The notes beneath the pieces are model-generated. The model was not told the origin of the DNA, ran no database searches, and worked only from the letters and a program-made list of their open reading frames with translations. The position numbers were made by a program, and so were the translations under genes. A DNA stretch of 64,000 nt, from assembly GCA_049296775.1 (NCBI GenBank), contig JBAQTB010000001.1:357284-421283 (forward strand). The letters are read 5' to 3'. Numbering within the stretch: position 1 is the stretch's first letter; every line of letters begins with the position of its first letter. The DNA comes from Patescibacteria group bacterium. GTDB taxonomy: Bacteria > Patescibacteriota > Patescibacteriia > UBA9934. Positions 1 through 64,000 of the stretch are shown here, one piece after another.

Positions 1-855
1 CCAAGGATCTTCAGTGAGTTTCTTCATGGACAAGAAGATCTTGCTACCTTCAATCCCGATGATCTCAGCTTTGACGTGATCGTCAACCTTGAGAAGATCG
101 CGGGGGTGGTCAATACGCTGCCAAGCAATTTCTGAGATGTGAACCAAGCCCTCAAGTGGCACGCTAGTACCAGTTGGGTAGAACTTCACGAAGGCTCCAA
201 AGTCAGCGACGGCGCTAACTTCACCAGCAATGATATCGCCAACCTTGCACTGAGCGATGACGTTCTTTTGTTCATCTTCCCAAATAGCTTTTTCAGACAC
301 GATGAGCTTGCCATCATCTTCCATGACGTCCAAAACCTTCACGCGGACATCTTGACCAACGAAGCTCTTCAACTTGTCTAGAATCTTTTGCTTGTCACCA
401 CCGGCTACACGTGGGTAGTGCTCAGGGGCAAGCTGTGATACTGGCAAGAAGCCTTGTACGTGGCCAACACGCACAATCAATCCACCCTTGTTAGCATCAA
501 GAATTTTGACAGAAATCGCCTCGCCGCTTGAAGACAGTTCAGAGAGATCCTTCCAAGCGCGCTTTTGACCAGCGTGACGGAAAGATAGCTCAACCTCACC
601 ATTTTCGTTTTCGGCATCAACTACAGTCGCCTCAACTTCCTCACCTTTTTCTAGGTTCTTATAAATGTCAGATTCGTTATATAGTTCACGACCACGGACG
701 ACACCGATCATTAAACCATTGATATCGATCTTGATCTGGCGGCCTTTGGTAGATAGGACCTTGCCTTTAATGAGGTCGCCAACCTTAGGGACGTTAGTAA
801 AGTTTTCATTATCTAAAAGGGTCTCAAGTTCGCTCTTTTTGACGTCTTCGGTCAT
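1..855 (-). CDS. rpsA: 30S ribosomal protein S1 (3' end truncated at window edge)
   Basis: Reverse-strand translation from ATG at 855..853 gives MTEDVKKSELETLLDNENF... followed by at least four S1 RNA-binding repeats (GDLIKGKV..., GEAISVKILD..., GDIIAGEVSAVADFGAFVKF...GLVHISEI). The ORF runs off the window start. Confidence 0.7.
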   Translation of the reverse strand, partial: MTEDVKKSELETLLDNENFTNVPKVGDLIKGKVLSTKGRQIKIDINGLMIGVVRGRELYNESDIYKNLEKGEEVEATVVDAENENGEVELSFRHAGQKRAWKDLSELSSSGEAISVKILDANKGGLIVRVGHVQGFLPVSQLAPEHYPRVAGGDKQKILDKLKSFVGQDVRVKVLDVMEDDGKLIVSEKAIWEDEQKNVIAQCKVGDIIAGEVSAVADFGAFVKFYPTGTSVPLEGLVHISEIAWQRIDHPRDLLKVDDHVKAEIIGIEGSKIFLSMKKLTEDPW

Positions 856-1001
856 ATAAATAGATTTCCAGGCCAAGTTTAGGCGATTTAAGCGCTAAAG
901 CTGTCCAGGGACTAAGATTAATGAGTGGCAGAAGTGTAGTGGATTAGTCGGTTGATGTCAATGTTGGGCAAAGAAGGGAAACCCTGGTTTTACGGGAGAT
1001 A

Positions 1002-1712
1002 TTGAAGACTGCTATACTGGGGTATATGTCTCACCCTTTTGAATACTTGTTGCAGGAGTTTAAGATATCCATTGATAAGCTAGTGCCTTTGACGCCGCCG
1101 GAGGTCATTGAGGAGGCTCAACAGCTATATACAGAGTTATCGCAAAGTGAAGCTGTGACAGAGAAACAGATTAAACAGGCTTTGGTGTTGGTGGGCAGGA
1201 AAGAGTATCCGTACAGGAAGGCGTATCTTGAATTGTGTGCGCAGGATGAGGAGCAGCGTTTGCAAGCTGAGGTGCTAGGTAAGCTTGAAGGGGAGATCGC
1301 GAGTAAAGTGAAGCACATGACGGATAGCGGCGTACACGTCATGGATTATGTGAATAGTAAGTTATTTGAGCGTGATTTGCAGCCTACCGAACGTTATCAG
1401 GTAGAACAGGCGATTTTGGCCGCACATGATGTTTTAAATAAGCAATGCGATGAACGGGCTAAGGAACGGCAACAAAATTTTGAAAGTTTAGTTACCAGAT
1501 GGCGGGCTGAAGAGGAGAGACTGCAACAGTTAATTGACCAGCTCAAAGGTTTGGCTGAGCGAGACTTGCAGTCTGCGGATGAGATTCGTGGCCGGGCTGA
1601 GCAATTTGAGGAAGGTTGGTCCATTGTAGAGCGTGATCCAGTAGAGGAAGAGATTCGCCAAGAGATCAGTCATTGGACAACTGTGCTTGAAGAAGCCGAC
1701 GAACAAGGGTAG
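1002..1712 (+). CDS. hypothetical coiled-coil protein
   Basis: 236-aa ORF, Glu/Gln/Arg-rich helical composition, no recognisable motif. Confidence 0.45.
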   Translation: MKTAILGYMSHPFEYLLQEFKISIDKLVPLTPPEVIEEAQQLYTELSQSEAVTEKQIKQALVLVGRKEYPYRKAYLELCAQDEEQRLQAEVLGKLEGEIASKVKHMTDSGVHVMDYVNSKLFERDLQPTERYQVEQAILAAHDVLNKQCDERAKERQQNFESLVTRWRAEEERLQQLIDQLKGLAERDLQSADEIRGRAEQFEEGWSIVERDPVEEEIRQEISHWTTVLEEADEQG

Positions 1713-1725
1713 ACTATTGCTGACT

Positions 1726-2361
1726 ATGCAAATTACTTGGAATGGTTTTGGGAGCTTTACATTGGTCTCTAAGCCCTCGCAAACAGAGGTGACTTTAGTG
1801 ACAAATCCATTTACACACGCTGATGTTAAGTTTAAAGCGGTAGAGGCTTCAATTGTAGTTCAGTCGCATCAATCCAAAGACACTAACAATTTAGGGGCGA
1901 TCTCTCCGGAGCATCCTGAGTCTGGTAAGAAAACGTTCTTGATTCCGCATGCCGGTGAGTATGAGGTACAAAATGTGTTCGTGACCGGTATTCACGCGCC
2001 TAAGAGAGACGGGTCCGCCCATACGCTGTATAAATTTGATACAGAAGGTATCAAGATCGGATTTTTGGGAGCCTTAGACAGAGAGCTGACCACGTCAGAG
2101 GTTGAGGCGCTGGGTCCGATTGATATTTTGATCGTGCCAGCTGGTGGTCAGGATGTCATGACAGCCTCGCAGGCCGCAGTGGCGGTGGCGCAGGTTGAGC
2201 CAAGAATGGTGATTGCGGCGTATGTAGGTGACGGCGATTACGGCGCGGTGGAGGCTTTACAGCGCGAGCTGGGTTGTCAGTCTGAAGACGTGGGTAAACT
2301 CAAGGTGACCAGAGCGAGTTTGCCAGAAGAGGATATGAAATTAGTCCTATTAGCTCATTAG
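1726..2361 (+). CDS. hypothetical protein, possibly a degenerate metallo-beta-lactamase-fold hydrolase
   Basis: ATG at 1726 (MQITWNGFGSF...). Layout resembles UPF0173/MBL-fold hydrolases but no clean HxHxDH motif is seen. Confidence 0.35.
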   Translation: MQITWNGFGSFTLVSKPSQTEVTLVTNPFTHADVKFKAVEASIVVQSHQSKDTNNLGAISPEHPESGKKTFLIPHAGEYEVQNVFVTGIHAPKRDGSAHTLYKFDTEGIKIGFLGALDRELTTSEVEALGPIDILIVPAGGQDVMTASQAAVAVAQVEPRMVIAAYVGDGDYGAVEALQRELGCQSEDVGKLKVTRASLPEEDMKLVLLAH

Positions 2362-2365
2362 GCTT

Positions 2366-2743
2366 ATGTCAGATGACCGCCTGATTTTAAAAAGACCGCC
2401 AGCTCATCATAAACATAAGTTATTGGTGGCAGTAGCGGTGTTGGGGTTGGGTGTGGTGGGTATTTGGGGTTTTCAGATGAAGACTACTTATTCACGTTTT
2501 ACTGATCTAAAGGCCGAGCAGCGCACAGCGGATGCTATGGAGACAGCCAGAGAGAATCTGGAGGGTAATGGAGATGCTGCTGGCGCTATCCAAGAAACCG
2601 TGGCTGAGTTAAGAGCGATGCTGGTGGCTGAGTCAGAAAAAGAGGCTGCCAAGCAGGAGGTTTTAGATGTTGTGTCTGAAAGTTTTAAGACAGAAATGTC
2701 AGGTGAAGTCGCAGGTGAAACTACTGAAGTTCCAGTAAATTAA
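2366..2743 (+). CDS. hypothetical membrane-anchored protein
   Basis: 125-aa ORF with one N-terminal hydrophobic helix (LLVAVAVLGLGVVGIWGF) and an acidic C-terminal region. Confidence 0.4.
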   Translation: MSDDRLILKRPPAHHKHKLLVAVAVLGLGVVGIWGFQMKTTYSRFTDLKAEQRTADAMETARENLEGNGDAAGAIQETVAELRAMLVAESEKEAAKQEVLDVVSESFKTEMSGEVAGETTEVPVN

Positions 2744-2746
2744 ATT

Positions 2747-5251
2747 ATGGCCAACAAATCCGACGATCAATTGTCAGCAGACTTGCTACCGATGGGAATA
2801 ATTAAAGAGCAAAGCATTACGGAAGAAATGCGCCGGGCGTATTTGGATTACGCCATGTCCGTGATTGTGTCTCGGGCTTTGCCGGACGTGAGAGACGGCA
2901 TGAAACCGGTGCACCGCCGTATTTTGTACGCCATGTGGACGATTGGTTTGCGGGCGAATGCACGTTTCCGTAAGTCAGCTAACGTAGTTGGAGAAGTAAT
3001 GGCTAAGTATCACCCTCACGGTGACAGTGCTATTTACGAATCCATGGTGCGCATGGCTCAGGATTTTTCTTATCGCTACCCATTGGTCAATGGTCAGGGT
3101 AACTTCGGTTCCATGGACGGAGACGCAGCGGCGGCTATGCGTTACACCGAAGCTAAATTGTCAGGTATCGCAGAAGAATTGTTGGTAGATATTGAACGTG
3201 AGACGGTTAATTTTACCAAAAACTACGACGGTCAGCATGATGAGCCAGTAGTTTTGCCGGCTAAGTTGCCAAACCTGCTAGTCAACGGCATGTTGGGTAT
3301 CGCGGTGGGTATGGCGACTAACATTCCTCCACATAACGTGAAGGAGGTGTGTAACGGTATGTTGGCCCTCATTGATAACGCGGACGTTTCCATTGAAGAT
3401 TTGATGCAGCATATTCCGGGGCCTGACTTTCCAACCGGTGGAATTGTGTACGGCGCGAATGACATGAAGATTGCGTATAGTACGGGCAGAGGCGGGGTGG
3501 TGTGTCGGGCGCAGGCGGATATTGTGGAAGGGAAGAAAGATAATCACCAGATTGTGATTACGGAGATCCCGTACATGGTCAACAAAGCATCTTTGCTAGA
3601 AAAGATCGCAGATTTAGTGCGGGAAAAGCGCTTGGACGGCATCAGGGATTTGCGTGATGAATCCAACAAAGAGGGCGTGAGAATTGTGGTTGAACTCAAA
3701 AAGGATTCATACCCACGCAAGGTGCTCAACATGCTGTATCAGTTGACGCCATTACAGACATCTTTCCATTACAACGTGTTGGCGCTCGTGGATGGCATTC
3801 AGCCAAGAATTTTGAACCTGAAGCAGATGCTTGAGGAACATTTGAAACATCGCAAAGAGGTGATTCGTCGGCGCACACAGTACGATTTGGATCGTATCAA
3901 GGACAGATTGCACATTCTTGAGGGGCTCAGAATTGCTCTGAAGAAGATCGATGAAGTCATTGCGACCATCAAGAAATCGGCCGATAAAGATGAGGCTAGA
4001 GGCAACTTGATGCAGAAGTTTAAAATGACCGAACGTCAGGCGATCGCTATTCTTGAGATGCGTTTGCAGGCTTTGGCGAACTTGGAGGTTCTCAAGATTG
4101 AACAGGAATACAATGAGAAGAAGGCGATCATGGAAGAGCTGGAAGCCATTCTTAAGTCCGAGAAAAAGATGTTGGCAGTGATTAGAGGCGAGTTTGTGGC
4201 TTTGATTGAGAAATACGGTGATGATCGCCGGACTAAGATTGTGAAGTCTGGTGTGAAGGAGTTCTCCATGGAGGATTTGATTCCGGATGCGCAGGCCGTG
4301 GTCATGATGACTAAGGACGGTTACATTAAGCGCTTAGCCTCTGATGCGTTTGCTGCACAGCATCGTGGTGGCAAGGGTGTCATGGGTTTGACCACTAAAG
4401 AAGAAGATTCAGTCGAGGCGGTCTTTTCTACCACCACTCACCAGGACATGATGTTCTTTACTTCTCGTGGCCGCGTGTTCCGCTTGAAGGCGTATGAGAT
4501 TCCAGAAGCCTCACGGACTGCCAAAGGTCAGGCAATTGTGAATTTCTTGGAGCTAGGCCCGGGGGAGAAGGTGACGACCGTACTTTGCAGTGATCAGAAG
4601 AAGGACAAGGCGAAGTTTATTATGATGGTGACCGGTCGCGGCACCATCAAGAAGACTTCCATGGATGATTTTGAGAACGTCCGCCGTTCTGGTTTGATTG
4701 CGATTAAGTTGAATGATGGCGATAGTCTGGAATGGGTCAAAACTACGACTGGTAAAGATGACGTCATGTTGGTGTCTGCCAACGCGCAGTCCATTCGCTT
4801 TAGCGAGGCGGATGTTAGGGCTATGGGCCGCGTAGCAGCTGGCGTAAGGGGTATGAAGTTGAAGGGAGAGGACCGGATTGTAGGCATGGATATTTTGACC
4901 CAGGAGGAAGTGCAGGCGGGTAACCAGCTCATGATTATCATGGAAAACGGTTATGGTAAGCGCACTGACGTGAATGAATACGGCCTGCAGGGAAGAGGGG
5001 GTAGCGGCATTAAGACCGCCCAGATTACTAATAAGACGGGTAAGCTGGTGGCCGGTAGAGTGGTGAAAAAGCAAGATAATCGTGATTTATTGGCGGTGTC
5101 TGTGGCTGGTCAGGTCATTCGTACCCCAGTTACGACCGTGTCTGAATTAGGTCGGGCGACCCAGGGCGTTAAGGTCATGCGCTTCAAAACCGCGGATGAC
5201 AAGGTTGCCACAGCTACTATCGTCAATCGCGAGCCAGAAGTGACGGAGTAG
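2747..5251 (+). CDS. gyrA: DNA gyrase subunit A
   Basis: 834 aa. N-terminal [39 protein letters not shown] with active-site Tyr context, and a C-terminal beta-pinwheel repeat region. Confidence 0.95.
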
Positions 5252-5422
5252 GCGTTTAGGTGGGTCTAGGGCAGGAACGTGGGGTTTGGGGCTAAACTTG
5301 ACGGATTTCGTCAATTTGATAGACTACTGGGCGTTAATCGAAGTATTCTAGTCAACTAGAAAATCAGTCTTTTGTGGCTTGTGCTGCTGAAGCTATAGAA
5401 TACTCGAATACTTGAATGCTTT

Positions 5423-5689
5423 ATGCCATTGCCATCATTTCGTAGCTCACGCTCTAAAGTTCGTCGCCGCCGCTCGCATCATGCCTTAAAGCAGATTGCG
5501 GTGATGTTGTGCGTGAAGTGTTCTGCTCCGGTGTTGCAGCATCGCGCTTGTAAGGCTTGTGGCGCTTACGGTGACCGTTCCGTTAAAGCGACTGGCATGC
5601 AGGAAGTTGCTAAAACTTTGGACAAGAAAGTTAAGAAGGCCAAGAAAGCTACGGTTGTAGCAGAGGCCGAGACGGAAACTAAGAGCTAA
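5423..5689 (+). CDS. rpmF: 50S ribosomal protein L32
   Basis: SRSKVRRRRSHHALK... N-terminal signature of L32 with a Cys cluster (CVKC...CKAC) and a Lys-rich tail. Confidence 0.75.
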   Translation: MPLPSFRSSRSKVRRRRSHHALKQIAVMLCVKCSAPVLQHRACKACGAYGDRSVKATGMQEVAKTLDKKVKKAKKATVVAEAETETKS

Positions 5690-5749
5690 ACACAAACGGT
5701 CCCAGTGGGGACCTTTTGTTTTTCGCTAGGTTTGCTACTATTGTCATGT

Positions 5750-6241
5750 ATGTCTAATCGTCACTTAGCACGCACCATGGCCATGCAGGCCTTATATGAG
5801 TGGGACTTTAGAGATCGAGAAGGTAAGGGGAAGGATATTGAGGAGATTGTGAAGTTTGTCAGGGGGGAGTTTGCGCCTGATTTTGATGACGGTGGTTATG
5901 TGGAGGCGCAGGTGCTGGGCGTGACGAATAAGCTGGCTGAATTAGATGAGCTATTGAATCGCTTTGCGCCAAACTGGAGTGTTGACACCATGACCTTGAT
6001 TGATAGAAACGTGTTGAGGTTAGGAGTTTACGAGCTGAAATTTGATGAAGCTATTCCGTCGATTGTGGCGATTAACGAAGCGATTGAGTTAGGTAAGACT
6101 TTTGGGGGAGATGCCTCGGGTAAGTTTGTTAACGGAGTTTTGGGTGCAATTTACAAAGATAGCCTTGAGGCTGGGTTTAAGAAGCAGATTGATATCGACA
6201 TGGAGAAAAAGAAGCAGGAAAAACAGGCGGCCAAAGCCTAG
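5750..6241 (+). CDS. nusB: transcription antitermination factor NusB
   Basis: ATG at 5750 (MSNRHLARTMAMQALYEWDF...). Conserved NusB motifs RxxAxQALYE and PSIVAINEAIELGK. Confidence 0.75.
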   Translation: MSNRHLARTMAMQALYEWDFRDREGKGKDIEEIVKFVRGEFAPDFDDGGYVEAQVLGVTNKLAELDELLNRFAPNWSVDTMTLIDRNVLRLGVYELKFDEAIPSIVAINEAIELGKTFGGDASGKFVNGVLGAIYKDSLEAGFKKQIDIDMEKKKQEKQAAKA

Positions 6242-6264
6242 AAAGTTTTTAGATCAGTGTCATT

Positions 6265-6957
6265 ATGCAGAAGAATATTCCAGAGTTAGCTAAGTTGATC
6301 AAAGTTCCGTACAAAGCTGGTGGACATTTAGAGCAGGCGGTGGTGCATCGTTCCTATTTGAATGAGCATCCAGATTTTCCGTTGGCGCATAATGAACGTT
6401 TGGAGTTTTTGGGTGATGCGGTTCTTGAGTTGGTGGTGACTGAGTATTTGTATAACAATTTTCCTAATCCAGAAGGTGAATTAACTACTTGGCGTTCGGC
6501 TTTGGTGAACGGGGACAGTTTGTCTGATTTGGCACATGGCCTGGGAGTTGAACCATATTTGTATTTATCTAGAGGTGAAGAAAAAGATGTCAATTCAAAG
6601 GCTAGACGGTATATTTTAGCCAATGCCATGGAGGCGATCATTGGCGCGATTTACTTGGACTTTGGTTGGGATGAAGCTAAGGTGTTTATTACGGATAAAG
6701 TTTTGTCACAGCTGAAGGGTATTCTTGAGTCACGTTCATACGCTGACCCTAAGAGTTTATTTCAAGAAGCTGCTCAGTCAAAAATGGCCACCACTCCAAG
6801 TTATAAAGTCTTAGATGAGAATGGACCGGATCATAATAAGATCTTCAAGATCGGTGTGTATCTAGGCAAGGAGCTAGTGGCGGAGGGGGAGGGATCTAGT
6901 AAGCAAGAGGCGCAGGTGGATGCGGCTAAAAATGCCCTAGAGGTTAAAGGTTGGTAG
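6265..6957 (+). CDS. rnc: ribonuclease III
   Basis: RNase III signature ERLEFLGDAVLELVV, a second catalytic region AMEAIIGAIYLD, and a C-terminal dsRBD. Stop is TAG at 6955..6957. Confidence 0.9.
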   Translation: MQKNIPELAKLIKVPYKAGGHLEQAVVHRSYLNEHPDFPLAHNERLEFLGDAVLELVVTEYLYNNFPNPEGELTTWRSALVNGDSLSDLAHGLGVEPYLYLSRGEEKDVNSKARRYILANAMEAIIGAIYLDFGWDEAKVFITDKVLSQLKGILESRSYADPKSLFQEAAQSKMATTPSYKVLDENGPDHNKIFKIGVYLGKELVAEGEGSSKQEAQVDAAKNALEVKGW

Positions 6958-6960
6958 CAT

Positions 6961-7539
6961 ATTTTTCTTAAAAGCTTAGTTAATCTAAAAGACCTACCTA
7001 CGGATGGTAAACCGCAGGTAGCTTTGGTGGGTCGATCTAACGTGGGTAAATCTTCTTTGATTAATCACTTGGCTGGTCAAAAGGCCTTAGCAAGAGTTAG
7101 TCAAAGTGCCGGTAGAACCAAGACTATCAATCTGTATCAGTTGGAGCGTTATTATTACGTGGTGGATATGCCGGGGTATGGTTTTGCCCATGCGTCCAAG
7201 GAGCAACAATCTGAATTTGGTAATTTAATTGCGGATTACTTAGAGTCAGACGCGAACATTGCGCTCGTGCTGTTAGTGGTGGATGCATTTGTTGGTCCGA
7301 CTGATTTGGATCAGGCGATGCTTGATTTATTGCGTGAGGCCAAGCGACCTTTCATAATGATCGTGAATAAGGTCGATAAACTTTCGCAGTCAGAGCTCGT
7401 TAAGCTAGAACGCACGCTGGCGGCAGATTACGAGCATATCCCGCATATTTTTCATTCCATGCATTCTGGAAAAGATCGGGACCATGCGCTTGGAGCCATT
7501 CATGAAGCTTTGATCGCGGCTAAACCTTCAGAAACATAA
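6961..7539 (+). CDS. engB: ribosome biogenesis GTPase EngB/YsxC (YihA); start codon uncertain
   Basis: G1 motif [12 protein letters not shown], plus DMPGYGFA and NKVDK. Conserved EngB N-terminal residues ([21 protein letters not shown]) lie upstream of the first ATG/TTG/GTG at 7024 and begin immediately after the rnc TAG. The only in-frame candidate start there is ATT at 6961. Confidence 0.8.
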   Translation: [192 protein letters not shown]

Positions 7540-7567
7540 AATAGAAACCGTGAAGATTTCTATTTTA
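7538..7567. terminator. bidirectional rho-independent terminator between engB and tRNA-Arg
   Basis: Hairpin atagaaa-ccgtgaaga-tttctat flanked by an A-run and a T-run. Confidence 0.6.
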
Positions 7568-7644
7568 TGGTGCGAGCTGAGGGACTTGAACCCCCGACCC
7601 CTTGGTTCGAAGCCAAGTGCTCTATCCAGCTGAGCTAAGCCCGC
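7568..7644 (-). tRNA. tRNA-Arg (anticodon TCG)
   Basis: Reverse strand folds as a cloverleaf: acceptor GCGGGCT/AGCTCGC, D-arm GCTC-AGCTGGATA-GAGC, anticodon loop CTTCGAA, T-loop TTCAAGT, encoded CCA. Confidence 0.85.
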
Positions 7645-7721
7645 AGAAAACCTATCCAAGTTCGCCGGCTACAGGTGTATCCGACGCACGTAATAGGTTT
7701 TTTACTCATTAAATTATGCTT

Positions 7722-7765
7722 AGTCTACGCTAAATCTTGACCCAAGTCAAAGATTGAGGCATACT
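7722..7765. promoter_or_regulatory. back-to-back divergent sigma70-like promoters sharing a palindromic -35 region (TTGACccaaGTCAA)
   Basis: Plus strand: TTGACC (7737..7742), 17-nt spacer, CATACT (7760..7765), reading toward the candidate ncRNA and tRNA-Lys. Minus strand: TTGACT (7750..7745), 17-nt spacer, TAGACT (7727..7722), reading toward tRNA-Arg. Confidence 0.45.
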
Positions 7766-7789
7766 GTTGGCGTTGGCGTTTGGTGGCGA

Positions 7790-7906
7790 GGGGCAGTAAA
7801 ATGCTTCAGCTGCGAGGCGCGGGGGATTGAGACTGAGGCGTATGTGGCTATACGGTGAAGTCGAGATGGGGCCCCGCAACAAGGCAGATGGACATTTTAC
7901 TGCCCC
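7790..7906 (+). ncRNA. candidate ~117-nt structured small RNA; identity unresolved (SRP/4.5S-like RNA is one possibility)
   Basis: Perfect 14-bp terminal helix GGGGCAGTAAAATG (7790..7803) / CATTTTACTGCCCC (7893..7906) enclosing ~90 nt with internal hairpins (CGUAU-GUGGCU-AUACG; GCGGGG...CCCCGC). Lies 15-25 nt downstream of a promoter and 8 nt upstream of tRNA-Lys. No protein-coding signal. Shares the decamer AAGGCAGATG with E. coli 4.5S RNA, but the helix-8 GGAA/AGCAGCC motif was not found. Strand not proven. Confidence 0.3.
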
Positions 7907-7914
7907 GAGATTAC

Positions 7915-7989
7915 GCATCGGTAGCTCAGCGGTAGAGCAGTTGACTCTTAATCAATTGGTCGTGGGTTCGAATCCCGCCCGGTGCACCA
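7915..7989 (+). tRNA. tRNA-Lys (anticodon CTT)
   Basis: Cloverleaf: acceptor GCATCGG/CCGGTGC, D-arm GCTC-AGCGGTA-GAGC, anticodon loop CTCTTAA, T-arm GTGGG-TTCGAAT-CCCGC, encoded CCA. Confidence 0.85.
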
Positions 7990-7990
7990 A

Positions 7991-8021
7991 AATCACCTAT
8001 CCTATGGATGGGTGATTTTTG
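7991..8021 (+). terminator. rho-independent terminator after tRNA-Lys
   Basis: Hairpin aatcacctat...atgggtgat followed by TTTTT. Confidence 0.6.
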
Positions 8022-8041
8022 TTTGCTATACTGTAGTTAAT

Positions 8042-8248
8042 ATGTCACCACTTCTATTGATTGGGATTGTGCTCATGGCGGTACCGCTGTTACTGATGAT
8101 TGGGTTTGCGGCCTATATTTTCTGGGGTTTCATGAATGATGACCCAGATGCTAGAGCGGTGCTGAATGTGGGTTTTGCCATTATGGGCGTAGGTTTATTG
8201 TTGATTCTTGGTCACGTGGCCGGTACGGTGATTCAAATTACGCCGTAG
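8042..8248 (+). CDS. hypothetical small membrane protein (two predicted TM helices)
   Basis: ATG at 8042 (MSPLLLIGIVLMAVPLLLMIGFAAYIFWGF...). Very hydrophobic. The upstream part of the annotated ORF overlaps tRNA-Lys and its terminator, so the shorter start is preferred. Confidence 0.4.
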   Translation: MSPLLLIGIVLMAVPLLLMIGFAAYIFWGFMNDDPDARAVLNVGFAIMGVGLLLILGHVAGTVIQITP

Positions 8249-8308
8249 TCAGCGGAGTTAGTAGCAGTTTTTTGTAATATTCTTAAGTTTAGATTACTAT
8301 CTTGGCGT

Positions 8309-9580
8309 ATGCGCTATTCTAAACTTTTTTCAAAATCTTCCAAAACTCGCCCAGCAGATGCTGAGTCGGTTAACGCTCATTACCTGATTCAGGGGAGTTT
8401 TGTGCATCAAGAAATGGCCGGGGTATATACCTGGTTGCCGCTTGGTTTACGTGTTTTGCGTAAGGTCGAAGAGATTATTCGTGAGGAGATGGATGCGATT
8501 GGCGGCCAAGAAACACGCATGCCGTCTTTGCAATCCAAGGAAGCTTGGCTCAAGACTGGTCGCTGGGATACTACAGATATTTTGTTTAAAATCCCTAGCC
8601 AGACAGATAAAGAATACGCCTTAGGGCCATCACATGAGGAGGTTGCGACTCCGTTAGTGCAGGATTATCTGATCTCTTACAAGGATTTACCGTTGTCTGT
8701 GTACCAGATTGCGACCAAGTTTAGAGATGAATTGCGGGCTAAGAGTGGCGTGATGCGCGGGCGCGAGTTCGGCATGAAAGATATGTATTCATTTCATGCT
8801 ACCCAGGATGACCTGGATCAATATTACGCTCAGGTACAGCAAGCTTATCTGAAGATCTTTGCTCGTTGTGGGGTAGATGTAAAAGTAACTTTGGCCTCTG
8901 GTGGAATTTTCTCTAAAAAGCATTCGCACGAGTTCCAAATTATCACTCCAGCCGGTGAGGATCTATTGATTGCGTGTTCTAAGTGTACGTTTGCGGAGAA
9001 TACGGAGGTAGCTACCAAACAGGCGGGGGAGGCTTGTCCAAGCTGTGGGACTGAATTGATAGAAACCAAAGGTGTGGAAGCTGCGAATATTTTTGATCTT
9101 GGTACGCGCTACACGGATGCCTTTGGTTTTAAAGTCACGGATGAAAATGGGGAGCATCTGCCAGTGTTGATGGGTTGTTATGGTATTGGCACTACGCGTT
9201 TAGTGGGTGCGATCGTGGAAGCGTCACATGACGATAAGGGGATTATTTGGCCTAAGAACGTGGCGCCGTTTGCTATACATATCGTCGTGTTGGGGTCTAA
9301 AGACGAAGCTGTCCAGGCTACCACGAATGCAGCCGCCGAGAAGTTGTACGCTGACTTGAGGGCGGCCGGCATTGAGGTGTTGATCGACGATCGCGCTGGC
9401 TTATCTGCCGGCGAGAAGTTTGCTAATGCTGATCTCTTGGGTCTGCCGATTAGAGTGGTCGTGAGTGAGAAGTCTTTGAAGGGTGAAGCCTTTGAGGTTA
9501 AATTACGCGCCGGTGGTGAGCCAATCATGGTGCCGGTGGCTGAAGGCGTGGCTCAGTTGATTGAGCTAGCGCAAGCCTAA
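8309..9580 (+). CDS. proS: proline--tRNA ligase (short form lacking INS editing domain)
   Basis: Class II aaRS motifs and ProRS-specific YTWLPLGLRVLRKVEEIIREEM. 423 aa with an anticodon-binding C-terminal domain. No INS insertion and no archaeal-type C-terminal Zn domain. Confidence 0.88.
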   Translation: MRYSKLFSKSSKTRPADAESVNAHYLIQGSFVHQEMAGVYTWLPLGLRVLRKVEEIIREEMDAIGGQETRMPSLQSKEAWLKTGRWDTTDILFKIPSQTDKEYALGPSHEEVATPLVQDYLISYKDLPLSVYQIATKFRDELRAKSGVMRGREFGMKDMYSFHATQDDLDQYYAQVQQAYLKIFARCGVDVKVTLASGGIFSKKHSHEFQIITPAGEDLLIACSKCTFAENTEVATKQAGEACPSCGTELIETKGVEAANIFDLGTRYTDAFGFKVTDENGEHLPVLMGCYGIGTTRLVGAIVEASHDDKGIIWPKNVAPFAIHIVVLGSKDEAVQATTNAAAEKLYADLRAAGIEVLIDDRAGLSAGEKFANADLLGLPIRVVVSEKSLKGEAFEVKLRAGGEPIMVPVAEGVAQLIELAQA

Positions 9581-9587
9581 CAGATAG

Positions 9588-9620
9588 CAAAAAACTAGCC
9601 ATTCAATTGGCTAGTTTTTT
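9588..9620. terminator. bidirectional terminator between proS and hup
   Basis: aaaaaactagcca-ttcaa-tggctagtttttt hairpin flanked by an A-run and a T-run. Confidence 0.65.
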
Positions 9621-9628
9621 GATCGGTA

Positions 9629-9919
9629 CTAAACGGTCTTAGGTTTCTTGAGAGCGTCCTTGAGTGCTTTGCCAGCTTTGAACTTAGGTACGCGGACTTC
9701 TGGTACCTGGATGCGCTCTGAGGGCTTGCGTGGGTTCACACCCATACGTGCAGATCGGGTTCTGGCTGAGAAGGTACCAAAGCCTGCAATGGTGACTTCA
9801 TTGCCTTCAACCAAGGCCTTAGTCACGATCTCTTCATAATGCTCAACGAAGTCTTCCGCCTGTTTCTTAGGGATATCCATGCGTTCAGCCAGACGAAGGG
9901 CTAATTCAGCTTTGTTCAT
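9629..9919 (-). CDS. hup: DNA-binding protein HU
   Basis: MNKAELALRLAERMDIPKKQAEDFVEH...GFGTFSARTRSARMGVNPRKPSERIQVPE: HU/IHF fold with the arm motif. Confidence 0.9.
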   Translation of the reverse strand: MNKAELALRLAERMDIPKKQAEDFVEHYEEIVTKALVEGNEVTIAGFGTFSARTRSARMGVNPRKPSERIQVPEVRVPKFKAGKALKDALKKPKTV

Positions 9920-10008
9920 ATGCAGGTGAAGAACTGAGGACTAAAAACTCGAAGTAGGCTTACTTTAGCCAAGAACTCATTTTTTTGCAAGCCTTGAACC
10001 TAAATTGA

Positions 10009-11604
10009 TTAGCGCGCGTATTCTATGACCCGGGTTTCTCTGATGATCGTGACTTTGACCTCGCCCGGATAAGTTAATTCACTTTCGATCTTTTTGGCTA
10101 CGTCTCTAGCTAATTCGTAAGCTTGGAAGTCGTTAATGGCGGTTGGCTCTACGAACACACGAACTTCTCGACCGGCTTGAATGGCGTAAGCTTTTTCAAC
10201 GCCGCCAAAACTCATAGCTGCAGCCTCAAGATTTTGGAGTCTTTGTAGATATTCTTCCACTGAATTACGACGTGCACCCGGACGGGCACCAGAAATGGCG
10301 TCAGCTGCTTTTACAATCACGCCCTCAATGGTACGCGGTCTGTCTTCATGGTGCGCGATGGACTGGTAGCACAATTCTTCTGGGAAGCCGAACTTGCGCA
10401 TGATGTTGTAACCAATTTGAGGGTGGGCACCTTGCATGTCGTGATCCACCGCCTTGCCGATGTCATGGAACAAGCCACCTTTTTTAAGCGGGAAGGGATC
10501 CATACCTAGCTCTTCACCCAACATGCCGGCGATACGGGCGACTTCCATGGAATGCTGGAGAACATTTTGTCCGTAACTGGTGCGGAACTTTAAACGGCCA
10601 AGAATTGAAGTTAGTTTAGGGTCGATAGACGAGACTGGAATGCCGAGCTCGTACAAGGCGTCTTCTCCAGCTTTACGCATCTCTTTAGCTAAGTCCATTT
10701 TGGCCTCTTTAACAGCATCCTCAATTTTAGCTGGTTGAATGCGGCCGTCTTTCATGAGAATCTCCAAGGCCCGTTTGGCGACTTGGCGGCGAACGGGGGA
10801 GAAACCACTGATAGTAATGGAACCCGGAGTGTCGTCTACAATTAGTTCACAGCCAGTGAGATGCTCAATCGCTTTAATGTTTCTACCCTCGCGGCCAATA
10901 ATGCGACCCTTCATATCTTCACTCGGAAGATCGACGTAGGTAATGGTGGCGTCAACCACGTGGCTGCTGGCAAAGCGTTGAATAACTAGCGAAAGAATCT
11001 TATTCGCCCGTGCTTCCAATTGCTCTTCAGAGACTTGGTCGAGTTTGCGGATCCGGTTCATGAGCGCTTCCTGTTTCTCTTCCTCAACGCGCTTCATGAT
11101 GAACTCCAGGGCTTCATCCCTAGTCATGCCGGCTACTTCCTGCATGCGCGACTCGACTGCAAGTTTGAGTTCAGCAATTTGCACCTGATCTTTTTCGAGT
11201 TTGTCTCTAGCTTCTTCAAGACGATTTTTGCGATTTTCAAAATCGAGCAAGGTTTTATCTAAAGTCTGTTCACGGTCAGCTAAGCGGTTCTGGGCGGTTT
11301 TTAGCTCCTGATCTTTGGATTGGAGTTCTTTAGTCCCATCTTCAACGATTTTAAGCGCCCGTTCCTTGGCTTCAATGATGAGCTTCTGTTCAGAGATTTT
11401 AGCCGTTTCAATGGCTTGGAGTTCGTGACGTTTGGCATCTTCTAAAATTTGGTGTTCTTGGGTTTTAGCGTCTTCTATAAGCTTTTGGGCTCTAGCTTCG
11501 GCGGTATTGGCATTGTTTTTACTGATAATAATGCGTGAGTACCAGCCGCCACTTGCGCCTATCAGAAGACCTGCGGCCGAAGCCAGCAGGAGAGTAATGA
11601 CCAT
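10009..11604 (-). CDS. rny: ribonuclease Y
   Basis: N-terminal TM helix, long coiled coil, KH domain (IIGREGRNIKAIE) and HD domain (HSMEVARIAGMLGEELG...HDIGKAVDH). Confidence 0.9.
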   Translation of the reverse strand: MVITLLLASAAGLLIGASGGWYSRIIISKNNANTAEARAQKLIEDAKTQEHQILEDAKRHELQAIETAKISEQKLIIEAKERALKIVEDGTKELQSKDQELKTAQNRLADREQTLDKTLLDFENRKNRLEEARDKLEKDQVQIAELKLAVESRMQEVAGMTRDEALEFIMKRVEEEKQEALMNRIRKLDQVSEEQLEARANKILSLVIQRFASSHVVDATITYVDLPSEDMKGRIIGREGRNIKAIEHLTGCELIVDDTPGSITISGFSPVRRQVAKRALEILMKDGRIQPAKIEDAVKEAKMDLAKEMRKAGEDALYELGIPVSSIDPKLTSILGRLKFRTSYGQNVLQHSMEVARIAGMLGEELGMDPFPLKKGGLFHDIGKAVDHDMQGAHPQIGYNIMRKFGFPEELCYQSIAHHEDRPRTIEGVIVKAADAISGARPGARRNSVEEYLQRLQNLEAAAMSFGGVEKAYAIQAGREVRVFVEPTAINDFQAYELARDVAKKIESELTYPGEVKVTIIRETRVIEYAR

Positions 11605-11640
11605 AGATGTTTAAAAATTCAAGAAATTCAACGATCTCAA

Positions 11641-12354
11641 CTAGCTAGAGGGTAGCATGTCAATTTGGCTAAAGTCAATCCAATTCTCTGGAGTTAGGGC
11701 GGTGAGGGTGGCAGCGTTAGCCACGGAGTACGGACCGATTTTAGTTCGTCTGAGGGCAGTTAAGTAACCGCCGGAACCTAGACTTTGCCCGAGGTCTCTC
11801 GCCAGAGCCCGGATATACGTGCCAGATGTGCAGACAATCAAGGTCGAAATAGTCACTGGCAGGCGGTAGTCAGGACTAGTTTTTGAGGTTTGTTTGAACT
11901 CATGAATGGTGACGGGTCTCGGGTCGAGCTTGAGTTCAATACCTTGGCGCGCTAGTTCATACATTTTTTTGCCACCTCTTTTGATGGCGGAATGCATGGG
12001 GGGAATTTGTTCGATTTTACCTGTGAGTTGTTTTAGGGCCGTCTTCAGCTGATCCTTGTCTACAATCAATCTGTGGCCTTCCTGTTTACTAACATCAATA
12101 ATCTCCGATTCCGGATCTAGGGTGGGGGTAGTTTCTCCCAAACGAATGTCAGCCAAGTACTCTTTATCCATGCCTACGTACATTTGCAGGTGCTTGGTAG
12201 CGTCTCTGCCCACAGCCACAATCAAAAGCCCGGTTGCAAATGGGTCGAGCGTGCCAGCGTGGCCGATGGTACGTTCACCGGTGATACGCCTGAGTTTATC
12301 CACGACGTCGTGCGATGTAATCCCAGCCGGTTTGTCGATAAGTAGAAATGGCAT
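11641..12354 (-). CDS. truB: tRNA pseudouridine(55) synthase TruB
   Basis: MPFLLIDKPAGITSHDVVDKLRRITGERTIGHAGTLDPFATGLLIVAVG: TruB catalytic Asp motif. Confidence 0.9.
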   Translation of the reverse strand: MPFLLIDKPAGITSHDVVDKLRRITGERTIGHAGTLDPFATGLLIVAVGRDATKHLQMYVGMDKEYLADIRLGETTPTLDPESEIIDVSKQEGHRLIVDKDQLKTALKQLTGKIEQIPPMHSAIKRGGKKMYELARQGIELKLDPRPVTIHEFKQTSKTSPDYRLPVTISTLIVCTSGTYIRALARDLGQSLGSGGYLTALRRTKIGPYSVANAATLTALTPENWIDFSQIDMLPSS

Positions 12355-12440
12355 ATTGATTTTACGTAGAGACGGGTCGAGGCCTGGTTGAATCTCTAGA
12401 AACTCGGCCGAAGACCCGTCTCCTTGCCCCGCACATTCCG

Positions 12441-13037
12441 ATGCACAGAAGCGTTTACGAATGGATGTTAGGTAAACAGTATGCTAATCTAGCGTATATG
12501 TCGATCGCTTCGTCCGATACACGTGGCAATTACGCCTTCATCGATAGTCAGAATTTGAATCTTGGGATTCGTTCTTTGGGATGGTTCTTGAGTTTTCGTC
12601 GATTCCGAGTTTATCTCGCCGAGAAATACGGGGTGAAAAAGGCTTATGTATTTATTGGATACATGGCTGGGAATACACAACTCTACAATGCGCTCCAGGA
12701 TGCTGGTTTCGTGTGTGTATTCAAGCCGACACTTACCTATAAAGACGGTACTACCAAAGGTAATTGTGATGCTGAGCTGGTTTTGCAGGCCATGATTGAT
12801 TTTGCCGAATACGATCAGGCGGTACTTGTGTCAGGGGACGGAGATTTTTATTGTTTGGCTAAACATCTAATCGAGCAAAATAAATTAGCTGCTCTTTTGA
12901 TACCAAATAAGTTCAAGTTTTCTGCACTGCTCAAGTTTGTTGTAATTCGTCCATTCTTACGTTTTATGAACGATCTCGAGCGTAAATTGGCCTATAAAAA
13001 AGAAAAGACCCCGCAAGGACGGAACCTTGAAGGGTAA
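12441..13037 (+). CDS. NYN-domain (LabA-like, PIN-related) protein
   Basis: NYAFIDSQNLNLG...GNCDAELVLQAMIDFAEYDQAVLVSGDGDF matches the NYN/DUF88 pattern (FIDGxN...D..L......D..VLVSGDGDF). Exact start among M1/M9/M20 uncertain. Confidence 0.6.
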   Translation: MHRSVYEWMLGKQYANLAYMSIASSDTRGNYAFIDSQNLNLGIRSLGWFLSFRRFRVYLAEKYGVKKAYVFIGYMAGNTQLYNALQDAGFVCVFKPTLTYKDGTTKGNCDAELVLQAMIDFAEYDQAVLVSGDGDFYCLAKHLIEQNKLAALLIPNKFKFSALLKFVVIRPFLRFMNDLERKLAYKKEKTPQGRNLEG

Positions 13038-13163
13038 CCTTTTCCGTTGGTGATCTATAAGAAGAATATCACAAATTTTACTCTCTGTCAATTGGGTTAC
13101 AACAAGTGAAGATTGGATGTTGAGGTTTCACTAAGGTACTCTGATAAACATTAAATTGGTTAC

Positions 13164-13982
13164 ATGCCAGAACTTCCTGAGGTCGAAACCGTGCGAAGAC
13201 AACTTAACGATCGTATCGCCGGAAAGACGATTCGGGAGGTTTTGGTGTTTCAGACGGGGAGAGAGACACCGGTGGGAGCGGAATTTGTACGGGCCGTGGT
13301 CGGACGAAGTTTGTTGGGTGTGGAGCGTCGGGCCAAGGTGTTGGTATTCCGGTTTGAAGATGGGGGAGCGATGTTGGGGCACCTGAAAATGACGGGTAAA
13401 TTCATTTTTGTGCCCGTTACTCACAGAGATTCTCCGGGTAAACATGACAGAATACTTTTTGTGTTCGATGATGAGACGCAGGTGGTGTGGAGTGACGTGC
13501 GTAAGTTTGGCTATCTAAAATTAGTGACCTCAGATGAGGCTCGTGAAGCTTTGGCACATTACGGGCCTGAGCCCTTGGAGGCGACAGCTCAAGAGCTAGC
13601 TGAACGCCTGGTGCGTAAATCGACACGTACCATTAAAGCAGCTTTGCTCGACCAAACGGTTATTGCAGGTATAGGCAACATCTACGCGGATGAGTCATTG
13701 TTCCGCGCTAACATTAGGCCGACACGGAAGGTCGATAAATTGACGAACGAGGAACGTTTGTTGCTAGCGACCGAGGTCAAAACAGTTTTAGCTGAATCTT
13801 TGGCACAAAATGGAACGAGTGCCAATGATTATGTGGATGCAGATGGCAAGAAAGGTGGCTTTCAGAATTTGCTCAAAGTTTACGGTCGGGGCGGGGAAGC
13901 GTGCATGGTTTGCACGGCACCAATTATTCGGACGGTCGTAGCGCAACGTGGCACGCATTACTGCGCTAAGTGTCAGCGATAG
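13164..13982 (+). CDS. mutM: formamidopyrimidine-DNA glycosylase
   Basis: MPELPEVETVRR N-terminus (catalytic Pro2/Glu3), H2TH region, and a C-terminal zinc finger CMVC...CAKC. Confidence 0.9.
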   Translation: MPELPEVETVRRQLNDRIAGKTIREVLVFQTGRETPVGAEFVRAVVGRSLLGVERRAKVLVFRFEDGGAMLGHLKMTGKFIFVPVTHRDSPGKHDRILFVFDDETQVVWSDVRKFGYLKLVTSDEAREALAHYGPEPLEATAQELAERLVRKSTRTIKAALLDQTVIAGIGNIYADESLFRANIRPTRKVDKLTNEERLLLATEVKTVLAESLAQNGTSANDYVDADGKKGGFQNLLKVYGRGGEACMVCTAPIIRTVVAQRGTHYCAKCQR

Positions 13983-14115
13983 AGTGATCAGGCAAGAAAT
14001 TAGATAGTAGATTTTAGTGTTTAGAATTTAGTCGAAATTATCAAACTCGCTCGTTTGGCTCTAAGATCTAAAGTCTATGATCTAAAATCTTCAGTAATGG
14101 TGTTACAATAATGTC

Positions 14116-14622
14116 ATGTTGAGTTTGCATAATAAATTCATGCGGGGCACCAAATTGGATGTGGGTGTGGGTTTATTGTTGACGGCGTTTGTTGGGTTGA
14201 TTGCGGTCATGATCGTAGGACCGGCACGGCAATTGGCGGCGGAACGGGATGCGGTTAGGACGGAAGATGTCAGGGGGTTGATGACGAAAATTTTGCAATT
14301 AGAGCTGGTTGATCCGGAGGCTTATACACGTTTAGAGGCAGCAGTTCAGCAGGCTGGTGATCTGAGAACGGTGATTGGTTATGGTGATTGTGCTGGTTCT
14401 TTTGGGCGTGAGTGTGCTGATGCCGTCACATCGGATAGCTGTCTGTCTTTGGCTGAGTTTTTCCCTGATTTACTGCTAGCAAGTGTGCCGGTTGATCCGG
14501 CGGAGGGTCGCTATTCAGCGGAGCGGACGGGCTATTATTTGGTCACGGTGGCAGGGGAGCTGGAGGTTGGGGCGTGTGGAGCGGCAAAGGGACCGATTAC
14601 TTTAAGAAAGGCGTTTGAATAG
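14116..14622 (+). CDS. hypothetical membrane-anchored protein
   Basis: 168 aa, one N-terminal TM helix (VGVGLLLTAFVGLIAVMIVGP), no recognised domain. Confidence 0.4.
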   Translation: MLSLHNKFMRGTKLDVGVGLLLTAFVGLIAVMIVGPARQLAAERDAVRTEDVRGLMTKILQLELVDPEAYTRLEAAVQQAGDLRTVIGYGDCAGSFGRECADAVTSDSCLSLAEFFPDLLLASVPVDPAEGRYSAERTGYYLVTVAGELEVGACGAAKGPITLRKAFE

Positions 14623-14676
14623 GGCTAGGAACAAAAAAGCTTTACACAAAGCGTTTTTTCGTTTAAACTCGCACGC

Positions 14677-16704
14677 ATGAATATCTCCGAATTAGCCAGA
14701 CGTTTACGCGTCCCCACTGAAGAATTACGCTCAAAGCTGCCTGAGCTAGGTTTTGATATCGGTAGTAAGGCGCTGAAGGTGCCAGATAAGGACGTTGGTA
14801 AGATCCAGCGCGCTTGGCAAGAGTTCAAGAAGCGTCAGTATCTCCAGAAGAAAATGGAGGAACAGAAGGCTAGAGCTGAGCGTAAGGCTCAGGTAGCCAC
14901 TGGAGACGCGCCTCACGTAAAGATTCCGCCTACTGTGATGGTGCGTGATTTTGCGGCGTCTTTGGATTTGCCGGTCGCTAAGGTCATGCAAGAATTAATG
15001 CGGAGTGGAATTTTGGCGTCCTTGAATGAACGGATCGATTTTGAAACAGCTACAATTATTGCTGAAGATTTAGGGTTCATTGCTGAGTTGCAAGAAGAGC
15101 GTTCAGATGACGTGGCGGAAGTTGGTGAAGATCGTTTGACTCAGGTGCGTGAAGAAGAGAAAACGAGCGCAGATACGGTACCGCGTGCGCCGGTGATTGT
15201 GGTGATGGGTCACGTTGACCATGGCAAGACGTCTTTGTTGGACGTCATTCGGACCACTAACGTGGTTGAAGGTGAGGCCGGGGGTATCACTCAGCATATC
15301 GGTGCGTATCAGGTGGTGCGTCGTGATCGCGCCCTGACTTTTATTGACACTCCAGGTCACGAGGCCTTTACGGTGATGCGTTCCCGTGGTGCCAAGGTGG
15401 CCGATATTGCGATTTTGGTGGTAGCGGCTGATGACGGCGTTCAACCACAAACCAGAGAAGCGATTAGCATTATCAAGGCCGCAAAATTACCGTTCGTGGT
15501 TGCGATTAACAAGATCGATAAAGAAGGTGCTAATCTTGAATTGGTAAAAACCAAGTTGGCTGAGCTGGAGTTGGTGCCAGAAGATTGGGGCGGTAAAACT
15601 ATTTGCGTCCCGATTTCTGCGAAAAAGAATACTAACATCGACGGCCTGTTGGACGTGTTGTTATTGGTAGCAGATTTGGAAAAGGACAATATTGTCGCTG
15701 ATCCTAATCGCCCGGCCGTGGGTACAATTATTGAATCGCGTGTAGACAAGGGGGAGGGTGCCGTGGCGACAATTTTAGTTCAGGCTGGAACTTTGCGTTT
15801 GCAGGATGTTATTGGCGTGCGGGGCGTGAATTATGGCCGAGTACGTGCCATGCGGGCGTTTGACGGTACATCGATTAAAGAAGCTGGACCATCGACCCCG
15901 GTTAAGATTTTGGGCTTAAAGGCAGCTCCGTCGGTTGGTGATGTCTTGGAGGTAGCTTTAGACGCATCTTCTCTGGAGCCTTTGAAGGCGCAGTCATCTA
16001 GAAAGTCCGGTATTGAAGAAATTTCGACTACTTCAACAGCGGCTAAGAAAGAAGAGGATAGTCAGGGAGAGAAAGTTTTCTTGAATGTCTTAGTTAAGGC
16101 TGACGTTTTGGGCTCTTTGGAGGCGGTGATCGGTATGTTGCAGAAGATCAATAATCCACACGTAGGTGTACAGATTGTGGGTAAAGGTCTAGGTAACGTG
16201 ACTGACGCTGAGGTGTTGCGCGCTGAAGCTGGCAAAGCTGTCATTCTGGCGTTTAACGTAAAGCCGGCTGGTGTGGCTGCTCAAATGGCTAGAGACAAGA
16301 ATGTTACTTTAGCGGAGTACTCCGTGATTTATAAGTTGTTTGAAGATGTCGTAGAGCGACTCAAGACTTTGATTCCGTCAGAAAAAGTTTACACTGAACT
16401 TGGCGCGGGTGAGGTTTTGGCCGTTTTCAAGAAGACGGACAAGGGCATGATTATTGGTGCCAAGGTTAAGAAGGGCAAGTTCATTCCTGGTGCGACTTTG
16501 CGTATCTTACGCGGTGAGCAGATTGTGGGTGAAGGTCGGGTGGAGGCACTTCAGAACGGTAAAATGTCGGTAAAAGATGTTTTGGCCGGTCAAGATTGTG
16601 GTTTGTCATTTACGGGCAAGACAAAAATTGAAGTTGGCGATACACTAGAGGCCTACCATGAGGAGCTGCAAGCTCGGACATTGGTAGTCGAGGGAGCTAA
16701 ATAG
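14677..16704 (+). CDS. infB: translation initiation factor IF-2
   Basis: G-domain [17 protein letters not shown]...DTPGHEAF...NKIDK, followed by IF-2 domains; 675 aa (short N-terminus). Confidence 0.92.
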   Translation: MNISELARRLRVPTEELRSKLPELGFDIGSKALKVPDKDVGKIQRAWQEFKKRQYLQKKMEEQKARAERKAQVATGDAPHVKIPPTVMVRDFAASLDLPVAKVMQELMRSGILASLNERIDFETATIIAEDLGFIAELQEERSDDVAEVGEDRLTQVREEEKTSADTVPRAPVIVVMGHVDHGKTSLLDVIRTTNVVEGEAGGITQHIGAYQVVRRDRALTFIDTPGHEAFTVMRSRGAKVADIAILVVAADDGVQPQTREAISIIKAAKLPFVVAINKIDKEGANLELVKTKLAELELVPEDWGGKTICVPISAKKNTNIDGLLDVLLLVADLEKDNIVADPNRPAVGTIIESRVDKGEGAVATILVQAGTLRLQDVIGVRGVNYGRVRAMRAFDGTSIKEAGPSTPVKILGLKAAPSVGDVLEVALDASSLEPLKAQSSRKSGIEEISTTSTAAKKEEDSQGEKVFLNVLVKADVLGSLEAVIGMLQKINNPHVGVQIVGKGLGNVTDAEVLRAEAGKAVILAFNVKPAGVAAQMARDKNVTLAEYSVIYKLFEDVVERLKTLIPSEKVYTELGAGEVLAVFKKTDKGMIIGAKVKKGKFIPGATLRILRGEQIVGEGRVEALQNGKMSVKDVLAGQDCGLSFTGKTKIEVGDTLEAYHEELQARTLVVEGAK

Positions 16705-16733
16705 TGACGTTTAAGCTTTAGTGGAATAGTCTT

Positions 16734-17048
16734 ATGAACGAATTAACCACGGCTAATTTTGACGCTTTCGTAACTCAATCAACCAAGCCGGTTTTAGTCG
16801 ATTTCTGGGCGGTGTGGTGTGGGCCATGCAAAGTCATGGGTCCGATCATTGATGAATTGACCACTGAGATGCCAGAAGTAGAGTTTGCAAAAGTGAATTG
16901 TGATGATCAGTCAGAGTTAGCGATGCGGTTCAATGTGTTGTCGATCCCAACTTTTGTGGTCATGAAAGGCGGCAGTGAAGTAGGACGATTTTCTGGATCC
17001 ATGTCCAAAGAGTCTTTCAAAGATAAGTTAGCCACTTTTACTAAGTAA
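16734..17048 (+). CDS. trxA: thioredoxin
   Basis: WCGPC active site, 104 aa. Confidence 0.92.
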   Translation: MNELTTANFDAFVTQSTKPVLVDFWAVWCGPCKVMGPIIDELTTEMPEVEFAKVNCDDQSELAMRFNVLSIPTFVVMKGGSEVGRFSGSMSKESFKDKLATFTK

Positions 17049-17051
17049 GTT

Positions 17052-17975
17052 ATGTTGCACGATGTCATCATCATCGGGTCTGGACCTGCGGGTTACACGG
17101 CCGCGATTTATGCTGCCAGAGCTGAGTTAAAACCGCTCATGTTTGCTGGTTTGCAGCCTGGGGGTCAATTAATGTTAACGTCTGAGGTAGAAAATTGGCC
17201 AGGAGAAGCAGATGGCGTGATGGGGCCAGACTTGATGGAGAAACTCAAGAAACAGGCGGAACGTTTTGCGACTGATATTCGTCAGGAAGAAATTGCCAAG
17301 GTAGATTTTTCAGCTCGACCTTTTAAGATTACGTCGATTTCTGGCGAGGAGCATCAGGCTAAGGCGGTGATTATTGCCACCGGTGCATCTGCAAAGTGGC
17401 TTGAGGTGCCGGGGGAAAAAGAATTGCAAGGCAAGGGTGTGTCAGCTTGTGCTACGTGTGACGGGTTCTTTTTCCGCGGCAAGGAGGTGAGTGTAGTTGG
17501 CGGGGGAGATTCGGCTATGGAAGAGGCGACTTTCCTCACGCGCTTTGCGACTAAAGTGACTTTGATCCACCGCAGCGAAAGTTTCCGAGCCTCTAAGATT
17601 ATGTTGGAGCGGGCTCAGAAGAATCCCAAGATTAGTTTCATAATGAACACGGTCGTGGAGCAGATTGTGGGCACAGAAAGAGTCACGGGTGTGCGTTTGC
17701 GCAACCAGGTTACGAACGAGGTGACGGAGATGGCGACCGACGGCGTGTTTGCGGCTATTGGCCACAAGCCGAATACGGGAATTTTCAAGGATTTTCTCGA
17801 CCTCGATCAGAAAGGCTACATCGTAATTCAGCCTGGATCGACTAAAACCAAGATTGAAGGAGTGTTCGCTGCCGGAGACGTCGCTGATCACTACTATCGC
17901 CAAGCCGTCACTGCGGCAGGTACGGGTTGTATGGCTGCGTTAGATGCTGAGCGCTGGCTAGCAGCGCAGGAGTAA
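17052..17975 (+). CDS. trxB: thioredoxin-disulfide reductase
   Basis: FAD motif IIGSGPAGYTAA, redox CATC (GKGVSACATCDG), NADPH motif GGGDSA. Confidence 0.92.
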   Translation: MLHDVIIIGSGPAGYTAAIYAARAELKPLMFAGLQPGGQLMLTSEVENWPGEADGVMGPDLMEKLKKQAERFATDIRQEEIAKVDFSARPFKITSISGEEHQAKAVIIATGASAKWLEVPGEKELQGKGVSACATCDGFFFRGKEVSVVGGGDSAMEEATFLTRFATKVTLIHRSESFRASKIMLERAQKNPKISFIMNTVVEQIVGTERVTGVRLRNQVTNEVTEMATDGVFAAIGHKPNTGIFKDFLDLDQKGYIVIQPGSTKTKIEGVFAAGDVADHYYRQAVTAAGTGCMAALDAERWLAAQE

Positions 17976-17980
17976 TTACA

Positions 17981-18006
17981 AAAAACCGCCTACGGGCGGT
18001 TTTTTG
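17981..18006. terminator. bidirectional terminator trxB/rarA
   Basis: aaaaaccgcc-tac-gggcggtttttt. The hairpin overlaps the last codons of rarA. Confidence 0.6.
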
Positions 18007-19279
18007 TGTCTTTGAGATATTTACGGTTTTTAAGTTTATCAGGCAAGTAATCTTGTTTGGCTTCGGTGGGGTTTGTGAAGGCGGGGGTGTATTTGTAGCC
18101 TTTGCCGTAATCAAGGTTTTTCATGAGTTTAGTCGGGGCGTTTCTGAGGTGGAGTGGGACAGGCTCGTTAGGCAGGGCTTGAATGTCTTGCTGGACGGCG
18201 TTGTAAGCTTCATACAGAGCATTACTTTTTGGAGCTTTGGCTAAGTAAGCGACGCATTGCGCTAGGATGACGTTGCACTCTGGCATGCCGAGCATATGGC
18301 AGGCTTGATGAGTAGTCACTGCCTGCACAAGAGCGTTTGGATCGGCTAGCCCGATGTCTTCGCTGGCAAAACGGACGAGCCTTCTAGCAATATAGAGCGG
18401 CTCTTCGCCGGCCTCTAGCATTCTACCGAGCCAATACAAGGCCGCATTGGCATCATGGCCGCGCATGGATTTGTGTAGGGCAGAAATAATGTTGTAATGT
18501 TCTTCGCCGTTGCGATCGTAAAGTAAATGCGTGCGTTGCAGGGCTTGTTTGAGCAAGTCTTCCGTGATGCTGGGACGGGTCGACGACCCGTCCGTATTGC
18601 GCGGAGCAATATGCGCTGCGATTTCCAGCGTATTCAAAGCGCTCCGGGCATCGCCGTCAGAAATGGTCGCTAGGAGTGTTAAGGTCGCCTCGTCAATTTG
18701 TAGATTCTCGTTACCGAGGCCACGTTCTTTGTCTTTCAGGGCGCGGCGCAAGATCTTTTCCAGGGCCGGAGTCTCAAGTTTGTTGAGTACAACTACTCGG
18801 CAACGTGATAGCAAAGCGGCGTTCACTTGAAATGACGGATTTTCGGTAGTGGCGCCAATTAGAGTGACGATGCCTTTTTCTACCGCTGGCAAAAAAGCAT
18901 CTTGTTGGGCTTTATTGAACCTGTGAATTTCATCCACGAATAAAATCGTTTTTTCAGCATAAAATTTCCGTCTCGTCTCCGCATCTTTGATGAGATCTCT
19001 CACATCTTTGACCGTGCCGGAGACGGCGCTAAATGGCATGTATCTGGACTTGGTCATGTTGGCAATAATTTGACCCAGTGTAGTTTTGCCAACGCCCGGT
19101 GGTCCCCAGAAGATCATGGAGGGGAGTTGGTCTGATTGCAGCGCGGCCTTAAGAAAGCCTTGATCACTAATCGCGGCCATTTGCCCCTCATAATCACTCA
19201 AGGTTTGCGGACGCATGCGTTCAGCCAACGGCGCGCCAAGCTGCAAGTTTTTCGCCAATTTAGCTTCAAACAGATCCAT
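17990..19279 (-). CDS. rarA: replication-associated recombination protein A (AAA+ ATPase)
   Basis: Walker [13 protein letters not shown], Walker [12 protein letters not shown], MgsA C-terminal helical domain. Confidence 0.9.
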
Positions 19280-19324
19280 ACTGGAATAGTGTACGGCGCT
19301 AAGGACTTGCTGTAAATAAAAAAA

Positions 19325-19358
19325 CTGCCCAGTCCTTTTAGACTAGGCAGGCGTTGAT
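19325..19358 (-). terminator. terminator of the NUDIX gene
   Basis: Minus-strand hairpin ctgcc-tagtctaaaaggact-gggcag followed by TTTTTT. Confidence 0.5.
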
Positions 19359-19377
19359 CACCGCGCAGGAGCGTGGG

Positions 19378-20049
19378 TCAGTTCAGGAGCCACTTGGCGA
19401 TGCCTGCGAGTGTGAACCCGCAGTAGATGTCGCCGGCGTCCACCATGGACTTCACCTCTTCTTTTGTGAAGAAGGTGAGGGGCGAGAGCAGCTTCTCGTT
19501 GCGGTCTGGAGCGGCGCCGCTCGGCTTGTCCAGATCGACCGTCGCCATCTGCATGGCAGTCAGGTGCGGGCTCGAGGCGGTGTTGTCGGAGACGTAGCCC
19601 AGGGCTCGGCTGCTCGTGACCTTGCTGCCGGTCTCTTCTTCGGTCTCTCGGACCGCGGCGTCTGCGCCGGATTCCGCTTGGCCGCCTGGGTTGATGTTGG
19701 CGAACCCGCGCGGGAGCTCCCAGCTGGAGCGACCGAGCAGCGTCAGGTCGAGTTTTGGCCAGTTGTTCTTCCACTCGTCCTGGTTCCGAGTGTTGGGGCG
19801 ATGAGCTTTCTGCAGGCCAATACGGCCTGCTGTGTCGACGACCACGGACACCCCCCCGCCTGGCTCGCAGCGCAGGATTTGGTCGTAGAGGACCTTCTTG
19901 TCGCCGGCGTCGTTTTCGTCGATCCAGGCGACGTGCACTACTTGCACGCCAACTTTGAGGTTCTGGAAGACGATGTCGCCTTCTCCGGCAGACCAGCCCG
20001 GTTGAAGTCCCGGAGCTTCGCTTGCAGGCACCACGTAACGTTGAGACAT
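19378..20049 (-). CDS. NUDIX hydrolase (high-GC, compositionally foreign)
   Basis: Nudix box GFANINPGGQAESGADAAVRETEEETG (GX5EX7REUXEEXGU). AAGGAGA RBS 7 nt upstream of ATG. About 62% GC versus ~48% in the flanks. Other-frame ORFs in this segment are high-GC artefacts. Confidence 0.8.
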   Translation of the reverse strand: MSQRYVVPASEAPGLQPGWSAGEGDIVFQNLKVGVQVVHVAWIDENDAGDKKVLYDQILRCEPGGGVSVVVDTAGRIGLQKAHRPNTRNQDEWKNNWPKLDLTLLGRSSWELPRGFANINPGGQAESGADAAVRETEEETGSKVTSSRALGYVSDNTASSPHLTAMQMATVDLDKPSGAAPDRNEKLLSPLTFFTKEEVKSMVDAGDIYCGFTLAGIAKWLLN

Positions 20050-20136
20050 CGTGTCGTTCTCCTTGTATCGCCGGATGATTCAGGCGACGTGAGACTTTAA
20101 TCGATGCGAGAATAAAAGTCAAATAAAGCCTGAACA

Positions 20137-21048
20137 TCAGGCTTGTTTTAGCTTTATCAACTTCGCCACAAAGAAACCTTCGGCTTCGTCGGTGGGGAGG
20201 AGAGTGATGGTTTTGTGGGCGGTTTTGCGAGTGTTTTTGAGAGGGATTGCGATTTCAACTGGCTGCATGAAGGGGAACTCGTTAATTAGCCAAGCGACCA
20301 TGCCTTCATTTTCTTCTGGGGCTAAAGTACAGGTTGAATAAACCAAGGTACCGCCGGGTTTGAGACAGGCGACGGCTGATTTGAGTAAACGGCGTTGGAG
20401 TTTGGCGTGGGCAATGATATTTTTTTCTGACCAGTATTTGTAAGTGCGGAGGTCGGAAAAATCAATGCGGCCTTCTGCAGAGCAGGGGACATCTGCCAGG
20501 ACTTTATCAAAGGCTTCGGGTAACTCTTTATACAGTTGAGCGGCGTCTAGATTTCTAGCGGTGACAGAAGTTGCGCCCTGGATATTTAATGTGTTCAGGA
20601 GTTTTTGGTAGCGAATATCATTATCTTCTGTGGCGATGATCTTGGCTTGGTTATTGGTAAGCGTAGCGATTTCGCTGGTCTTGCTACCGGGCGCTGCGCA
20701 GAGGTCAAGAATTGTATCCGTAGGTTTGAGATCCATGAGGAGTGGCGGCAACATGGAAGTTAGACCTTGCAAATAGATCTGTCCGGAGGTCGCTAGTTCG
20801 TGTTCGAGTAATTGTTTATCTGTACGGTTTTTAATTTTAAAGGCGTGGGGAATGTCTTTGACACGTTCAAAGGCGATCGCCTGTTCACGCAAAACACTCA
20901 TGACCTGTTCGTCAGTGGCTTTGAGAGTATTAACTCTGAAGGTGGGGAGTCGGGGTTTAGCAAAAGTTTTGAGCATGGCGGCCAGACTATTTGGTCCAAA
21001 CTGCACACTTAAGCGATCAGATAAGCTTTGGGGTAGGGGGTTTTTCAT
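20137..21048 (-). CDS. rRNA (cytosine-C5)-methyltransferase, NOL1/NOP2/Sun family (RsmB/RsmF-like)
   Basis: SAM-binding DLCAAPGSKT, catalytic region with PCS and TC cysteines (DVPCSAEG...YSTCT). Confidence 0.8.
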   Translation of the reverse strand: MKNPLPQSLSDRLSVQFGPNSLAAMLKTFAKPRLPTFRVNTLKATDEQVMSVLREQAIAFERVKDIPHAFKIKNRTDKQLLEHELATSGQIYLQGLTSMLPPLLMDLKPTDTILDLCAAPGSKTSEIATLTNNQAKIIATEDNDIRYQKLLNTLNIQGATSVTARNLDAAQLYKELPEAFDKVLADVPCSAEGRIDFSDLRTYKYWSEKNIIAHAKLQRRLLKSAVACLKPGGTLVYSTCTLAPEENEGMVAWLINEFPFMQPVEIAIPLKNTRKTAHKTITLLPTDEAEGFFVAKLIKLKQA

Positions 21049-21182
21049 GTAAAAAGTTTAGGCGACCTTAGGACATTTATCAGATGATTCCTAGAGTACA
21101 GACTTTTTGTGAAATCTCAAAGTAATTTATGACTGCAGTTGGATTTGGATTTTTTCTAGTTTTCAGTTAGCATATAGGCATT

Positions 21183-23525
21183 ATGTCCTACGATCATAAG
21201 CGTATTGATGCTAAGTGGCAGCAGCGTTGGGATGAGGCTAAGATTTTTGAGGCCCAGGATGGCTCCAAGAAAGACAAATACTACGTGCTCGTAGAGTTTC
21301 CGTATCCGTCTGGCGCTGGTCTTCACGTTGGACACCCGCGTAGCTATACCGCTCTTGATATTGTGGCGCGGAAGAAGCGCATGGAGGGCAAGAATGTATT
21401 GTTCCCTATGGGCTGGGATGCCTTTGGTTTGCCGGCGGAGAATTACGCTATCAAGACTGGTGTACATCCAAGTGTAGTGACTCGTGAAAATATCGACAAC
21501 TTCCGCCGCCAGCTGAAGGCGATCGGTTTTAGTTTTGATTGGTCACGTGAGGTGAATACGACCGATCCCAAGTATTACCGCTGGACGCAGTGGATGTTTA
21601 ATCAATTCTTTAAGGCGGGGCTGGCCTATAAAGCAAAAGCTACAATTAACTGGTGTCCAAAAGACAAAACTGGCTTGGCGAATGAGGAAGTGGTGGGGGG
21701 AGCATGTGAACGCTGTGGCACGCCGGTTGAAAAACGTGAGAAAGAACAGTGGATGATTGCGATCACCAAATACGCCGATCGTTTACTGGAGGATCTGAAC
21801 ACGGTCGACTATTTGCCAAAAATCAAAAAGCAACAAGAAGATTGGATCGGTAAAAGCGAAGGCGCCGAGATCGATTTTTCACTGCGCCTTCCCCCCTTGG
21901 ATAAGGGGGGAGCAAGGGGGGTCGTCTCTACGACTTGCCTAACCGCCTTCACCACCCGCCCTGACACCATTTTCGGTGTGACTTACATTGTTCTTGCTCC
22001 GGAACATCCTTGGGTTAAGCTCGCGACCGATGATCAGCATGATGTTCTCGAGAATAAAGAGGAAGTAAGGGCTTATCTTGAGAGCGTAAAATCTCGCACC
22101 GAGATTGATCGTACCAATGACGACAAAGAAAAGACGGGTGTCGAGCTGAAGGGCGTGAAGGCTATCAACCCAGCTACGGGCGAAGAGATCCCGATGTGGG
22201 TGGCGGATTATGTTTTGCCTAATTATGGCACCGGTGTCGTCATGGCCGTCCCGGCGCATGATGAGCGTGATCGAGCGTTCGCTGAGAAATACGCTTTGCC
22301 GATTGTCGATGAACCGCTAGTTAGTTTTGATGAAGGTATTGAAAAATCCAAAGGTCGAAAGAAGACAAATTATCGCCTCCGTGATTGGGTATTTTCTCGT
22401 CAGCGGTATTGGGGTGAGCCGATTCCGTTAGTTCATTGTGAGAAAGACGGGTGGGTAGCTGTGCCGGACGAGCAGTTGCCAGTTGAGCTTCCGAAGGTCG
22501 AGAAGTATGAGCCCACTGACAGCGGCGAATCTCCACTTGCGAGTATCGAAAGTTTTGTAAATACGACCTGTCCAACTTGTGGTGGGCCGGCGAAGCGAGA
22601 GACGGATACGATGCCAAACTGGGCTGGGTCGAGTTGGTATTTCCTCCGCTATATTGATCCAAGCAACGATACGGAGTTCGCATCGAAGAAAGCGCTAAAG
22701 TACTGGACGCCGGTTGATCTTTACAACGGTGGGATGGAACATACGACACTCCACTTGTTGTACTCGCGTTTCTGGAACAAGTTTTTGTTCGATCAAGGCT
22801 TGGTGCCAACGAGTGAGCCTTACATGCGCCGGCACAGTCACGGTTTGATTATGTCCGAGGACGGCACGAAGATGTCTAAGTCCAAGGGGAACGTGGTGAA
22901 TCCGGATGAAGTTGTGGCTGAGTACGGAGCTGATGCTTTCCGGGCGTATATTTTGTTCATGGGGCCATTTGAAGAGCACGTGCCGTGGTCCACTAATGGT
23001 TTGGTGGGCGTGCGTAGATTCTTGGACAAGGTTGAACGCTTGGCGGATAAGTTGGGTGACGAAACGCCGGAGGTGACCAAGGCACTGCACAAAACAATTC
23101 AAAAAGTTAGCAGTGACATTGAGAGTTTCCGTTTCAATACGGCCGTGAGCGAACTCATGAAGTTTGTTAATTTGGTGCAAGAGACAAAGTCGTTGTCGGC
23201 TGAAAGCTTTAAAGTGTTTTTGACACTTTTGTCCCCATTTGCTCCACACTTAGCGAATGAGTTGTGGGAACAGTTGGGTATGACGGGGCTAGTTGAAGAA
23301 CAGTCTTGGCCAGTGGCGGATGAGAAGTTTTTGGTAGACGATAAAATTACCATCGTGGTTCAGGTGAACGGCAAGCTCCGGGCTAGTTTAGAAGTCTCGC
23401 CTGAGATTAGTGATGAAGATTTGTTGCAGTTAGCCAAGGCAGATGAGAATGTACAGAAGTTTTTGGTGGGGGAGATTAAGAAGGAGATCGTGGTGAAGGG
23501 TAAGCTGGTCAATTTCGTAGTGTAA
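21183..23525 (+). CDS. leuS: leucine--tRNA ligase
   Basis: HVGH class I motif, KMSKS (KMSKSKGN), CP1 editing region (TTRPDTIFGVTYIVLAPEHP), 780 aa. Contains the in-frame repeat copy at 21883..21924. Confidence 0.95.
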   Translation: MSYDHKRIDAKWQQRWDEAKIFEAQDGSKKDKYYVLVEFPYPSGAGLHVGHPRSYTALDIVARKKRMEGKNVLFPMGWDAFGLPAENYAIKTGVHPSVVTRENIDNFRRQLKAIGFSFDWSREVNTTDPKYYRWTQWMFNQFFKAGLAYKAKATINWCPKDKTGLANEEVVGGACERCGTPVEKREKEQWMIAITKYADRLLEDLNTVDYLPKIKKQQEDWIGKSEGAEIDFSLRLPPLDKGGARGVVSTTCLTAFTTRPDTIFGVTYIVLAPEHPWVKLATDDQHDVLENKEEVRAYLESVKSRTEIDRTNDDKEKTGVELKGVKAINPATGEEIPMWVADYVLPNYGTGVVMAVPAHDERDRAFAEKYALPIVDEPLVSFDEGIEKSKGRKKTNYRLRDWVFSRQRYWGEPIPLVHCEKDGWVAVPDEQLPVELPKVEKYEPTDSGESPLASIESFVNTTCPTCGGPAKRETDTMPNWAGSSWYFLRYIDPSNDTEFASKKALKYWTPVDLYNGGMEHTTLHLLYSRFWNKFLFDQGLVPTSEPYMRRHSHGLIMSEDGTKMSKSKGNVVNPDEVVAEYGADAFRAYILFMGPFEEHVPWSTNGLVGVRRFLDKVERLADKLGDETPEVTKALHKTIQKVSSDIESFRFNTAVSELMKFVNLVQETKSLSAESFKVFLTLLSPFAPHLANELWEQLGMTGLVEEQSWPVADEKFLVDDKITIVVQVNGKLRASLEVSPEISDEDLLQLAKADENVQKFLVGEIKKEIVVKGKLVNFVV
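21883..21924. repeat. copy A of the short palindromic C5-TTGATAA-G5 repeat (inside leuS, in-frame)
   Basis: ctgcgccttccccccttggataaggggggagcaaggggggtc. About 85% identical over ~45 nt to 26436..26484 and clearly related to 30169..30200. Confidence 0.6.
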
Positions 23526-23528
23526 GTT

Positions 23529-24905
23529 GTGATTAAGCAAGCGACTCCGAGTTTGATCCTGGCGAGTGTACTCGTGGGATTCATAGCTGGGGTCGCTTTC
23601 AGTTCATGGTTTGTGGGTTGGGCGGTGGTGGTTGGCGCTGTGGTCTTGGTGGACTTGGCTTTTTTGGGTTTACGGCGTGCTGCCTGGAGGGATCGATTAT
23701 TGTTGGTGGGATTGTTATTGTTTGGATTAGTAACAGGACATTTTAGATATGTCATGTCGCAGCCGGGCGTAAATTCTTTAGCGGCGTACACGGGTAGTCA
23801 TTATGCCATTACGGGTACTATCGCCAAGCATGAGGGTGATGTCAGTCGGCAAAAATTAACTTTGAACCAGGTCTCTTTGGACGGGGTGAATGTGACTGGG
23901 CGAATGTTGGTGTTTGCGCCAGGTTATCCCAAACTAAAAACGGGCCAGCAAGTTCAAGTAAGTTGCGTAGCTGAGGCGCCGGAGCCGTTTGACGGTTTCC
24001 ACTATGAACGTTACTTGGCGAGTAAGCGTATTTACGCCACGTGTTTTGTGCGTGAGGCCCCGTTTGTTCTTGGAGTGTCACCCAGATTTGTGGGCTTGGA
24101 TAGACTGCATGAGAGCGCGGTGGCCCAGATTAATCAGCTGTTGGGGGAGCCGCAATCAGCGCTGTTGGCCGGCTTGCTCATGGGGGATAATAATTTCTCT
24201 GATGAATGGAAAGGGTATTTCTTGAGTACAGGCACTTCACATGTGGTGGCGGCGTCTGGTTATAACGTGTCCATGTTGGCGATTGTGTTGTTGGCGGTGT
24301 TGGTGAGTTTGGGATTCAGACGACAACAAGCTTTTCCGTTGATTGTGTTGGGGATCGCGGCCTTTGTGATTATCGCTGGGGCGGAAGCGGCCGTGACGCG
24401 GGCGGGGATTATGGGTGTGTTAGCTTTGTCGGCCACGCAATTGGGGCGCAAGACCACAGTTAGAAATATCATTTTACTGACCGTGGTCGGGATGTTGTTG
24501 CTGGAGCCACGACTCTTACGTGATGATGTCGGTTTCCAGTTATCGGTACTATCCACGATCGGATTGATTACCATGGCGCGCTATTTTTCGGAGAAATTTG
24601 CGTTCATTCCGGAGGCGTTGGGCTTAAAGGAGTCATTCGCAGCTACGATTGCTGCAACTTTAGCGACCTTGCCTGTTATCATTTTGGGTTTTGGAAAAAT
24701 TTCGATTATCAGTCCATTTGTTAATTTGTTGATTCTGCCGTTTGTGCCATACGCCATGTTGTTCGGCCTGATTGCGACCGTGGTTGGGGTGATAGATCAA
24801 GGGCTAGGCGCGTTAATTATGGGCCCAGCTTGGATTTGCTTAACGGCCATGTTGAAGATTATTCAGGCTATGGCAGCCTTGCCGTTTGCTATTGTTAAGT
24901 TATGA
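23529..24905 (+). CDS. comEC: ComEC/Rec2 DNA internalisation channel, N-terminal (DUF4131 plus competence) part
   Basis: Multi-TM ORF with a ComEC-like competence-domain signature (SGTSHVVAASGYNVSMLA). The stop overlaps the next ORF start (ATGA). Confidence 0.75.
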   Translation: MIKQATPSLILASVLVGFIAGVAFSSWFVGWAVVVGAVVLVDLAFLGLRRAAWRDRLLLVGLLLFGLVTGHFRYVMSQPGVNSLAAYTGSHYAITGTIAKHEGDVSRQKLTLNQVSLDGVNVTGRMLVFAPGYPKLKTGQQVQVSCVAEAPEPFDGFHYERYLASKRIYATCFVREAPFVLGVSPRFVGLDRLHESAVAQINQLLGEPQSALLAGLLMGDNNFSDEWKGYFLSTGTSHVVAASGYNVSMLAIVLLAVLVSLGFRRQQAFPLIVLGIAAFVIIAGAEAAVTRAGIMGVLALSATQLGRKTTVRNIILLTVVGMLLLEPRLLRDDVGFQLSVLSTIGLITMARYFSEKFAFIPEALGLKESFAATIAATLATLPVIILGFGKISIISPFVNLLILPFVPYAMLFGLIATVVGVIDQGLGALIMGPAWICLTAMLKIIQAMAALPFAIVKL

Positions 24906-25732
24906 CCAGACGTTTAGGGATATTTTTAGTGAGTGTCATGACCTTGGCGTTGTTAGTTTTAGCCGATTTTTGGCCGTCACAAACGGTTAAGATTTGGGTG
25001 CTAGATATCGGTCAGGGTGATGCAATTTTTATCGATGCCCCAGAGGCTCAAGTTTTGATTGACGGTGGACCTAGCCCGGTGGTTCTTGAGAGATTGGGCA
25101 TGGTATTACCGTGGTGGGATCGGCGTCTAGATGTAGTGGTTAACACGCATCCGCATGCTGATCATTTAGTGGGGCTTTTGCCAGTCTTGGAGCGTTACCA
25201 GGTCGACCTAGTCTTGGATGCGGATGAAGGTTATGACACCCCGGAATTTGCAGAATATTTACGGCTTGCGTCTGACGCTAGGCAAGTAGTTTCGGCTGGG
25301 GATGTGTTTGATCTTGGGCAGGGAGCGAGTTTGAGAACTGTTTGGCCGCCTCAGCCTTATGACGGCGCCTGGTTAGATGATCCGAATGATGGTTCGGTGG
25401 TGATGGAGTTTTCGTATCAAGGGGTGTCAGTTTTGTTGACGGGCGATGCTGGGGCAGCAGAAGAGGCAGAGTGGGATGTGGGTCAGATTGATATTCTTAA
25501 AGTTGGTCATCACGGGAGCGATACTTCAACCTCTGTGGAATTCTTACAGCGTATCCAGCCCGAGGTCGCGCTGATTCCGGTGGGAGTGGATAATGATTAT
25601 AATCATCCCAGTACTTTTGTAGTCGATAGATTATTGAACTTTGGCGCGCAGGTTTTCCGCACGGATACAGATGGGAATATTCGAGTCAAGATTAAAAATG
25701 GTCAGTATTCTGTGAAAACCATACGTTTTTAA
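24902..25732 (+). CDS. ComEC C-terminal metallo-beta-lactamase domain as a separate ORF
   Basis: VNTHPHADHLVG motif (HxHxDH), GDAG..., HHGS; typical ComEC beta-lactamase-like domain. Confidence 0.75.
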   Translation: MTRRLGIFLVSVMTLALLVLADFWPSQTVKIWVLDIGQGDAIFIDAPEAQVLIDGGPSPVVLERLGMVLPWWDRRLDVVVNTHPHADHLVGLLPVLERYQVDLVLDADEGYDTPEFAEYLRLASDARQVVSAGDVFDLGQGASLRTVWPPQPYDGAWLDDPNDGSVVMEFSYQGVSVLLTGDAGAAEEAEWDVGQIDILKVGHHGSDTSTSVEFLQRIQPEVALIPVGVDNDYNHPSTFVVDRLLNFGAQVFRTDTDGNIRVKIKNGQYSVKTIRF

Positions 25733-25837
25733 ACTTTGTGTTATTGAGCTTTTATTGAGATAAATGTCCAGAAACTCCCGAAGATTTTGACTTTTTTGAA
25801 TTATCTATTATACTTTCCGCGAATTAACCTTGAGTTT

Positions 25838-26305
25838 ATGGCCGACATTCAACGCACTCTCGTTTTGATTAAGCCCGATGCCATTCAACGCGAATTGGCT
25901 GGTGAGATCGTGACCCGTTTTGAGCGCAAGGGCTTGAAGACGGTCGGTATGAAGATGACTCATTTAGATGAGGCTACTTTAACTGAGCATTACGGCCATT
26001 TGAAAGAGAAGTCTTTCTTTGGTGATCTTATGAAGTTCATGATGCAGACTCCGGTGATCGCCATGGTCCTGGAAGGTTACGACATCATTGAAGTCGTTAG
26101 AGTAATTGTAGGCGCCACTAACCCGCGTGCGGCTGATGCGGGCACCATTCGTTCTGATCTTTCCATGAACGTGCCTTCAAATATTATCCACGCTTCTGAT
26201 TCTTTGGAGTCAGCTGCGGTGGAGATTAAGCGCTTCTTTAAGGACGAAGAGCTCTTTGCTTACGATAAGCTTACAGATAAGTTCCATTTTGGAGAGGGTG
26301 TTTAA
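25838..26305 (+). CDS. ndk: nucleoside diphosphate kinase
   Basis: MADIQRTLVLIKPDAIQR...active-site His context NIIHASDS; 155 aa from ATG at 25838. Confidence 0.9.
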   Translation: MADIQRTLVLIKPDAIQRELAGEIVTRFERKGLKTVGMKMTHLDEATLTEHYGHLKEKSFFGDLMKFMMQTPVIAMVLEGYDIIEVVRVIVGATNPRAADAGTIRSDLSMNVPSNIIHASDSLESAAVEIKRFFKDEELFAYDKLTDKFHFGEGV

Positions 26306-26717
26306 GTGGTTTGGCTCCTGTAGATTATTTGGTATAGTCTATTTACCGACAACGTTTCGTGATTTGACCTAATCACATCGTGAAAGGATCCATTGGCTTG
26401 TAATCAAGCTCCTACGAATTAACGTAGGCTGGGAGCTGCGCCGATTCGCCTTCCCCCTTGATAAGGGGGAAATATAGGGGGTCGTTGCAGCAGGGGATCT
26501 GGCGGCTTAGTTATGTGCAAAGGGCCTTTAGTGGGTGCAGACTCGTTGATTGTCCGTGACATAACGCCCCAATAGGGTTTAGGGCCGGTATCACGACTCG
26601 TTGATCGGTTTTGAGACTTGAAAGTTTTTCCAAGGCCCGCTCACGCGGGCCTTTGGGTTGTTTGCATAATTTTTTAGCGTTTGATAGGTTCAATTAGCCT
26701 TTACTGGTGAGGGGGGT
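26306..26717. other. ~410-bp non-coding region rich in hairpins and short repeats upstream of the orphan ORF
   Basis: No ORF with coding character. Hairpins: gtgatt-tgacct-aatcac, gcttg-taat-caagc, cctacg-aattaa-cgtagg, ccccctt-gat-aaggggg, aaggcccgc-tcac-gcgggcctt. Repeat copy B at 26436..26484. Direct repeats gactcgttgat (26541, 26594) and gggccttt(a)g(t)gggt (26522, 26650). Confidence 0.5.
26436..26484. repeat. copy B of the C5-TTGATAA-G5 palindromic repeat (intergenic)
   Basis: ctgcgccgattcgccttcccccttgataagggggaaatatagggggtcg. Confidence 0.6.
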
Positions 26718-28022
26718 GTGATGGGTTCAATTTCGTTAGGCGTTTTCGTGCCTCAGGAGCATTTGCGAGCCCGATGTTTCGAGGAAGAACTCGAAGCGGT
26801 GCAATACATGAGCCAGAGGGTACTAAATTTGAGGGGCCTGGTGACCAACGCCCAGGCCTTTTATCAAGCCTGGATCGAAACTCATCCGAGTGATCAGGGT
26901 TTGGCCCTGTTTACGGGTGCCGACCAGTTCTACAGTTTAATGCGTGAGATGGTATTACGCTCGCAGGTGTACTTCAACTATTGGCGTGACAGTTACCTAT
27001 GGAAGGTGGAAACCTTCCTAAGGCCGCATAATGCCGCGTCCAATCCAGTCGATCCACTTCAGTTGTTGGCGCTGGTCAGGGACGGAGTTGGTAAAGTTGG
27101 AACATTAGTCCACCAACAGGTACGTTGGGAATCTACGCGTATCTTAGCCACGGCTTTTGGCTTTGCAGCGATGGAGATCGCTCACCCGGAGCACTGGATC
27201 GCGGATGAAGTTACGCGTGTGGACGCATTGTCCCGCGAGCGCTTCTATGCGCCGCGTGATCTTGTCAGCGTGCACGTAGCTTACGGGATAGACAGAGATA
27301 ACGGTGGCAGAGTACTTGGAACTCCGATTGCGAGTTTAAGTCGGACTGTTGCAGCTCGCGCCCGTGCGACGGATGCAAATCTGCCGCGTTGCCGGAACTT
27401 TAAGCATCATTTTAAATGTCGAACTGTTATCGGTGAGGACGGTACGGTTTGGCTGATGGAAAATGGTGACCGCCGCAAGGATTATATTGCCCGATTGCTT
27501 AAAAGGCATGACGGTAAGGAGGTTGGTGATTCTTGCGGTACCAGTTGCGTGCTTGTGGCCATGCAGTCACCGGCTGGTGAGCTGCGATTAGCTACACGCG
27601 AAGACGTGAGCATCGTTCGTCAGTTGGCTGAAGAGCGGTTATGGTCGGCTGATCAGCTGCGCCTGACCGAGCCTCGGCAGAACTCCACGCGTCATCGCAA
27701 CGGTGATTATTGGGATCTTAAGCTGCGGGGTCAGCTGGAGGTAAATAGGGATGGCCAGGTGGTGAAGGCGGAGGTCGAGCAGATCTTTACTTCACTCATC
27801 GACTATCTGAATCAAATTAGGGCCACGGATGGCCTTAACCACCGTATTCGTCGTGGCTATCAGCTGGCCTGTGTGCGCCCTGACCAGCCAGACGCAATAC
27901 CCCCTGCGTGGCAGTATTGGCCTGAGCAGATCTATGGGCTGGATTGGTCAGCCGCCAAAACTCAGCAGACACTTAAGCAGGCTTGGGCTAAGCGTTTTGC
28001 GGATCGCGCTAAGCGTCACTAA
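26718..28022 (+). CDS. orphan hypothetical protein, GC-elevated, with a possible HNH-like (beta-beta-alpha-metal) motif
   Basis: 434-aa ORF. ATG at 26721 is preceded by a GAGGGGGG Shine-Dalgarno. About 57% GC versus ~45% for neighbouring murA. No family recognised. Central segment PRCRNFKHHFKCRTVIGEDGTVWLMENGDRRKDYIARLLKRHDGKEVGDSCGTSC has HH-x7-G..G-x6-N-x15-H spacing with flanking Cys pairs, reminiscent of HNH nucleases (low confidence). Confidence 0.5.
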   Translation: MMGSISLGVFVPQEHLRARCFEEELEAVQYMSQRVLNLRGLVTNAQAFYQAWIETHPSDQGLALFTGADQFYSLMREMVLRSQVYFNYWRDSYLWKVETFLRPHNAASNPVDPLQLLALVRDGVGKVGTLVHQQVRWESTRILATAFGFAAMEIAHPEHWIADEVTRVDALSRERFYAPRDLVSVHVAYGIDRDNGGRVLGTPIASLSRTVAARARATDANLPRCRNFKHHFKCRTVIGEDGTVWLMENGDRRKDYIARLLKRHDGKEVGDSCGTSCVLVAMQSPAGELRLATREDVSIVRQLAEERLWSADQLRLTEPRQNSTRHRNGDYWDLKLRGQLEVNRDGQVVKAEVEQIFTSLIDYLNQIRATDGLNHRIRRGYQLACVRPDQPDAIPPAWQYWPEQIYGLDWSAAKTQQTLKQAWAKRFADRAKRH

Positions 28023-28131
28023 TCTTGACCCGTCTATGCGTGGACCAGGCTGGTTCTACGATAGGCGGGTTTGTCTTTGTCGAGATTTTGGTTTTCAGGT
28101 ATAAATGTTGCACTAGATTAATCCTCGCTTT

Positions 28132-29430
28132 ATGCCAGAGAAATTTATTGTAAAGGGTGGTATTCCGTTGCGTGGTTCGGTGAGGATCGCCGGTGCTAAG
28201 AATGCGGCGTCTAAAATGATCATTGCGTCTTTACTGACGGCTGATGAAGTCATTTTGGAGAATGTGCCGTTACAGCAAGAGTCCGCGATTGCCAGAGAAT
28301 TGGTGACCATGCTCGGTGCTCAGTCAGATTTGACGGATCATACTTTGAAATTGCAGACAGCTACGGTGGCGAGCACTTCGGCCATGCAGTTATCGCGTAA
28401 AAATCGTTTAGCGATTTTAGCGTTGGCTCCGTTGCTGCACCGGTCCGGTGAGGCGTATGTGCCAACTTTAGGTGGTGACAAGATTGGTCCACGTCCCGTA
28501 AATTTTCATTTGGATGCCTTGGAAAAGATGGGAGCTAAAATTGAAGTCGATCATGATGGTTATCGTGCCAGTGTGGAAGGTCGATTAAAAGGGACCGTGA
28601 TTACTTTGCCGTATCCGTCGGTGGGAGCCACAGAAACAGTGTTGTTGGCGGGAGTTATGGCCCAGGGCCGCACGGTGCTGAAAAATGCCGCCATCGAACC
28701 AGAGATTGTTGATTTGATCATGATGCTGCAGAAGATGGGGGCGATTATTGAAATGGGTGCGGGGCGTCATATTGAAATTACGGGGGTGGAAAAATTGCAT
28801 GGCTGTACCCATCATATTTTGCCGGATCGCATGGAGGCTGCCTCTTTTGGCTCAATGGCTATAGCTACTCGTGGTGAAATTTTTTGTGAGGGCGCTAAGC
28901 ACCGGGACATGATTACTTTTTTGAATACGGTGCGGCGCATGGGGGCGGATTATGAAGTGAGGCGTGACGGGATTTTATTTAAGGGAGGGGACAAGTATCA
29001 GGGCTTGAAGCTGGAGACAGATACTCATCCTGGGTTTATGACGGACTGGCAGCAGCCGTTTATTGTGGCGTTGACTCAAGCGGAAGGCACGTCAGTTGTG
29101 CATGAAACAGTTTATGAAGAGCGTTTTGGGTATACTGAAACTTTGCGGGAGATGGGGGCTGACATTGCTTTGTTCGATACATGTTTGGGTGAGGTGAGTT
29201 GTAGATTCAAGGATCATAACTATAAGCATTCAGCGATTATCAAGGGGCCTACACCGCTTAAAGCAGCTAACATCAAGCTTCTGGACATCAGAGCTGGTTT
29301 GGCTTGTGTGATCGCGTCACTGGTGGCTGAGGGCACGTCGACACTGACGGGTTTTGAGCATTTGGAGCGTGGCTACGAAGATTTGTACGGTAAGTTGAAA
29401 TCGATTGGGGCGGATATTCAAGCGGAGTAA
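28132..29430 (+). CDS. murA: UDP-N-acetylglucosamine 1-carboxyvinyltransferase
   Basis: MPEKFIVKGGIPLRGSVRIAGAKNAASK N-terminus, 432 aa, EPSP-synthase fold. Confidence 0.93.
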   Translation: MPEKFIVKGGIPLRGSVRIAGAKNAASKMIIASLLTADEVILENVPLQQESAIARELVTMLGAQSDLTDHTLKLQTATVASTSAMQLSRKNRLAILALAPLLHRSGEAYVPTLGGDKIGPRPVNFHLDALEKMGAKIEVDHDGYRASVEGRLKGTVITLPYPSVGATETVLLAGVMAQGRTVLKNAAIEPEIVDLIMMLQKMGAIIEMGAGRHIEITGVEKLHGCTHHILPDRMEAASFGSMAIATRGEIFCEGAKHRDMITFLNTVRRMGADYEVRRDGILFKGGDKYQGLKLETDTHPGFMTDWQQPFIVALTQAEGTSVVHETVYEERFGYTETLREMGADIALFDTCLGEVSCRFKDHNYKHSAIIKGPTPLKAANIKLLDIRAGLACVIASLVAEGTSTLTGFEHLERGYEDLYGKLKSIGADIQAE

Positions 29431-29432
29431 CT

Positions 29433-30104
29433 ATGTTGTTCCAACTCTTTTTAAATAACCCTCTCGTAGCAGTCGCGTGGATTATTGCTCTGATCCTGTC
29501 TTTAACTGTGCATGAATTCGCTCACGCTTTGGTGGGTAAGTGGCGGGGAGATGACACAGCGGAATTGATGGGTAGGTTAACTTTGAATCCGTTAGCACAC
29601 CTGGACGTGGTTGGGACATTGATGTTGGTTTTTGTGGGTTTTGGTTGGGCCAAGCCGGTACCGTTTAACCCTAGAAATCTCAAGGATCCGTTGTGGGACG
29701 GGGTAGCGATTGCTTTGGCCGGGCCAGCGTCCAATTTGTTTTTGGCCGCGTTTGGAGCCATGGCGTACAGAAATTTGGCTGATCTACCCTTCGCTGAGGG
29801 TTCAGTCTTGCCGATATTTCTGATTTTGTTGATTTTCACGAACCTACTCTTGTTGTTTTTCAACTTGATTCCTGTGCCACCTCTCGACGGCGCCAAGGTC
29901 TTAGATGCGATCCTCTTGCATTTTAACTGGCATCAGGCTGCGGTTTGGATGAACGTTTATGGGCCAAAGATTTTGTTTGGATTAGTGATCGTGTCATTAA
30001 TTACCGGCCTCCAGATCTTTGGATTTATTCAAATTCCCGCCTTATTCACCTGCGATACTTTAGTGGGCGAATCCTGTATTCAGGCCTTGAATGCGGCGCT
30101 GTAA
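29433..30104 (+). CDS. site-2 protease family zinc metallopeptidase (M50)
   Basis: HEFAH (HExxH) within a TM helix, LNPLAHLD, multi-TM, 223 aa. Confidence 0.8.
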   Translation: MLFQLFLNNPLVAVAWIIALILSLTVHEFAHALVGKWRGDDTAELMGRLTLNPLAHLDVVGTLMLVFVGFGWAKPVPFNPRNLKDPLWDGVAIALAGPASNLFLAAFGAMAYRNLADLPFAEGSVLPIFLILLIFTNLLLLFFNLIPVPPLDGAKVLDAILLHFNWHQAAVWMNVYGPKILFGLVIVSLITGLQIFGFIQIPALFTCDTLVGESCIQALNAAL

Positions 30105-30122
30105 GGACTGGGGGGAGATATA

Positions 30123-30151
30123 TTGACCATATTTAGGCCTTGTGTTAGGAT
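30123..30151 (+). promoter_or_regulatory. candidate rpsL promoter
   Basis: TTGACC, 17 nt, TAGGAT. Confidence 0.4.
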
Positions 30152-30168
30152 TCCGTCACTTGTTTTCC

Positions 30169-30200
30169 GGCCTTCCTTTCCTGATAGGGGGAGGTTAGGG
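30169..30200. repeat. copy C (degenerate) of the C5-TTGATAA-G5 repeat in the rpsL 5' UTR
   Basis: ggccttcctttcctgatagggggaggttaggg aligns with gcgccttccccccttggataaggggggagcaagggggg of copy A. Confidence 0.45.
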
Positions 30201-30216
30201 AAACTTTAATCTAGTT

Positions 30217-30645
30217 ATGCCAACAATCAACCAACTCATCCGCAAGGGTCGTGCTAGCAACAAGGTGAAATCAAAGTCACCAGCTATGCAATATACGCTC
30301 GACTCTTTGCATAGAAAGCGCACAGACTTGGCTCATGGAGCTCCGTTCAAGCGCGGTGTGTGTGTCAAAGTGACCACTATGACACCAAAGAAGCCAAACT
30401 CGGCTTTGCGTAAGATCGCACGTGTTCGTTTGTCTAACGGCACTGAAGTGTCTGCGTATATTCCTGGTGAGGGACATAACTTGCAGGAGCACTCAATCGT
30501 GATGATTCGCGGTGGTCGTGTAAAGGACCTTCCAGGTGTGCGTTATCACATTGTGCGTGGTCGTTACGATGCCACTGGCGTTGAAGGCCGCAACCGCAGC
30601 CGTTCATTGTACGGAACCAAGCGTCCAAAGGCAGGCAAGAAGTAA
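30217..30645 (+). CDS. rpsL: 30S ribosomal protein S12
   Basis: [12 protein letters not shown]...[10 protein letters not shown]. Confidence 0.95.
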
Positions 30646-30775
30646 GGATGAGTCGCCGACTCGTCCGTACACAACGTGGGCAAGCAGCAATCAGAGTTCA
30701 AGCGACTATAAATCAAGCCATCGAGTACCACGGCCACGTGGGAAGATAACGATGGCGCCAAAACGATAAAATGAT

Positions 30776-31243
30776 ATGCGTGGTAAAAGTGCCTTAAAGC
30801 GCGAGCTCGCTCCTGATAGTAAGTATGGGAGCGTTTTGGTTTCCAAGCTCGTCAATTACGTCATGAAAGACGGTAAGAAGTCAGTTGCGGAGAAAGTGGT
30901 GTACGCCTGTTTGGATAAGGTGGCTGCAGATACCGCTCAAGATCCAATTGAGGTTTTTGATGAAGCCTTGAAGAATATCACTCCAACCGTTGAAGTTAAG
31001 TCTAAGCGTGTTGGTGGTGCAAACTACCAGGTGCCAATGCCGGTGCGTGGTGATCGTCGTTATGCTTTGGCGTACCGTTGGTTGTTAGTGGCTGCTCGCG
31101 GCAAGAAGGGTCGCCCTATGAGTGAGAAGTTGGCTGAAGAGTTGATGTTGGCTGCAAAAAATGAGGGTGAAGCGGTCAAGAAGCGTGCCGATGTTCAGCG
31201 CATGGCTGAGGCTAACCGAGCTTTTGCTCACTTGGCTCGCTAG
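30776..31243 (+). CDS. rpsG: 30S ribosomal protein S7
   Basis: KSALKRELAPDSKYGSVLVSKLVNYVMKDGKKSVAEKVVY typical of S7. Confidence 0.9.
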   Translation: MRGKSALKRELAPDSKYGSVLVSKLVNYVMKDGKKSVAEKVVYACLDKVAADTAQDPIEVFDEALKNITPTVEVKSKRVGGANYQVPMPVRGDRRYALAYRWLLVAARGKKGRPMSEKLAEELMLAAKNEGEAVKKRADVQRMAEANRAFAHLAR

Positions 31244-31359
31244 AGCGATGTCAGAGTGCTCATAGATCGTTCGATAACATGTCTAGCTAACAACTTAAGT
31301 TTAGACCTGAACAGCAGTTATACTCGCTGATCAAGTCAACCAATTATCCAAAAGTTATT

Positions 31360-33450
31360 ATGCAACGCGATTATCCATTAGACCGGGTACGTAACATTGG
31401 TATCATTGCCCACATTGATGCGGGTAAGACGACTACAACCGAGCGTGTCTTGTTTTATACTGGTAAGAAACACAAGATCGGTGAAGTGCATGAGGGTGAG
31501 GCAACCATGGACTGGATGGAGCAAGAACAGGAGCGTGGTATCACTATCACCGCGGCTGCTACTACTTGTTTTTGGAAGGATCACCGGATTAACATTATCG
31601 ATACCCCAGGACACGTTGACTTTACCGTTGAAGTTGAGCGTTCTTTGCGTGTGCTAGATGGCGGCGTGACTGTTTTTGACGGTGTTGCTGGCGTTGAACC
31701 GCAGTCAGAAACCGTGTGGCACCAGGCTGACAAGTACAAAGTTCCACGCGTGTGTTTTATCAACAAGTTGGATCGTACAGGTGCTGATTTTTACAAGGAC
31801 TTGGATTCAATTTATAAGCGTTTAACCACTAACGCGCATCCAATTCAGCTCCCAATTGGAACCGAAGCTAACTTTGTTGGAATTATTGATGTTTTGAACC
31901 GCAAGGCGCACATCTTTAAAGATGACATGGGCAAGGACGTTGAAATTACTGATGTCCCAGAAGCTGAGAAAGCTAGGGTAGAGGAGTATCGCACTAAGCT
32001 GGTTGAAGCGATTGTGGGCAATGATGAGTCTTTGATGGAGCGCTTTTTTGCAGGTGAAGAGATTTCCGTACCAGAACTGAAGGTAGCTCTCCGCAAGAGC
32101 GTAGTAGCCATGAAGATCTTCCCAGTTTTGTGTGGTTCAGCCTTGAAGAACAAAGGTGTTCAGCTCATGCTTGATGCTGTTGTCGATTATTTGCCATCGC
32201 CACTTGATCGTCCACCTGTAGAGGGCTTTAATCCGGATAGCCCAGACGATAAGATTGTGTGCGAAGCTAAGGATGACGCTCCTTTTGCGGCTTTGGCTTT
32301 CAAGATTGCCGCTGATCCATTTGTGGGTAAGCTAGCTTTCTTCCGCGTCTATTCTGGTTCACTTAAATCTGGTACTTACGTGTTGAACACGGCTACTGGT
32401 GAGAAAGAGCGTATCTCTCGTATTGTGCGTTTGCACGCCAACTCTCGTGAAGAAGTGGATCAGGTCTTTGCTGGTGAAATTGCAGCGGCCGTAGGTTTGA
32501 AGGGTACGGCTACTGGTCAGACTTTGTGTGATCCAGAGCATCCAGTCGTGCTTGAAAATATTATCTTCGCTGATCCGGTTATTTCTCAGGCTATTGAGCC
32601 TAAGACTAAGGCCGACCAGGAGAAGATGGGTATGGCACTGGCAAAACTCATGGAAGAAGATCCAACTTTCCATGTGCACACTGATACCGATACCTCTCAG
32701 ACAATTATTCAGGGTATGGGTGAGTTGCACCTTGAAATCATGGTGGACAGAATGAAGCGTGAATACGGTGTAGAGGTGACCGTAGGTCGTCCTCAGGTTA
32801 GCTACCGTGAAGCTATCCGTGGTACAGCTGAAGGTGAAGGTAAGTACGTTAAGCAGTCTGGTGGACGTGGTCAGTACGGTCACGCTTGGATCCGCGTTGA
32901 GCCAAATACAGATCCTGAAAAGCCTGGCTTCCAGTTCTTTGATGAAGTTAAGGGTGGTTCCATTCCTCGTGAGTACATCAGCCCGATTGAAAAGGGTGCT
33001 CGTGAAGCTTGTGACCGTGGTGTGTTGGCAGGTTTCCCGATTATCAATGCCAAAGCCACCGTCTTTGATGGTTCTTACCACGAAGTAGACTCCAACGAAG
33101 CTGCCTTTAAAATGGCTGGTTCTATGGCCTTCCAGGAAGCTGTGCGCAAGGCGCAGCCAATGCTCCTTGAGCCGGTGATGAAAGTTGAAGTTGTGACTCC
33201 GGAAGATTTCATGGGTACGGTCGTTGGTGACTTGAACAGTCGCCGTGGTCAGATCCAAGAGATGGGCGATCGCGGTAACATCAAAACCGTGCGCGCCATG
33301 GTGCCACTTGCTGAAATGTTCGGCTACGCCACCAACGTTCGCTCTCTTACTCAGGGCCGCGCTAGTTACTCCATGGAATTCGGTGAATACCAAGAAGTCC
33401 CTCGCAACGTCGCTGAGCAGATCATGAAAGATCGGAACGGTACAAAGTAA
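31360..33450 (+). CDS. fusA: elongation factor G
   Basis: [32 protein letters not shown], 696 aa. Confidence 0.95.
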
Positions 33451-33462
33451 TATCGACACAGC

Positions 33463-33491
33463 AAAAACTCAGCTTTACGGCTGAGTTTTTG
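33463..33491 (+). terminator. rho-independent terminator after fusA
   Basis: ctcagc-tttacg-gctgag followed by TTTTT. Confidence 0.65.
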
Positions 33492-33750
33492 TTATCTGAT
33501 CATTCTTATCGTATCGTTTTGTGTAGCGGACGTGATGTCGCGAGGTCGTTTGAGGAAATTTGCGAATCAACAGCGGATTAATTTTTTTAGTTTAGATTGA
33601 GGCGAGAAAGAGGGATGGAAGACGGCCCAAAGGGCCGTCTGTACAGCGAGGGTGGATTGGGCTGGATGAAAGAATGGAAGAGGTGGGGATTGGTAAAAAT
33701 GAGAGTTATTCTGTTGACTCCCTGGGGGAGGGGATTTAAGATGATGGTGT

Positions 33751-34122
33751 ATGAAGAATTCCCAATTGGATAGGTTGTTAAGGTTTGCGCAGCGGACGGG
33801 GGATCGGTTGATTATTACTGACGCTGAGGGCAAGCAGCCGGTGGTGATTCTGTCTTTAGACGATTACGAGGCACTTTTAGGCCAGTCATCTGCTGAGCAT
33901 AATGAGGCACCTAAGCAGGAAATGCGTAAACAGCCTACAAAAACTGAGGCCAGAGAGCCATTACGGGAGACTGAGGAGGAATACGTGAATATGGCGGAAA
34001 TTGAGGCGGCGGTAGAGGCTGTGAACCGGGAGGCGGCTTCTGAGCCTAAAATTGTGCCAATTACACGCAAAAATCCACCTGCAGACGCTGGTGAGGAGCA
34101 ATTCTATATGGAGCCGATCTAG
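33751..34122 (+). CDS. hypothetical protein with Phd/YefM-like N-terminal domain and acidic tail
   Basis: LDRLLRFAQRTGDRLIITDAEGKQPVVILSLDDYEALLG resembles the Phd/YefM antitoxin fold (PVxITRxGKPVAVLxSxEEYESL). The C-terminal 70 aa are Glu/Ala-rich and disordered. No adjacent toxin gene. Confidence 0.4.
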   Translation: MKNSQLDRLLRFAQRTGDRLIITDAEGKQPVVILSLDDYEALLGQSSAEHNEAPKQEMRKQPTKTEAREPLRETEEEYVNMAEIEAAVEAVNREAASEPKIVPITRKNPPADAGEEQFYMEPI

Positions 34123-34292
34123 ACGCATGAAAATAAGCCAATTTGGCTTATTTTTTGTTTCTTGGACTTCTCTACAGCTGGGACTTGCGTGATTTCTAAT
34201 GTTTTGCTACACTCTCGCCACCTTTAGGAAACTAAAAGTCATTAACTGCGGACAGTTCCTTGGTTTTAAGGAACGCGCGACTAATTACTAGT

Positions 34293-35486
34293 ATGGCAGA
34301 GCAATTTAATCGTGAGAAAACCCACGTAAACGTTGGTACAATTGGCCACGTTGACCATGGCAAAACAACTCTCACGGCCGCTCTTACCGCTGTTTCTGCT
34401 GCACGCGGAATGGGTAAGGCTAAGGCTTACGCTGATATCGCCAAGGGCGGTACAGTTCGTGATGCAAGTAAGATTGTTACAATTTCTACTTCACACGTTG
34501 AGTACTCATCTGACAAGCGTCATTACGCTCACGTCGATTGTCCAGGACACGCTGACTACGTCAAAAACATGATCACTGGTGCTGCCCAGATGGACGGTGC
34601 TATTTTGGTGGTTTCTGCGGCTGACGGTCCAATGCCACAGACCCGCGAGCACATTTTGTTAGCTCGTCAGGTTGGTGTGCCGTACATTGTAGTTTTCTTG
34701 AACAAAGTTGACTTGGTTGACGATCCAGAATTGCTTGACTTGGTTGAGCAGGAAGTTCGCGACCTTTTGAACAAGTACCAATACCCAGGTGATACCACTC
34801 CAATCATCCGTGGTTCTGCTTCAGCTGCTTTGGCAAACCCAGGCGATGACGCAGCTGCTAAGCCAATCGTTGACTTAATGAAGACCTTGGATGAATTCAT
34901 CCCTGATCCAGTTCGCGATACTGATAAAGCCTTCTTGATGCCAGTTGAAGACGTCTTCTCTATTGAAGGTCGTGGAACTGTGGTTACTGGTCGTATTGAG
35001 CGCGGTACCATTAAGATTAACGATGAAATTGAAATCGTTGGTTTGAAGGACACTGCCAAGTCTGTAGTGACTGGAATTGAAATGTTCAACAAGTCACTTG
35101 ACTCCGGTATGGCTGGAGATAACGCTGGTCTTTTGATTCGCGGTATCAAGAAAGAGGACGTTGAGCGTGGTCAGGTCTTGGCTAAGCCAGGTTCTGTAAC
35201 TCCTCACACCAAGTTCGAGGCTGAAATGTACGCCTTGACCAAGGAAGAAGGTGGTCGTCACAAGCCATTCTTCAAGGGTTACAAGCCACAGTTCTACATC
35301 CGTACCACTGACGTTACCGGTGAGATTGAATTGCCAGCAGGAACCGAGATGGTTATGCCAGGTGATACTGTCAACTGTATCGTTACCCTTATGAGCCCAG
35401 TAGCTCTTGAGGATAAGACTCGCTTTGCTTTGCGCGAAGGTGGTCGCACGGTTGGTGCTGGTGTTGTAGTAAAAATTCTTGAGTAA
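34293..35486 (+). CDS. tuf: elongation factor Tu
   Basis: [30 protein letters not shown]..., 397 aa from ATG at 34293. Confidence 0.95.
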
Positions 35487-35544
35487 TGCATAAGACGGGG
35501 AAGAGCCTCAAAGCTCTTCCCCTTCCTGTTGCAAAAATTGTACC

Positions 35545-35886
35545 TTGGTTATGAGCGACGTAAAAACAAAAACTGAAGACAACAAGCAGCGCATTCGTAT
35601 CAAGATTCGCGCCTATGATCACAAGATCATTGATACCGCGACTGTAACTATCATCAAAACTGCTGAACGCAGTGGCGCTGAAGTCCTTGGTCCGATCCCG
35701 TTGCCGACTGAAATTCGTCGCTACACGGTCAACCGCTCAACTTTTATCGATAAGACTTCTCGTGATCAATACGAAATGCGTATTCACAAGCGTTTGATCG
35801 ATATCATGAGCCCCACCGAACGTACTATTGACGCTCTGATGAGTCTCAATTTGCCAGCTGGTGTCGACATCGAAATCAAAATGTAA
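35545..35886 (+). CDS. rpsJ: 30S ribosomal protein S10
   Basis: [39 protein letters not shown]. Confidence 0.9.
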
Positions 35887-36293
35887 CAGGACTTCCTCTC
35901 ATCGAAACTAGTCACAAATGAGAATGTCCTCTGTAAAAAGTAACCGCAGCGGATCTGCGTTCTGAGCATGACAAAGTGTCGTGAGCAAGACGCAGTTCCG
36001 ACTGCACCCAAACCTCCACGGTGAACCAGAAAGAAAGATCCCTCCGTAGCTCCAATGGAGCGAAGGGGGAAAACCTTACTGCCGCTTTGCTACGGAGTGT
36101 CTAAGGAGACTGCCTTAACAAAACAACCATACAACCTGAGCAAAACTTATTTAAGTTCTAGTTTCAGGCTGGAAGTCGACCCACTTTGTGGAGTTATCGA
36201 CTTCTGGTTTTTTCGTTAAATAGCCGGTTCCCTTAATCAGATAGACAAAAGATGACTAATGTTCCACTGCGCTCAAGCGTACGAACACAAATT
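35887..36293 (+). other. ~400-nt structured non-coding spacer between rpsJ and rplC, ending in a terminator
   Basis: No ORF. Multiple hairpins: aggac...gtcct (35888..35930), ctgcgt...acgcag (35957..35998), ctccgtagc...gctacggag (36042..36094). Terminal ggaagtcga-loop-tcgacttc followed by TTTTTT at 36169..36214. Confidence 0.5.
36169..36214 (+). terminator. rho-independent terminator/attenuator immediately upstream of rplC
   Basis: 9-bp stem ggaagtcga/tcgacttct followed by TTTTTT, about 80 nt before the rplC start codon. Confidence 0.6.
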
Positions 36294-36917
36294 ATGAAAT
36301 ATCTTCTCGGTAAGAAAATTGAAATGACCCAGGTCTTCCGTGAGGATGGCAGCGTTGTTCCAGCTACCTTGGTAGCCGTGGAACCATGCGTTATTGCTGC
36401 TTTGCGTGAAGATCAGCAGGGGCATAAGGTTGCCATGATCGGTACAGAGGCGTCTGAAAAAATCTCCAAGCCTCAACTGAAGCAATTCGGTGATAAGGGT
36501 GCTTTCAAACGTGTAGCGCAAGTGCGTCTAGACGGTACAGAAGCCCTTGAAGTTGGTCAGGTTTTGACAGTGTCTACTTTCGAGATTGGTGACAAAGTGA
36601 CAGTTATCGGCACTAGTAAGGGTCGTGGTTTCCAGGGTGTAGTTAAGCGCCATGGTTTCCGTGGTCACCCAACTACTCACGGTCACAAGGACCAGGTGAG
36701 AAAGTCTGGTTCCATTGGTGCTGGTGGTGTGCAGCGTGTCTTTAAAGGCATGCGCATGGCCGGCCGAATGGGTAATGACCGTGTAACGGTCCATAACCTA
36801 GAGGTAGTAGCTGTTGATGCAGAGAAGAATGTTATCGGTATTAAGGGAGCAATCCCGGGTGCACGTGGAGGAGATGTGACTTTGATCGCAACTAACGGCA
36901 ATGTATGGCAGAATTAA
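36294..36917 (+). CDS. rplC: 50S ribosomal protein L3
   Basis: MKYLLGKKIEMTQVF from ATG at 36294. Confidence 0.9.
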   Translation: MKYLLGKKIEMTQVFREDGSVVPATLVAVEPCVIAALREDQQGHKVAMIGTEASEKISKPQLKQFGDKGAFKRVAQVRLDGTEALEVGQVLTVSTFEIGDKVTVIGTSKGRGFQGVVKRHGFRGHPTTHGHKDQVRKSGSIGAGGVQRVFKGMRMAGRMGNDRVTVHNLEVVAVDAEKNVIGIKGAIPGARGGDVTLIATNGNVWQN

Positions 36918-37537
36918 AGCTTTACTCAATTGAGGGCAAAGAGGTCGGTACCTTGCCGGTAACCGACAGTCTGTTTGCTGTTGAACCAAAGGAGGCGGTA
37001 ATTCATCAGGCCATTTTGGCACAAGAGGCTAACGCTCGCGTAGCTCTTGCGCACACTAAGGATCGCAGTGAAGTTCGTGGAGGTGGAAAAAAGCCATGGA
37101 AGCAGAAGGGAACTGGTCGTGCTCGTCACGGTTCTAGCCGTTCACCAATCTGGATTGGTGGAGGTGTGACTCATGGTCCACGTAATGAGCGCAATTTCTC
37201 AGTGAAGATTAACAAGAAGACTAAGCGTACTGCTTTGGCCATGGCTTTGACAGACAAGGTTAAGGACGAGGCCTTCGTAGCAGTGGAGAACTTTGACATC
37301 CCAGAAGGCAAGACCAGATTAGCCGCTAAGATGCGCAAGGCTTTGCCAGGAGCTGACAAGAACACGCTCGTTATCATCACTTTGGGTGATGTAGCTATGC
37401 GCCGTGCTTTGCAGAACATGCCAAAGACCAAGTCGATTTATGCTCACAGCTTGAACGTGCGTGACGTTGCTAAGTATCGCAATGTCATTGCTTCTCAGGC
37501 GGCCATCCAAATTATGGCTGAAACTTTCGTCGCCTAA
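36905..37537 (+). CDS. rplD: 50S ribosomal protein L4
   Basis: L4 fold; GTGRARHGSSRSPIWIGGGVTHGP. Confidence 0.9.
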   Translation: MAELKLYSIEGKEVGTLPVTDSLFAVEPKEAVIHQAILAQEANARVALAHTKDRSEVRGGGKKPWKQKGTGRARHGSSRSPIWIGGGVTHGPRNERNFSVKINKKTKRTALAMALTDKVKDEAFVAVENFDIPEGKTRLAAKMRKALPGADKNTLVIITLGDVAMRRALQNMPKTKSIYAHSLNVRDVAKYRNVIASQAAIQIMAETFVA

Positions 37538-37546
37538 CCCCCTGGT

Positions 37547-37996
37547 ATGAGTACTCTTAAAAACAATACCAAAGACTTAACGACTGACGGTGTAGAGGCT
37601 GTTGAAGTTGTGGCTGCTGAGCCTAAGGCTAAGAAGGTTGCAACTAAGAAGCCAGCCAAGAAAGCTGAAAAAGTAGTGGCTACTCCTAAGCCAGTTGGCA
37701 GGATGGTTTCAGCTAGAACTGCAGCGACTTTATTGGCGCCACTTGTAACTGAAAAGACAGCTCACTTGGCTGATGCCGGTGTTTACGCCTTTTTGGTGCC
37801 AGTAACCGCTAACCGTGTAGCTGTGGGTCAAGCTTTCCGTGACATGTACAAAGCGGCTCCAGTTAAAGTGAACATTATTCGTGTGCACGGTAAGGAGCAT
37901 CGCTTTGGAACAGTTACGAGCCGTCAGTCAGACTGGAAGAAGGCGCTCGTGACAGTGAAGAAAGGCACGCGTATCGACATTTTTGAGAAGATCTAA
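37547..37996 (+). CDS. rplW: 50S ribosomal protein L23 with Lys/Ala-rich N-terminal extension
   Basis: L23 core (LLAPLVTEKTAHLADAGVYAFLVPVTANRVAVGQAF...) preceded by a ~50-aa low-complexity extension. Confidence 0.85.
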   Translation: MSTLKNNTKDLTTDGVEAVEVVAAEPKAKKVATKKPAKKAEKVVATPKPVGRMVSARTAATLLAPLVTEKTAHLADAGVYAFLVPVTANRVAVGQAFRDMYKAAPVKVNIIRVHGKEHRFGTVTSRQSDWKKALVTVKKGTRIDIFEKI

Positions 37997-37999
37997 CGT

Positions 38000-38845
38000 A
38001 TGCCGATTAAGCAATATCAACCAACGACTGCAGGTCGTCGCAAATCAAGCGTTCAGTCTTTTGCTGACGTGACTACTAAGAGCCCGCAAAAGTCGCTCTT
38101 ACTTAAGCGTAAGCAGCAGGCTGGTCGCGGTGCGGGTGGTAAGATTACCGTTCGTCATCGTGGAGGTGGCGCTAAGCGTCATGTGCGTATCATTGACTGG
38201 AATCGTGAGAAGTTCGACATTCCAGCTAAGATCATGACAATTGAGTACGATCCAAACCGCGGTGCTCGTTTAGCCCTATTGTTCTATAAGGACGGAGAGA
38301 AACGCTACATTTTAGCGCCAGCCGGCATGACAGTGGGTGATACGATCGTATCTTCCATGGAAAAAGGTGAGCCAGTAGCGGGTAACCGTTTCCCACTTGA
38401 TAAGATCCCGGTCGGTATGGAGGTTCACAATATTGAAATGGAGCCTAGAAAAGGTGGTCAGATGGTGCGCGGTGCGGGTACGTCAGCTGTGCTCCTAGCT
38501 ATTGAAGGCGATTACGCTACCTTGCGCTTGCCATCAGGTGAGATGCGTCGCATGAACCGCTTGTGCATGGCCACGATTGGCACAGTGTCTAACCCAGATT
38601 GGCACTTGGTGCGCTGGGGTAAGGCAGGAAGAACTCGCCATCGCGGTATTCGTCCAACGGTGCGTGGTAAGGTGATGAACCCAGTTGATCACCCACACGG
38701 AGGTGGTGAAGGTAGAAACTCAATTGGTCTCAAGTACGCTAAGACACCAACTGGTAAGCATGCACACGGTGTGCCTACGCGTCGTAATACTCGTTCTGAC
38801 AAGTTCATTGTCCACCGTCGTAAGAACAAGACGGCTTCCAAATAA
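38000..38845 (+). CDS. rplB: 50S ribosomal protein L2
   Basis: [38 protein letters not shown] and other L2 signatures. Confidence 0.95.
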
Positions 38846-38859
38846 CGCGTAATCATTGT

Positions 38860-39183
38860 ATGACACGAAGTCTAAAAAAAGGCCCATTCGTAGCTGACCA
38901 CCTTTTAAAGAAGGTGAGTAAGTTGCGTCCTGGGGACAAAACAGTCGTGAAGACATGGTCTCGCGCTTCTCAGATTACTCCGGCTATGGTTGGATTCACC
39001 TTCGCCGTGCATAACGGTAAGGATTTCATCCAGGTGCGTGTAGTTGAGAACATGGTAGGCCACCGTCTTGGAGAGTTTTCTCCAACGCGTAAGTTTGTAC
39101 GTCACGCAGGTAAGACTGCTGCTGCAGCACCCGCGCCAGCTGCCGCCGCTTCGGCTCCAGATGGTAAGAAACTCAGCCGCTAG
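38860..39183 (+). CDS. rpsS: 30S ribosomal protein S19 (Ala-rich C-terminal extension)
   Basis: [19 protein letters not shown]...[13 protein letters not shown]. Confidence 0.9.
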
Positions 39184-39197
39184 GTTGGCCCCCTCAT

Positions 39198-39623
39198 ATG
39201 GAAGTAATGTGTAAAGCAAAATTCATCCGTATTGCGCCGCGCAAAACCCGCTTGTTAGCAGGTTTGGTGCGTGGTCTTACGGTTGAGGAGGCTAGAAAGC
39301 AGCTCATGTTTTCTCAGAAGGAAGCCGCTGAACCAATGCTCAAGGCTATTAACTCAGCTGTGGCTAACGCGGTGCATAACCATAGGATGACTGGAGAGGG
39401 TTTGGTGGTATCACGCGTTATCGTGGATGAAGGTCCAAAAATCAAGCGTGTTACGCCTAGAGCTCAGGGTAGAGCTACGCCAATTCGTCTGCGTATGTCT
39501 CACATCACAGTCTGGGTTAGCCCAGCTGGTGAGGTAGTAGCGAAGAAGCCAGTAGCACGGAGAACCACCAAGGCAGAACGCAAGCTCGCCAAGACAGCGA
39601 GCGTCGAATCAACCACGAAGTAA
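39198..39623 (+). CDS. rplV: 50S ribosomal protein L22
   Basis: AKFIRIAPRKTRLLAGLVRG... Confidence 0.9.
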   Translation: MEVMCKAKFIRIAPRKTRLLAGLVRGLTVEEARKQLMFSQKEAAEPMLKAINSAVANAVHNHRMTGEGLVVSRVIVDEGPKIKRVTPRAQGRATPIRLRMSHITVWVSPAGEVVAKKPVARRTTKAERKLAKTASVESTTK

Positions 39624-39628
39624 ATCCT

Positions 39629-40348
39629 ATGGGTCATAAAGTCCATCCAAAAGTTTTCCGTCTAGCCACAGTTTATACTTGGGATTCCAAGTGGTTTGCT
39701 CGTGGTCGGAACTACGTCTCTTCTTTGCAGGAAGACGTTGAAATTCGTGAGTTCATGCGCAAGGCTCTTAAGGAGGCTGGTTTGAACAACGTTGATATTG
39801 AGCGCACACCAAAGCAGCTCACCATTACTTTGCACGTTGCAAAGCCAGGTGTAGTCATTGGTCGTGCAGGCGCCGGTATCGAAGAGCTGAAGAAAAAGGT
39901 GTTAAAAGCCTTTTACCGTGGTCGCCGAGTAACTTTGAACATCAACGTTCAAGAGCTGTCACGCCCAACTTTGTACGGTGAAATCGTGGGTCAGCAAATT
40001 GCTCAAGATATTGAAAAGCGCTTGCCATTCCGTCGCTCCATGAAAATGGCGATTGAAAGAGTCATGAAGGCCGGTGCTAAAGGTGTGAAGCTGACTTTGT
40101 CTGGTAGGTTGAACGGTGCGGAAATCGCCCGAACTGAAACCATTTCAAACGGTAGCATTCCTTTGCACAACTTACGTTCAGATATCGACTTTGCACGCGT
40201 CAGAGCTAACACAGTTTACGGAGTAATCGGAATTAAAGTCTGGATTTACCGTGGCGATGTCTTTGACGGGGAAGTTAAGAAAGAGACTTCTGCTGAAGCT
40301 GAGCGCCCACGTTCACGTGGTCCACGCCGTGCTCCAGCGCGTTCGTAA
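39629..40348 (+). CDS. rpsC: 30S ribosomal protein S3
   Basis: MGHKVHPKVFRLATVYTWDSKWFA, KH domain. Confidence 0.95.
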   Translation: MGHKVHPKVFRLATVYTWDSKWFARGRNYVSSLQEDVEIREFMRKALKEAGLNNVDIERTPKQLTITLHVAKPGVVIGRAGAGIEELKKKVLKAFYRGRRVTLNINVQELSRPTLYGEIVGQQIAQDIEKRLPFRRSMKMAIERVMKAGAKGVKLTLSGRLNGAEIARTETISNGSIPLHNLRSDIDFARVRANTVYGVIGIKVWIYRGDVFDGEVKKETSAEAERPRSRGPRRAPARS

Positions 40349-40370
40349 CCCATCCTTGTAGCACCCAATT

Positions 40371-40784
40371 ATGTTGCTCCCAAAGAAAATGAAGTATCGC
40401 AAGTGGCACAAGCGTCACACTCAGGGTGATCGCGTGGCTACTCAAAAAATCGATGTAGCTTTTGGATCTTATGGTCTAAAGGCCACTACCGAAGCTTGGG
40501 TAACTGCCCGACAGATTGAGGCTGCACGTAGGGCCATGACACGCGCTATCAAGCGCGGCGGAAAGATCTGGATTCGTATTTTCCCAGATCACCCAGTTAC
40601 CAACCATGGTGCAGAAGCGCCTATGGGTAAGGGAAAGGGTGGTGTGGATTACTACATGACTCCAGTGCGCGCAGGTACGATTCTATTCGAAATGGATGGT
40701 GTCACTGAAGAAGTAGCGCGCGAAGCTTTCCGCTTGGCAGCCTACAAGTTACCAGTTAAAACCAAGATCATTGTTCGCACCTAG
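40371..40784 (+). CDS. rplP: 50S ribosomal protein L16
   Basis: [19 protein letters not shown]. Confidence 0.95.
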
Positions 40785-40787
40785 CCT

Positions 40788-40982
40788 ATGAACTTCAAAG
40801 AACTTGAAGGAAAGAGTGAGCAAGAGCTCAGCGGTCTATTGGCCGAAGAGCGTGCTCGCCTCCATGCGCTAACAATGAAGCGAGCTGTTAATCAGGTAAA
40901 AGATGTGCGTGAAATTCGTGAGATTCGTCAGCGCATTGCTCGGATCATGACCAAGTTTACGAGCCTCAAGACTAAAGACTAA
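40788..40982 (+). CDS. rpmC: 50S ribosomal protein L29
   Basis: 64 aa, LSGLLAEERARLHALTMK helical L29 pattern; position between L16 and S17. Confidence 0.85.
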   Translation: MNFKELEGKSEQELSGLLAEERARLHALTMKRAVNQVKDVREIREIRQRIARIMTKFTSLKTKD

Positions 40983-40983
40983 T

Positions 40984-41256
40984 ATGGAAACTGCTAACAA
41001 AAAACTTGTAAATCGCCGACGCCTATCTGGGGTGGTGGTTTCGGACAAAATGGAAAAGACCGTGTCTGTTTCCGTTGTTCGCACGATCGTGCACCCTAAG
41101 TATGGCAAACGCTATATCAAGGGGACTAAGTATCTTGCTCACAACGAGGGCAATGAGGCTAAGGCCGGTGATGAGGTAACGATCGAGGAAACTCGTCCGT
41201 TGTCTTCACGCAAGCGTTGGCGCGTGGTTTCTATCAATAAGTCGGCTTCAGTTTAA
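40984..41256 (+). CDS. rpsQ: 30S ribosomal protein S17
   Basis: [40 protein letters not shown]. Confidence 0.9.
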
Positions 41257-41261
41257 CCTGT

Positions 41262-41633
41262 ATGTTGCAACATCGAGCCATGATTGCCGTTGCGGATAAC
41301 ACCGGCGCAAAAAAACTTCAGGTCATCCGTGTTCACGGGGGCTATAAGAAGCGTTACGCTCGCTTAGGCGATGTGGTGACTGCAGTTGTAAAAGAAGCTG
41401 CACCACACAATGCCGTTAAGAAGAGCGACGTTGTGCACGCAGTTATTGTGCGCACACGTAAAGAGACTCGTCGTTCTGACGGCTCTTATATTCGTTTCGA
41501 TGAAAATGCCGCTGTCTTAATTAATCGTGCCACAAAGGATCCACGCGGTACGCGTATCTTTGGACCAGTTGCTCGCGAATTGCGCAACGAAGGTTTCATG
41601 AAGATCGTGTCCCTGGCGCCCGAGGTACTCTAA
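41262..41633 (+). CDS. rplN: 50S ribosomal protein L14
   Basis: [24 protein letters not shown]. Confidence 0.95.
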
Positions 41634-41643
41634 TCCATATCTT

Positions 41644-41865
41644 ATGAAGATCAAGACTGGCGATAAGGTTCGCGTCCTGAGCGGTAAGGATAAGGGTAAG
41701 GAGGGTAAGGTTACCCAAGTTTTGCCAAAAGCTGGCATGGTGGTAGTGGAAGGTGTGAATAACACCGTGAAGCACATCAAGGCCAGGGGTAAGCAAGCTG
41801 GACAGCGCGTGAATTACAACAGCCCAATCCGCAGCGAGAAGGTATCCCTGATCAGCGAAAAGTAG
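41644..41865 (+). CDS. rplX: 50S ribosomal protein L24
   Basis: [23 protein letters not shown] (KOW motif). Confidence 0.85.
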
Positions 41866-41866
41866 T

Positions 41867-42415
41867 ATGCAAAATTCGAAAGCAAAAATGCAGACGGTAG
41901 TTATGCCGGCTCTCAAAGAACAGTTTGGACTTTCCAACGTTCACGAGATCCCGCGCATTCTTAAGATCACCCTCAATGCCGGTCTGGGTAAGGGTAGAGA
42001 TCCAAAGTTTATTGATACTTTGGTGGAGACACTGCGCAAGATCACTGGCCAGCAGCCCATGAAGACTAAGGCTAGAAAGTCAATTGCAGGTTTCAAGATT
42101 AGGGAAGGTATGGTGCTCGGTACGGCTGTGACGTTACGAGGCGAGAGAATGTGGCACTTTATTGATAGATTAGCCAACATCGCTTTTGCACGTATCCGTG
42201 ACTTCCGCGGTATTCCAGAGTCTTCTGTAGATAAAGATGGAAATTTCAACTACGGATTCACTGAGCACACGGCGTTCCCAGAAATTCCACCAGATGAAGT
42301 TGAGTCCTTGCACGGGTTGCAGGTAACTATCACGACCACCGCTAAGACTCATGAAGAAGGACTCGCATTATTTAAAGGTCTCGGGTTCCCCTTCGTTTCT
42401 AAGGTCCAGAAATAA
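41867..42415 (+). CDS. rplE: 50S ribosomal protein L5
   Basis: L5 signatures (MVLGTAVTLRGERMWHFIDRL...). Confidence 0.95.
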   Translation: MQNSKAKMQTVVMPALKEQFGLSNVHEIPRILKITLNAGLGKGRDPKFIDTLVETLRKITGQQPMKTKARKSIAGFKIREGMVLGTAVTLRGERMWHFIDRLANIAFARIRDFRGIPESSVDKDGNFNYGFTEHTAFPEIPPDEVESLHGLQVTITTTAKTHEEGLALFKGLGFPFVSKVQK

Positions 42416-42418
42416 GTT

Positions 42419-42604
42419 ATGGCAACATCAAACCAAATCGCCAAGTCTAAGAAGACACCTAAGTTCATGACCCGTAGCGTTAATCGCTGCTGGCGCTGTG
42501 GACGTAAACGTTTCTTCATGCGCGCATTCGGCCTGTGCCGTATCTGCTTCCGAGAGCTCGCCAACGTTGGTGAGTTGCCGGGTATCCGAAAAGCCAGCTG
42601 GTAA
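42419..42604 (+). CDS. rpsZ: 30S ribosomal protein S14 type Z (zinc-binding)
   Basis: 61 aa with CWRCGRKRFFMRAFGLCRICFRE. Confidence 0.9.
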   Translation: MATSNQIAKSKKTPKFMTRSVNRCWRCGRKRFFMRAFGLCRICFRELANVGELPGIRKASW

Positions 42605-42608
42605 TCCT

Positions 42609-43001
42609 ATGATGACAGATCCAATTTCCGACATGCTGACACGTCTACGTAACGGTGCTACCGTTCACGCTAAGACGGTTACCATGCCGATGTCAAAAAT
42701 GAAGTTTGCTATCGCCAAGCTTTTGCAAGGCGAGGGTTACTTAGTTAAGGTTGATACCTTTAACGAAGGTATCCATCCGATGTTGCGTGTTGAACTGGCT
42801 TATGATGAGCATGGTCCACGTATGTCTTCTGTGAAACGTGTTAGTAAGCCTGGCTTACGCGTCTACGTTAAAGCAGAGGAACTGAAGGCTGTTCGTTCAG
42901 GCTTTGGTCTAGCTATTCTGTCTACTCCTAATGGTTTGATGACGAGCCAAGAGGCTCGCAAGCGCCGTTTGGGTGGAGAGCTTATTTGCGAAGTTTACTA
43001 A
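42609..43001 (+). CDS. rpsH: 30S ribosomal protein S8
   Basis: MMTDPISDMLTRLRNG from ATG at 42609. Confidence 0.9.
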   Translation: MMTDPISDMLTRLRNGATVHAKTVTMPMSKMKFAIAKLLQGEGYLVKVDTFNEGIHPMLRVELAYDEHGPRMSSVKRVSKPGLRVYVKAEELKAVRSGFGLAILSTPNGLMTSQEARKRRLGGELICEVY

Positions 43002-43006
43002 CGTAT

Positions 43007-43558
43007 ATGTCTCGCATTGGTAAAAAACCCATCTTCCTTCCAGCTGGCGTAACCGCCACGGTTAGTGATGCAGGTGTGATGATCAAGGGTCCCAAGGGGG
43101 AGCTTAACTTGAAGTTACATCCGCACGCTCAGGTAGCTGTAACTGAAGAGGAGGGTAAGTCACGTGTAGACGTAACGGTTGGTGATCCAACCGGTGAGGA
43201 TAGGGCTATTTGGGGTACTATGCGCGCCTTGATTGCTCAAAAAGTTAAGGGTGTTACTGAGGGCTATGGCAAGGCCTTGGAATTGAACGGCGTGGGTTTC
43301 CGCATGAGTATTCAGGGCAAGATCCTGCAATGTTCTTTGGGATTCTCTCATGAAGTTCAATACGAGTTACCTGAGTTCATTGAGGCCAAGGTTGATAACA
43401 ACATTTTGACGCTTACGTCTATCGACGCCGAATTGGTTGGTCGAGTAGCCGCTGAGATTCGTGCACTGAAAAAGCCGGAGCCATACAAGGGCAAGGGCTT
43501 TAGGTACACGGATGAAGTCATCCGCCGTAAGGCAGGTAAGGCCGCCAAGAGCGAATAA
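43007..43558 (+). CDS. rplF: 50S ribosomal protein L6
   Basis: [19 protein letters not shown] from ATG at 43007. Confidence 0.9.
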
Positions 43559-43566
43559 CCCTTGAT

Positions 43567-43926
43567 ATGAATCGCAAAGAAATTCTCGCAAAACGTGCCC
43601 GTACAGCACGACGCGCCGCTCGCGTTCGTGCCCGTATTGAAGGTACTAAAGAACGTCCAAGATTATCTGTCTTCCGATCAGATCGTCATATTTCAGCTCA
43701 GTTGATTGATGATACTACTGGTCGTACTTTGGCCTCAGCTAGTGACATGAAGTCTGCAGCTGGAGCTAAGCCAATGGAACGCGCTGCCAAGGTGGGCGCT
43801 GAGTTGTCCGCAGCTGCTAAGCAGGTAGGTATCACAACGGTGATTTTTGACAGAGGTTCATATCTCTTCCATGGTCGTGTGAAGGCGCTGGCTGAAGCAG
43901 CGCGTGAAGGTGGACTTGTTTTCTAA
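43567..43926 (+). CDS. rplR: 50S ribosomal protein L18
   Basis: [30 protein letters not shown]. Confidence 0.9.
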
Positions 43927-43930
43927 GCCT

Positions 43931-44521
43931 ATGACTGAAGAAGTAAAAAAGAGTGTTGGCGGTAGGGGCCGTGGACCTGGTGGTCCAGGCGGCCGCGGCG
44001 GTGATCGCCGTGGTGGCGGTGGCCGTGGTGGTTCTCCACGTGAGCCTAGAGAGTTCGAGCAAAAGATTCTCGAGCTAGCTCGCGTTACCCGTGTGACTAA
44101 GGGTGGAAAGCGTATGCGTTTCCGCGCCAGTCTTGTCATTGGTGATCGCCGTGGCCGTGTTGGCTTTGGTGTCGCCAAGGGTGGTGACGTGTCTATGGCG
44201 ATTGAAAAGGCCTTCCGTCAGGCTAAGAAAAACATGGTTAAGGTACCATTGATCAATGAAACGATCCCACATGAAGTTTCACGTAAGTTCTCAGCTGCCG
44301 TTGTCTTGTTGAAGCCAGCTCCTCAAGGTACTGGATTGAAGAGCGGTGGTCCTATTCGTGTAGTTCTTGAATTGGCTGGAATCCCGAACGCAGTTTCCAA
44401 GATTATGGGTTCGAACAGCAAGATCAACAACGCCAAGGCAACTTTCTTGGCACTGCGCGCTTTGCGTTTGCCTACCGAGGCTATGCTAGCCGCCAAGACC
44501 AAGAAGGCCGCAGCTGTCTAA
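43931..44521 (+). CDS. rpsE: 30S ribosomal protein S5 with Gly/Arg-rich N-terminal extension
   Basis: S5 core RVTRVTKGGKRMRFRASLVIGDRRGRVGFGVAKG preceded by GGRGRGPGGPGGRGGDRRGGGGRGG. ATG at 43931 follows the L18 stop. Confidence 0.9.
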   Translation: MTEEVKKSVGGRGRGPGGPGGRGGDRRGGGGRGGSPREPREFEQKILELARVTRVTKGGKRMRFRASLVIGDRRGRVGFGVAKGGDVSMAIEKAFRQAKKNMVKVPLINETIPHEVSRKFSAAVVLLKPAPQGTGLKSGGPIRVVLELAGIPNAVSKIMGSNSKINNAKATFLALRALRLPTEAMLAAKTKKAAAV

Positions 44522-44530
44522 TCTCACTAT

Positions 44531-44968
44531 ATGGCTATTACATTGCATTCAATGCGTTCTGCTAAGGGCGCCAAAAAGGACAAGAAGCGCGTTGGTCGCG
44601 GTCTTGGCTCTAAGGGCACAACTGCTGGCCGTGGTCAGAAAGGACAAAGCTCACGCTCAGGTGTGGGTGGTTTGAAGCGTTTGGGTATGCGTCATACCTT
44701 ATTGGCAACTCCAAAGGTGAGAGGTTTCCACTCTTTGGTAGGTAAGATGCAGATTGTAAATATCGGTGATTTGAATACCCGATACATCGCAGGCGAAGTT
44801 GTATCTCCACGTACTTTGGCTAAGAAAGGCTTGGTTAAGGATGGCGGAGCTAAGGTCAAGGTTTTGAGTAAAGGTGAATTGACTGTGGCGGTGACAATTA
44901 AGAATTGTCTAGTTTCAGCGGTAGCTACCGAAAAAATTGTAGCAGTTGGTGGCAAGGTTGAGGCGTAA
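44531..44968 (+). CDS. rplO: 50S ribosomal protein L15
   Basis: VGRGLGSKGTTAGRGQKGQ... Directly follows rpsE with no L30 gene between them. Confidence 0.9.
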   Translation: MAITLHSMRSAKGAKKDKKRVGRGLGSKGTTAGRGQKGQSSRSGVGGLKRLGMRHTLLATPKVRGFHSLVGKMQIVNIGDLNTRYIAGEVVSPRTLAKKGLVKDGGAKVKVLSKGELTVAVTIKNCLVSAVATEKIVAVGGKVEA

Positions 44969-44982
44969 AATCTGCGCGTTCT

Positions 44983-46233
44983 ATGAATTACCTCCTGCGT
45001 ATCTTCCGAGTTTCAGAAATTCGGAATGGGCTCTTGTTTATTTTGCTGGTGCTAACGATCTTCCGTTTAGCGGCCCACATCCCAGTGCCAGGTATTGATG
45101 CTTCCAGTTTGTCAGCGTTGTTGACGGGAAATCAATTCTTGGGTCTCTTGAACGTTTTTTCTGGAGGTACGCTTGAGAATTTCTCAATCGTAGCTTTAGG
45201 TGTTGGTCCTTATATTACAGCTTCCATTATCTTCCAGCTGCTTGGCATGATCTTCCCGTCAGTTGAGGAGATGCAGAAAGAAGAGCAGGGCAGACAGAAA
45301 TTGAATCGCTGGACGCGTTTTGCAACCGTACCGTTGTCACTCTTGCAGGGTTATGCGTTGGTAGCCTTAATCAATCAATCTACCGGTTTGGTGATTGGTG
45401 GTTGGGATCTAGCTTTGGCTCTGATATGTATGTCAGCGGGTACGATTTTCTTGATGTGGTTAGCGGAGTTGATTTCTGAGCGCAAGATGGGTAACGGCAT
45501 GAGTATCATGATCTTTGCCGGTATTATTGCATCTTTCCCTGGTTTCTTGGCGCAAACATTGTCTACGTATACGCGCGCTGATTTGCTCGACATGATTGTG
45601 TTTGGAGTGTTGATGGTGGTCACGATTGTGGGTGTGGTATTCGTAAGTGAAGGTCAGCGTAATCTGCCGGTGCAATATGCGCGTGGTGGAGGTACTGGCG
45701 GCTCTAAGGTGGTATCTAGCTTGCCACTGCGCGTGAACATGGGCGGTATGATCCCGATCTTGTTCGCTTTGTCACTTGTGACTTTGCCACCACTTATTGG
45801 TCAGTTCTTTGTTAACGCTAGAACAGAGGTGATCAGAAATATTGCTACTTGGGTGGTGAGCGTGTCATCTACCGGCTGGGTGTATGCCATTGCTTACTTT
45901 GCCTTGGTGGTGATGTTCACCTTCTTTTATGCGGGTATTGTCTTCCGTCCAGAGCAGGTTGCTGAAAACTTGCAGAAGCAGGGCGGGTTCATTCCGGGTG
46001 TCAGACCAGGCGTACCTACCGCCAGTTATTTGCAGTGGGTAGTGAATAGAATCCTCTTGGCGGGTGCGGTCTTCCTTGGTATTATTGCTGTGCTTCCAGT
46101 AGTTATGCAGGAGGTTGCGGGTAATCCAAATCTGTTGGTTGGTGGTTCGTCTGTGATCATCATCGTGTCCGTCATTGTGGACATCGTAAAACAGATTGAG
46201 GCACAATTAACCATGCGTTCTTACGACATTTAA
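44983..46233 (+). CDS. secY: preprotein translocase subunit SecY
   Basis: 10-TM protein, 416 aa, typical SecY N-terminus and conserved loops. Confidence 0.95.
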   Translation: MNYLLRIFRVSEIRNGLLFILLVLTIFRLAAHIPVPGIDASSLSALLTGNQFLGLLNVFSGGTLENFSIVALGVGPYITASIIFQLLGMIFPSVEEMQKEEQGRQKLNRWTRFATVPLSLLQGYALVALINQSTGLVIGGWDLALALICMSAGTIFLMWLAELISERKMGNGMSIMIFAGIIASFPGFLAQTLSTYTRADLLDMIVFGVLMVVTIVGVVFVSEGQRNLPVQYARGGGTGGSKVVSSLPLRVNMGGMIPILFALSLVTLPPLIGQFFVNARTEVIRNIATWVVSVSSTGWVYAIAYFALVVMFTFFYAGIVFRPEQVAENLQKQGGFIPGVRPGVPTASYLQWVVNRILLAGAVFLGIIAVLPVVMQEVAGNPNLLVGGSSVIIIVSVIVDIVKQIEAQLTMRSYDI

Positions 46234-46307
46234 GTCGATTGTGAAAGTAAATTCCACTAAACATAAAGATGAGCTTGACCCTAGGGTTTAGCTCATCTTA
46301 TTTTTAT

Positions 46308-46859
46308 ATGCATAAGATCTTGATTTTAGGACCTCAAGGCTGTGGTAAAGGAACGCAAGCCGCATTATTGTCGGAGAAGTTGGGCATTCCACAGCTATCT
46401 ATGGGACAGCTATTACGTGAAACAGCTAAGGGGGATAGCGAGCTAGCGGAGCAGATTAAAGGTATTCAAAGGGCCGGGAATTTGGTACCGGACAGAATCG
46501 CGATTCAGGTTTTGGATCAGCGACTACAGTTGCCAGATACGCAACGGGGTTATATTTTGGATGGTTTTCCAAGAAATGAGGAGCAATATTTAGCGTTTGA
46601 GAAATATGCTACGCCGACGATGGTTTTAGTTATTGAAGTACCGCCGGAAGTGTCTCTACCTAGACTGATGAAGCGTGCCGAGCTTGAGCATAGATTTGAT
46701 GATACTCCAGAGATTATTCAAAAACGCTTGCGGATTTACGCCGAAGAGACCAAGCCGATGATCCAGCATTATACGGCTCAAGATTTAGTGAGGGTAGTTG
46801 ACGGAGTAGGGACGATCCAGGAAGTGGCAGAACGGATTGCGGCGCTTTTTACGGAGTAA
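46308..46859 (+). CDS. adk: adenylate kinase
   Basis: P-loop GPQGCGKGTQA from ATG at 46308; short form without Zn lid cysteines. Confidence 0.9.
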   Translation: MHKILILGPQGCGKGTQAALLSEKLGIPQLSMGQLLRETAKGDSELAEQIKGIQRAGNLVPDRIAIQVLDQRLQLPDTQRGYILDGFPRNEEQYLAFEKYATPTMVLVIEVPPEVSLPRLMKRAELEHRFDDTPEIIQKRLRIYAEETKPMIQHYTAQDLVRVVDGVGTIQEVAERIAALFTE

Positions 46860-46910
46860 ATTGGGTTTTAGTCTCGACTTTTTAAGGCTATTCCGCTATT
46901 GTGTAGCTAT

Positions 46911-47693
46911 ATGGCTTTGATAAAGACTGATCAAGAAATTCAAGCAATGCGTGAGGGCGGCGCGATTTTGGCGCGCGCTCTTCAGGCGGCGGTGGATGCG
47001 GTCAAGCCTGGGGTGACCATGAAGGAGTTAGATGACATTGCCACTCAGGTGATCGAGAAAGCTGGGGGCAAGCCTTCATTTAAGGGTTATACCTCTGGTG
47101 GGGGCGTGCCGTTCCCGACGACCATGTGTATTTCTAAGAATGATGAGGTGGTTCATGGTTTGGGCGATAGGTTAATCGTACTGAATGAGGGTGATATCGT
47201 GGGTTTGGATATAGGTTGTTGGTATAAGGGTTTGTGTACGGATATGGCCGTGACCGCGCCGGTGGGCCGCATCACGGAGGAACATAGGATTTTGTTATTG
47301 AATACGCGGGCTGCCATGATGGCGGGTGTTGAGGCGGCGGTAGTGGGGGGTACGGTGCGTGACATTAGTGCTGCAGTTGAAGCCGCGACGGATAAGCAGA
47401 AATACGGCATCGTGAAGACGTTGGTGGGCCATGGCGTTGGTCACGCGGTGCATGAGGCTCCGAATGTGCCTAACTATGTGAGCAAACGTTTTAAGAATGT
47501 CGGCTTGCAGCCGGGCATGTGTTTGGCGATTGAACCGATGTTGACGTTAGGTGATGAAGAAGTTGGTACAGGTGAGGATGGCTGGACAATTGTGACTGTA
47601 GACGGAAGCTGGGCGGCACATTTTGAAGTGACGATTGCTTTGACCGCCGCGGGTACAGAGATTTTGACACCGCAACCGGTCGTTAAGATTTAA
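46911..47693 (+). CDS. map: type I methionine aminopeptidase
   Basis: MALIKTDQEIQAMREGGAILARAL..., metal ligands D/D/H/E/E in the pita-bread fold. Confidence 0.9.
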   Translation: MALIKTDQEIQAMREGGAILARALQAAVDAVKPGVTMKELDDIATQVIEKAGGKPSFKGYTSGGGVPFPTTMCISKNDEVVHGLGDRLIVLNEGDIVGLDIGCWYKGLCTDMAVTAPVGRITEEHRILLLNTRAAMMAGVEAAVVGGTVRDISAAVEAATDKQKYGIVKTLVGHGVGHAVHEAPNVPNYVSKRFKNVGLQPGMCLAIEPMLTLGDEEVGTGEDGWTIVTVDGSWAAHFEVTIALTAAGTEILTPQPVVKI

Positions 47694-47704
47694 GTGGACA
47701 CTGT

Positions 47705-47893
47705 ATGCGTGATCGTGAAAGTGATGAGAAGTGGATACGTGATGTGATCAAGCAGGCCCACATTGACGAATTGGTGTACGTGACGCCAAATCATTATGAT
47801 GGGGGCTATGAGGTTAAGATAGGCACAACTGCAGTGTTTGTGGAGTACGGTGCCGTGGATGCTCGTGAGACGGCCTGGCTGAGTAAAGCGTAA
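47705..47893 (+). CDS. hypothetical small protein
   Basis: 62-aa ORF with no similarity to IF-1 (which normally follows map). Coding status uncertain. Confidence 0.3.
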   Translation: MRDRESDEKWIRDVIKQAHIDELVYVTPNHYDGGYEVKIGTTAVFVEYGAVDARETAWLSKA

Positions 47894-47957
47894 CGACCTT
47901 CCCTTAATCCACTAGTTGATTAGATCCTTCGATGTCTCTTAGGATTACGGGGGAGAG

Positions 47958-48398
47958 GTGCAATATAATATGCAAAAAGGTGATTGGGTTGGCTTAATTA
48001 GTGTGGGGGTGATCCTGATGGGTATCGGGCTATTTTTATGGTTTGCACCCCGGGTGGATCAGTTGGTTTATGCGCCAGTTGAAATTACGGGGAGTGCACT
48101 GACTGGTCAGGTGACGCCGGAGGAGAATGCAGTGACGGTGACGGCGGAGATTAAACAACCTGGGTTTGTGGTTTTGCATGAAGCGCTGGGGGAGGCCCCT
48201 GGGCCAATCGCAGGCCAGACTCCGTTGCTAGCTCCGGGCAGTTACACCAATTTTTTGCTTGTACCGACTATGCCTATGGGGCCGCAGGACTATTTCTTGC
48301 TCCTGTTTGTAGATGACGGTGATGGTGTGTATGAACCGATGGTGGATTTGCCGGTGATGACCGCAGGCCAGGTTTTGAAATATAAATTGAGTTTGTGA
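47958..48398 (+). CDS. hypothetical membrane-anchored protein
   Basis: 146 aa, N-terminal TM helix, Pro/Gly-rich. Confidence 0.4.
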   Translation: MQYNMQKGDWVGLISVGVILMGIGLFLWFAPRVDQLVYAPVEITGSALTGQVTPEENAVTVTAEIKQPGFVVLHEALGEAPGPIAGQTPLLAPGSYTNFLLVPTMPMGPQDYFLLLFVDDGDGVYEPMVDLPVMTAGQVLKYKLSL

Positions 48399-48799
48399 AA
48401 TACTTAGGTGTTGATTTCGGATTGAGAAAAATTGGGACCGCGGTTGGGGATGATATCTCTTACATGGCGGTACCTTTTGCTTTGGTGCCGGGCGGTGCAG
48501 ATGCGGCGGTGCGGTTGGGGCTGTTAGCTAGGCAGGAGGGTATAGAAGCTGTGGTGGTGGGTTTGCCGATCCCGACTGACGTGACTCAGAGTACGAAGCA
48601 GCTAGAACTAACGCAGGCCTTTGTAGAGGAGCTTAAAGGTGTGACCGAGCTACCAGTATTTGTGATTGATGAACAATTTTCTTCTGCTGAGGCACGCCGT
48701 GTGCGGGTGGAGTATGGCGCCACAGCTACGGAGGACGAGATTGCGGCCATGTTAATTTTGCAAGCCTATTTTGATGAACAGACCAGGAGAGTGCTGTAG
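48395..48799 (+). CDS. ruvX: putative pre-16S rRNA nuclease / Holliday junction resolvase-like YqgF/RuvX
   Basis: GTG start; MKYLGVDFGLRKIGTAVGD RNase H-like motif. Confidence 0.8.
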   Translation: MKYLGVDFGLRKIGTAVGDDISYMAVPFALVPGGADAAVRLGLLARQEGIEAVVVGLPIPTDVTQSTKQLELTQAFVEELKGVTELPVFVIDEQFSSAEARRVRVEYGATATEDEIAAMLILQAYFDEQTRRVL

Positions 48800-48805
48800 T
48801 GAGGT

Positions 48806-49594
48806 TTGTACAATATGTGGTCGACGATAAAAACTGAGGCCCTGGTGATTTCTAGCGAGCCTTGGAAAGAGGCAGATCGCCGGTATCGGGCGCTGACTCC
48901 GGCGCACGGTAAGCTCGAATTTGTGGGGCGCGGCGCCATGAAGGGCAAAGCTAAGCTAGCTGCACATCTGGAGCCGTTTGCGGTGGTGAAGCTTGAGATC
49001 ATCAAGGGCAGAAGCTCTACGACGGTGATTGGAGTGGAACGCTTGGAAGCTTTTAAGACATTAGCGACGGTCATTGAGTCACGGTTGTTGGCGCTGGCGG
49101 CGGTGGCATTAATTGATAAAACCGTCCGGCCAGATCTGGAAGATCAATTTTTGTATTCAGAAGCTTTGGAGCTGTTGCGTTTTTTAGATACGGCGCCGGC
49201 TTTTGCGCCCACTAGAAATACGTTGGTACTCGGGGGTTTTTTGCTTCGTTTATTGCGACATCTCGGATACGACGTTGAGCTGGGTACTTGTTTGGCGTGT
49301 AAAGATGATATTCGTCCTTTGGCGTTTAGGTGGCACGAGGGCAGGGGAGGTTTGGTGTGTACAAATTGTGTCCTGGAGCAGCCACAAGAATGGTTCGCGG
49401 CCAGGGCCTTGGATGAAGAGATCGTGACCTTGCTACGTTTTGCTAGGGACGCCCGTTATTTGGACTTACTCAAGCCGTCATTACGAGCTGATCATGTGGG
49501 AATGTTCGCGACTTGCGTGCATGATTTACTGCGCTTTCACGTGCCGGGCTATGTGGATGAGACGCCTTTTTGGTACACTACGACGGTGACTTAG
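48806..49594 (+). CDS. recO: DNA repair protein RecO
   Basis: N-terminal OB-fold (EALVISSEPWKEADRRYRALTP), C-terminal zinc finger CLAC...CTNC. Confidence 0.8.
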   Translation: MYNMWSTIKTEALVISSEPWKEADRRYRALTPAHGKLEFVGRGAMKGKAKLAAHLEPFAVVKLEIIKGRSSTTVIGVERLEAFKTLATVIESRLLALAAVALIDKTVRPDLEDQFLYSEALELLRFLDTAPAFAPTRNTLVLGGFLLRLLRHLGYDVELGTCLACKDDIRPLAFRWHEGRGGLVCTNCVLEQPQEWFAARALDEEIVTLLRFARDARYLDLLKPSLRADHVGMFATCVHDLLRFHVPGYVDETPFWYTTTVT

Positions 49595-49600
49595 GCTGGC

Positions 49601-49628
49601 TTGACAAACTAAGCCGTTGCGCTATGGT
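49601..49628 (+). promoter_or_regulatory. promoter of the aspS T-box leader
   Basis: TTGACA, 16 nt, TATGGT. Confidence 0.5.
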
Positions 49629-49800
49629 TTGAGGGTAGAAACAGGCGGTTGACGCCCGCTTGCGAGTGAAGTTAAACCAAGAGAACAAAGTAAGGTGGCA
49701 CCGCGGTTTATCTCAAGCATATGCTAGAGAAGAAATTCGCCCTTACACGCATGATTCAGGTTGAATTGTGCTGTGAGGGCGAATTTTTAAGTTAAAATTT
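49629..49800 (+). promoter_or_regulatory. T-box riboswitch leader (Asp-specific) with intrinsic terminator
   Basis: T-box sequence AAGTAAGGTGGCACCGCGG at 49688..49706 (consensus AATTAGGGTGGTACCGCGG). The UGGC bulge fits the GCCA 3' end of tRNA-Asp (discriminator G). GAC is present in an upstream loop (ggttGACgcc). Terminator aaattcgccctta...tgagggcgaattttt at 49733..49798. aspS lies immediately downstream. Confidence 0.65.
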
Positions 49801-49818
49801 AGTAATCTTTAAGTAAGT

Positions 49819-51228
49819 ATGTCCAGATTATTGACCTCTGAAATCGTGTCTAAGGTAGGGGAGACGGTGACGGTAGCGGGGTGGATTCATGCCCGCCGAG
49901 ATATGGGTAAGGTGGCTTTTTTCGATTTGCGTGATCGTGAAGGGTTGTTGCAGATCGTGGCTGTACCAAGCGAGCTTGGTGACTCTGCTGAGATTTCAAA
50001 TAAGCTGCGTTCAGAGTGGGTGGTCGAGATTGAAGGAGTGGTTCAGGCCCGGGGAGCGAAGCAGATTAATGATAAGTTGAAGACGGGCACGGTTGAATTG
50101 TTGGCTAAGTCGATTAAAGTCTTGAACGAGTCTAAGACGCCGCCGTTTGAGATCGATAAAGATACTCGTCCGGTGAATGAGGAGGCTAGATTGACGTATA
50201 GATATTTGGATTTGCGCAGTGAGCGTATGCAGGCTAACTTGCGCGTGCGTAGCGCCATGTTCCAGGATATGCGTCAGTACCTGAGCAAGGATGGCTTTAT
50301 TGAAGTAGAAACTCCGGTTTTAACTAAGGGCACTCCGGAGGGGGCGCGTGAATTTATTGTGCCTTCCCGTTTGCATGCACAAAACTTTTACGTGTTACCG
50401 CAGTCTCCGCAGCAATTTAAGCAATTGCTGATGGTGTCAGGTGTGGAGCGTTATTACCAATTTGCTAAGTGTTTTAGGGATGAAGATCAGCGTGGTGACA
50501 GACAGCCAGAGTTCACTCAACTTGATCTTGAGATGAGTTTTGTGGAGCGTGAGGAGGTTATGAGTTTGATTGAGGGTATGTTGCTTGAGATGGTTAGAAA
50601 GTATAAGCCAGAGGCTAAATTGGGCCAGGTGCCTTTTCCGCGCATGGCGTACAAGGAGGCGATGGAGAAGTATGGTACGGATAGACCGGATATTCGTGCA
50701 GATAAGACTGATCCAAATGAAATGGCTTTCTTGTGGGTGGTTGATTTTCCATTTTTTGAGAAGACAACTGACGCTGCAGGTTCGGGGCAGGGTGGTTGGA
50801 CCTTTACCCACAATCCGTTCTCAGCAGCTTTGCCAGAATGGCGCGATAAATTGATGAAGAAAGAGGAGATTGGGGAGATTATTACCAGTCAGTACGATAT
50901 TGTGCTGAATGGTTTTGAGATTGGTGGCGGATCGATTAGAAATCACCGCCCTGAAGCTTTGCGTACAGTCTTTGAGATTATGGGCTTTACGACTGAACAG
51001 ATCGATGAACAATTCGGGCATATGCTTCAGGCCTTTGAATTTGGTGCTCCGCCGCACGGGGGTATTGCCCTAGGCATTGACCGAGTGTTGGCCCTGTTCC
51101 AGGGGGAGGCGAACATTCGTGAGGTGATGGCGTTCCCTAAGGATGGCAATGCACGTGATCACATGATGGGAGCACCTTCTCCACTGCCGGATAAGGCGTT
51201 AAAAGAGGCGAATATTAAGTTGGCCTAA
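49819..51228 (+). CDS. aspS: aspartate--tRNA ligase, bacterial-type but lacking the GAD insertion domain
   Basis: N-terminal OB anticodon-binding domain. Motif 2 FRDEDQRGDRQPEFTQLDLEMSF (bacterial type), motif 3 GGGSIRNHRPE. Only ~12 aa where E. coli AspRS has the ~130-aa GAD domain; 469 aa. Confidence 0.9.
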   Translation: MSRLLTSEIVSKVGETVTVAGWIHARRDMGKVAFFDLRDREGLLQIVAVPSELGDSAEISNKLRSEWVVEIEGVVQARGAKQINDKLKTGTVELLAKSIKVLNESKTPPFEIDKDTRPVNEEARLTYRYLDLRSERMQANLRVRSAMFQDMRQYLSKDGFIEVETPVLTKGTPEGAREFIVPSRLHAQNFYVLPQSPQQFKQLLMVSGVERYYQFAKCFRDEDQRGDRQPEFTQLDLEMSFVEREEVMSLIEGMLLEMVRKYKPEAKLGQVPFPRMAYKEAMEKYGTDRPDIRADKTDPNEMAFLWVVDFPFFEKTTDAAGSGQGGWTFTHNPFSAALPEWRDKLMKKEEIGEIITSQYDIVLNGFEIGGGSIRNHRPEALRTVFEIMGFTTEQIDEQFGHMLQAFEFGAPPHGGIALGIDRVLALFQGEANIREVMAFPKDGNARDHMMGAPSPLPDKALKEANIKLA

Positions 51229-51301
51229 GAGACGGAATTTGATTTACAGAGAGCCTCAAAGTTAGAAAACAGCGAGGCTTTTCTGTTACAATAGGCAGGA
51301 T

Positions 51302-52006
51302 ATGCAATTTAATGTGGCACAGGAGGTATTCTCTGGACCATTAGAACTCTTGTTGGAGTTGATTGAGTCTGATGAGCTAGAGATTACCCAGGTGTCTTTG
51401 GCTAAAGTAGCTGAAGGGTATTTACAATATTTAGAGGAGCATGAAGTACCAGCTGATGAGTTGGCCGATTTTTTGTTGGTGGCGTCTAGATTGATCTACT
51501 TAAAGAGCCGGGAGCTCATGCCGTATTTGCGGATTGCGGATGAGGATGAAGGTGTTGATAAACTGCAGGATCAGTTACGTTTATACCGTGAGTATGCGGC
51601 TGCGGCCAGGGAGCTTGAGGAACGGTATTTAAAAGCGAGAATGTATGTGAGGCCATTTGTTAAAATGTCACGTGTTCAGGAGGTAGCGTTTGCGCCGGCG
51701 ACTAATGTGACGACGTTGAATTTGATGGAACTGTACAAGATCGTTCTAAAAAGACTGCAACCGTTCTTTGCTCTGCAACAGGCCAGCATGGAGCGGACCA
51801 AATCAGTTGAGGAACGTTTGGAGGAATTGACGGAAGCCTTGAGGAGTAAAGCGACGATGTCTTTCAAGGAGGTGATCATTGGGGCGGGGTCTAAGATGGA
51901 GGTGGTAGTAAGTTTCTTGGCGCTCCTTGAACTGTTGCGGAGACGGGCAGTACGCGCAGAACAGACGGGATCTTTTGCGGATATTCAGTTAAAACGTGTT
52001 AGCTAG
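51302..52006 (+). CDS. scpA: segregation and condensation protein A
   Basis: ScpA kleisin N-terminal helix pattern (ELEITQVSLAKVAEGYLQYL). Confidence 0.8.
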   Translation: MQFNVAQEVFSGPLELLLELIESDELEITQVSLAKVAEGYLQYLEEHEVPADELADFLLVASRLIYLKSRELMPYLRIADEDEGVDKLQDQLRLYREYAAAARELEERYLKARMYVRPFVKMSRVQEVAFAPATNVTTLNLMELYKIVLKRLQPFFALQQASMERTKSVEERLEELTEALRSKATMSFKEVIIGAGSKMEVVVSFLALLELLRRRAVRAEQTGSFADIQLKRVS

Positions 52007-52592
52007 TATGGCCAATCTTGAAGCACAATTAGAGGCGTGTTTATTCGTAGCCACTAAGCCGGTTAGCATTAAAGAATTAGCTAAGATTACGCAAGTATCT
52101 GAGACTGAGGTGGCAGCGGTTTTGAAGGAGATGCTGCAAACACGTCAGACGAATGCAGCGGGCATTCAGCTGTTATTGCTGGATGGAGCGGCTCAGTTGG
52201 TGACGAGTCCAGAGTGTGCTGAGGTGGTGGCTAGGATCGCTAAGGAAGAGGTGGCGCCTGAGCTAACCAGACCGTCACTTGAGGCCTTAACGATCATTGC
52301 ATACCGGGGTCCGGTGACTAAACCGGAGATCGAGGCGATTCGTGGTGTAAACTGTAGTTTGATTCTGCGCAATTTATTGATGCGGGGCCTAGTGGAAGAA
52401 TCAGAAGATGCCAGACGCATGCAGACTGTTTATACTATTTCTACAGATACTTTACGTTTTCTAGGTCTGCACGAGGAGAAAGAATTGCCAGATTACCAAA
52501 CCCTCCACGCCAACGCTCATATTGATAAATTACTTGAGGCTGTGATGACGCCATCTGAAACTCAGGATGGGTCGGTGCCAGTGTCAGACTAG
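51996..52592 (+). CDS. scpB: segregation and condensation protein B
   Basis: Winged-helix ScpB pattern LEACLFVATKPVSIKELAKIT; overlaps scpA. Confidence 0.8.
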   Translation: MLASMANLEAQLEACLFVATKPVSIKELAKITQVSETEVAAVLKEMLQTRQTNAAGIQLLLLDGAAQLVTSPECAEVVARIAKEEVAPELTRPSLEALTIIAYRGPVTKPEIEAIRGVNCSLILRNLLMRGLVEESEDARRMQTVYTISTDTLRFLGLHEEKELPDYQTLHANAHIDKLLEAVMTPSETQDGSVPVSD

Positions 52593-52594
52593 CT

Positions 52595-53566
52595 ATGCTC
52601 ACCAAGGCGTTATCACATTTACTGTTTGCAGTCAGCGTGGTCAACTTTTTTCCGGTTGATGGGGCCATGTTGGAGTTGCAGGCTGGAGTGAGTACGCCGG
52701 TTGAGGCGGTGATGACGAGTTTACCGTACGGAGCTTTTCCGTCCTTGCCCAAAGCGGAAAGCAAATTGATTCCACCACCAGTTAAAGTTGATTTGGGGTC
52801 TTTTGGAGTAGTGACGAGCGCGCAGAGTGCGGTGGTGATTGATGCCGCAAGTGGCGCGGTCTTATTTTCTAAGAATCCCAATGAGGTGAGGCCAATTGGG
52901 AGTATTACTAAGTTATTAACAGCTTTAGTCTTTTTGGAGACTGAACCGGACCTAGCCAGTTACGTCACGGTCACGCCGGACGATTTTGCCGGTACTGGCA
53001 GGGTGTACGTGTATTACGATGATGCGCTGACGTTGGAAAATGTACTCGGCGCAAGTTTGGTGGGCTCTGATAATACGGCCACGTTAGCTCTGGTACGGCA
53101 TTCTGGTTTGACTAAGGATGAGTTTGTAGCACGGATGAATACTAAGGCCATTGAGCTAGGTATGCTATCTAGCCGCTTTGAAGATCCGAGCGGCTTATCT
53201 GTGAAGAATGTATCCACTGTAACTGAGGTGTCATTGCTCTTGGCTGCGGCTAAGGCGCAGGCTGAGATGGCACAATTTATGACAGATGCTACCTTGAATG
53301 TGCCGCAAATGAGCGGCCGGGTGGCGGTCATTCCTTCCACCAATCTCTTGCTGACTTCAGCTTTAAATTCTGGTAACTATCAAGTGACCGGCGGCAAGAC
53401 GGGTTACATTCCTCAGGCTGGTTACTGTGTGACGACAGCGATCAAGTACGAAGGTCACGAAATTTATGTAGTGGTTTTGGGGGCGGACGGACTGACGTCC
53501 AGATTTGATGATGCTATGGCTTTGGCTGGTTGGACCTTTAAGACGTTTGATTGGACAAACTTATGA
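52595..53566 (+). CDS. D-alanyl-D-alanine carboxypeptidase (S11 family PBP)
   Basis: SxxK (SITK), SxN (SDN), KTG (GKTGY) motifs. Confidence 0.8.
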   Translation: MLTKALSHLLFAVSVVNFFPVDGAMLELQAGVSTPVEAVMTSLPYGAFPSLPKAESKLIPPPVKVDLGSFGVVTSAQSAVVIDAASGAVLFSKNPNEVRPIGSITKLLTALVFLETEPDLASYVTVTPDDFAGTGRVYVYYDDALTLENVLGASLVGSDNTATLALVRHSGLTKDEFVARMNTKAIELGMLSSRFEDPSGLSVKNVSTVTEVSLLLAAAKAQAEMAQFMTDATLNVPQMSGRVAVIPSTNLLLTSALNSGNYQVTGGKTGYIPQAGYCVTTAIKYEGHEIYVVVLGADGLTSRFDDAMALAGWTFKTFDWTNL

Positions 53567-54054
53567 AGGAACTAATCATCCAGGCTTTAGAAGTGGCGCC
53601 ACCGTGGTTGCGCGTGATCGCGCTTTCGGCGATTCCAATTACTGAATACCAATTATCTATTCCGGTGGGTATTCACGAATATCACTTGGCACCGTGGTGG
53701 GTATTTGTGTTGGGCGTGATTGGAGCGGCTGTGCCATTTTTCCCATTGTATTTTGGCTTAGAGTGGTTGCGTGAATTTTTGGTTAAGCATTTTCCACCAC
53801 TGTTGCGACCTTTGGATGTATTACTTGCTAGAGCCGAGCGGAAACTGAAGGATGATTATGCCAAGTATGGCATGATGGCTTTATTTTTATTACTAGTCAT
53901 TCCTTTTCCACTCACGGGAGTTTGGACAGCGTCATTTGCGGCGGTAGCGTTAAAAATTCCGTTTAAAGAAGCGGCCTTAGGTATTCTCTTGGGCATGTTG
54001 GGCGGGGCCACGGTGGTGGTAATTCTAAGCGTAGCCGGGGGAGCGGTGCTTTAG
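53551..54054 (+). CDS. hypothetical polytopic membrane protein (COG2426-like small membrane protein)
   Basis: 167 aa, four or five hydrophobic helices; family assignment tentative. Confidence 0.4.
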   Translation: MDKLMKELIIQALEVAPPWLRVIALSAIPITEYQLSIPVGIHEYHLAPWWVFVLGVIGAAVPFFPLYFGLEWLREFLVKHFPPLLRPLDVLLARAERKLKDDYAKYGMMALFLLLVIPFPLTGVWTASFAAVALKIPFKEAALGILLGMLGGATVVVILSVAGGAVL

Positions 54055-54548
54055 TATAGGAAATACACGATGCTAATTACTGCTAGAGCTTGTGCAAATA
54101 AAGCGTAACGCAGTTTAGGATCACCGTGCTGGCGGCAGAAGTAGTCGTGAAAAAAGAAATGGAGTTTAGTGTGTTTACGGCCTGGGTGGGATTTGATTAA
54201 ATCGTTGATGCCGACGAGCGCATCTGGGAGGACACTGCCAAAAATGGCAGCAATGTAGACGCTGCTACGGGTGACATCATTTGGCAGAAAAGTGCCGAGT
54301 AAGGTTAGGAGGCCGATCCCGAGGGCGACGTCTAGAAGTACAAAAAGGTGAGAAGTTTTTTCATTCGTTTTATTAACGAGATGATCATGGTCACGCATGT
54401 GCATGTCGCCGTGAGGAATCATGTCCACGAGGTAGTGCGAACAGAAGCCGAGGACGAAGCCTAACACGGGATTGCCGACCAGGGTGCCGATTAAGGCGCC
54501 GATTGCGGTATGGGTGGTAGTTGTCATAAATCTGTTCAATTTTAGCAC
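54051..54548 (-). CDS. membrane-bound metal-dependent hydrolase, YdjM/DUF457 family
   Basis: His-rich motifs HYLVDMIPHGDMHMRDHDH within a multi-TM protein. Confidence 0.55.
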   Translation of the reverse strand: MLKLNRFMTTTTHTAIGALIGTLVGNPVLGFVLGFCSHYLVDMIPHGDMHMRDHDHLVNKTNEKTSHLFVLLDVALGIGLLTLLGTFLPNDVTRSSVYIAAIFGSVLPDALVGINDLIKSHPGRKHTKLHFFFHDYFCRQHGDPKLRYALFAQALAVISIVYFLY

Positions 54549-54662
54549 TATTTTCGTGCTCTTGCTAGAGCTTGCTAATATTCGCGTTTTTTGCTATTCT
54601 GATCACCGTGAAGTGCGAGAAAACATATTAAGTTTGGTCAGATCCTAGAGGCGAGCGAGTAA

Positions 54663-54738
54663 GGCTGGGTAGCTCAGTTGGTAGAGCGCAGGACTCATAA
54701 GCCTGTTGTCGCGGGTTCGATCCCCGCCCCAGCCACCA
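54663..54738 (+). tRNA. tRNA-Met (anticodon CAT; elongator, or possibly Ile-lysidine type)
   Basis: Cloverleaf: acceptor GGCTGGG/CCCAGCC fully paired, anticodon loop CTCATAA, T-arm GCGGG-TTCGATC-CCCGC, encoded CCA. Confidence 0.85.
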
Positions 54739-54998
54739 TAAAAACACTTTATTTGGTCGATTTTGGCCTCACGGAGCCTCTATTTTTCTTCACCGTAGGG
54801 TTGCCTACGCCTCAGAAAAATTTTCTCCGTTCAACCAAACTCGCCACAAATAAAGTGTTTTTTTGATTGTGAAAATCTTAGCTTGTGAGGTACCCGGAAG
54901 ATTATCGGCATTTTCATTATGCTTTTAAAGCTTGACCGGAAGTCGAAAAACGTGTATTCTTTGGCCAGGAAATGAAAACCTATTAAGTTTTTAAACGC

Positions 54999-55075
54999 CG
55001 CGGGGTAGAGCAGTCAGGCAGCTCGTCGGGCTCATAACCCGAAGGTCGTCGGTTCAAATCCGACCCCCGCAACCA
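54999..55075 (+). tRNA. initiator tRNA-fMet (anticodon CAT)
   Basis: C1:A72 mismatch at the acceptor end, three consecutive G:C pairs in the anticodon stem (TCGGG/CCCGA), anticodon loop CTCATAA, encoded CCA. Confidence 0.85.
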
Positions 55076-55077
55076 AA

Positions 55078-55107
55078 AAATCTTACCGTTTCGGTGAGAT
55101 TTTTTTG
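55078..55107 (+). terminator. terminator after tRNA-fMet
   Basis: atcttaccg-tttc-ggtgagat followed by TTTTTTT. Confidence 0.6.
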
Positions 55108-55176
55108 TCCAAGGAGGTGGTTTGTTGTGGGATTGCCAGGATAGAAAGAATTTGATACATTATTGGCCGTCAATGA

Positions 55177-55262
55177 GCCATGGTGGCGGAATGGTATACG
55201 CGACGGACTCAAAATCCGTTTCTCGCAAGGGATTGAGGGTTCGAGTCCCTCCCATGGTACCA
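55177..55262 (+). tRNA. tRNA-Leu (anticodon CAA), long variable arm
   Basis: Acceptor GCCATGG/CCATGGT, anticodon loop CTCAAAA, 15-nt variable arm, T-arm GAGGG-TTCGAGT-CCCTC, encoded CCA. Confidence 0.85.
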
Positions 55263-55266
55263 AAAA

Positions 55267-55317
55267 GACCTTAAATTTCCCCAGCTCCTCGTAGCTGAAA
55301 AATTTAAGGCTTTTTTG
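55267..55317 (+). terminator. compound terminator after tRNA-Leu
   Basis: ccttaaattt...aaatttaagg outer stem with an inner cagct-cctcgt-agctg hairpin, followed by TTTTTT. Confidence 0.55.
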
Positions 55318-55486
55318 TTTGAGTGATCGGTCATCAGGTTTGAGAAAGTAGAATAGGTCGATAGTGCCTTGTCGTAATCACAGACGTTGTGGAGACGCGA
55401 CGGTGTCGCTGTTTCCCGAGGGTACTTTGAGGTGTTTATAGTTGGTCTGTTTTTGGGAAATGACTGTGGTAGAATAGCCAACGAAT

Positions 55487-56257
55487 ATGGCTCACATTGT
55501 TTCGGTGGTGAATCAAAAAGGTGGGGTGGGTAAAACTACAACATCCATGAATTTGGCGGCGTATTTGGCGCATTACGGTAAATACGTGTTATTGGTAGAT
55601 TTGGATCCTCAGGGCAATGCCTCGAGTGGTTTTGGGCATGATATTGGATCTTTGCCTGGCACGTATGAGGCGTTGTCTAATACGGAAAAAACTAAAGATT
55701 ACGTGGTGGCTACGGCTCATGATGGTTTGTTGATCTTGCCAGGCAGCCCAAACTTGGCGGGTGCGCAAGTGGAGCTAGTTAGCGAGTTTAATCGTGAGCG
55801 TAAGCTAGAGCAGGCGTTGTTATCTGTGCGGAATGATTACGATTATATTATTATCGATAACCCGCCGTCTTTGGGTTTATTGACGATTAACGGCCTAGTG
55901 GCTAGTGACAGCGTGTTGGTGCCGGTACAGGCGGAGTATTATGCCTTGGAAGGTTTGGGCCAACTCATGCAAACGGTAGATTTGGTGCGTGAGCATTTGA
56001 AGCCGGATTTAGCGATTATGGGGGCGGTGATTACCATGTTTGATCCGCGAACGAATTTGTCTAACCAAGTCTTGCAGGAGTTGTATAAACATTTTCCAGG
56101 TAAAATTTTCCGATCGGTAATTCCAAGAAGTGTGAGATTGGCGGAGGCACCAAGTTTTGGTAAGTCGATTCTGCATTACGATCCATCATCTAAAGCGGCT
56201 AAAGCTTATGAGCGTTTAGCTAGAGAGTTTCTGGAGCGCGAACAGACCCAGGTTTAA
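55487..56257 (+). CDS. parA: chromosome partitioning ATPase ParA/Soj
   Basis: Deviant Walker A KGGVGKTTT; 256 aa. Confidence 0.9.
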   Translation: MAHIVSVVNQKGGVGKTTTSMNLAAYLAHYGKYVLLVDLDPQGNASSGFGHDIGSLPGTYEALSNTEKTKDYVVATAHDGLLILPGSPNLAGAQVELVSEFNRERKLEQALLSVRNDYDYIIIDNPPSLGLLTINGLVASDSVLVPVQAEYYALEGLGQLMQTVDLVREHLKPDLAIMGAVITMFDPRTNLSNQVLQELYKHFPGKIFRSVIPRSVRLAEAPSFGKSILHYDPSSKAAKAYERLAREFLEREQTQV

Positions 56258-56269
56258 CTACACTGAGCT

Positions 56270-57262
56270 ATGTCAAAACCAAAAGGAGGGCTGGGCCGAG
56301 GTTTGGGATCTTTGATTGGTCCTGGTTCGGGGTCTGTGCCTTTGAAACCAGCGGTGGTGACCGAGCTGATGGATGAGCATCGTCCGGTGGCTAATCGGAT
56401 GATGGAGTCAGTGGCCGAGGTGTCGCCTGAGGCTATGGATGCGGCGTCTGAGTTTTTGCCTGAACCAGTTGCTGGTGATGCTCAAGATTTGCGGATTAAA
56501 TACGTTGATCCAGCAGTGATCAAGGTGAATAGCCAGCAGCCGCGTACGTATTTTGATGGTGAAGCTTTATCTGATTTGAAGGCGAGTATTTTAGAGCACG
56601 GAATTTTGCAGCCGCTCGTGGTCATTGAGGCAGGTAAAGGCAAGTATGAATTGATCGCTGGTGAGCGACGTTTACGGGCGTCTAAGGATTTGGGTTTGGA
56701 GCAGATTCCGGTGATTATTCGACCACATGCGGATGAACAGCAGAAGCTGGAATTGGCTTTGATTGAGAATATTCAACGTCAGGATTTGAATGCGGTGGAA
56801 GAGGCCAGGGCTTACCAAGCCTTGATTAATGAGTTTAATTTACGTCAGGAAGATATTGCCGCTAGGGTAGGTAAGGCTAGGTCCACAATTACAAATTCTC
56901 TCAGACTTTTGGATTTAGAGAAGGATATTTTGGAAGCTTTGGCCGACGGCAGAATTTCTAGAAGTCACGCCAGGACTTTATTGGCGGAGCCGGTACCTAG
57001 CAGACGACGGGATATTTTTGCGCAAATGTTAACAGGCGAGATGACGGTGAGACAAGCCGAAGCTAAAGCTGGCGGTAAGAATCGTAAATTAATCGCTAGT
57101 AAAGATCCAAATATTACGGCTTTGGAGGCAGAGTTGCGGGAGGCTTTGGGGACAAAAGTGAGTATTGAGATGCAGGGTGGGACGGGCAAAGTGGTGGTAC
57201 ATTTCTATTCAAGAGAGGACTTGAAGGAGTTGATGACCAAGTTTACCGGACGCGCTTCATAA
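56270..57262 (+). CDS. parB: chromosome partitioning protein ParB/Spo0J
   Basis: N-terminal GLGRGLGSLI, ParB box GERRLRAS, HTH. Confidence 0.9.
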   Translation: MSKPKGGLGRGLGSLIGPGSGSVPLKPAVVTELMDEHRPVANRMMESVAEVSPEAMDAASEFLPEPVAGDAQDLRIKYVDPAVIKVNSQQPRTYFDGEALSDLKASILEHGILQPLVVIEAGKGKYELIAGERRLRASKDLGLEQIPVIIRPHADEQQKLELALIENIQRQDLNAVEEARAYQALINEFNLRQEDIAARVGKARSTITNSLRLLDLEKDILEALADGRISRSHARTLLAEPVPSRRRDIFAQMLTGEMTVRQAEAKAGGKNRKLIASKDPNITALEAELREALGTKVSIEMQGGTGKVVVHFYSREDLKELMTKFTGRAS

Positions 57263-58721
57263 TTGATGACCACAGACCGGTTTTAGTGCCGCGGAGAGCG
57301 TCCTTGATTTTTTCACGGGCGTGTCTAGTTTTTACAAAAGTTAGCCAGTCTTCATTGGGGAGTTTGCGATTTTTATCCACGATAATTTCACACAGATCGC
57401 CGGATTTGAGAGACGTCTCTAAGCTGGCGATTTCGCCATTGATGCGTGTTTGTACGGCTTTATTCCCAATTTCTGAGTGGATAGCGTAGGCTAGATCAAT
57501 TGGGGTGGAGTGCTCTGGGAGGTCGATAACATCTCCGCGGGGTGTAAAGACGAAGATGCGGTCGCTGAACATGTCGAGCTTGAGTTCATTTAGGTGCTGC
57601 ATGAAATCAGAGGTCGAAAGTTCTTTCTGGATTTGGGCTAATTCTTCCATCCAACGCACCTGACGCTCATGTGGGGTGGTGATGCCAGTTTCTTTGTAGC
57701 GCCAGTGAGCGGCGACACCGTATTCATTTTCCTCGTGCATTTGTTGGGTACGGATTTGGAATTCTAACACTGAGCCTTGTTCATCAAAGACTGAGGTATG
57801 CAGTGACTGATAGCCGTTAGGTTTGGGTTGGGCGATATAATCCTTGATACGACCTGGGAGGGGCGTGTAAAGTCCGTGCAGAATGCCTAGCGCAGCGTAG
57901 CAAGATGGCACGTCTTCCGTAACAATTCTGAGAGCGACGATGTCGTAAACTTTGCCGATATCGCTTTTGTATCTGAGTAATTTGCGGTGCAGACTGTAAC
58001 AGTGTTTAACACGACCATGGAGGGCGACATTTTGAATGCCGTGTTTACGTAATTCAAAATCAACATTTTTCAGAGCTCTATCCATGGCGGGGCCAAATTT
58101 TTTGACCCGTTCTTCTAGGAGGTGCTGGGTCCAGCTGTATTCTTTAGGCTGTAAATATTTAAAGGCGTAGTCTTCAAACAGACCGCGGTATTCACCCATG
58201 CCAAGGCGGTTAGCAATGGGGGCGTAAATTTCCAGCACTTCTTTAGCGATACGCATGCGTTTCTTCTCTTCTAGCGCGTAGAGGGTCTCCATGTTGTGCA
58301 TGCGGTCAGCGAATTTGATAAAAATCACGCGCACGTCAGCCGCCATGGCTACGAACATTTTGCGCAGATTTTCCGCATAGCGATCTTCGCCCCGATACTT
58401 CACTTTACCCAGTTTAGTGACGGCCCCCACCATGCTGGCGATATCTTCACCAAATTCTCGACTGACGTCTTCAATGGTGTGCACGGTGTCTTCTGGAACG
58501 TCATGCAACAGGCCGGCGGTAATGACGGCGCTAGGCAGTTTTAGGTCTGCCAACTTGCCGGCGACGCTGGCGGAGTGGGCAAAGTAGGGCTCACCGGTGA
58601 CGCGTGTTTGGCCAGCGTGAGCCGCTTTGGCGTACGCAAAAGCTCGCTCTACGAGCGCAATGTCATCTTGAGAGTAGTGACTATCAAGTTTTTCTTTGAA
58701 TTTTTCGAATTCAATTGACAT
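57243..58721 (-). CDS. rel: bifunctional (p)ppGpp synthetase/hydrolase Rel/SpoT, C-terminally truncated form
   Basis: HD hydrolase domain (HD..ED), synthetase domain (RIVTEDVPSCYAALGILHGLYTP...), TGS domain. The ORF ends after TGS (492 aa); no ACT/RRM region. Confidence 0.88.
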   Translation of the reverse strand: MSIEFEKFKEKLDSHYSQDDIALVERAFAYAKAAHAGQTRVTGEPYFAHSASVAGKLADLKLPSAVITAGLLHDVPEDTVHTIEDVSREFGEDIASMVGAVTKLGKVKYRGEDRYAENLRKMFVAMAADVRVIFIKFADRMHNMETLYALEEKKRMRIAKEVLEIYAPIANRLGMGEYRGLFEDYAFKYLQPKEYSWTQHLLEERVKKFGPAMDRALKNVDFELRKHGIQNVALHGRVKHCYSLHRKLLRYKSDIGKVYDIVALRIVTEDVPSCYAALGILHGLYTPLPGRIKDYIAQPKPNGYQSLHTSVFDEQGSVLEFQIRTQQMHEENEYGVAAHWRYKETGITTPHERQVRWMEELAQIQKELSTSDFMQHLNELKLDMFSDRIFVFTPRGDVIDLPEHSTPIDLAYAIHSEIGNKAVQTRINGEIASLETSLKSGDLCEIIVDKNRKLPNEDWLTFVKTRHAREKIKDALRGTKTGLWSSIMKRVR

Positions 58722-58772
58722 AGTCAGACCTTAAACATACCACGACGGACAAGTTCGTAAAGGGGGTAAGTT

Positions 58773-58801
58773 TTGAGCTTGAAAATGTAGTACAATAGAC
58801 T
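58773..58801 (+). promoter_or_regulatory. candidate promoter of the 108-aa/1067-aa gene pair (near-leaderless)
   Basis: TTGAGC, 17 nt, TAGACT, ending 10 nt before the ATG at 58811. Confidence 0.35.
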
Positions 58802-58810
58802 CAATCTTTT

Positions 58811-59137
58811 ATGGGAGCAAAAATACCCGAGGCAGAATTGTCAGGCTTGGCGGAAGCCAGAGAATATGGCCAGCATTTGGCGGCGTTATTAGCGTCTTCA
58901 AGTTTTACGCCTGAGCAAAAACAGGCTTGGGCGACTTTGGTGCCTGAAATGTCACCAGCACAGCTGATTAAATTTGATGACTTGTTGCGGCTGAATCTGC
59001 AGACTCAGTCGGCGGGGGAGTTAGAGCATGTGTTTGTTGATGTTCAGGCTGCCAGACACAAATTTGAGCTTTCTTTAGCGGCCCTGAATGAACAAACTCA
59101 CCAGGCGCTGGATGAAATTGAGGCTGAGCTGACTTAA
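58811..59137 (+). CDS. hypothetical small helical protein
   Basis: 108 aa, predicted all-helical, no motif recognised. Confidence 0.4.
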   Translation: MGAKIPEAELSGLAEAREYGQHLAALLASSSFTPEQKQAWATLVPEMSPAQLIKFDDLLRLNLQTQSAGELEHVFVDVQAARHKFELSLAALNEQTHQALDEIEAELT

Positions 59138-59151
59138 TAAGCGAGGATTTT

Positions 59152-62100
59152 ATGGGAGGTAAACGTGGTGGAAATGGAGTGGTGATCGATTCAACGGGGT
59201 TGGATGATTTTGGTGTTAGAGATGCTGATCGGTTGGCGAATTTAGACTCTATCCGGGCTTCATCTATTGGGAATAGGTCAAGCGAGATGGAACCCGCTGA
59301 GGACCGGTTTGTTAAGGCTCAGGAGCGGTTGGATGAGCTTAGGGATAAGATTTTAGCGGATAAACTATTGTGGAGAGATGAGGTAGCACTAGAGGAGAAG
59401 ATCGATCTTTTAGATAATGCAACGAGGTCTAGTTTTGGCGTGATCGCTGAGTCCTATGTGAACGTTTTGATGCCGAGAGCGGAGCAGCGCTTTAAAGCTG
59501 CTATTACGGAGTTAAGGGCTTTAGATTCTGTAGTTGCAGGGCTACGGAATGGGGAGCTCAAAGCGATGGAGGCTAGGGGAGGAGATCAGGGTTTGGGGGC
59601 ACCAGTTTCACAGGCTAAGCCAAAACGTGCTAGACGTTTGGTGGCAGAGATCCCGAATAACAGTAGGTCCTACGTTACAAATGATTATAAGCGCCGTATG
59701 GCTTTAGATAAGGTCAAGGCGGCGGGTAAAACGCCGGTTAGGTCTGCTAAGGTCGATAAGGTTGAGGTGACTACTGACTGGCGTCATGATTTAGATGCCT
59801 GGTCCGAGAGATTTAATGAGGTGGATGCACGGCGGTCAGAAGCTTTAGAAGATATACGGGCCAGTGTCGGTACGGGTGAGGGCGATACAGACAGCGTGGA
59901 GGCTGTGTCGCAGGAAGCTGAGCCGGTGATTGCTAAGGCGCCTTTGTATGAGGCGGCGGCAGTCTCTACTCAAGCCGATTTGGCGCGGATGAATAATTTA
60001 GCGACTATAGCAAGTGAAGCACAAGGTGCGACGCAGCCGGAGATGGTGACAGAGGTTAAGGTAGAATCTACCGCTTTGGACCAAGTGGCCGGATTTGGTG
60101 CCGCGATTAAGGCTATTAAGCAAGCTGCTAGGAGAAAGAGCTTTGATGGCCCAGCTGCATTGATAGAGGTACAGACGATGGAAAAAATTGTCTTTGGATT
60201 ATTGGATGATTTGCGGAATAGTCCAGATGATGACTTCCAGGCAGAAGCTGAGCTAGGCAAGTTACTGGATGAGCTGCAAAAAGCGCAGCGCTTTGTGCAG
60301 GAAAAGATGCCAGTCAAGTTAGCGGGGTCAAAAGTTACATCCACTAAGCTCTCCAAGCTGGCATCTAAGGCTTCCGAGACTATGGTACCGGAGGATAGCT
60401 TGGTAGGGAGCGACGATACGGAGGATGTTGTTATTGATCCAGGTGTAGTATCTGAAGCGTCTGCAGATGGGCAGGCTGCTGAGCCGGAGCTAGTGGAAGG
60501 TGTGGATTTACCATCACTTTCAACTCCGACCGCTGCAGATACTCGCCTTAAGGCGAATGTTAGGGCTAGTCGAGCCAAATCAAGAACGAAGAGCCCCAAG
60601 GTCTTGATAGCGGATGCAGAGGGTCGACTGGTTGGGGGTGAAGAATCTGAGCCGACTGAAGATCAATTGGTTGCTAAGAAAGAGCAGCGTGTTTATTCCA
60701 CTACTGATGACGGTGAGCTGACGTCTGTTGAGGACTTGCCATTCATGTCAGTTGCCCCGTTGCCTGAAAAAGAGGCAGGGGTGAAGCTGGTTGAGATCGA
60801 GGAGGAGCCTAAGACGGTATTTGGAAGGGCTAAGAAAACTTGGAGCGGGGCCATGGATTATATTCGTCATGGTTGGCAGCGCGTTGTTGACGAGGAGATT
60901 TACGGTGAGTTAGCTCCGCAAGAATTAGATCCTACGGTTAAGGTTGGTAAAACTGAAAAGGGGGCACACTTATTGGCCGGTTTGTTGAGTGGAGTTTCGA
61001 GTACCATGGGTTTGGCGGTGATTCCGGATGCGGTGCGCTATGTGACACAGTCACGTGCGGCGAGTGCGGAAGGTTTGCAATTGAAGCAGGCGATTAAAGA
61101 GGCGGCTCGGGCTAAGTCGAGATTGTTTGGAGTAGATGCTCCAGAAGGCGAAACAGCTGAGGCCAAGCGAGAGCGCCTCTTGCAAGGTCATGCTGAGAGA
61201 AGGGCTGAGTTAGAGGCTAAAATTCAAAAGTCTAAACGGATGACGCCTAAGGTTAAGGAAGCTTTGTTGGCTAGGTTAGCTTTGGTATTGAGCGATTTTG
61301 AAGACGAAAGTGCCAAGTTGAAGGCGACGAGCGACCAGGAGATAGATGTCGGTATTCATGCTGAATTAGAGAGGCTTGAAGCGTCAACGGGTAAGTTCTT
61401 AGATGCTCATCTGACTAGCAAGGTTAGTGCAGCTAAGGTGGGACGTGAGGCGTTAAACTCTGCCATTGCACTTAGTGCTATGGCTACAGGAGCTGGGACG
61501 ATTTACATGGGTATGCACGCTTTGCGGGGACCGGCGTATGCGGCTGGAGCAATTTTTGAAAAGTACCGTCAACAAACTCGGGAGTTTGCCTTGGGTGAAC
61601 GGCAAGTTGAGGCTAATTTAAAGTCAGCTGTTAATGAGGGTTTTGCAGAGTGGTCTAAACAGTTAGCGCTGGGTAGTAGTTACACAGATAAACGTAAGGC
61701 TATTGGCACGGCGGTTAGAGTTTTGGGCTTTGGTTTGACGGGTGCAGAGACAGTCTTTGAGGGCGCGTTAGATAGGGGCCTGGGGGATGTTGCTGGGGAG
61801 GCTTTAAAGGAGGCGACTGGTCTTGAGATTGATCAGTTGCTAGAAGCTGGAGTGAAGCAGGCTAAGGCCGCATTGAAGGAGGTGTTTGCGCAGTTTGCTA
61901 CGCCTCAGGAGATTAATCTGGGTGAGACTACGGACTGGGAGCCGGTGCCTGAGGTTCCGGTGTTGGACGAGTCTCCAGTTTTCCGGGGCGAGATTCCACT
62001 CGGATCCAGGATTGAAGATATTTTAGAGTCTGGTGAGGCCGTGGTTCAGGCTAAGGAAGGTATCACTTATCCTTTGCGGCGCGTGATTGAGGCAAATCCG

Positions 62101-62355
62101 GAGGCGTATGGCTTTGATCCGGATAAAGGTTTGAGCCCGAGCATGTTTGCTAAACTGAAGGCGGTCGAAATTACTAACCGCGACGGTCAGATGAAGCAGT
62201 GGCTAACTAGTAAGGCCGTGGATAAATTGAATCTCTTCCCTGAGCTGGTAGAGGGGGAATGGCACATTGCAGCGGTGGTGGAAGGTAAGAAGTTATCTTT
62301 GTCAGATCTACAGAAACTTGGGTTCATTAGTCCGCAGCCAGCGTCAGCTAAATAA
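59152..62355 (+). CDS. large (1067 aa) low-complexity Ala/Glu/Lys-rich hypothetical protein
   Basis: Long uninterrupted ORF at typical GC. Coiled-coil/disordered composition, one hydrophobic segment near residue ~830 (AIALSAMATGAGTIYMGMHAL). No signal peptide, no recognised domain. Confidence 0.5.
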   Translation: MGGKRGGNGVVIDSTGLDDFGVRDADRLANLDSIRASSIGNRSSEMEPAEDRFVKAQERLDELRDKILADKLLWRDEVALEEKIDLLDNATRSSFGVIAESYVNVLMPRAEQRFKAAITELRALDSVVAGLRNGELKAMEARGGDQGLGAPVSQAKPKRARRLVAEIPNNSRSYVTNDYKRRMALDKVKAAGKTPVRSAKVDKVEVTTDWRHDLDAWSERFNEVDARRSEALEDIRASVGTGEGDTDSVEAVSQEAEPVIAKAPLYEAAAVSTQADLARMNNLATIASEAQGATQPEMVTEVKVESTALDQVAGFGAAIKAIKQAARRKSFDGPAALIEVQTMEKIVFGLLDDLRNSPDDDFQAEAELGKLLDELQKAQRFVQEKMPVKLAGSKVTSTKLSKLASKASETMVPEDSLVGSDDTEDVVIDPGVVSEASADGQAAEPELVEGVDLPSLSTPTAADTRLKANVRASRAKSRTKSPKVLIADAEGRLVGGEESEPTEDQLVAKKEQRVYSTTDDGELTSVEDLPFMSVAPLPEKEAGVKLVEIEEEPKTVFGRAKKTWSGAMDYIRHGWQRVVDEEIYGELAPQELDPTVKVGKTEKGAHLLAGLLSGVSSTMGLAVIPDAVRYVTQSRAASAEGLQLKQAIKEAARAKSRLFGVDAPEGETAEAKRERLLQGHAERRAELEAKIQKSKRMTPKVKEALLARLALVLSDFEDESAKLKATSDQEIDVGIHAELERLEASTGKFLDAHLTSKVSAAKVGREALNSAIALSAMATGAGTIYMGMHALRGPAYAAGAIFEKYRQQTREFALGERQVEANLKSAVNEGFAEWSKQLALGSSYTDKRKAIGTAVRVLGFGLTGAETVFEGALDRGLGDVAGEALKEATGLEIDQLLEAGVKQAKAALKEVFAQFATPQEINLGETTDWEPVPEVPVLDESPVFRGEIPLGSRIEDILESGEAVVQAKEGITYPLRRVIEANPEAYGFDPDKGLSPSMFAKLKAVEITNRDGQMKQWLTSKAVDKLNLFPELVEGEWHIAAVVEGKKLSLSDLQKLGFISPQPASAK

Positions 62356-62388
62356 AAAATCAGCAGCCCATGTGGCTGCTGATTTTTT
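62356..62388. terminator. bidirectional terminator between the large ORF and topA
   Basis: aaaaatcagcagcc-catgt-ggctgctgatttttt. Confidence 0.65.
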
Positions 62389-64000
62389 ATTTCTTACCTT
62401 TCCAGGCACGTTTGGGAGCTTTGCGTTTTTTGACGAGCATCTCAATGGCCTGTTCTCTGGTGACTGTGAGCGGATCTAGATCTTTAGGGATGGTCGCATT
62501 GGTTTTACCATCTGTGACATAAGCCCCAAACCGACCTGAGCGTACTTGGAGAGGGGTTTTAGTTTCCGGATCTTCTCCTAGGGCTACGAGTGGCTCCAGG
62601 AGCTTGCGCTTTTTCTCGGCGCCGTCAGCAAAGAGGACTTTAGCTTGTTCAAAAGTGAGTTCAGCTGGATCGACTTCTGGTGGCAGAGTTACGTTAGTAG
62701 CTCCAGCCTTGAGGTATGGACCAAATGGGCCTTTGTTGACGAGCAAGTCTTCACCAGTCTCCAGTTGACCTAAGTTACGTGGGAAGATGAGGAGTTTAAT
62801 CGCGTCTTCTAGAGTGAGGGTATCCATGAGTTGGTTCTTGTTCAGGGACGCTCGTGGTGGTTTAGGATTTTCATCTGTAGCCTCACCAACTTGCACGTAA
62901 GGACCAAAGCGACCGGTACGTACAATGATGGTTAGACCGGTTTTTGGATCCGCGCCCAATTCTCGCTCTTTCATGACATCTGCTCGGGACAGATCGGCTC
63001 CCTTTTCTACGATTAGTTCATGGAACGGGGTATAAAAATCACTCATGACCTGGCGCCAGTCGTGTTCGCCTTCTGCAATACCGTCCAGTTGGCGTTCCAT
63101 GTTGGCGGTGAAATCGTAGTCAACGATGTTGGGGAAATGCTCTTTGAGAAGATCAGTAACAATAAGCGCAGTGTCAGATGGGAAAAGTTTCTTGTTGTCA
63201 TCACGAATAACATAACCGCGATCCACCACGGTGGTGAGAGTTGGGGCGTAAGTTGATGGTCGACCGATGCCGTATTCTTCTAGCGCTTTAATCAAAGTAG
63301 CGTCAGAGTAGCGAGCGGCTGGTTCGGTAAAGTGTTGCTCAGGTCTGACCTCATTGGGCTTGCCAAGGACTTCTCCGACTGTTAAAACTGGAAGAATTTT
63401 GTCTTCTGCGGCTTGCCAGACTTTCATGAAACCAGGGAAGACCAAAGTGCTACCATTAGCTCTAAAAATGTGATCGTTACCTTCTAGATCAATGGCTGTT
63501 CGGCGCATCTTAGCGTTAGGCATTTGTGAGGCCACCGTCCGGCTCCAGATGAGGCGATAAAGTTTCCATTCGCCTGGTTCCAAAGTCTCCTTGAGGCTAT
63601 CTGGGCTGGCCGTGACGTCTGTAGGTCTGATAGCTTCGTGGGCTTCTTGAGCGCCTTTTTTACCAGTCTTATAATTCACGACTCCGGTGGCGTACTCACT
63701 GCCAAAGGTAGTTTTTAAATAAGCTTGGGTAGCCGCGGTAAATTGTTCAGCTAGGTTTTGCGAATCTGTACGCATGTAAGTAATGCGACCGGTTTCGTAC
63801 AGACGTTGTGCTAAGGTCATGGTTTGCTTGGCGCTCATGCCAAGGCGGTTGTAAGCATCCTGTTGTAGGCTGGAAGTGGTGAGCGGGGTAGGCGGCTTGC
63901 GTGAGGCCTCTTTGGTTTCAATATTTTTTACGCTAAAATCTGCGCCACTAATGGCGGTTACAATGCCGTTGGCGGTGGCTTCATCTTTAACGTCGAGTTT
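62387..64000 (-). CDS. topA: DNA topoisomerase I (5' end beyond window)
   Basis: Catalytic Tyr context ITYMRTDS, Lys-rich C-terminal tail. The reading frame continues upstream to the window edge, so the N-terminal TOPRIM domain lies outside the window. Confidence 0.9.
   Translation of the reverse strand, partial: KLDVKDEATANGIVTAISGADFSVKNIETKEASRKPPTPLTTSSLQQDAYNRLGMSAKQTMTLAQRLYETGRITYMRTDSQNLAEQFTAATQAYLKTTFGSEYATGVVNYKTGKKGAQEAHEAIRPTDVTASPDSLKETLEPGEWKLYRLIWSRTVASQMPNAKMRRTAIDLEGNDHIFRANGSTLVFPGFMKVWQAAEDKILPVLTVGEVLGKPNEVRPEQHFTEPAARYSDATLIKALEEYGIGRPSTYAPTLTTVVDRGYVIRDDNKKLFPSDTALIVTDLLKEHFPNIVDYDFTANMERQLDGIAEGEHDWRQVMSDFYTPFHELIVEKGADLSRADVMKERELGADPKTGLTIIVRTGRFGPYVQVGEATDENPKPPRASLNKNQLMDTLTLEDAIKLLIFPRNLGQLETGEDLLVNKGPFGPYLKAGATNVTLPPEVDPAELTFEQAKVLFADGAEKKRKLLEPLVALGEDPETKTPLQVRSGRFGAYVTDGKTNATIPKDLDPLTVTREQAIEMLVKKRKAPKRAWKGKK

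Follow-up and report, generated by a model that had tools for sequence, protein, structure and literature searches.

Patescibacteria (CPR) make up a large part of bacterial diversity, are almost entirely uncultured, and have tiny genomes with few recognisable regulators. In the 64,000-nt stretch of Patescibacteria DNA analysed here (the window), the order of genes on the + strand is tuf (34260-35486), rpsJ, a gap of 407 nt, and rplC. Elsewhere the genome is tightly packed: most intergenic gaps are shorter than 100 nt, and that between tuf and rpsJ is only 58 nt. The question raised by this locus is what so long a spacer is doing between two ribosomal protein genes. A first reading, made from the sequence alone and referred to below as the sequence-only reading, had described a spacer of about 400 nt with extended hairpins and a terminator, and had offered either a transcription-attenuation leader or an embedded small RNA gene as its explanation. 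The existence and structure of a conserved RNA in the spacer are near certain from the comparisons reported here, and it is reasonably probable that this RNA is a cis-acting leader of the CPR rplC-rplD-rplW-rplB... operon that acts by transcription attenuation.

The predicted S10 protein of the window is 94% identical to Patescibacteria S10 proteins with PF00338, the closest sequences to both its L3 and its S10 are from Patescibacteria (CPR) MAGs, and L3 and L4 Pfam matches were found on homologous loci. rplC is followed by rplD, rplW, rplB and the remaining ribosomal protein cluster, all in the same orientation and a few nt apart; the ATG at 36252 merely opens an upstream in-frame extension of the rplC ORF. 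The spacer (35887-36293) is non-coding, and its limits are exactly those given in the sequence-only reading. Open reading frames within it are not conserved among relatives. The one at 36055-36219 on the + strand was rejected as coding, its start codon lying in a variable hairpin (P4) and being missing from relatives, and its matches being short and gapped; those on the minus strand at 35784-36011 and 35912-36055 were rejected as well, their matches mostly reflecting antisense rpsJ. The spacer folds far better than expected by chance: its MFE is -127.5 kcal/mol, whereas dinucleotide-shuffled versions average -98.9 +/- 5.8 kcal/mol (z = -5.0), and none of 100 does as well. The features of the region are listed in Table 1.

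Table 1. Genes and RNA elements of the rpsJ-rplC region, in coordinates of the window.
Feature	Position	Strand	Sequence and basis
rpsJ (S10)	35551-35886	+	ORF and translation; TAA stop at 35884-35886
Lineage-specific 5' hairpin	35889-35929	+	GGAC..CUCUCAU...AUGAGA..GUCC; in MFE structure; outside conserved core
P1, long hairpin	35946-36005	+	GCAGCGGA...UUCCGACUGC; -36.7 kcal/mol, z = -6.6
Core, irregular hairpin (P2a, P2b, P3, internal loop, P4)	36012-36100	+	
P2a	36014-36017 with 36094-36097	+	CUCC with GGAG
P2b	36022-36026 with 36084 and 36086-36089	+	UGAAC with G and UUUG
P3	36027-36033 with 36075-36081	+	CAGAAAG with CUUACUG
Invariant internal loop	36034-36038 opposite 36071-36074	+	AAAGA opposite AAAC
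P4, variable apical hairpin	36039-36070	+	
Candidate antiterminator strand	36075-36083	+	CUUACUGCC; could pair with GGCUGGAAG (36167-36175), terminator 5' half
Linker	36101-36135	+	Purine-rich GGAGA (36105-36109) and A/C-rich tract
P5, helix enclosing a small hairpin	36136-36167	+	CUGAGC...UUUCAG; abuts terminator 5' side; from fold
Intrinsic terminator/attenuator	36169-36213	+	Stem CUGGAAGUCGA...UCGACUUCUGG (36169-36207) and U6 (36208-36213), then CGUU
P6, hairpin	36260-36287	+	GUUC-CAC-UGCGC...GCGUA-C-GAAC; -9.4 kcal/mol, z = -2.7
rplC (L3)	36294-36917	+	ATG at 36294; protein start MKYLLGKKIEMTQ..., agrees with homologues

A long spacer at this place is typical of the CPR lineage and is not an accident of the window genome. 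The distance from rpsJ to rplC is 104-497 nt in every Patescibacteria/CPR locus fetched with both genes. Among 76 genome loci that have both rpsJ and rplC, the median spacer is 313 nt (range 104-453) in the 10 CPR genomes, three of which are labelled 'uncultured Gammaproteobacteria' and were counted as CPR by their S10, L3 and leader type, compared with 32.5 nt in the 66 other bacteria; the spacer of E. coli is 32 nt. That rplC lies close behind rpsJ in most bacteria, as the sequence-only reading had supposed, is thus correct. Contigs L002, L004 and L006, which bear the label 'uncultured Gammaproteobacteria', encode CPR-type S10 and L3 and possess a CPR leader, and their taxonomic labels are probably wrong.

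Thirty distinct CPR spacers, collected from genome, metagenome and assembly collections, contain the same elements in the same order, at identities of L3 to that of the window ranging from 46% to 90%. They form two groups: group A (the window, L081 with L3 90% identical, L184-188, L001, L002, L082, L083 and L161-L203) and group B (L004/L086, L006, L007 of the Magasanikbacteria, L008, L085 and L087), with L005 (Buchananbacteria) intermediate between them. The source of L081 is the Hainich aquifer assembly ERZ1292633. Common to both groups is an invariant loop, AAGA(U)...AAAC, set within a helix that differs in sequence by lineage. The P3 helix is found as CAGAAAG/CUUACUG, CGAGAAG/CUUCUCG, AUGGAG/CUCCAU, CUUAAU/AUUAAG, UUAGAU/AUCUAG and ACAAAU/AUUUGU, and a sequence-anchored test shows GC/UA/AU/CG swaps in it across both groups; P2a occurs as six complementary pairs (CUCC/GGAG, CUCU/AGAG, CUUC/GAAG, ACUC/GAGU, GUCG/CGGC and UUCC/GGAA).

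For 16 group-A spacers, RNAalifold gives a consensus of 51 pairs, and compensatory changes are seen in 28 of these. In this consensus 95.2% of cells are paired, compared with 40-46% after a shift of the 3' partners by 1-3 columns, and 0 of 500 column shuffles reach the observed value on any measure. All 14 pairs of the group-A core are 100% paired, five with double changes (0 of 500 shuffles reach the score), and the eight pairs of the group-B core are 97.9% paired, five of the eight with double changes. The sequence-only reading had staked itself on the presence and conservation of the spacer in relatives, and both were found. The functional strand is the + strand, that of rplC, because only this strand accommodates the many G.U pairs and the U tract.

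Model R1, of the group-A core, has a single match in the 64-kb window, at the spacer core, with 66.9 bits. Outside rpsJ-rplC spacers, neither R1 nor its group-B counterpart, R2, had a match in the 0.6-0.8 Mb of sequence fetched. Each recovers essentially its own group only, and matches across groups are not convincing (L005 at E = 0.03-0.2, L085 at E = 1.4). A single covariance model for both groups was abandoned: MAFFT shifts the 5' stem by one nucleotide because the loop has 5 nt in group A and 4 nt in group B. Since R1 and R2 are confined to their own groups, the link between the groups rests on the anchored analysis and the terminator sequence, and what they appear to share at the sequence level is a short loop motif and the sequence of the terminator.

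No previously described RNA corresponds to this element in the sources searched. Only tRNAs pass the gathering thresholds of Rfam 15 in the whole window; at E <= 10 the best Rfam 15 matches of the spacer are to unrelated families, far below threshold, and at E <= 1 the spacers in the loci of six relatives have no match. ARAGORN found no tmRNA in the window. These scans agree with the earlier failure to recognise RNase P, tmRNA or 6S by eye. For Patescibacteria, full-text literature searches returned neither an r-leader or structured leader RNA nor any cis-regulatory RNA preceding rplC. The element is typical of at least part of the Patescibacteria and is apparently an undescribed family within the r-protein leaders and attenuators.

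Resemblances to rRNA and RNase P were also considered. The likeness of AGAAAGAUCC and AAAACCUU to CR-I/CR-V of RNase P, and to 23S 2057-2078 (GAAAGACC..AACCUUUAC), both noticed by eye, were rejected, since these sequences pair locally, are flanked by a covarying stem, and have flanks that are absent from group B. Pattern scans of E. coli 16S, 23S and 5S rRNA gave no convincing counterpart of the AAAGA/AAAC loop as an rRNA mimic; the one match to a helix-flanked AAGA/AAAC pattern, at 23S ~1120-1151, has flanks that we take to belong to different helices (H41/H42) and not to be mutually paired.

On the 5' side of the core, the leader begins 3-10 nt after the rpsJ stop in most members of group A; the window and L184-188 have extra lineage-specific sequence before P1, and the hairpin at 35889-35929 is common only to L184-L188, being absent from the 90%-identical relative L081. 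P1 has 17 consensus pairs in the 16 group-A sequences, 14 of them with compensatory changes, and its apical part has been swapped wholesale in L081; it is possibly a processing or stability element. The core segment, folded alone, has an MFE structure identical to the comparative one. Behind the core, both groups have a GGAGA-like element. Helices equivalent to P5 abut the terminator in relatives (AGCC/GGCU in group B, UUCC/GGGA in L005, and CYCnAAUCAAC/GUUGUUUUGGG in group A2), a comparison read by eye and not by formal pair count, and additional hairpins are inserted in the P5 region of relatives. P6, which ends 6 nt ahead of the rplC AUG, is found in all but two of the 16 group-A spacers (14 of 16); it varies little, compensatory change being seen in two pairs, and is a possible translational operator.

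Two side observations concern the hairpins of the leader. The sequence GUUCCnnCUGC occurs twice in group-A leaders, in the P1 3' strand (35995-36005) and in the P6 5' strand (36261-36270), so that the P1 5' strand could alternatively pair with the P6 region. Extra perfect hairpins, CCCCGAC...GUCGGGG, are inserted in the leaders of L081 (1280-1345) and L184 (2100-2125 and 2255-2320), in the P5 loop and upstream of the core; the window has none of them, and L185 differs from L184 by a clean hairpin indel of 25 nt. These hairpins look like small palindromic insertion elements.

The terminator of the window has a stem of 11 bp, two of them G.U pairs, which carries a small hairpin at its apex, and ends 80 nt before the rplC AUG; folded alone it has -20.4 kcal/mol (z = -3.8). 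The claim of a hairpin with U6 about 80 nt before rplC is therefore upheld. A simple terminator scan had missed it because its loop exceeds the 8-nt limit of the scan. The window sequence qualifies as an intrinsic terminator, and the arrangement of hairpin and U tract is present in all relatives, at 24-92 nt from the U tract to the rplC AUG (37 nt in L008). The base of the stem, (GG)CURGAAG...CUUCURG-U5-6-(C)GUU, is conserved in groups A and B, and the upper stem covaries. In 1.73 Mb, searched on both strands, this pattern turned up 47 times; 46 of these sites fall, on the + strand, in the rpsJ-rplC spacer, which makes up 1.3% of the sequence scanned. Loci from other CPR lineages (L003, L020, L027, L088 and L093, e.g. 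Paceibacterota) are without the AAGA/AAAC core; by eye, each has a hairpin and then a U tract shortly before rplC, and only L088 among them fits the terminator pattern. A terminator in this position may thus be more ancient, or more widely distributed, than the AAGA/AAAC leader.

Transcription apparently enters the leader in different ways in the two groups. Most of group B has a near-perfect sigma-70 promoter, TTGACA-17-TAnAAT, within the spacer about 40-60 nt before the core (11 of 12 consensus matches in L007); with its promoter upstream of the core, the element is therefore a 5' UTR in group B. In group A, as scanned in the window and L174, no promoter was seen within the spacer. Between the terminator and rplC on the + strand, no promoter-like site was found at the scan threshold in the window and L174, CPR promoters being poorly characterised. 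There is too little room for a second promoter behind the terminator in the shortest cases (24-37 nt); in the longer cases an unrecognised one would be conceivable. Because the terminator precedes at least 25 essential genes with no promoter detected between, those genes need read-through. The terminator would thus have to be read through, and we infer that termination is conditional.

A leader that acts by attenuation would accommodate these features as follows. Transcription would enter the leader from the tuf-rpsJ unit in the clade of the window, and would start at the dedicated sigma-70 promoter inside the spacer in other CPR lineages. The RNA would fold into the irregular hairpin with its invariant A-rich internal loop, AAAGA/AAAC, which within a covarying helix is the likely sensor, and RNA polymerase would then meet the terminator ahead of rplC. 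A ribosomal protein encoded downstream, when in excess over rRNA, would bind the internal-loop hairpin and favour termination; when the protein is scarce, polymerase would read through and the operon would be expressed. By analogy only, the candidate ligand is L4 in the first place and L3 next. Binding could lock the 3' strand of the hairpin, which would otherwise be free to pair with the 5' half of the terminator; alternatively, the protein could act on a paused polymerase, as L4 does with NusA in E. coli. In the clade of the window, the P6 hairpin just before the AUG may add translational control.

The first of these two modes, an antiterminator switch, is a hypothesis drawn from predicted pairings. 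Of the sequences upstream, it is the core 3' strand (CUUCCUGCC in L081) that pairs best with the terminator 5' half in L081, L185, L001 and L007, at -13.2 kcal/mol in L081, and in L083/L174/L161/L164 the best partner is elsewhere on the 3' side of the core. The pairing is weak in the window (7 bp with two mismatches), where the forced state is 9 kcal/mol above the MFE. In most of group B it is not conserved; there the GGCU beside the terminator seems, by eye, to be paired with the upstream AGCC, and in L008 and L087 the AAAGCC region is the top partner of the terminator 5' half. A universal antiterminator was rejected, folds of the nascent transcript giving differing partners by lineage and the pairing of the core with the terminator being strong in some of them only. 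A mechanism like that of E. coli, with no rearrangement of the RNA, would by analogy be equally possible.

The element is a conserved structured RNA, with covariation, co-oriented with and 5' of ribosomal protein genes, as r-protein leaders generally are. The part of the sequence-only reading that called it an attenuation leader has accordingly gained in substance: the RNA is conserved with covariation, is always 5' of rplC, has an upstream promoter in some lineages, and ends in a conserved terminator. The part that called it an L4/L3-type element relocated inside the operon is not supported: neither the L4-responsive S10 leader of E. coli nor any leader in Rfam shows homology to the RNA in sequence or structure.

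The S10 leader of E. coli, an L4-interacting RNA studied by Lindahl and Zengel, is reviewed in PMC3616713. L4, with NusA, stimulates termination in that leader. This control depends on a hairpin that precedes the one of the terminator, and translation is controlled through another hairpin, located at the start codon (PMC3616713). Leaders of this type are confined to Gammaproteobacteria (PMC3616713), and conditional terminators are a known mechanism of r-leaders (PMC7247131). The E. coli and CPR leaders, compared by direct reading since the former is itself absent from Rfam 15, are alike in preceding the same gene block (rplC, rplD, rplW, rplB...) and in having a hairpin, a terminator hairpin with a U run, and a start-codon hairpin, tens of nt from the first regulated gene. 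The E. coli leader, however, is a 5' UTR that precedes rpsJ, whereas the CPR element lies after rpsJ and before rplC; the hairpins HD-HE-HG are not homologous to the CPR element, and the AAGA/AAAC loop is absent from the E. coli leader. The one is found in Gammaproteobacteria and the other in Patescibacteria, for which a response to L4 would be by analogy only. The one motif that the two leaders share is the U-tract context UUUUCGUU, which is also found in the CPR terminator (UUUUCGUU(U/A)A being common to the E. coli S10 attenuator, L206, and window 36208-36217); as only an 8-mer, it may be shared by chance.

Other known or candidate leaders resemble the CPR element in position or in mechanism. 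A candidate L4 r-leader upstream of rplC-rplD-rplW-rplB has been described only in Archaeoglobi, and an S10 r-leader in Firmicutes (Eckert & Weinberg 2020, PMC7247131). In Archaeoglobi the L4 candidate is directly upstream of rplC-rplD-rplW-rplB and S10 is elsewhere, by an elongation-factor gene, which may be compared with the CPR order of tuf-rpsJ followed by leader and rplC. The Archaeoglobi and Firmicutes candidates were also found by comparative genomics; they belong to another domain and another phylum, and the CPR element differs in having a conserved intrinsic terminator. Yao et al. in 2007 reportedly found a candidate r-leader by comparative genomics. The L20 leader of Bacillus subtilis (infC-rpmI-rplT; PMC1865079) is an r-protein-responsive 5' leader of about 200 nt with a conditional Rho-independent terminator; its operon, ligand and structure are different, rRNA mimicry has been demonstrated for it, and its antiterminator is defined.

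The terminator might instead be constitutive and partial, accompanied by processing or stability elements and responding to no ligand, so as to fix the ratio of EF-Tu and S10 to the downstream ribosomal proteins; P1 would then be an RNase III-type or 3'-end-protecting hairpin of the tuf-rpsJ message. EF-Tu is required in large excess over ribosomal proteins, which counts for such an arrangement, as do the very stable P1, the start of the leader within 3-10 nt of the rpsJ stop and the lack of a visible spacer promoter in the clade of the window, and the failure to find a consistent antiterminator across lineages. This explanation is nevertheless rather unlikely, leaving the invariant AAGA/AAAC loop in its covarying helix unaccounted for, as well as the presence in group B of 200-250 nt of leader and a terminator between a dedicated promoter and rplC. 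Wider roles for the RNA are distinctly unlikely: a CPR-wide master switch of ribosome synthesis that, in place of conventional r-protein feedback, senses another signal, be it a small molecule, an alarmone, an assembly intermediate or the NusE/S10 encoded just upstream, or a terminated product of 200-330 nt that is itself an abundant, stable, trans-acting RNA of these minimal, symbiotic cells.

A small RNA gene in its own right, with a trans-acting or housekeeping role, that happens to sit between rpsJ and rplC would have much the anatomy seen in group B, namely a promoter, about 230 nt of structured RNA and a strong terminator, and terminated leader transcripts could accumulate and act in trans. 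The embedded small RNA proposed in the sequence-only reading is nonetheless very unlikely: in every case the element directly precedes rplC and is co-oriented with it, the terminator and rplC being as little as 24-37 nt apart with no promoter between, group A lacks a promoter of its own for it, RNase P, 6S, SRP, tmRNA and other Rfam families are unmatched, and its ends are unpaired, unlike those of 6S.

A leader that senses something other than a ribosomal protein (a riboswitch, a tRNA or alarmone sensor, or a NusB/S10 antitermination site of the boxA type) is highly unlikely, even with rpsJ (NusE) just upstream and a boxA-like sequence in L081, the closest relative of the window (CCGCUUUAACAA, 10 of 12 positions, equalled or beaten by 4 of 300 shuffles). 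The boxA-like sequence is unconserved, most leaders having 8 of 12 positions as shuffles do; riboswitch families are unmatched; an internal loop in a simple hairpin is typical of protein sites, not of ligand pockets; and the precedent is that r-protein operons are controlled by r-proteins (PMC7247131, PMC3616713). A boxA/NusB-NusE site in the linker (GCUCUUUAACAA) was considered separately and rejected: a match of 10 of 12 at the linker is found only in L081, and the match of 10 of 12 in L199 lies elsewhere in the spacer. Finally, non-functional filler, an insertion remnant or chance structure, is scarcely credible, as the hairpin-sized indels among relatives (L081; L184 vs L185) that might suggest it are set against an architecture kept in 30 distinct spacers, 28 compensatory pairs with far lower values in shuffled and slid controls, and a window genome that is otherwise compact (most gaps below 100 nt).

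If the RNA is indeed an attenuation leader of rplC, at the head of the largest ribosomal protein operon, it would be direct evidence that CPR retain autogenous control of ribosome synthesis. The control point would lie after rpsJ, with S10 grouped with tuf as in archaea, and the operon architecture would therefore be unlike that of model bacteria. Recognition would involve a compact RNA-protein pair, with an internal-loop hairpin of about 60-90 nt. The class of mechanism is familiar; here the candidate regulatory RNA would govern the main ribosomal operon of CPR. For annotation, the element provides a new RNA family in a gap of 300-500 nt that is currently unannotated in CPR MAGs.

Several other features were observed among the genes around the spacer. 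An ORF of 123 aa at 33751-34122 lies between fusA (31360-33450) and tuf and breaks the usual order of the str operon; its counterpart in L186/L187 has a weak match to the PhdYeFM antitoxin family (PF02604). It is followed by a clean intrinsic terminator (34129-34155) and then, before tuf, by a promoter-like TTGCGT-17-TACACT, noted by eye. The tuf-rpsJ gap contains a G+C-rich hairpin of 10 bp (GGGGAAGAGCC..GGCTCTTCCCC, 35497-35522) without a proper U tract; it may act in processing or stability, or as a weak terminator. The rplW (L23) ORF, 9 nt after rplD, encodes 149 aa from its first ATG (37547-37996) and would thus exceed a typical L23 (about 100 aa) by an N-terminal extension of about 50 aa that is rich in Lys, Ala and Glu. 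In L008, a group-B Patescibacteria contig, positions 1-56 are the 3' end of a 16S rRNA gene (Rfam SSU, 53.7 bits), about 2.3 kb upstream of rpsJ.

Follow-up and report, generated by a model that had tools for sequence, protein, structure and literature searches.

A putative reduced-architecture T-box leader upstream of aspS in a Patescibacteria genome

The aspS gene in a genome assigned to Patescibacteria group bacterium is preceded by a leader that is probably a T-box of reduced architecture, which senses uncharged tRNA-Asp and controls the gene through transcription attenuation. This reading draws on sequence elements with mutually exclusive folds and on conservation and covariation across 10 genomes. 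The leader lies in a window of 64,000 nucleotides, the whole stretch of DNA that we analysed, and we found no published description of a T-box-derived tRNA-Asp sensor reduced to this extent. The preliminary description of this DNA had proposed an Asp-specific T-box controlling aspS; the core of that proposal is kept here, but the leader is not a canonical T-box, because a long Stem I, a K-turn, Stem II and Stem III are all missing.

Organization of the locus and the leader

The elements in 49601-49788 follow one another in the order promoter, GAC hairpin, purine-rich linker, antiterminator and terminator, and aspS comes next; all of these, and the upstream gene recO (48806-49594; Pfam RecO_N and RecO_C), are on the + strand. 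The recO stop codon lies 6 nt 5' of the -35 box of a sigma-70-like promoter (49601-49628), which consists of TTGACA (49601-49606), a 16-nt spacer and TATGGT (49623-49628), agrees with the consensus at 10 of 12 positions and had already been recognized in the preliminary description. Promoter-like sites number 2 per 700 nt, against 0.5 +/- 0.8 in shuffled sequences, and the distance from the -35 box to the specifier TGAC is 48-50 nt in eight of the nine tabulated leaders of the short type, which are described below. From this promoter we predict that transcription starts at the run of G around 49634-49636, only about 8 nt before a 7-bp terminal hairpin; the 5' boundary of the leader rests on the predicted promoter.

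The predicted regulated gene, aspS (49819-51228), starts 30 nt 3' of the terminator U-run and encodes a bacterial-type aspartate--tRNA ligase of 469 aa, and the gene order recO-[leader]-aspS-scpA-scpB was found by synteny comparison to be common to relatives. The protein scored 634 bits, in two stretches, against the NCBIfam model for aspartate--tRNA ligase; a Pfam search assigned only tRNA_anti-codon and tRNA-synt_2 (OB fold and class II core) and found no GAD insertion domain, in agreement with the earlier characterization of aspS as minimal. An NCBI MAG labelled Patescibacteria group bacterium encodes an identical protein, and the relatives of this AspRS belong to Patescibacteria/Candidatus Uhrbacteria, so the idea that a T-box here points to Firmicutes-like phyla had to be abandoned. 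That aspS alone among the synthetase genes of the window has such a leader was borne out: scans of the 64 kb for the T-box sequence and with Rfam found no T-box-type leader at proS (8309-9580) or leuS (21183-23525). We also considered leader-peptide attenuation and rejected it; the leader contains no + strand ORF of at least 40 aa, and a GTG-initiated frame of 33 codons from 49667, noticed by eye, has one Asp codon and is broken by the linker indels of relatives.

The fold of the entire leader is far stronger than those of shuffled sequences (z = -6.5). Its first element, which we regard as a reduced Stem I, is the specifier hairpin at 49642-49662 (-10.0 kcal/mol), with a stem of 7 bp including one G-U (49642-49648 with 49656-49662) and a 7-nt apical loop UUGACGC (49649-49655). 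The Asp codon GAC occupies 49651-49653 and is followed by the purine G49654; the GAC-containing upstream loop of the preliminary description is therefore present, not at the canonical position but at the apex of a short hairpin. The linker (49663-49690; 28 nt, 76% purines) is unstructured, with an MFE of 0.0 when folded alone; RNAalifold gives no consensus pairs within the linkers of the short-type leaders, whose MFEs are about 0. Its 3' part, AAGAG-AAC-AAAG (49679-49690), corresponds to the purine flanks of Stem III (RRRxG...AA), with 3 nt between them in place of Stem III, for which long-type relatives have a helix of -10 to -17 kcal/mol at the equivalent position. Additional helices drawn by hand, UAGUU/AACUG in L008 and GGUUU/AAACC in the window, were rejected because they are not conserved and RNAalifold finds none; small hairpins in the linkers of L002, L005, L007 and L009 are likewise not conserved across relatives, the -5.7 kcal/mol hairpin of L002 being missing even from its sister L003.

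Other canonical parts were searched for in turn. Inspection of the flanks of 49642-49662 for tandem G.A/A.G pairs found no K-turn in the window; a remnant of the K-turn 5' half, AUUGA, is seen in L002 and L003. Stem II with its S-turn and the IIA/B pseudoknot are absent from the window leader and from the other short-type leaders, and the Stem III helix is absent from the window leader according to linker folding, consensus structure and comparison with relatives. A long Stem I, an internal specifier loop, an AG bulge and a distal loop are all lacking in the window leader.

The T-box sequence, AAGUAAGGUGGCACCGCGG, is located at 49688-49706 with the bulge UGGC at 49696-49699, as the preliminary description had noted. 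The 12-mer GGTGGNACCGCG occurs exactly only once in the window; with 2 mismatches 10 occurrences were found against 13.3 expected, and since this is the chance level, only the exact match carries weight. The antiterminator 5' half (49691-49705) is composed of A1 UAAGG (49691-49695), the 7-nt bulge UGGCACC (49696-49702) and A2 GCG (49703-49705), and the 3' half (49738-49745) of A2 CGC (49738-49740) and A1 CCUUA (49741-49745). The apical part of helix A2 (49706-49737) contains an insert of about 27 nt that folds as a stem extending A2; it is unique to the window genome among the 10 short-type leaders, the relatives having a loop of 4-6 nt, usually GAAA, at this site, and a separate assembly, L185, has exactly the same insert sequence. 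When the antiterminator was folded in isolation and unconstrained, A1, the bulge and the extended A2 were obtained at -13.7 kcal/mol. The pair at the A2 base, G49703-C49740, is Watson-Crick and not the G.U steric sensor; G-C at this position occurs in 31 of the 117 classified T-box matches among those listed in the metagenome scan described below, and it is a common natural variant.

The antiterminator 3' half doubles as part of the 5' arm of the intrinsic terminator (49732-49788), which has a hairpin at 49732-49787 (-35.0 kcal/mol; G+C-rich core 49736-49783, loop 49759-49761) followed by UUUUU at 49784-49788, again as had been described. A simple terminator scan did not report it because the stem exceeds the limits of the scan. 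Terminators were obtained in all nine short-type leaders folded, at -19.5 to -35 kcal/mol, and for the window leader the terminator conformer was calculated at -62.7 kcal/mol versus -40.2 kcal/mol with the antiterminator enforced. No anti-SD pairing was found in the leader.

Comparison with related leaders and covariance models

Ten leaders with the short architecture, including that of the window, were found; each precedes an aspS orthologue in a Patescibacteria/Uhrbacteria-like MAG, and the AspRS proteins are 72 to 91% identical to that of the window. These 10 sequences are few and close to one another, with an effective number of about 1.6-1.7. Unguided RNAalifold returned exactly the specifier hairpin and the A1/bulge/A2 structure, and in a test on the alignment 90% of the cells assigned to pairs were paired, versus 29-59% when the partners were slid. 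Compensatory changes are present in three of six specifier-stem pairs and in the outer A1 pair, which changes from U-A to C-G in 4 relatives; most antiterminator pairs are invariant in the sample, and thus those pairs provide no covariation evidence.

Long-type leaders occur in relatives whose AspRS identity to the window is 83-90% (L001, L004, L174 and L178), and comprise a K-turn, an apical-loop specifier, Stem II with an S-turn, IIA/B with an F-box, and Stem III. The K-turn motif UGA...GAGC is present in these and also in L007 and L009, which keep the K-turn and lack Stem II and Stem III; L062 lacks Stem III only and keeps Stem II and IIA/B, which are also found in L011, a further leader of the long type. 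Intermediate forms therefore exist, and the window form amounts to a long-type leader from which the K-turn, Stem II, IIA/B and Stem III have been removed, the purine flanks of Stem III being retained.

The codon assignment can be examined across genes. The apical loop is Y-U-GAC-R 5' of aspS in 15 leaders and CUGACU in one variant (L096), so that GAC is found upstream of aspS in 16 leaders; in one leader, L072, the loop C-U-GUC-A and the bulge UGGU precede a valine--tRNA ligase gene. Because each of these two triplets is the anticodon of the other, only a codon reading fits both genes. The ValRS of L072 is 98% identical to a Chloroflexi-labelled MAG protein, its next named relatives being Patescibacteria at no more than 65%, and the taxon of this leader is ambiguous. 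Another leader, L011, has the loop C-C-AAC-A and the bulge UGGU 5' of an AspRS-like gene. The UGGC of the aspS leaders is complementary to a 3' GCCA; G73 is generally the discriminator base of tRNA-Asp, and UGGC fits G73. Neither the window nor the examined Patescibacteria loci contained a tRNA-Asp gene; the one bacterial tRNA-Asp that we retrieved (L042) has the 3' end G-CCA and the anticodon loop CUGUCAC.

The Rfam T-box model RF00230 gave nothing across the whole window, either at its gathering score of 93 bits or at E<=0.5, and the gathering scan reported tRNAs only; a permissive scan of a 501-nt slice (49400-49900) gave 14.2 bits (E = 0.76) amid miRNA noise. Two canonical T-box controls scored 86 and 79 bits, and because these also fall below the gathering score, that score alone is too strict as a criterion. 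The short-type leaders align only to model positions 183-216 or 164-216, whereas L001, L004 and L011 aligned to the full model, apart from a deleted distal Stem I, with scores of 51-63 bits. When a covariance model was built from the nine related leaders with the window excluded, the window leader scored 49.3 bits (E = 2.6e-9) with an end-to-end alignment, the runner-up match in the window being 8.5 bits; by this score, the combination of leader features is not a product of chance. The RF00230 scan that had been proposed as a refuting test would thus wrongly reject the leader, and it is comparative evidence, not cmscan, that supports the putative T-box of the window. At least 120 stretches matched AAGNAAGGTGGNACCGCG in a metagenome pattern scan, the majority being canonical T-boxes with long leaders; the matches listed included no new leader of the short type, and model R1 gave no more than 44 bits outside its training set.

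Proposed mechanism and alternative explanations

In the mechanism that we propose, transcription would begin about 8 nt 5' of the short hairpin, whose loop U-U-GAC-G-C would show the Asp codon to the anticodon GUC, and the 28-nt purine-rich linker, which connects the hairpin to the antiterminator, would bridge the distance between the anticodon and the acceptor end of the tRNA. The bulge UGGC would pair with the uncharged 3' end G73-C-C-A. When both contacts are made, the antiterminator, which is weak by itself, would be stabilized, RNA polymerase would pass and aspS would be transcribed; if tRNA-Asp is missing or charged, A1 and A2 would lose their 3' strands to the much more stable terminator and transcription would stop at the U-run. 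In the modular picture that has emerged from structural studies of T-boxes, the anticodon contact must be reinforced, either by the elbow platform of Stem I or by an assembly of K-turn, Stem II and IIA/B, and the 3'-end contact needs Stem III and the purine string. In the present leader, which has no K-turn, Stem II, IIA/B or Stem III, two short pairings and the retained purine string would have to suffice.

A stronger form of this proposal, to which we give somewhat less than an even chance, is that the leader of about 110 nt is a fully functional, self-sufficient minimal T-box, consisting of two short contacts with tRNA-Asp joined by a purine-rich link of fixed length. The 7-nt loop, which resembles an anticodon loop, would form a loop-loop pairing with the anticodon loop of the tRNA, and together with the UGGC-GCCA pairing this would suffice with no elbow platform, K-turn, Stem II, IIA/B or Stem III, modules that present structural studies regard as needed in at least some settings. 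In relatives without the A2 insert, the size of the minimal T-box would be about 85 nt. Published biochemistry implies that so reduced an RNA would bind tRNA poorly, a point that speaks against the reduced T-box reading.

Unlikely, though the best placed of the rival explanations, is a decaying relic, in which tRNA sensing was lost with the deletion from Stem II to Stem III and residual T-box sequence persists in a constitutive, leaky terminator or attenuator. The missing parts are those described as required for tRNA binding (PMC7583486, PMC12647780), RF00230 recognizes only the antiterminator, and the leader has been lost entirely from AspRS relatives at 73% identity or less and from some closer ones (L006, L177), which indicates that the element is dispensable in the lineage. 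The pattern of conservation is against such decay. The short form persists in 10 genomes over the range of AspRS identity given above, with the loop TGAC invariant in 10 of 10 leaders and the bulge UGGCACC 100% conserved, while the variable linker between them has drifted to a mean pairwise column identity of 0.46 and the 5' lead to 0.52, against 1.0 in the bulge and 0.85 in both the loop and the purine string; these identities indicate that selection acts on the putative tRNA-contacting parts. The codon-to-bulge spacing (GAC to UGGC) is constrained to 38-44 nt across relatives, the specifier stem has undergone compensatory substitutions within the short-type set, and a hairpin whose sole known role is codon presentation would not be expected to be kept in a relic.

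Quite improbable, in our estimation, is a T-box remnant that depends on a protein or has been co-opted by one, whether a Patescibacteria-specific RNA-binding protein stands in for Stem II, Stem III and the K-turn or AspRS itself binds the hairpin as an operator. The function of the lost RNA modules could be supplied by a protein, and a hairpin of 5-7 bp with a loop of 7 nt is comparable in size to an anticodon stem-loop. However, the codon that the loop presents (GAC for Asp, GUC for Val) makes it a complement of the tRNA and not a mimic, so that the operator version is disfavoured, and there is no candidate gene beside the leader, the neighbours being recO and scpA/scpB.

Very little probability remains for a canonical class I T-box starting further upstream, with GAC in the internal specifier loop of a long Stem I, which is already contradicted. 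The T-box sequence and the terminator are canonical, and by inspection the GGUUU/AAACC helix (49627-49631 with 49675-49679) can be drawn around the hairpin, but recO ends at 49594, the promoter at 49601-49628 is conserved, and the GGUUU strand overlaps the -10 box. RNAalifold shows no enclosing helix, the hairpin is clearly terminal in relatives, the AG bulge, distal loop and K-turn are absent, and in the 14.2-bit alignment 91 Stem I positions of RF00230 are reduced to 4 nt, 87 being deleted. Finally, a chance resemblance or a second promoter is hardly credible: the loop TTGACG (49649-49654) matches the -35 box TTGACA at 5 of 6 positions and a single T-box-like 12-mer is expected in 128 kb with a probability of about 0.03 by our own arithmetic, yet no -10 element lies 16-18 nt 3' of the loop, the Val (CUGUCA) and Asn (CCAACA) loops lose the -35 likeness and keep the codon rule, and comparative data contradict coincidence, the specifier stem covarying, the leave-one-out E-value being that given above and the element being conserved at the orthologous position in at least 10 genomes.

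Relation to known T-boxes and significance

An apical-loop specifier on a short Stem I is a known arrangement (PMC7583486), and the discriminator domain has been described as highly similar across T-boxes (PMC12647780). The closest described systems include the actinobacterial ileS T-boxes (TBDB "class II"; Mycobacterium tuberculosis, Nocardia farcinica; Sherwood et al. 2015 via PMC7583486), which resemble the window leader in having a short Stem I without an elbow-binding distal platform, an apical-loop specifier followed by a purine, and a UGGN bulge that pairs with the tRNA 3' end. Unlike the window leader, they keep the K-turn, Stem II with the S-turn, IIA/B and Stem III, all reported as required for binding, and they act translationally through an SD sequestrator where the window leader has an intrinsic terminator. 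The long-type leaders L001, L004, L174 and L178 share the decoding-domain architecture of ileS, but have a terminator.

With the glyQS T-box of Bacillus subtilis, the simplest characterized member of class I, the window leader shares antiterminator/terminator competition, the lack of Stem II and IIA/B, and a single-stranded linker from the decoding part to the discriminator; in glyQS alone, Stem I is long and carries a K-turn, an internal specifier loop and, distally, an interdigitated T-loop platform stacking on the tRNA elbow, and Stem III is present as well, whereas the window has a 7-bp hairpin. Compared with RF00230 (canonical class I, e.g. tyrS), the window antiterminator aligns at 183-216 (AAGUAAGGUGGCACCGCG...CGCCCUUA) with the terminator next, while the model positions that represent Stem I, Stem II, IIA/B and Stem III are either missing from the alignment or forced into it, and the A2 base is G-C, not G.U. 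The A2 insert of about 27 nt is placed equivalently to Stem Sa of staphylococcal glyS, a lineage-specific A2 stem (PMC9177973), and its sequence is unrelated; in staphylococci Stem Sa is a conserved feature, documented to affect both the choice of tRNA isoacceptor and the binding of antibiotics (PMC9177973), whereas the insert is present in one of the 10 short-type leaders.

Our literature search found no paper linking T-boxes with Patescibacteria, Parcubacteria or the candidate phyla radiation, and whether a T-box can function without a K-turn was listed as an open question in a 2020 review (PMC7583486). The leaders described here form, at a single orthologous locus, a natural series of deletions, from L001/L004/L174/L178 through L062 and L007/L009 to the window, and because the putative tRNA-contacting nucleotides are conserved throughout, minimal requirements can be tested with a few short RNAs and one tRNA. 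If the short form proves inactive, it would instead illustrate clearly how a riboswitch decays in a streamlined genome. Because Rfam-based annotation misses reduced T-boxes, tRNA-sensing leaders in bacteria with small genomes are probably under-counted. If the short form is indeed self-sufficient, it would be the smallest natural T-box, in a phylum (Patescibacteria/CPR) for which we found no T-box reports, and it would redefine the minimal requirements for decoding by mRNA and for sensing the charge of a tRNA.

The leader upstream of aspS and its competing folds

Between recO (48806-49594; Pfam RecO_N/RecO_C) and aspS (49819-51228, + strand), the forward strand carries a leader opening with a sigma-70-like promoter, TTGACA (49601-06) and TATGGT (49623-28) around a 16-nt spacer, in which 10 of the 12 positions match the consensus. 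The specifier hairpin follows, with a stem (49642-48 / 49656-62; -10.0 kcal/mol) closing the 7-nt apical loop UUGACGC (49649-55); the preliminary description had supposed a canonical Stem I, but the Asp codon GAC (49651-53) lies instead in the apical loop of this short hairpin. A 28-nt linker (49663-90), with a purine content of 76% and no predicted fold when taken alone (MFE 0.0), leads to the T-box sequence, composed of the A1 strand UAAGG (49691-95), the bulge UGGCACC (49696-49702) and the A2 strand GCG (49703-05). After the apical segment of A2 (49706-37) come the return strands CGC and CCUUA of the antiterminator (49738-45), and then the terminator, a long hairpin (49732-49787; -35 kcal/mol) ending in UUUUU (49784-88). 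The promoter, GAC-containing loop, T-box sequence with its UGGC bulge and terminator originally listed were thus all present where they had been placed. The 12-mer GGTGGNACCGCG has a single exact occurrence in the window, its relaxed matches being at chance level.

The loop segment TTGACG (49649-54) was also considered as a -35 hexamer, GAC being embedded in TTGACA, and the resemblance was judged coincidental: no -10 element lies at the right distance, and Val and Asn loops elsewhere break the resemblance.

When folded without constraint, the isolated antiterminator segment gives A1, the 7-nt bulge and A2, and a nascent transcript ending at 49761 likewise adopts this fold in prediction; for the full leader, the terminator conformer reaches -62.7 kcal/mol versus -40.2 with the antiterminator enforced. 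The predicted energetics are those usual for T-boxes. The apical part of A2 contains a stem-forming insert of about 27 nt that extends A2 and, according to alignments and folding, is found in no relative; it is present in L185, a separately assembled contig whose leader is 100% identical to that of the window. In staphylococcal glyS T-boxes helix A2 also holds an insertion, stem Sa, which provides a precedent (PMC9177973). The basal pair of A2 is G49703-C49740, and the G.U wobble to which primary steric sensing of the aminoacyl group is ascribed (PMC7583486) is absent. G-C at this position is common to all Patescibacteria leaders examined and is not unusual, because 31 of 117 classified T-box hits elsewhere in the metagenome scan share it.

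As previously stated, no other synthetase gene in the window has such a leader, proS (8309-9580, 423 aa) and leuS (21183-23525, 780 aa) having no T-box. Both genes are shorter than the NCBIfam models, each of which is matched in two stretches, and synthetases appear to be trimmed generally in this genome rather than only in the case of aspS. The tRNA genes in the window comprise two tRNA-Met (CAU) and tRNA-Leu (CAA) in a cluster at 54663-55262, and tRNA-Arg (UCG) and tRNA-Lys (CUU) at 7568-7989, tRNA-Lys lying directly 5' of proS; a tRNA-Asp gene was not found in the window, nor in any of the Patescibacteria loci examined.

Relatives and the Rfam model

The window AspRS has an identical counterpart in an NCBI MAG that bears the label Patescibacteria group bacterium, and its relatives belong to Patescibacteria/Candidatus Uhrbacteria, so that the earlier suggestion of Firmicutes-like phyla does not hold. 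The gene order ribosomal protein operon, secY, adk, map, ruvX, recO, leader, aspS, scpA, scpB is kept in relatives. Among the compared loci (L numbers), the core AGGTGGCACCGCG occurs upstream of orthologous aspS in L001-L005, L007-L009, L016, L052, L174, L175 and L178, and is absent upstream in AspRS relatives of <=73% identity and in L006 and L177. A short type (window, L002, L003, L005, L007, L008, L009, L016, L052, L175) aligns cleanly from the predicted start through the terminator; of the nine short-type leaders tabulated, eight have the specifier 48-50 nt downstream of the -35 box, so that the RNA preceding the hairpin is only about 8-12 nt long. A long type (L001, L004, L174, L178, L011, with the metagenome-scan aspS leader L096 built alike) has, 3' of the hairpin, Stem II with S-turn motifs, IIA/B, whose F-box reads CCCGUUA, and a stable Stem III.

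Rfam RF00230, named at the outset as the arbiter, gives no match on the whole window at the gathering threshold and none at E<=0.5 (14.2 bits, E = 0.76, on a 501-nt slice), while a covariance model trained on the nine other short-type leaders, with the window left out, matches end to end at 49634-49747 with 49.3 bits (E = 2.6e-9), its second-best match in the window scoring 8.5 bits. Even the canonical controls L033 (Clostridiales aspS, 85.9 bits) and L054 (78.8 bits) fall below the gathering score of 93. The long-type leaders L004, L001 and L011 give full-model alignments at 63.2, 57.7 and 51.2 bits, and L062, a long-type relative without Stem III, 28.4 bits; the short-type L005, L002, L016 and L008 score 22-26 bits over model positions 183-216 only (164-216 in L002), which correspond to the antiterminator. 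This calibration on other loci indicates that the score is low because modules are missing, not because homology is absent, and the failed Rfam test is not a refutation of a T-box.

Several relatives (L003, L008, L009, L052) have 130-270 nt between terminator and aspS, with one conserved stretch of it common to L008 and L052; in L007 (1790-2500) this gap is about 800 nt and contains two small ORFs. Two other loci, L105 (~2349-2429) and L086 (~2013-2109), have a G+C-rich hairpin and U-run directly 5' of the T-box core and, within the 110 nt inspected, nothing recognisable as Stem I; they may be tandem or otherwise unusual leaders.

Conservation and the codon in the apical loop

Unguided RNAalifold on the short-type alignment returned exactly the specifier hairpin and A1/bulge/A2, with no structure in the 5' lead or linker. 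In the named structure 90.3% of cells are paired, against 29-59% with partners slid. The specifier stem changes on both sides at 3 of 6 pairs, taking the forms GGCGG/CCGCU, GUGCGG/CCGCAU, CGCGG/CCGCG, CGCGA/UCGCG, CCCG/CGGG and GCUG/CAGC among 18 leaders, and the outer A1 pair turns from U-A to C-G in four sequences; the inner A1 and the A2 pairs are invariant and uninformative in either direction. Mean pairwise column identity is 1.0 in the bulge and 0.85 in both apical loop and purine string, compared with 0.46 in the variable linker and 0.52 in the 5' lead; conservation is concentrated at the putative tRNA contact sites. The distance from GAC to UGGC is constant within 38-44 nt.

The apical loop reads Y-U-GAC-R in 15 leaders upstream of aspS and CUGACU in L096. 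The long-type leader L072 (reverse strand), with the loop C-U-GUC-A (Val) and bulge UGGU, precedes the gene for a short valine--tRNA ligase (NCBIfam valS, 697 bits, truncated protein). This ValRS shares 98% identity with a protein of a MAG labelled Chloroflexi, its next named relatives being Patescibacteria at <=65% identity. In the long-type L011 (2258-2445), the loop C-C-AAC-A (Asn) and bulge UGGU precede a gene for an AspRS-like protein with 59% identity to the window AspRS, which may be a non-discriminating AspRS under tRNA-Asn regulation. Across these sequences, the apical loop follows the identity of the downstream enzyme. Because GAC and GUC are anticodons of each other, reading the loop as a codon is the sole reading that fits both aspS and valS, and an operator mimicking the anticodon is therefore disfavoured. 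The discriminator base of tRNA-Asp is G73, also present in the one bacterial tRNA-Asp examined (L042), and UGGC of the bulge is complementary to G73-CCA. The proposal of an Asp-specific T-box controlling a minimal aspS seems right in substance.

Two further leaders, L156 (reverse strand) and L113, resemble each other and have the bulge UGGC; L156 has a small hairpin loop containing C-UGG-A, whose codon register may differ from the Y-U-NNN-R rule, and its downstream gene has an N-terminus resembling, by eye, anthranilate synthase component I.

Lost modules and possible tRNA sensing

Long-type leaders have the K-turn signature UGA...GAGC flanking the hairpin and a Stem III that folds at -10 to -17 kcal/mol and ends 3-4 nt 5' of A1. 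At the Stem III position the short type reads AAAAG-UAC-AAAG, the window AAGAG-AAC-AAAG and L001 AAGAG-G[Stem III]C-GAAG; compared with the published motif RRRxG-Stem III-AA (PMC7583486), the short type has retained the purine flanks and lost the helix. The leader of L062 (reverse strand), located about 230 nt 5' of its aspS, has the K-turn, apical-loop GAC, Stem II and IIA/B pseudoknot without Stem III, and its junction AAGUACAAAG before A1 is that of the short type. By inspection, L007 and L009 retain the K-turn, with a compensatory C-stem (GGC/GCC vs AGAU/GUCU), and lack Stems II and III; intermediate forms thus exist. Only the 5' half of the K-turn (AUUGA) is left in L002 and L003, and the window leader has none. 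In a rough NJ tree of AspRS, long and short leaders are interspersed with long-type L011 basal, which points to the short form having been derived by deletion, in one event or several.

TBDB class I is transcriptional with a long Stem I, and class II, obtained by scanning Actinobacteria, is translational with a truncated Stem I; sequences <100 nt were dropped (PMC7778990). Long-type leaders resemble class II in the decoding domain and have a terminator. The short type of the window combines an apical-loop specifier and a terminator without K-turn, Stem II, IIA/B or Stem III, and has no counterpart as far as we could find. In a full-text corpus from which most subscription journals are absent, we found no paper tying T-boxes to Patescibacteria, Parcubacteria or the candidate phyla radiation.

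Published biochemistry stands against tRNA sensing by so reduced a leader: a truncated Stem I depends on the K-turn together with Stem II, an antiterminator lacking Stem III shows no appreciable tRNA binding (PMC7583486), and the discriminator domain is described as highly similar across T-boxes (PMC12647780). For this reason the main rivals are that the short leader is assisted by a helper protein, or that it is a relic that no longer senses tRNA; the way conservation is distributed speaks against the relic. Of the readings considered, the one with most support is that a reduced RNA follows ordinary T-box logic. The anticodon of uncharged tRNA-Asp would pair with the apical-loop GAC and its GCCA end with the UGGC bulge, both pairings stabilising the antiterminator, which competes with a far more stable terminator. 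The codon flanks (5' U, 3' purine) could pair with A37 and U33 in the loop of a standard tRNA-Asp, so that up to five contiguous loop-loop pairs would be possible, and the purine string, being retained, may still lie along the minor groove of the NCCA/UGGN helix. The linker would be long enough for the span from anticodon to acceptor end, and through it two weak contacts may reinforce each other.
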